Assembly (NCBI GenBank): GCA_976226885.1
Contig: OZ320323.1
Location: 52,142,001-52,206,000, forward strand
Direction: 5' to 3'
Length of the DNA stretch: 64,000 nt
Source: Iphione sp. A-MEVVRFRX5
Taxonomy: Eukaryota
A program made the position numbers and the translations under genes. The notes beneath the pieces were generated by a model, which saw only the letters and a program-made list of their open reading frames with translations, had not been told where the DNA came from and searched no databases. How positions within the stretch are numbered: position 1 is the first letter of the stretch; every line of letters begins with the position of its first letter. This document shows, one piece after another, positions 1 through 64,000 of the stretch.

Positions 1-12580: not shown

Positions 12581-15039
12581 ACCTAAGTATGAGTTACTAG
12601 GGTAAATACATGCATCCCATTATAGGTGTAGATATGAGTTTCGTACATGAGATAAGGCCAGGTATCTTTAAGCTGGACTAATGTACTGAAGGTAACCTCA
12701 GTTTAATAGGCTGAATAATGCCCCGAAGTGCTCCACGTTTTATTAAGTTTAATACAAGGATGACGTAATGAAAATATACCTACTCAGTGTTTGGGATACT
12801 TGCAGTTTCATACAGAAGGCAAGGCTGCATCCCTCACTGCTATTTAACGTTCCTTCGTACGATTGTAACCACCATACAGGCGTTTCTGCTTCTCTTGTTC
12901 AAAGCCAATATAATCCCGTCTAAATTCTTAAATGTGGTGTTCGTTCACTTTAAAGCTACAGACAAGAGTAATGTTGTTTACCGCGATGAAGGAAAGGCGC
13001 CCAAAGTAAAATTCGTTATTTAATTATATCCCGGGGAGAATAAAGAACTCGTTTTTGTTTTAATTATCCTTGCCACGTCGCCGAACTGTTACTAAATCAA
13101 ATCAATGACCGTTTAATGAGACTCAAGTCTGGATTTTAAATGAGGAAATTTTCAAAAATTGTTTGACGCTTAGGTTAATGAACATCCCCAATATTCATCA
13201 CAACGTTTGATTTTCGTCAGTGGGAATAACAATTTTGAACATTCAAAGAAGAGTTTGTCTGCATTCTACTACATACACCGCCATTGGGACCCTGGCGTCT
13301 CATTGGTGTAAACCTACCGGGAAATGCAGACGACAATCGCCACCTCGCCTCGTAGAAAGGCGATTTGTCTGTCACAAATAGAACCGCCATTGATTATTTA
13401 TAACCCCTTCGAAAACAGTTCAAGGTCATCCATCAGGACTAGCGTGCCCGACCAGCGACACCCGTCCTCGAGGTCGACGACGGAAATACAAGGCACCAGG
13501 AGGAGAGCAGGCCGCGTGCCAGGGGAAGGGTACCAGGAGGAAATGGGAGAATGGGAAGTAAGCAGGCGAATCATTGTCGCGCAGATGACATCGATCTGGT
13601 CCGGACAATGGCCGCTGTTCTGACGGGTCCCCATGCCTGAAGATGGAGCCATGCTAATCGGGTCACCGCTCCCTCGGTTATCGCCGGTAAATCCCATTAG
13701 CCGCTTTGACCTAACGTGATCAGCGGGGGGGGGGGTCGGCAAGGGGGGGGGGGCATTCCGCAGGGGGCAGTTGTTCGTATTGGAAAATGATGGCCTCGTA
13801 TCAGTGGTGGAGGTGACCAATCGGTTAGGAGGAACATGGGTCGGTTCGTTGGCGGTTAGGTTGTGGATGAGTTCATGTAGAGGGGGGGGGGCGGGAAGAG
13901 CACTTCGACAGATGACAGGGTCATGTCATGTTTGACACACCGTCACTGCTAAGCAACATGAAGCTCACCTGACCCTTCATCCCGGTCCGGTCAAGGTCAC
14001 GTGACTGTCCCGTGGGTGGGAAGTGGATAGAGTCACATCCCATCCTACCTGAATGTCTTTTTATGGCAGCCTCTCTTAGCGTGTGAATGTTGACTTCAGC
14101 TCATATGATCCCTTTATGCTTGTATAGACCACTTCACTCCATGACCAACTCCAACTGCAACCAACTCATACTCTGATGAACCCAGTTCAGGAGCAACTCA
14201 GTTCAAGAGAGCTTCACTTAACGACGAATTCACTCTGCCACTTAACCGCCTCCGTCACCGGCTTGTGCCATGACCTTTAGGTACCATCATATCTCCAGCG
14301 CCCATCATGTTTCTTGCGTACACATGTATTTTTACTGAATTGTCTTTTAAAATAAACTATTCATTGTCCTATACCTCTATTCCAAGTCTCTCCTTTTCTA
14401 TCTCCCCACCCCACCCCCACCCCATCCCACACTCTCCCTTGTATTCCTGTGCATCTCTCGCACAAATCCTACCGACGTACATTTGGGCGTAGTGACCTTT
14501 CAAGGTGACTTGTCCACGCCAGGGGCACGCTTCCCCAAGGAGCCCTAACCTTCGCCATCCTTGTGAGCAGCTCTCCAGGGGCTCGTCGGCCATTCTCTCA
14601 GTCACTCGCCCACTTACTCACTCATCAGGCCACACCTACGACCGCGCGCTCAACTCCCGCAATCAGGGGTCACGTGAACAGTGATTGATCTCTCCACGTG
14701 TAGGGGGCGCTGTTGTAATTACACCACCTGATCCATTAACGTCGTTTATCACCACTAGGTGGTCGATAATAACCCGTTTCCATGATGGATGAAATTATCA
14801 ACTGACCTTGGAGGACGGCGTAAATGGGAAGTTCAAAGGTCAGCTGTTATCTACAAACTACAGCAAATCTCTTCTTTATAGTTATTTCCCCGGATGAGTG
14901 ATTTTGTTGGTTGTTTTTCGGTCAAGGTTGACATCTGGATGCTGCTGGTTAATGCTTTCAACCCGATGTCTTTGTTAGCTTATACTATGGTACTTCTGCG
15001 TGGCATGTTAGTTCTATACAACATTTAGAAGTAAAAAAT

Positions 15040-15365
15040 ATATATGGCTCCAGTAACATGCTGTGGAGATATATAGGGTCGGTCAGTAAAAGTAAATTTT
15101 ATATTTGTCTTTTTTCAATGTTGCTTCATGCTGATTGGAAGAAATGTGTATGGTTATATCACTTCTGCTCCTTCAATTTTAATGAAACGTATATCAAATG
15201 AACGCTAGTATCCCAAAGGAACAAAATGGTGTTATACTTAGTTTCTATCATTATTCTGTCTGAACTTATTTTTTAAAAAGTAAAAAATAAAAAAATCACC
15301 ACTGGCTCTAATGTAGGGTAAGTTAGGTTACCAGAAACACAGATCCTTTTTGTTTAGACCTTCAT
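15040..15365 (+). mobile_element. Second copy of the same dispersed repeat, inverted
   Basis: agtaacatgctg...agggtcggtcagta and ggttaccagaaacacagatcctttttgtt match the reverse complement of 12255-12580. Confidence 0.7.
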
Positions 15366-16379
15366 ATAAATACACACAGTACATTTCTCTGTAAGCGACA
15401 CATGTATGATACATGTAGTCACGTACAGGTGTATGTTGCATAAAAAAAATCAGTACCAAGTTTTTTTCACTGCTGCAGAAAAGTGGTGGAAAATTAAAAT
15501 AATTAAGTGAAAAGATAAGAGCAAATGCGGTTATTTCTTATCAAGAGAAACATCTTTCCGCTCGGTTTGGAATATTTCACTGCTTCTTATGTGACTTCAT
15601 TTGATATATTTTTTGCCCATTAATTTTCTTCCTACGGGTAATTTCTACTGTAAATGCACGACGATTAGGGCTAATAAACTTTCTTAATTATGTGTACTTT
15701 ATTACGGTACTAAAAAAAGCCAATATTCTAAATGAGTTGCAGGCAGAAAACGGAACCCCTTGCAGCCTGGAATCCCTCCTTAATCAGAGCCGAAGATAAC
15801 GATAAAAGAGCTGCATTTTCTTCTAAGCCAGTACTCCTTGCGTGGTTTTTTAGGCAGCCATTTTCCAACCAAGTAAAACCGAACGTCAGATTTCAAAAAG
15901 GTGTTTTCTATTATTTTTTTCGCAAATCCCATGTCGTTAATGATAATTCGAGAAGCTTTCGGTTTCTCGGGACGCGGACGAAGAAGGCAGTGGGCAGCCT
16001 TTGTTTGCATTGTTCTGTTGGACCAGTTTCGGCTTCCTGCTACACTTTTACTGTTTCTCCCCTCTCTTGTTGACGACACTTTTCTTTCTTGGTAAAATAC
16101 GGTTCTCTTCTTTTTTTTACACGGGAACAAAGGCAGAAGGTTTCGGATTTTAAAACAGCTGCAGTTGTCGGTCTTTTCTGTTTAATTTCCTTACTCTTCG
16201 GGTGACACTCTGCCTGTCCCTGTCTGTCTGTCTGTCTGTCTGTCTGCCTTCTCTACCTGTCTCTGCATTAGGCCCGGTACCCATGTACACGTGTTTTATT
16301 CCGCACTGCGTGTGAAGTCCGGAAAATGAGCTTTTTTCCGCACAACCACGGACACCCGGTTTCTTTGTGTACAGATTTT

Positions 16380-16458
16380 AGAGAGAGAGAGAGAGACAGA
16401 GAGAGGGAGAGAGAGAGAGGGAGAGAGAGAGAGGGAGAGAGAGGGAGAGAGAGAGAGA
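16380..16458. repeat. (GA)n microsatellite
   Basis: Direct reading. Confidence 0.95.
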
Positions 16459-16498
16459 TTTTTCTTATTTTCTGTGGATTGTGTGGTTTCTAATGAAT

Positions 16499-16700
16499 GT
16501 TGAGACACATTGGTTGAAATTGTGCAGTTTTTAATGGAGGTTGAGACATATCGGTCAAAATTGTACGGTTTTTTTATGGAGGTTGAGACATATTGGTCAA
16601 AATTGTGCAGTTTTTAATGAAGGTTGTGACATATCAGTTGAAATTGTGCAGTTTTTAATGGAGGTTGAGACATATTGGTCGTAATTGTGTGGTTTTTATG
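16499..16700. repeat. 41-bp tandem repeat, about 5 copies
   Basis: tgagac...aaattgtgcagtttttaatggagg units at 16501, 16542, 16584, 16625 and 16666. Confidence 0.9.
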
Positions 16701-18124
16701 CAAATGATATGCAAAGTAAATAATTTTTCACAACATCTGTCATATGACAGACAGTATCTGTCTCTCAATTCTACTCAATTCTAGTCTTTTCTAGATTTTT
16801 TCCCCGCACCACGCAGTCCGTGATGTGGGAAAAAACGGATACAAGGAAACCAGGCCTTACTTTCTCTGTCACCGCTGGTACTTAGCGTCACTGTTTATCT
16901 GCATGTTTTGGCTGTGATTGTATTTCTGTGTCTGGCAGTCCTACGCATAAATCCCCGTCTTCGTATCACTCCTCCTACTTCTCTGTTTGCATTACGAACA
17001 TCTTTCGCTTTGATAACACTCCTACCCATCTCTCCCCTCGTGTCTTTCTGTCCGCCTGTCCGTTTGACTCAGTCCCTGCAACATTTTACTATTTTAACAT
17101 ACATGCTTGAGCGCATGTACATGTACATGTGCATTGTATTGGTGAACTGATTTTACTCTGCTGATTGCTAGCTTCAGACAGGAGATACATTATGTTTAGC
17201 TGCTAGCAGAAGCCGAAAATGTCCGAGCAATATTTTTTTAAAAGAAAACCTTTATTTTAGTTTCATTATAGATTCAATGTTTAGAGTACTATCAAGAAGA
17301 ACTAACTTTTAAAAAAGGTTATTAAGATCCCATTCCAGAATGGATGATGAATTCTTGTTTACAATGCCAGCTTCCAAAGCTACTAAAATCCATAAATCAA
17401 CCATGTACATGTACATTTGGCCAGAATGACGGAACAATGTAAGTCCAGTAGTCAGCGATTCAACAGTCAGAGACGAGTTTGTCATGACAGTAAAAAGTAT
17501 ATATTTGGCATTATATGTTCAATCTCGTCCTTTAAATGTGTCATTTGTCTATTATTTCTACATAATTCTCCGACAGCTGCTTGTCATTCTCACCAGGCAC
17601 CTGCCACTGTCTTCAATATACACAGTTCCCCAAAATACGTGCTACGTCTCCGCTGTCAGAACCATCATCTCGGCGACAATAGAGTAAACGAGATCATTTC
17701 AAATAATCAAATCAGCAGGGAAATCAAATAATGCACATCATGGAATTAAAATAAATGAACCGACTTGATGATGATGACATGATGTCTTTCCGGACAGTAC
17801 GATGTCTGATGCAAGAAATGGGGAAACTTAAAACACAATACAACGTATACCATCTAGAGGGTTTATTCCATGGTATAAGTGGATCTAAAAACCGACTAAA
17901 TACATTGAAGCCCATTTCTCAGAACGGGTGTGTTTAAAAAGAATATATGCCAGGAAGTATGCATTTGGATGCACGAAACATGTACTGTAACATGTACATG
18001 TACTGGGGTGTGTATATGTGTGTGAAGGATCGAGTTAGGGAGTGAGCGAGAGAGGTAAGAGAGACAGACAGGCGGACAGAGACAGAGAAACATAGATACA
18101 GAGTTAGGGAGGGAGAGTAAGACA

Positions 18125-18130
<6 letters not shown>

Positions 18131-18194
<64 letters not shown>
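18131..18194. repeat. (GA)n microsatellite
   Basis: Direct reading. Confidence 0.97.
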
Positions 18195-18195
<1 letters not shown>

Positions 18196-19578
18196 AAGTC
18201 ATGGGAAAAGTGACACTGACAGAAACAGCAGTTCAAGTTCAATCCTTCATTTCACTTCTCACACTGCGAATAAGGGACAACTGAGGTCTTCGAGTGAAAA
18301 AAAAAATGAAAGGAACATTGTGAAGAAAAACTAGAAAGGAACAGATAATACAACAACAGCGAATGTAATGGACACATTATTTTGATCTCACCCTCTCTCT
18401 GTTTCTCTACCATGTCTGCCATTCATTAATGTAGCGTGAAAAGCACTTGAACCCTGTGGTCAGCACTCACTGTTTACTGTGGCCTGAAATTGCCACACAC
18501 CAGTTTTGTCTTGCACTCCCCTACCAGAAAGAATGTGTGAATCGAGTGCGATAGGTGCCTGTTCACCCTCATCTCTATTTCTTCATTATAATTAGATAGC
18601 ACGTTATTTAGCAGGGAAATTGTTACATTATTGTATTATGATGGGCATCTGGAATACTATTTGTCTCTGTTGAGAACAAAGCAGCCCAATTCAGCTACCC
18701 TGAGGCACCCCAAAGTCGATCCGAAAAGGCAAAAGGAATGATGGGGGGGTGGGGGTGGAACAGGGAGAATAAGACGTTGGGAAAGGAAGACATGTGCATT
18801 ACACAAAGTTACAAAAAGAGAGTCATTCACATCCCACTACACACATTACGGCTATGCAAACTGATAGTCTCACATTCTCTCGCGAGAAATCCGAAGTTTT
18901 GGACCATGCAGTCTACTTTTGTGCAACGTTTTACGTGTATTATGTAAATACAAAAGACAAGGTTGTCCATTTCAGGATTTCTGCATGATGGTGTGTTCCT
19001 CCATTGTATGGGGTGCTGCACTGAAATTTTCACGACATTTTCTGACACTTTGGGCTAACGGGGCCTTCCAACATCACAGTAAAAGTTTAGCGCCTTCTCT
19101 TTTGTGAATAGAGAAGACAGTTTTTTTTATCTTAAAGACATAAAGAAGTCGTCGTCTGCATCAAAACACCCCGCTAACATTCGCAAACGTCATCATGAAT
19201 CAAAATACAGATCACGCCGCATTAGCACGCACAAATATTGACCAATGGGAAGCCGTGCTTACCGCGACTGCGGATATCTTTCACCTGGATGTGACTATCT
19301 GAACTAATTCCTGTTTCCTTAACATCCTCTGTGGAAAATAGTTCAGGATGCATGTTTTTCCATTTAAATATTTGTCTTCATGTTTTCCTTTTCGTTATTC
19401 CGCGTGTCTCACAAGAGTTTTAAACCAGTTTTTATAGGGAAAACTGGAAACTGTCAACATGACCAGGCACAAAATAAAAAAGTGACGTCACACCTACCGC
19501 TAACATAACACTAAAGGGAAACATTGCCAACCACAACCATCAAAATAAAGTTCGCAATTTAAACCTAGTATCTGTCAG

Positions 19579-19738
19579 CATGCCCGTAGCCAAGGGGGTA
19601 TCGGGGGTATCGTCCGATACCCCCCAGAGCTAGTAATATCTATTGGGCTTTATAGAGATTGAAAAAATATAGTTCCACCCCTGTGCTGTTGGGGTTATAG
19701 GACGATACCCCCAAGAAAACTTCCTGGCTACGGGCCTG
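19579..19738. mobile_element. 160-bp MITE with terminal inverted repeats and a 7-bp direct flank
   Basis: TIR ca(t/g)gcccgtagcca / tggctacgggcctg. CTGTCAG is present on both sides (19572-19578 and 19739-19745). Confidence 0.85.
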
Positions 19739-19834
19739 CTGTCAGATACCATGACTTCATCGTCCGGTACTACAGGGTGCAGTATCGGTGATAGACTTTC
19801 ACAGTGATTCCTATATTTGAAATCTTTACATTTA

Positions 19835-20162
19835 CAGGCCCTGTAGCCAGGGGGGTATCGGGGGTATCGTCCGATACCCCCCAAAAGAGCCAGGCATATA
19901 TAGCCAAGAGTGTATCATGAGAAAGAGGGAAGGGGGGGGGGTATCTGAAAGTAGAAAGGCGGAACTCCTGGCGAGCATTCTGGAGCAGAGTATTTTACTA
20001 TGTTTCTACCACTATTACTACATCTTTATTCCATTTCCAGTATAATTATTACATTTCTACCACTACAGGTAGGTCTCTGGGTGGGACAGATGGGTCTTTG
20101 TCGGGGGAGGTGGGGAGGGGGTATCAGACAACACCCCCAATACCCCCTTGGCTACGGGCCTG
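19835..20162. mobile_element. Related MITE ends (caggccctgtagccagg ... ttggctacgggcctg)
   Basis: Same TIR family and the same GGGGTATCGtcCGATACCCC internal hairpin. No TSD found. Confidence 0.7.
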
Positions 20163-23100
20163 ATATGATGCGTCATGTTTCTATTTTGTAACGTCATATT
20201 TGCCCGTAATAACCACAGGCCTAGCTCACAATACGTATGATTGTTTTGACAACATAGGAAGCAACCAGTACGCAAAATAAGACAGTCTCACACAGCTATA
20301 TATAAATGGTCAGTACTAACAACAGAAAAATTCACATGGGTTTTATTTGAAATAAATCACACTGAAAGTTTTGTGAGAGACATCAAAATATTTAATATGT
20401 ATATTGCCAATTATTTAGCACTCGCGATGATACTAATAACAATGCATGTTTGTCTCTAATGCTGCTATGTAACTAAGATCAGGGTACCAGAATGTGATTG
20501 ACTTCAAGGGCATCTTTATCGAAAATATACTTGTTACTATGATCAATATTGATTGCAAAACTTATGTCCGAAATGTGTATCTTGTTTTAAGCCCTGGCAA
20601 ATTAGGCAGGTGAAGTAAAAGCATAAAAGCCACAGTGTTAAGACTATGGTGGATAAAGAAAGGAACTACCCTGCAGTGTAATAAGACAAGCAGTTAGTGT
20701 ATCGCTAGTGTTGCTTTGGTGGCTGGTAACTGCAGTGAATCTTTACAAACTGATATGTGGGATGAAATTTGTAATGTGAAACAACCTCGTTAGGTGTACC
20801 TTGTATTATGCCCTTGCAATACGGCCAAGGTAAATAAAATATTTTCAAAAAGGTGTAATGTGAGTCCGTAAAGTAATAACCACGATTTTTTTTAAAGATT
20901 TCTGTCAACACTTCTGTCAAACTACCCCGTGTGCTGGTACCGTGTGCCGCTAACGTGCGTGAGTTGCTCATTAACATAAAAGCTTTGACTTTGGTCAACG
21001 CTACCGCCGCGCGACAATTAAAAAATTAGCATTACGCAATTTCATAAAAGGTCACCTCAACAAAAGAACGCGCATTGATGTCACCTCACACGCGGTAAAA
21101 ATACACAACTCCACTCGGTTCTATTTTGATGTCAGACTTCCGATTTATTGCCTATAGTTCCCGATTTATGGCGGAAGTACCCTTTAATTCCCTCATCACG
21201 TGAGAAGCGGTTATCTTTATTGGTGCGGTTCTTAAAATCAGCGGCCGTAAAAAAAACCCTCGATGATGTTTCCCAATAAAACCATAGAGGGCGCGCTGCT
21301 CCTACTTTCCCCGTCGTTCAATATCACACCGATCCCATTTTCATATTTGAAGCAGATAATATGGACATTTTGACGTTGGGTTTTTGACACATCACACAGG
21401 ATAAATGTAATATTCCCTGTGTTTTATTTCACCCAGCACGATGAAACTGATGTTCATGTACGTACGAGATAGAACAATATTTGCAGTGTATATAAAATGA
21501 CTATTATAGTGAAGACAGACTCGTCTCATTGTATTAATTTTGTGTATATCGTTTGAAGCCCTGGCGCATTTGCAGCCAAGTTAAATAAAGATAGGCCTAT
21601 AAAAATGTATGTATATGTACATAGACAAATCATTGGATACATGCAAATTGTAGACAGTCCGGGCACCATTCGGACTGCCAGGTAAAATAACAGTAAAAAA
21701 CACTCAAACCTTCGTTTTGTGCCGTGTTTATCATTGAATACGTACGTACCATAAACTGTGTCTATAATCTAACCCCCCTCCCCCCCGGGTATCGGACATC
21801 GCCTGTCACCAACAAAAGACATCGGCTGCATGGATTCTGATAACTATTGAACAAAAATGAATAAGAAAAACAAAAAAGCAAACAATTCACGGGAAGAATT
21901 TGACAGTGTCTGTTGAAATAAAGAATCTGAAATCAGTCAAGGAGGAGGCTCAGAACTTGATCTTTCATGGGATGAGAGGGGGGTCCTTCTTGGTCCTTTA
22001 TTATTTATACAATTATGTTACTACAGACTCCTGATGTCCCCCAGACCCAGTTATAACCCCCACAAAGATTTAAAATATCATATTTAACCTGTATACTTAC
22101 TACAAAAAAACAGGCTATCCCGGAGAATACATTCGGGTACATCTATTGGCGGAATCAGTCAAATACATTGGTGGCTAACCTTTCGGGTATACAACCCTCA
22201 GAAGCCTCTCTAAAATTCAGTCAGTCGAATACTTTAATTCAACATGGACCGTTCACTGTTGTTAAATGACTCCGTTAGGTTGGGCACCCTGTTTCTTCAA
22301 TGTGCATGTGTTGTTCATCAGTAATTTGCTTCTAACATGACTAAGGAGATGCATGTATACACACCAGAGAGCAGCCAAGGCTCGTGCTTCAAGTCTAAAC
22401 TTGTTGTCAAAGAGCAGACCTGACAACTGGGATCTTTCTTCAGAACTGAGATTCTAAGGCCTCTTAGTTATCTTCTTCTTCTCGGAGATGACCAAAAGAA
22501 AGAAAAAGAGAGGTAGATTTTCAAACTGAAAGAACGAGACANNNNNNNNNNNNNNNNNNNNNNNNNNNNNNNNNNNNNNNNNNNNNNNNNNNNNNNNNNN
22601 NNNNNNNNNNNNNNNNNNNNNNNNNNNNNNNNNNNNNNNNNNNNNNNNNNNNNNNNNNNNNNNNNNNNNNNNNNNNNNNNNNNNNNNNNNNNNNNNNNNN
22701 NNNNNNNNNNNNNNNNNNNNNNNNNACCCCTGTATTCTGTATCTCTATGTCTCCACCTTCCTCTGCCGGTTTCTTTATTCTGTGTGCTCACTGTAATTTT
22801 GTCTGATAACTACTATGCCTTCCAAATAGAATCTGTTAAATCAATATTAGAGGCCAGTAGAATGAATGGGAAGCGGGTATTTTTTTGGCTCGAGACTAAC
22901 TCTTCAATAATTACAATTCTTTATTGAAATGAATCGATTGGTATTTGGTAGTGTTTTCTTTCATTCTGACGTTGGACAATGGAGTTCACATGACGCATGA
23001 AAATCGTGCAGATTCCTCATAGAATTCCGCCTTCTGATATTCAAGTGTCGCTCAACATTAGGCCCGTTCGGTCGAACCCATGCAGCGAGTTACGGAGTCT

Positions 23101-25340
23101 TTCAGACATGTGATCTGTAATTCATCAAAATGACGTTGAATTCACTGAGTGCCAACACATTGTTAGAGTGAATGAAGACCATCGAATAAAACGGAATCCT
23201 TACATAAAAAAAAGATAAAAGGAAAAGCGATACATTGTTAGAAATAGTTTGAGCTGTGGACGGGTTCCTGATATCAGTATTAAACTTACGATTAGGACCT
23301 CACTTTCACCTCGTCTGTGAATTACACCTGATTGCTACACAGGCGTGTCAGTTAAGAGCATGTGACGGGGGGGGGGGCTAGGGGTACATGTGTATCTCTT
23401 ACATCTGGTCCCTAAACTGCTGTGATTAGACGGACAAATCGTCTTCCTAACGTCCCTTTCTCTTGTCCGGGATTATTTCTTTCCGCCAATTTATTTGTTT
23501 TTTATCAATTAAACACCAACAAACATCACAGCGATGAGCGCCCCCTCCCCCCCCCCCTTCAACGCTTTAACTGCCTGCTGGTTGCCGCTGACCTGCGCTG
23601 GTCCCCAACGGATGAGGAGGATTAGTGATTTGAACATTTCTTGAAAGGCCCAGGGAAAGCTGCAGATTCCAGGATTTGTTTCAAATTATTACCGCTATCA
23701 ACCCCACAGTGCTTCTTATCGCCAGAGTGTCTTGTATATTGACATCTCTTATCTTTATTATCTGCTTCTTGACGCGCACCCTCCGAGGGTGATTGCGACC
23801 CTGGATATCCAGGGGTGACCGTCTAAGGATATCTTTTTTTTTTGGTCTGTTACACAATGTAATCGAAGTAAAGAAATTCGATTCGGCTAAATTTGCCGAG
23901 TTTAATTTGAAGTCTCCCCTCACAGCCTGGTGCCCCTTCCGCCCACGTTGCCGTCTCACGAATTCCTCGACACACATGATCACACGTGGAATCGCTTCTT
24001 GGAAACCAACGTGGAAAGAATAAGGAGAGCATTGTGTTTATTTTCCTCGGAGAAGAGCAGCGTAAAGGACAAAGACTATACAAAATGCCTTAACGCGTCT
24101 ATGTATCGAGCCTACAAATAAGAATGCATAATCGATATACATATATATATATATACATGTACATATATATGTATAACATTTGGGGTCAACCGCTGCCAGC
24201 TGTCTCTCTCATGATCTTATTATTACACTCTCGGAGTTACACTAACGAATAACTGCGCATAAGATGAAAAGATCCAATAGAATATCGCGGAAGAGTTCAT
24301 CTCGACGGGTTTGGTACCACAGCTATCTGAAAATGAGCATGAAAGTGATAGCTTATATTTTATACAATTAAAATAGTGTGAGAAAAATCAGAATGGTGTC
24401 AAAAAAAGATGACTGCTTGTATGGTGCTTTCTTTATCAGTTAGGTCAAATCCACATTAATTGGAAAGGTAAATTGAAGAAAAAACCTTGATGGTAGGTAA
24501 TGCCTGCATGAGGTGCGATCTAGCCAGACCCACACGGACTAATCTTGGTCTGCTTACTAGTTGTAAACTATGAACTGATTCACGAACACTCGTGTTATGT
24601 GTGACATGTTCACCCTTTTTGCCTTAAATTGCTTTATGTTGCATTCTAGAATGTTAAACTTCTAAGCTTTATGCAGATTGAACAATACATTTAATCACCT
24701 AGCTATCAGTGTCATGAAGAGATGGCTAGTCAATTTTTCAATATCACATTACATTCAGTTACAAACAAATTATTCTGTGTGTCTTGTGCTATAAGAAAAG
24801 AAAATCCAATATCGTAGTATTGCTCCAATATCCCAGTCGCACAACTTTTGCACTTTCATTAGAAGTAATACTTTGGTGAGTATATTCCATTCTCCCTCTC
24901 CCCCGTCCCTCCACCCCCCCCCCCGCCGGGAGTTCTGGTGTCATGTCAGTCAGGTGTGTTCTTTACGTACATACCCCTTCCTCCTCCCTCCCTTCTCTCG
25001 ATACGTCTCCATGACTGTTATCAGTTCTTACCCGTGGATCACGTGACACCTCCATGTAAGGAGAGTTGTCACCTTTACGCTTTGCGCGCCCACCCCCCTT
25101 CCACACACACACAGACCCACCCCCTACTAATTGCCCTGGCGTGGGTCAGAGCTGGCCGGGCGCCTTCCCTTAGATCCCACCCCACCCCGCTCCGCAGGTT
25201 AATTACAGGTGTTATCACCTGGCTCAGGTAGTGGTTTCGCGCACACCCCCCATCCCATCCCCCCACTCGCGCGCCACCTATCGGCCGGCCCACCCACCCT
25301 GGAGGAGAGAAGTCACCCTCACAGGGAGACGCTGTGGCCC

Positions 25341-25551
25341 GACCCCCTAGCGGTAGCGCCCCCTAGCAGTAGAGGCGCTCCTCTTCGCGGTCACCACCAA
25401 AGCCAGACGCGTTCCCCGACCCCTTGATGGTGGCGTCCGACGCCCAAAGACGCGCGGGGGCCAACGCCCCCCAGTGGAGGAGGTCCCCACACACATGCAC
25501 ACAGTCGTAAGGAAAGGTTCCCAGGACGAATCGGCTAACGCCCTCTAGTGG
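25341..25551 (-). promoter_or_regulatory. Cluster of CTCF-like motifs in the proximal promoter
   Basis: gaccccctagcgg (25341), gcgccccctagcag (25356), cgccccccagtgg (25465) and cgccctctagtgg (25539) match the reverse CTCF core GCGCCMYCTAGYGG. Confidence 0.5.
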
Positions 25552-25634
25552 AGGAGGAGGAGGAGGTCCTGCAACTAGCAAGGACAGGTGACCAGGGAGC
25601 CGGAGTGACCTGTTCGGGGGGTGGACAGGTGGGG

Positions 25635-25675
25635 TATATAGAGAGGTGCGCAGGAGGTAGCTGACCATATCAGTC
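25635..25675 (+). promoter_or_regulatory. TATA box and Inr of the homeobox gene
   Basis: TATATAGA at 25635-25642, with CA and TCAGTC Inr-like sequences at 25666-25675. No ATG lies between these and 25836. Confidence 0.7.
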
Positions 25676-25835
25676 GCAGTTCCAGCGCCGTAGACAGATC
25701 AACAGACACGAACCCGACCATCTTCAACCCCGAGTAAATCTAAATCCCCCAGCGGATACCTCCGACCTTGCACCCCCGTGTCGGGCAGACGACATTCACC
25801 ACCAATCCCGCACCCGTGGAACGCTCGAGGGAAAG

Positions 25836-25905
25836 ATGGCGGACATGTTCTACTTCACTAAATCCAACAGCCACCAGATGGCAGGCAACATGCAGCGACG
25901 AGATG
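25836..25905 (+). CDS. PRD-class homeobox gene, coding exon 1 (MADMFYFTKSNSHQMAGNMQRRD-G)
   Basis: First ATG after the TATA/Inr (gaaagATGGCG). Donor G|GTATGC at 25906, phase 1, matches the exon 2 acceptor phase. Confidence 0.8.
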
Positions 25906-26363
25906 GTATGCGACATCAGTCAATATAAGTTAACCTCCATCAATAATGCTTGCCTCATATCTGACATATGTTTTGTAAATAGGTGTTCACTAAATTGAAT
26001 CATAGCAAACCCTGTTATTGTTAACAACTATTGTATATATATAAACAGTCTTAAGTAAGTCAATTGCGAAACATTGTACTTAGTCCTGGTACCATTTCCT
26101 GGTTAAATAGAAGTTTCAAAAAAGGATCGGTGCAACTCAGAGGAAGTGTCAAGCTATCATGTCAGCTATCGATGCATCTTCAGTACAACAGAAGCGGTCA
26201 ATTAATTTTGTGAATTAAATCACGTGAGGATGAGCGTTGATTGACTGTTGGGCAGAAATCGTAGATGATTCTGTGTAAGCCCTATCAACTTGTTACTCCA
26301 GTATGTAGTATGACACACCAAACCCGGTATCACCCTTTATGGTCTCCCCTCCCCCCTCCACAG

Positions 26364-26554
26364 GTCCTCCCTTCGTGCCGCTGGCCCCGCTGGTGTCGTG
26401 TGCCCCTCCTCCCCGCCAGAGGCGCTCCAGGACCATGTTCACGGAGGCGCACATCCAGCGCCTGGAGGAGTTCTTCGTGCGGGACCCGTACCCGGACATC
26501 TACAGCCGCGAGCAGCTCGCCGAGGACATCGGGGTCCCCGAGGCCAGGATCCAG
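26364..26554 (+). CDS. PRD-class homeobox gene, exon 2 (homeodomain residues 1-46)
   Basis: Pyrimidine-rich acceptor ccctccacAG. Encodes QRRSRTMFTEAHIQRLEEFFVRDPYPDIYSREQLAEDIGVPEARIQ with the PRD-type YPD..REQLA and PEARIQ. Donor CAG|GTAATA falls after codon 46. Confidence 0.97.
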
Positions 26555-26579
26555 GTAATATGAGCTACTCAACCCAGTC

Positions 26580-26760
26580 TATATGTAGAAATGTATGTAA
26601 GTACGTACGTGGGTATGAGCTATTCACCCCAGTGTATATTCATGTATGTAAGTATGACTGTATGTATGGATGTGCGTATGTCTGTTTATATGTATGTATG
26701 TAATGTATATGAATGTATGTACATGTATATTTGTACGTATGTGTATATGTGGATGTATTT
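26580..26760. repeat. Degenerate (TATG)n microsatellite in intron 2
   Basis: Repeated tatgtatg/gtatgt runs. Confidence 0.8.
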
Positions 26761-26974
26761 GGAGTTAGAATAGTCTTGCAGATGACTTGTCACTCCACAA
26801 CAGCATACACGTACATCCATGCACAAATTGTTGAAATTGTTAGCATAAATGTAAATGTGTGTACATATATATTTTCCTCCCCATCCCTCTTATCTGCAAG
26901 GCAAAGCAATAGGTGTGTGTGTGTGTGAATATGAATTAATTCGTGCTGTTTTTCTCCTCCTCCGCCACCTACAG

Positions 26975-27300
26975 ACCTGGTTCCAGAACAAGCGGTCGCG
27001 GACCCGCCGTCAGATCAACAACCAGCGCCGCACCTCTCCGACCCCCGTCACACCTCCCAGCTCGGGCCCCTCCTCCCCCTCCACGCCCGCCTCTCCACGC
27101 CAGCCCCCGCCACCAGGCCGCGCCACCTCGCCCTACCTCCTCCAGGGTACCTCCAGGGCTCCCGCCGTCACTCCAGGCGCGGCCAGCCATCATTGTCATA
27201 CACAGGCTTCGAGGAAACAGGAAACGACGTCACCGAAGACGCCCGTGACGTCACCGCGGGCTGATCAGAATGACTCGGGCGTTCTGGATTTGAGTATAAA
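26975..27300 (+). CDS. PRD-class homeobox gene, exon 3 (helix 3 TWFQNKRSR plus S/T-P-rich region, ends VLDLSI-K)
   Basis: Acceptor ttttctcctcctccgccacctacAG, phase 0. WFQN completes the homeodomain. Donor AA|GTGAGT, phase 2. Confidence 0.95.
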
Positions 27301-27547
27301 GTGAGTTGGACCACCAATTCTTCTTATTCTGTAATCTGTTTTGGCAGACCAAATATAAAGTATTCTTGCATTTTCCCCCACACCATATATCAACAAGACA
27401 AGCTCGTGGTACGTGAAATCGCTATACCCTTCCTGATCCAAGCATATATAGCATAATTACTGTCATTTTTTCTCCATATGAACTTGATGGACTTGTCGCT
27501 TCCTCTGTTCCGTCTCTCTAAATCAATGAAGTTACTGCGGTTTCCAG

Positions 27548-28277
27548 GTCCAATGAGTCTCCCAAAGAGACACCAGCTTCGTCCGCTGCTCCCCAGATGG
27601 CTCCCCACCCAGACGCCGGGCGTCCCTTCTTCACACCCTGGGCGACTCCGACCCCCTCTGCGTCCTCCTTCGCCGCCCGCCGCGCCGCTGCCGACGCCAT
27701 CTTCGTCGCCGCTACACGCGCCCACCAGGCGGCGTTGCCTGTGGCGCCCGTACCGGCTTCCTCATCCGGGTCCCTTCCGAGAGCGACGCCCGGCGTCGCT
27801 CACAACCCGTGGATGTACGGCTTCACCCCCGGCTACAACGCCAAGGACGGCGTCTACTACCTGCAGCCCCTTCCTAACAGCCCCCTGCTGCAGCGCGTCG
27901 CCGACACCGCCCTCCCCGCCTCGCCCGGCCTGTCGCCGCTCGCCGTCGGCGGCGCGCCATGGTCGCCGACCTTCCTGTCGCCCTCCCTCCGCACGTCCCT
28001 CAGCAGCTCCGTCTTCGTCTTCCCCGACGTCCAGTCGACGATGGCGACGGCAACGGCTTCTTCCGGTGTCGCTTCCTGTAGGGGGACCACCACCGACGAC
28101 GACGACAGCAGCGAACATCCGGTTTCGGAAGGGTCGACGTCGCCCGCTTCCGTCGCGCTGCCGCCGTCTGCTGACAAGTCGGAAGATCTGAGTGGGTCGC
28201 CTGGCTCCGACACCGGAAGTGGTTCGTCGGGATACAGCAGCCGCGACTGCCTCAGCCCAATCGACGTCTGTAACTAA
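27548..28277 (+). CDS. PRD-class homeobox gene, exon 4 (Pro/Ala/Ser-rich C-terminus ending SPIDVCN*)
   Basis: Acceptor tttccAG at 27547. AA+G restores a frame continuous with ORF 27597..28277. GC-rich codon usage. Total CDS 1317 nt = 438 aa plus stop. Confidence 0.88.
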
Positions 28278-28472
28278 AAGTCGAGAACAGCAGCAGCTGA
28301 CCCCCTCCCCGCCCCTCCCCCCCGCCCTGCGCCTTGCCTGTCGGAAGTCGTCGATCTGATTGGATGATGCCTGTCATTTCTTGTGTGCCTTGTGTGGTTA
28401 ACTTATGTAGATATAGATTAACTGTATATACGTTCATATGTAGCTGGATTGCATTCTTGAACGATCCTTAGT

Positions 28473-28478
28473 AATAAA
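28473..28478 (+). terminator. Polyadenylation signal of the homeobox gene
   Basis: First AATAAA, about 195 nt after the stop codon. Confidence 0.65.
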
Positions 28479-30779
28479 GTCCGTCCAATATTCTACAAAC
28501 CGATTCGTTTCTTCTACAGAACCACATGTAACTAGTAACCAGGACAACAACAATACTGATAACGGTATGACCGAGCTTCATACATTGCACTGGATGTAAT
28601 CACGATGTGATCGTTGATTATATATAATATATCAAGAATGAGCCCCCAGATTTGATCTAGGCAACCCACTAATAGACGCCAATATCTGTGATGGTTCATT
28701 AAGTACCAATCGAATTGGCCCGGATGCCTTCCAACAACATGAGCAAATTATCTAAGAAACGGGCTCATAAGCTGTGTGTATGTGGATGTCCTATTTCTTC
28801 CTATCGTTAAATAGGTATGATTCTGGTAACAAATACAATGAATTGTATGAATATAATGACAGAAATAAAGTTTAATAACAATACACGTTGGTTAATTGAG
28901 CTGTTGCTTGGCTTGAGCTCTCAATCAGCCCAACTGATGGCTTTCTGCACATCCATGTTGAAAGCTGCAATGTTCGTAGTCTGAATGCCCGAGAAGACCG
29001 CCATTGTGAGATTTTGTTTGCTTGGGCTCTCAATTTTGGAAATAACTGAATTAGACCAATCATCAAACAACCTATCATGGCTTTCTGCACATCGATGTTG
29101 AGACTGCAACTGACAGTTGCAATGTTCATAGTCTCTCTCTTTAATAATGGGGCTACCTTTTTAAGGATGAGGGAGCTGAGCTTCTGTACACATCAACCAT
29201 GGCCAGACTTTGCCAAGAACTGAGCAGGTTGAGGCGTGGTGTAGATATGGACTATGGGCAAATATGCAGCACAAATGATAAACACAAGCTGTTACTACCC
29301 GCCGATGTCGTTGAGACGTGACTTATATTCAGGTTGTACTGCTCGGTTCAACCCTCTTGTAGGGCGTGTTAAGTGGAGGATAAATACAATCCGTACGAGG
29401 CTCACGAGCTTCTTCATGGCATGGTCATTACTACTGTTCCTGTCTAGTGTGAGAAAATACTTCTTGTGAATAATTAATAAGAAACAGACCAACTTGAAGC
29501 TATGACATTCTGGTTTTGCGTGTCAGTCACTGTCAGGATCTGCCTCATTCACTGAGCAGCTCAAACGCGCCTCCTGATTTAGGTCGTATTACTGTGATGG
29601 CTGTCCAGCGTGAGATCCTGATTCTGGTGGGCCGAGTTATTGTCAGGGAGCACAGCCTTCATCACTAATATTTACCCATAGCCTCGCTGGATGAGTCACT
29701 CAACCCACCGCTTTATTCCCTGAGCCTTTGTACAATCTCCACCAGAAGGCCGCTGTACTGTAGTGAGCTGCTCGGCGTGCGCATACGACCCGTGTTTGCT
29801 CTGGACTGAATGGACTGGCAAGGACGATAAGTCAGGGGGGCAATTAGGAGCATTTCTTTACACAAGGGGATGAATACGAATAGCGGATCCCAATACGTAA
29901 TGTACCCCTCCCCCCTAAGGACCGGCCCGCCGCCTCCCTCGGCTGCCAGGGTCGATTCAATGCAGGAGAAGGGTTTTGTCAACCAGCTCATCCCTTGATT
30001 TCCATACAATGCACTGAAGCTTGACACTTACTAATCCGCCTTTACTTAGGTTTAATGATTGGAATATGGCGAAAAAACAATAGAGTGTATCCAGACTCAT
30101 AACCTATGGTAACTGCGAGTCTTGTATTGGTTTTAATCCTCACTAGTAGTTTACACAACAAAACAGTAGCAGCTTACACAAAGAGGCAGTAGTAGCATAC
30201 ACAATAAGGCAGTAGTAGCTTACACAATGAAGCAGTGTAAATATTTGTCTTTTTCATAGCGTACACTCACTGCGAGACCGGGGAGATATGTAATCTTATA
30301 CCGGGTGGGGGTGGGGGGGGATGCACACTAAGTAGGCTTTGGCCAGATGGTAGATGGGAGAAATGTGGGGTCTTATACTCTTGGGTATAGTGGGCCACAG
30401 AGATTGGGGGGAGGGGGGGTCTTGGGTAAACTAGGGTATGGGCATGAATTGGGGCTTTCCTCGGCCCCACAAGGCTTGCATGGCCAGGGACTATTTCCTG
30501 CAGTGGACGGATACTCTACAGACGGGAAATGAACTATTTCCTAATGGGATAGCCTCCGTCTGTGCTCGCTTGCATTTTCTGGGAGTAGAGCCTTTCTGGG
30601 AGTAATTTTACCTCGGTTATGAGCGCTGAGAGACGAAGAAATATAGATTTATACACCAAATCCCGAGGTGAAGCCGCTTAGCAGGGAGTGAGTATTGCGG
30701 TGCGTTAAGAATGAGTCCAGCAGGGTGTGATAGCATCCATAGACATGTACACGTATTGTGGTCTTGCATGAGAGTTTAT

Positions 30780-31140
30780 CCATGTGTGTGTGTGTGTGTG
30801 TGTAGGCATGTGGGTGTGTTTGTAAGGGCATTTTAACCATGATTAACCATTAATCTGATAACCACTATATACATGCTGTGAAGTGTGTTTTCAAGTTGTA
30901 TTCGTGTTATGAATTTACTGTTAGACCCTTTTCCCCCCAAAAAATAAACCGCACTGAAAATATGTACCATGTTTATGGTGAAATGGGACTTTTCCCGTTC
31001 TGTAAACATAGTACATGCAGACATGTTACATATGCCATGGCCACGAGCGAGATGGAAACATGCATGTAGATTTGTGTATTCTCTAAAAATATATTGAAAA
31101 CATGCCAACACGCCTGTGAAAAAAAAACACTTACATGGCA
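30780..31140. mobile_element. Dispersed repeat with an inverted copy at about 48180-48500
   Basis: The reverse complement of 30945-31000 (cccatttcaccataaacatggtacatattttcag) matches 48293-48326 (cccatttcaccatgaacacgatgcatgctttcag). Confidence 0.65.
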
Positions 31141-31715
31141 ATTTAGCCTAAATGAATATAGTTCCGGGGCTCACCACTTTGATTTGGCAGCTGAAATCTG
31201 TGATTAATTTTATAATGACTATTTTTTTTACATGTACACTGCTATAGAAATAAGACATCTGCGGACAGGTATTTAAAACAAATATATTCTCTAAGCCAGA
31301 ACATGTGCATAAGGTCTAGACAACAAGCTCTGTCATCCGTTCTTACAGTAAGTTTGAAAACCCGTCAGCCTGCTGCTAACCAATCAATAGTAAATGACAC
31401 ATCTACCGCTGCCCAACTGACCCGCTTCTCTACGGACGCTACACAAACGCCGAGGGCGCTTTTTTTCCTTTCCTAGCGATCCGTGTTCGGCTGGCTTGTC
31501 TGAGGCAATCGCCACAGTACCACTCATCCAAGGCATTGAAGCGGAAAATGACGGAGGGTGAGGAGAAGCCATGGGCGTCCGGCTCCTGTAGGCAACATGA
31601 CCTGGGGGGGGCGGCGAGTCCTCCCAGATAAAGGAAAAATGGAGGGAGTGAAAGGTATGAAGGGGGTATGGATGAGGTAGAGTTGCCAGTCAGACAGGAT
31701 CAGTTGTTGACAACA

Positions 31716-32289
31716 TTATGCAGGCAGGACCAGTCCTCATAGATACGGTAAGTGGGTACTGAATGGAGGAAGTGCAGGATGTGTGGGTTATGCAGGCAGA
31801 ACCAGTCCTCATAGATATGGTAAGTGGGTACTGAATGGAGGTAGTGCAGGATGTGTGGGTTATGCAGGCAGGACCAGTCCTCATAGACACGGTAAGTGGG
31901 TACTGAATGGAGGTAGTGCAGGATGTGTGGGTTATGCAGGCAGAACCAGTCCTCATGGACACGGTAAGTGGGTACTGAATGGAGGTAGTGCAGGATGTGC
32001 GGGTTAATGCAGGTTGGAGCAGTCCTCATAGATACGGTAAGTGGGTACTGAATGGAGGTAGTGCAGGATGTGTGGGTTATGCAGGCAGAACCAGTCCTCA
32101 TGGACACGGTAAGTGGGTACTGAATGGAGGTAGTGCAGGATGTGTGGGTTAATGCAGGTTGGAGCAGTCCTCATAGATACGGTAAGTGGGTACTGAATGG
32201 AGGTAGTGCAGGATGTGTGGGTTATGCAGGCAGAACCAGTCCTCATAGATACGGTAAGTGGGTACGTAATGGAGGTAGTGCAGGATGTG
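31716..32289. repeat. 72/73-bp tandem repeat, 8 copies
   Basis: gcaggatgtg recurs at 31774, 31846, 31918, 31990, 32063, 32135, 32208 and 32280. Confidence 0.97.
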
Positions 32290-35200
32290 CTCGAGGATGT
32301 TAAGTATACAGAGAAGCCATGAGCATCAGACAGCATTGGAAGACCCTGGGCGGGCAGGAACAGAACCTCACAGATAAAGGCAAGTCGAGGCTGAGTAGAG
32401 GGAGTAGAAGGAGGTAGTAGATATGACAACAAACCCTCAGGGCCAGTTGGGAGAAACAGAAGAGAAAATATAGCCATCTTACATATAGTGCACAAAGGGA
32501 AAAGGGAGCATATAGCAAGCAGACAGGGTGGACAGACAGACAGGATGGACAAGTGAAAGAGGATAGGTCTTGTATAACAAGTCGGGGGGCTGAGAGGTTG
32601 ACAAACCGCTAAGCAGAAATGACCGAAAGCACAAAGAGAGAGACGCACGGTCAGACATACATACATACATACATACATACATACCGACAGATGCATTAGC
32701 GGAATGGTAGAACGGTTATCCAAAAAGGCAAGGCTAATACAAGTATATGAAATACACATCCTACTCTTGAGGGGAGATATTGCATATTACAAGCTTAAAT
32801 GGCAAGGGGGGGGGCACTGGATCAGGGAGGAGGATCCCCAAGGATCGCTCAAATAGTGATTCAAATAAGCTGCGCATGTGCAGAGTCTGTTGTCTATCTT
32901 CAGTGAGGCTGGGCCGGCAAACCGGAAGACCATCCCCACCCACTCATACAGCGCCCCCCTCGGAGAAACCATACACTGGAAGCCGTTCAAAGGAGAAGTG
33001 GGTCTTCGAGGAGGAGGAGGAGATATGAAATGAAGAAGGGACGTTCCATAAAGGGAGCGTGATGGGTTGAATTAGGAGAGCACAGATATTGCAGAGGAAG
33101 CAGATATTGGATGTTCAGCCATGAAACTATAATCAGAGCAGTCAAGTTAAACATTAAAGCCACCCACAGAGGGTTCAGATGTTAGATGTGAAATCATGAA
33201 AGTATTATTATAGTTTAAAACCAAACACAGAGGGGATGGGGCCAGATGTTAAACATGTAACAATGGGAGGGGGCATTACGAAACACTGCTCAACTCACTG
33301 AGAGAGGAGCTTTACGATGCGGAACTGTAGAGATACACTGGGAGAGTGAAGTCCACTGATAGAGAAAAGTCTAGGTTTAAACCTATGGAACTGCAGGTAC
33401 ACTTAAAGCAAGAAGGCTACAGAATTAAACCTTGCGTACGGAAAGTAATGTTAGAATGTTGAATCGTGGAACTATATTTGACATCGTTGCAGGCGATGAG
33501 ACAATAGACTAGCACAATACCTACATGGACCCAGCACTAAAGATGTATTTGTGCAGTATGTGTACATGTAATTATAGGCAATATGCTTACAAGATCTCCT
33601 ACAACAAAGAACACCTTCTGAAGACATAAAACCTGGAAGCTCTGGGTGTGGTGTTGGACTATACACATACAAGGACTATATTTCTCAGAGACACTGTGCA
33701 AATTCATTTCCATTGGACTTCTGGTATCACTAAAATATTCCATAGCTATACAGTCTCTTGTTCAGGAGTGAAAAGTTCTCTGTAACTTGAAAATGTAATG
33801 TACAAGGGGGTTAAGGGGCTCCAACAGTCGAAGACAAGTCATGGTTGGCCAATGTCCAAGCATCCCAGTAATATACATGTATAGGTCAACTGAAAGATGT
33901 GCTCGGCAATAAACGCTCGAGAAAGTCGATTCATATCAATAAACTAGCACCTATCCCGAGTGGAACCGTTATAGACTCTTCTGTAAAAACCGTTATAACT
34001 CTGTTTCTCATCTCCAGAACTTCTTCAGATTCGTACAAGCATCCCCCCCCACCCTTGGAATCGCGGCAGCTATGAGCACTTAAACACGACGCATCCTCAG
34101 GGAGGAATGCGGTGGTGATGGAGTTGGTAATGGCGGGAGTAGGGTATCCCACAATTCCATGTGAATTCATATTAGTGACAAGTGGCCCGTCTTACCGCAC
34201 AAAGAGATTTAATCACCCTGTTACCATGGAGAGCAGTACAACAATGAGAGCGTGAATATACATTAACACAATATTCCACATTACAGGCACTCTGTCATCA
34301 ACCAGCATCTACATTAGGTAACTCTACGCCCCCCCCCCCGCCATCCACGCATGCTAATTATGCCCTCAGCACGGCCGGGCTGCGGACAGGCTCCTAACAC
34401 GGCATACGGGACGAACAGATGGAGGATTTGCATGATAGTGGCCGCTTCTGGGAGGAACTGTGCCCCTCACGTAGCAAGACTCGTAGATGTACATCATGAA
34501 CGTGAGGGGAGGGGGGGTTGAAGGAGTGGGGCCGGGGGGCCGATGGAGACACTAGCTTCTACAATTCTTGCCTTCCCATGTGACGTCTTTTTCTTTCAAA
34601 TATAACAAGCGCCTTCGGCACATCCCCTGGTGGTCATCAGTAAGGGGCGTCCTGCTTGGGTGACCACAGGGAAGGTGTGTGCTTTAAACAGAGGAATATT
34701 CCTACTCAGCTCTACACAAGTAGGGCCACATTAACCATATACACCTTTCAAAATTAGTTTATTTTCAAGCAGAATAAGAATCAATTACATCTTCCTTGAT
34801 ATCAATTCAAAATATGAGCATTCGTGAAATATGTAATGTGACTTTCTAAAACCACACCACCATGAGAAGACACTTCTATGGCGGAAACTACTTCCAGGTG
34901 AGTTTTGATATGGGTTGTGTAACCATCACTTGGGAGACGGGATCTAGTCGCCCCTACCTCTTCCCCTGGAAATCACTTTCTCCGCTCACGCACGAACTTC
35001 GAATAGAGATTTCTACCTTCAGTGTCTAATGGCTATTCGGATTTATTTTCATTCATTTTTGTCCTTTGAAGCGGCCATGTCAGGATCCTTCAACTGCCAC
35101 CTGGTAATGTATAGTGGAGAGCAGGCGGAAGTGGAAGTAACGGGCAGCAGGCACGCAGTGAATACAACCTCGCCACACGATTGGCAGCTGAGTCCTGGCT

Positions 35201-35576
35201 GGGTTCAGCCTCTAGTACCAGGATGATGGGCATACAAATGCACATAATGCGACAATGCGACTGTAATGCGGTTTATATACGGCTTGGCAACGCGAATGTT
35301 CAAGAAATCCTTCTGCGTTTGGAAACAGTATGTAATTGACGGAACCGGGGTCCTATGAGAACTGAACCCCGAATAAACACGGGGCGTTCACAGGATATGC
35401 AACTTAATGGCACATTTTGCATTCTAATGTTTAGGATGACTGTGTACATATGTATACATCTAAGGCATTTATAAGGACTGTATAATCAGTACGAGCATAA
35501 AGATGTAACTGACCCATCGCCATATTATTTGATTAGACTACACTTGCCTACTGCAGGAGCTAAGATAGATACAATC

Positions 35577-35800
35577 ATAGAAAATAGACACACTAATAGA
35601 AAATAGATACTCTAATAGAAAATACATACTTTAGTAGAAAATAGATACTCTAATAGAAAATACATACTCTTATAGAAAATAGATACTCTTATAGAAATAG
35701 ATACTCTAATAGAAAATAGATACATGTACTCTAATAGAAAATAGATACACTAATAGAAAATAGATACACTAACAGAAAAAAAATACTGTAATAGAAAATA
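35577..35800. repeat. 19-20-bp AT-rich minisatellite (ctaatagaaaatagatact)
   Basis: About 11 tandem units. Confidence 0.93.
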
Positions 35801-36199
35801 CATACCATCTTGCAATCGACCCAAAAATGATGCTGCACTGGTAGTACTGCCTTATTGTTTGTAAACACTGTCATTTGACATCATTTTGACATTTTTTTAT
35901 ACAATACGGCCATCAATCCACTGAATCATATATGTGACCAATAAGAAAACATATGTTTATTAAGAACAGAGCATGACATGTAGGCAGATATACTACTAGT
36001 TTAATGCAGAACGGAAAAAACCGTCTCGGAATGAAAACATTTCAATGGTAAATATAGAAGAAAAAGACTAAACAGAAATAAAGTATTGTGTAGTCCATAC
36101 AGTGTTGTACTGACGGAATCGTAACTGTACCACAGTTTTCTCACATTTTCTGGGGTATTTTTTCTCTGGGCAGACTTCCTGGCCCTTGTGGGGTTATCG

Positions 36200-36246
36200 G
36201 CTGAAACTGCTGATACCCCCCCCCCCACCCTTTGGCTAGGGGCCTG
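36200..36246. mobile_element. Truncated right end of the 19.6-kb MITE family
   Basis: gataccccccc...tttggctaggggcctg. Confidence 0.55.
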
Positions 36247-37750
36247 TGATATGTTTTCATTATCTATGAGCTAATATACAAGGATTGTCGCTCCATCATA
36301 ACTTGGATAGTTAAGCGTTTGCATGGAGGTAGAAATACACTGCTGACTGAATCTAAAATACGCACAACTCCCGTCCCGTATGATGCTTGCATGATTGAGA
36401 GTCTAAAATTAAATACCAAACTATGCCATCTGTCCTTGAGCGTGTGTGACTATAGAGCGGCCTTGCAAGAGAGCGTCAGGGTTGAACCAGTCTGGGCGCA
36501 CCAAGGTTACAGCATGCGATCTACAGATACATATCACTGATATCAGACCACGGGGGCGGCAGTAGCTCATCTAACTACATACAATTACACATAGGAAACG
36601 TCTGACTACATCTAGCATCTGTAGGGTCTTATAGAGGCTAGGCCCATGCATCCAGGCTATGCGCACACGTGTAAAACGACTACAGCATATTCTATTAGTG
36701 TATTTCCATGCCTGTGGGTTGTATGGATGGATATACCACCCTAGGGTGTTACATGCCCAGTATATTTACAGAGATTATATACAGTATACATGTAGTATGT
36801 AACATATGGATGTGAGCAGTACTTTTACACGGACACTACAATATGTGCCATTATTTATATGACAAGGGCCTTTGGCGCCCCCCCTCCCACTCTGCTACCC
36901 ACTCTATATGCCTGATACCCCACTCATTGTGCCGTCACAGGAGCACAGACCTTAGAGTACGCATTAACAACGCACAATGTTTAATCGTCACATTTGTGGG
37001 CATTTCCCCATCAAATCGGATGTATTTAGCGATTGGGATGTGTGTATAGGTATATGTGTGTGAGTGAAAGTGCCAGAGGCGCTAGTTTGTTTACAAAATG
37101 GCGTAGGTATACACATCTCATGAAATCTCATCTTGGCACAATCTTCTTCACATGGCCGGAACTACTTTCGAGCAACGTTTTATATACGTATTGTAACCAG
37201 TATGTGTACATTATTTGTGGTACATTTCATCTAAGAATGTCAACGATCAGTATATTGACACCGGGACTAGGCGCAGTAGGGATACATAATACCCCCAGCA
37301 AAGCATTCACAATGCATGACGGGAACAGCAGAATGCCCTCCTTCCAGCAGCCCCGGCGCCAACAATATGGCATCTGTCATGTTGACATGAACTTAATTAC
37401 AGGTGGATCATTAGGTTTTGTATGGTCTGTGGCCGCAGCCGGTCGCATACTAACTGCGGCAAATTATCCTGGCAGTCGCGGAGTCGACAAAACATGGGCC
37501 TTGCTATTAAATATATTATTGGTTTGCGTTTGGCTGCCTACATTCCGCGCCTCTAGACGCGCTGCCCCGGCTACCACGTGTCTCCCCTAGGGGCTTCTGG
37601 GATGTATCCCACAATGCACTAATGTCAATTTCCGGTGAGGATATTAATCGTTGGGCGACACTCTGGAAAAGAGATACGATGGGAGGAGGACGTGGGGGAG
37701 GGGGAGGAGGACGTGGGGGCGGTGGGGGGATGTGCACGCCGTAACATACT

Positions 37751-37940
37751 CTAATAGGAAACCGCCACTTCATTCTGAACTGTTCCTTTGAGACTTTTCA
37801 ATTACAAAAAACACAAAATGTCTCGTAACGGGGGATAGGATGTGCATACCGTAAAATCTATAATAGAAATCGCCTCTTCATTCAAAACTGTTCCTTGACA
37901 CTTTTCAATTACAAAAGCAAAAAGAATGTCATGTAACTGT
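37751..37940. repeat. Local direct duplication, period about 107 bp
   Basis: cttcattc..aactgttcctt...cttttcaattacaaaa occurs twice. Confidence 0.8.
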
Positions 37941-38229
37941 TAAAATCGTGTCCACTAGGACTCTGCATCTATGTACAATCCACCCAGGCCTTAAGCTCCT
38001 TTGGTTTGTATAATAGAGAACTTCTGTGACAGAATCTGTGGGTCCGGTCCGAAGTTTTACGGTCCCATTAGGACGTTTACTGTAAGAGCTTTGCTAGAAT
38101 AATGTGGTTTTTATAAGGGGAGCTACAGGTGCTACAAGAGAACGAAAGGCTTTTATTGTAGACGATAGGCTTCTATGTTCTCACTAATAAAGCCTCCATT
38201 AGAGGAAATACGGTAGTCAATGGCAGAGA

Positions 38230-64000: not shown

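Follow-up and report, generated by a model that had tools for sequence, protein, structure and literature searches.

A non-canonical PRD-class homeobox gene of Iphione sp. that probably belongs to a fast-evolving group of spiralians

Is the homeobox gene found in this stretch of Iphione sp. DNA an orphan, as a sequence-only reading had proposed, or does it belong to a group that has already been catalogued? To answer this question, we analyzed the whole stretch of 64,000 nucleotides, hereafter the window. The gene model rebuilt from it comprises four exons on the + strand, which total 1317 nt (438 codons and a stop) and are separated by introns in phases 1, 0, and 2. Exon 1 (25836-25905, 70 nt, ending in phase 1) encodes the N-terminus MADMFYF..., and exon 2 (26364-26554, 191 nt) encodes an N-terminal flank followed by positions 1-46 of the homeodomain (26417-26554). 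Exon 3 (26975-27300, 326 nt, ending in phase 2) supplies homeodomain positions 47-60 (26975-27016, TWFQNKRSRTRRQI), then a Pro/Ser-rich linker and, at its very end, the conserved motif DSGVLDLSIK (27272-27300), the last codon of which is completed at 27548. Exon 4 (27548-28277, 730 nt including the TAA stop at 28275-28277) encodes a Ser/Pro/Ala-rich tail that is mostly disordered. All three introns run from GT to AG with pyrimidine-rich acceptors, and the GC content is 0.66-0.70 in the exons (0.51 in exon 1) versus 0.37-0.40 in the introns. As read from the sequence, a TATA-like box (TATATAG, 25635-25641, + strand), surrounded by a GC-rich block (24981-25840, GC 0.62), may act as a promoter element ~200 nt upstream of the ATG, and an AATAAA signal (28473-28478, + strand) may direct polyadenylation ~200 nt past the stop. 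The rest of the window is rich in minisatellites and contains no other recognizable gene: Pfam returned no match for 18 further ORFs, Rfam none for the whole window, and a search of the 64 kb with the gene model itself revealed no second homeobox in the gene or elsewhere. The window also contains six N stretches.

The first possibility to consider is that the locus is the unexpressed remnant of a gene, or an open reading frame that looks like one only by chance. Comparison with an orthologue in another assembly (L001) makes this exceedingly improbable. The L001 protein has 436 aa and shares all four exons, with phases 1, 0, and 2, the MADM start, a 191-nt exon 2, and the C-terminal end, and its homeodomain is 90% identical to that of the window gene. 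At the DNA level, conservation between the two loci is confined to the exons. Since the start, the intron phases, and the C-terminal end all recur in another species against this background, the gene model is far beyond chance. Furthermore, Nei-Gojobori estimates against L001 gave a dN/dS of 0.064/0.517 = 0.12 for the homeodomain and of 0.43/1.10 overall; the homeodomain is thus under purifying selection, at a synonymous divergence of 0.5-1.1. The intact four-exon frame, the canonical splice sites, and the plausible distances of the TATA-like box and of AATAAA likewise speak against a relic. We conclude that the locus reads as an intact protein-coding homeobox gene under selective constraint, the product of which is a predicted transcription factor.

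The homeodomain spans aa 42-101 and is encoded by 26417-26554 and 26975-27016, which places an intron between its positions 46 and 47. Indeed, exon 2 ends with ...ARIQ|gt and exon 3 starts with ag|TWFQN, and the Pfam Homeodomain match (PF00046) to exon 2 alone (E 1.9e-11, profile positions 1-45) ends with the exon. The same 46/47 intron is present in L001, in three further relatives from the searches (L002, L003, and L004), and in genes of Owenia and Haliotis. Residue 50 is Q, YPD occupies positions 25-27, and the core and DNA-contacting residues are kept (R2, R3, R5, F8, L16, F20, W48, F49, Q50, N51, and R53). The best matches in the PDB all belong to the PRD class (DUX4, CRX, aristaless, paired, PHOX2B, PAX6/3, ALX4, OTX2, PITX2, and GSC). 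A gooseberry paired domain used as a tblastn query matched only the homeobox in the 64 kb, as did two OAR-bearing protein queries, and the Pfam OAR family (PF03826) is absent from exon 4. The gene is therefore a single-homeodomain Q50 member of the PRD class with no paired box. The recognition helix is unusual in that it combines T47, K52, and S54, a combination that recurs in L001, L002, and L004 and can also be read in a Capitella homeodomain from a survey supplement.

We then asked whether the homeodomain fits one of the canonical PRD families. The PAX families (Pax3/7 and Pax4/6) carry a paired box and an S50 homeodomain; membership was rejected because the 64 kb contain no paired domain and residue 50 is Q. 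Arx, Alx, Rax, Otp, Shox, Prrx, Pitx, and Drgx possess a C-terminal OAR motif and a family-specific homeodomain that is nearly identical across phyla; these families were rejected given the missing OAR motif and an identity to Shox of ~48% by hand count. K50 is typical of Otx, Gsc, Pitx, and Dmbx. The other canonical families (Prop, Phox, Hbn, Uncx, Vsx, Repo, CG11294, Gsc, Otx, and Dmbx) were rejected on the combination of S54 with Q50 and on low identities. Hand counts against the printed PRD homeodomain alignment of Barton-Owen 2018 (PMC6118893) covered five families and yielded 53% for Phox, 52% for Prop, 48% for Dmbx, ~48% for Shox, and a value within ~48-53% for Pax3/7, while in the printed rows for Arx, Alx, Rax, Otp, Prrx, Pitx, and Drgx, read by eye and uncounted, no closer sequence was apparent. 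An exhaustive phmmer search of 1.84 billion representative proteins found no single-homeodomain match above 72% identity, and the top matches were non-canonical spiralian genes that fall in the same clade as the window gene (see below). None of the canonical PRD families accommodates this homeodomain.

A diverged member of a named family would most obviously be a Prop gene, since NCBI names a Haliotis relative "prophet of Pit-1-like." That automatic name is attached to P0076 and P0154, and the YPDIY and EARIQ motifs are common to Prop and the window gene. However, the Prop count above is against amphioxus Prop, whereas the printed oyster, insect, and amphioxus Prop sequences are nearly identical to each other. 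In addition, the canonical families have A54 where the window gene has S54, the gene lacks an OAR motif, and the 72% ceiling applies here too, all of which leaves this explanation with very little credibility. Collectively, these data confirm most of what the sequence-only reading had described. The complete 438-aa model and its phases are upheld by the rebuilt gene with its GT-AG introns and by the L001 structure; the Q50 PRD class, the 46/47 intron, and the missing paired box by the Pfam and PDB matches, the exon junctions, and tblastn; the divergence from the canonical families by the hand counts and the phmmer search; and the isolation of the gene in a repeat-rich region by the survey of the window.

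Outside the homeodomain, the tail of ~340 aa is composed of 17% Ser, 15% Pro, and 13% Ala, and in the AlphaFold model (mean pLDDT 48) most of it is of low confidence. Four islands of exon 4, all on the + strand, are nevertheless conserved: GRPFFTPWAT (27618-27647), NPWMYGFTP...GVYYLQPLP (27804-27875), VFVFPDV (28011-28031), and the C-terminal EDLS...SSGYSSRDC.SPIDVCN (28182-28274); a hairpin with a pLDDT of 80-84 is predicted over the GFTP..VYY island. The orthologue L002 (homeodomain identity 73%, exon 3 ending in phase 2) has TWFQNKRSR, RPFFTPWAT, NPWMYGYTP, and a C-terminal SPINVCD, and the relative L004 has TWFQNKRSR and a C-terminal SSGYSSR...VC. Intron positions and non-homeodomain motifs are thus conserved in other species. 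The motif at the end of exon 3 reads VLDLS(I/V)K in the window gene and L001, VIDFSVR in L002, and canonical PLDLSK in Owenia.

How far do these relatives reach? According to one explanation, the gene is a strict novelty of one annelid subgroup, and its resemblance to Owenia, Haliotis, and rotifer proteins reflects generic similarity between PRD homeodomains. Convincing alignment outside the homeodomain is indeed confined to L001, L002, and L004, and the homeodomain is no more than 60-65% identical to those of Owenia and Haliotis. Moreover, a word-index search among 5.8 billion proteins with the C-terminal exon, lengthened at its upstream end by nine in-frame codons, returned a single match, P0001, which is the last-exon ORF of L001. 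An ESM Atlas search with exon 4 was uninformative, since all it returned were disordered tails of transcription factors, generic in kind and below the trust threshold, and word-index searches with the Owenia protein P0143, whole or restricted to its homeodomain region, found few relatives.

This Owenia fusiformis protein (CAH1785182, an unnamed homeobox protein encoded at about 41.69 Mb of CAIIXF020000005.1) argues against such a strict novelty. Its homeodomain is 60% identical to that of the window gene, and its length (428 versus 438 aa) and start (MASM versus MADM) are similar; its intron 1 is in phase 1, its exon 2 measures exactly 191 nt, and an intron interrupts the homeodomain at 46/47. 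Both proteins contain QNKRSR in the recognition helix (WFQNKRSR), a (P/V)LDLS motif, the YG(F/Y)TP...G.YY island, and a C-terminal I(D/N)V(C/W)(N/D). When a profile was made from the non-homeodomain parts only, CAH1785182 was the best non-self match among 176 PRD proteins (domain E 2e-4). In contrast to the window gene, Owenia has V47 instead of T47 and no intron 3, and the identity of the tails is ~19%. Together with a clade that was found under two models and that unites these genes, the shared features make a novelty restricted to one annelid subgroup improbable.

Maximum-likelihood trees of homeodomains recovered this clade with nine members: the window gene, L001, L002, L003, L004, two Haliotis genes, the Owenia gene, and one from Rotaria. 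Its support was 85/75 with 85 homeodomains and 84/84 with 72 homeodomains, moderate values that rest on 60 columns. The canonical families in the trees were those present among the search matches (Otx, Pax3/7, Arx/Pph13, Drgx-like, ESX1, and DUX). Non-canonical PRD genes of this kind have been catalogued as PRD clade V in surveys of spiralian homeobox genes by Paps 2015 (PMC5322547) and Barton-Owen 2018 (PMC6118893), with weak or no statistical support for the clade in these papers; a part of the clade as given in PMC6118893 was binned as "CUT clade I" in PMC5322547. The published PRD-V sequences share S54 (WFQNRRSR/K), and several have T47 (PMC6118893). Like the window gene, PRD-V members carry a Q50 homeodomain with YPDI and RIQ, evolve fast, and are, as far as sampled, restricted to spiralians. 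Furthermore, Capitella Ctel_1526154, listed under "CUT clade I" by Paps 2015 (PMC5322547), reads ...HTWFQNKRSRAKR and thus shares TWFQNKRSR with the window gene. These comparisons show that sequences assigned to "CUT clade I" belong to the PRD class.

Two qualifications apply to the link with PRD clade V. The printed members Spirobranchus PRD-V and Lottia PRD-V_C1 have only 53-57% homeodomain identity to the window gene, and, as the trees were built from retrieved proteins, the link runs through the shared S54 and through Haliotis P0076, for which a hand count gave ~70% identity to Lottia PRD-V_C1. We found neither a function nor a full-length description of PRD-V members in PMC5322547 and PMC6118893, which thus offer no comparison for the motifs outside the homeodomain. 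On balance, we propose that the window gene belongs to a non-canonical, fast-evolving PRD group that is spiralian-restricted as sampled and that matches PRD clade V, especially the Lottia PRD-V_C subgroup (probability of about 0.75). Since this group is catalogued in annelids, molluscs, and rotifers, the gene would be a new member of a known group and not an orphan. The sequence-only reading had called it orphan-looking and a novel or poorly characterized member of its class. Orphan status, and novelty in the strict sense, give way to same-phase orthologues in at least two other assemblies (L001 and L002), to the relative in L004, and to the Owenia gene, as well as to the grouping of the homeodomain with Haliotis, Owenia, and rotifer sequences, which corresponds to a spiralian clade that was already catalogued (PMC5322547, PMC6118893).

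An older origin was also considered, namely a bilaterian PRD family lost or unrecognized in most lineages, with amphioxus Aprd6 and such echinoderm genes as Asterias XP_071804438 and the one annotated "paired mesoderm homeobox protein 2A" in S. purpuratus as deuterostome members. The Asterias homeodomain (P0116) is 63% identical to that of the window gene, as close as Haliotis, the S. purpuratus protein (P0165) has WFQNRRSRLRR, and these echinoderm genes, which are among the nearer matches, sit next to the nine-member clade with unresolved branching. Aprd6, likewise non-canonical and Q50, has YPDI and the same S54 (WFQNRRSR) in its PRD homeodomain; it was linked by BLAST to a spiralian PRD-V gene in Barton-Owen 2018 (PMC6118893), where PRD clades I, IV, V, and VI are suggested to include Aprd genes. 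However, the echinoderm genes fall outside the 84/84 clade, and a hand count puts Aprd6, which was compared outside the trees, at only ~50% identity, on a par with the canonical families. In addition, Asterias shares no motif outside the homeodomain, and both P0116 and the Logan protein P0164 possess an N-terminal eh1-like motif (..IEDILGI.. and ..IADILGI..), whereas inspection of our gene model by eye showed no eh1-like FSIxxIL motif. We therefore regard the ancient family as unlikely, if still worth bearing in mind. Echinoderm Pmar1/Phb, which the sequence-only reading had listed among fast-evolving PRD genes that often regulate the early embryo, are likewise divergent Q50 PRD genes with no paired box; membership would call for orthologous homeodomains and eh1-type repression motifs, and an early-embryo role of the window gene would be conjectural.

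Mammalian DUX4, the best sequence match in the PDB, is also of the PRD class, has S54, and is similar over helices 2-3 (PYP.I..RE.LA..IG.PE.R.Q). Its high score is a sum over two domains. Two tandem homeodomains are the hallmark of the DUX family, whereas the window gene, and indeed the whole window, has a single homeobox, for which reason DUX membership was rejected; DUX-like sequences also form separate clades in the trees.

Since the DNA-contacting and core residues are kept, the homeodomain is predicted to bind TAAT-core sites. Other Q50 PRD proteins bind palindromic P3 sites as cooperative dimers, and the window protein might do the same; the specificity of a T47/K52/S54 homeodomain might differ from TAATNNNATTA. 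The short conserved motifs in the disordered tail most likely dock cofactors. Among them, the VLDLS(I/V)K-type motif resembles the CtBP-binding PxDLS, with the usual first proline missing here and a more degenerate form in L002, and from this resemblance one may speculate that the protein would be a repressor. A bolder and distinctly doubtful extension is that the T47/K52/S54 helix marks an annelid PRD-V subfamily with changed DNA specificity, that (V/P)LDLS recruits CtBP, and that the gene would act as a lineage-specific developmental repressor, a spiralian counterpart to the Pmar1-like PRD repressors.

Spiralians commonly possess non-canonical homeobox genes of restricted taxonomic range, yet two genome-wide inventories (PMC5322547, PMC6118893) give only the 60 residues of their homeodomains. 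The locus described here and its relatives provide the structure of such a gene at full length, with intron positions that are conserved, in one case as far as Owenia, and conserved motifs outside the homeodomain that permit orthology calls beyond the reach of the homeodomain alone. The gain is incremental and does not reveal a new kind of system; it consists of better annotation and of a testable candidate regulator, the conserved T47/K52/S54 recognition helix of which is a directly testable feature.

Reconstructed from the window sequence, the homeobox gene comprises four forward-strand exons at 25836-25905 (70 nt), 26364-26554 (191 nt), 26975-27300 (326 nt), and 27548-28277 (730 nt, TAA included), a structure identical to the four-exon, 438-aa model of the sequence-only reading, which is confirmed as written. 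The CDS of 1317 nt specifies 438 codons plus a stop, the intron phases are 1, 0, and 2, every intron is bounded by GT...AG with a pyrimidine-rich acceptor, and the GC content is 66-70% in exons 2-4 versus 37-40% in the introns. A TATA-like TATATAG is read some 200 nt before the ATG, at 25635, and an AATAAA at 28473, about 200 nt past the stop. The homeodomain (residues 42-101) is intact, keeps the expected core and DNA-contacting residues, and has Gln at position 50. It is interrupted by an intron between positions 46 and 47, and the match of the exon 2 translation to the Pfam Homeodomain profile (E 1.9e-11, profile positions 1-45) stops exactly at the exon boundary. That no paired box accompanies the homeodomain was borne out, since a paired domain query matched only the homeobox across the 64-kb window; OAR-bearing proteins used as queries also matched nothing else there, and the gene model itself found no second homeobox in the window.

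Among 5.8 billion proteins, a single one matched exon 4: an ORF called in prokaryote style on a 2.3-Mb contig that belongs to an ENA metagenome assembly. The entire gene is present at this locus, the orthologue L001, with 436 aa, four exons, and phases 1, 0, and 2. Both proteins start with MADM, their last 17 residues are alike bar one substitution, and they share 54% identity over the whole length and 90% in the homeodomain. Alignment of the two loci is confined to the exons, at the DNA or translated level, and the Nei-Gojobori dN/dS is 0.12 in the homeodomain (0.064/0.517), with overall values of 0.43/1.10. This exon-only conservation and the low homeodomain ratio indicate that the gene is under purifying selection in two species well apart at synonymous sites. 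As judged from sequence, we conclude that it is a real, constrained gene with predicted splice junctions.

The surroundings are minisatellite-rich, with 29 Tandem Repeats Finder rows in 64 kb, among them arrays at 3876-5149 (23-bp unit, 55 copies), 7145-7690 (114-bp unit, 4.8 copies), 31716-32289 (72/145-bp unit, 8 copies), and 46508-47036 (80/240-bp unit, 6.6 copies). Six N stretches (6007-6181, 6313-6447, 22542-22725, 38270-38529, 38576-38840, and 48832-49084) total 1272 bases, and several long ORFs that cross such stretches are meaningless. The absence of Pfam matches in 18 other ORFs and of Rfam matches in the window is consistent, over these 64 kb, with the earlier description of the gene as standing alone, small exons of other genes being possible. 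Short GC-rich blocks at 11601-12140 and 58481-58720 have a CpG observed/expected ratio above 1, compared with 0.66 for the window on average; no Pfam match was obtained for ORFs that overlap the block at 11601-12140.

The gene belongs to the PRD class and lies outside every canonical family. Against the PRD homeodomain alignment of Barton-Owen et al. 2018 (PMC6118893, supplementary file 12), hand-counted identities were about 48-53% to Prop, Phox, Pax3/7, Shox, and Dmbx, 57% to Lottia PRD-V_C1, 53% to Spirobranchus PRD-V, and 50% to amphioxus Aprd6; the remaining canonical families in the file, compared by eye and uncounted, did not look closer. In this file the canonical families are near-invariant across phyla and all carry Ala54, whereas the window gene carries Ser54. 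In the same alignment Ser54 marks the non-canonical spiralian clade PRD-V and Aprd6, and one leech sequence that is unclassified has it too; several PRD-V members likewise have Thr47. The Capitella homeodomain Ctel_1526154, which ends HTWFQNKRSRAKR, is placed with Lottia genes under the label "CUT clade I" by Paps et al. 2015 (PMC5322547, files 4 and 9); these homeodomains bear PRD hallmarks, and the Lottia genes were filed under PRD-V, as PRD-V_C, by Barton-Owen et al. (PMC6118893). Tool-computed homeodomain identities to the window gene are 63-65% for Haliotis, 63% for Asterias and the related locus L003, and 60% for Owenia, and a hand count puts Haliotis P0076 at about 70% identity to Lottia PRD-V_C1.

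Maximum-likelihood trees of the complete collected homeodomains (85 rows, LG+G4; 72 rows, LG+C20 PMSF) both recovered one clean clade (support 85/75 and 84/84) of the window gene, L001-L004, two Haliotis genes, Owenia, and a Rotaria rotifer, apart from Otx-like, Pax3/7-like, Arx/Drgx/ESX1-like, and DUX-like groups; echinoderm genes and the Logan sequence P0164 took an unresolved position beside it. The phylogeny thus supports a place outside the canonical groups sampled but not novelty, given the grouping with Haliotis, Owenia, and rotifer genes. Membership in PRD-V is likely but not proven, because both trees were built without many canonical families and without named PRD-V sequences.

An exhaustive phmmer search with exon 2 in 1.84 billion representative proteins gave 5338 matches at E<=0.001, headed by multi-homeodomain proteins, whose scores are summed over domains; no single-domain match exceeded 72% identity. 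The best single-domain matches are exon ORFs on ENA contigs (P0033, P0028, and P0063) together with proteins of Asterias (XP_071804438), Haliotis (XP_071083769, annotated "prophet of Pit-1-like"), and Owenia (CAH1785182). Among named full-length relatives, the one from Owenia is the closest. With a profile made from only those regions of the window and L001 proteins that lie outside the homeodomain, the Owenia protein ranked first of 176 collected PRD proteins (domain E 2e-4). Its alignment with the window protein shows that both begin with MA(D/S)M, carry QNKRSR in their recognition helices, contain (V/P)LDLS and the island YG(F/Y)TP...G.YY, and have a C-terminal I(D/N)V(C/W)(N/D). In the Owenia gene, exon 1 is 91 nt long and ends in phase 1, exon 2 measures exactly 191 nt, a length shared with the window gene and L001, and the 46/47 intron is present but intron 3 is absent. 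On the ENA contigs, the orthologue L002 has an exon 3 ending in phase 2, TWFQNKRSR, RPFFTPWAT, NPWMYGYTP, and a C-terminal SPINVCD; the further relative L004 has TWFQNKRSR, a tail ending SSGYSSR...VIVC, and the 46/47 intron without intron 3; and L003 reads VWFQNRRSR. Outside these loci, the exact TWFQNKRSR signature appears in Capitella; this, like the closeness of the Owenia relative, agrees with an annelid host. The gene, orphan-looking in the sequence-only reading, is no orphan, its orthologues extending at least to Owenia; it adds a new, full-length member to a spiralian PRD group that is catalogued yet uncharacterised.

The L004 gene (4754-5800 and 8937-9512) lies on a low-coverage contig from the same ENA sample as L002, with a reverse-transcriptase ORF (RVT_1) 3 kb downstream. 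The L002 orthologue is followed 3.6 kb downstream by a Ras/Roc-family ORF of 178 aa in a single exon (11315-11851, minus strand), for which the window showed no counterpart. An N-terminal eh1-like motif, absent from the window gene, is present in two of its nearer homeodomain relatives, the Asterias protein (P0116, ..IEDILGI..) and P0164 (..IADILGI..), which may form a separate Groucho-recruiting branch within the wider group.

The tail of the window protein is rich in Ser (17%), Pro (15%), and Ala (13%), and AlphaFold assigns it a mean pLDDT of 48 with two exceptions, a helix over the AAR.AAADA stretch and a hairpin (pLDDT 80-84) that spans GFTP..GVYY, the island of the tail with the widest conservation. 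By analogy with other Q50 PRD homeodomains, this one would recognise sites with a TAAT core, perhaps dimerising on P3 palindromes, and T47, K52, and S54 may alter specificity or backbone contacts. The short conserved tail motifs probably serve in cofactor docking. One of them, VLDLS(I/V)K, takes the canonical form PLDLSK in Owenia. Its resemblance to the CtBP-binding PxDLS site would hint at repression; we hold this role doubtful because the first proline is absent here and the motif is degenerate in L002. The value of the gene lies in annotation, in orthology markers outside the homeodomain, and in an unusual recognition helix that is open to testing.
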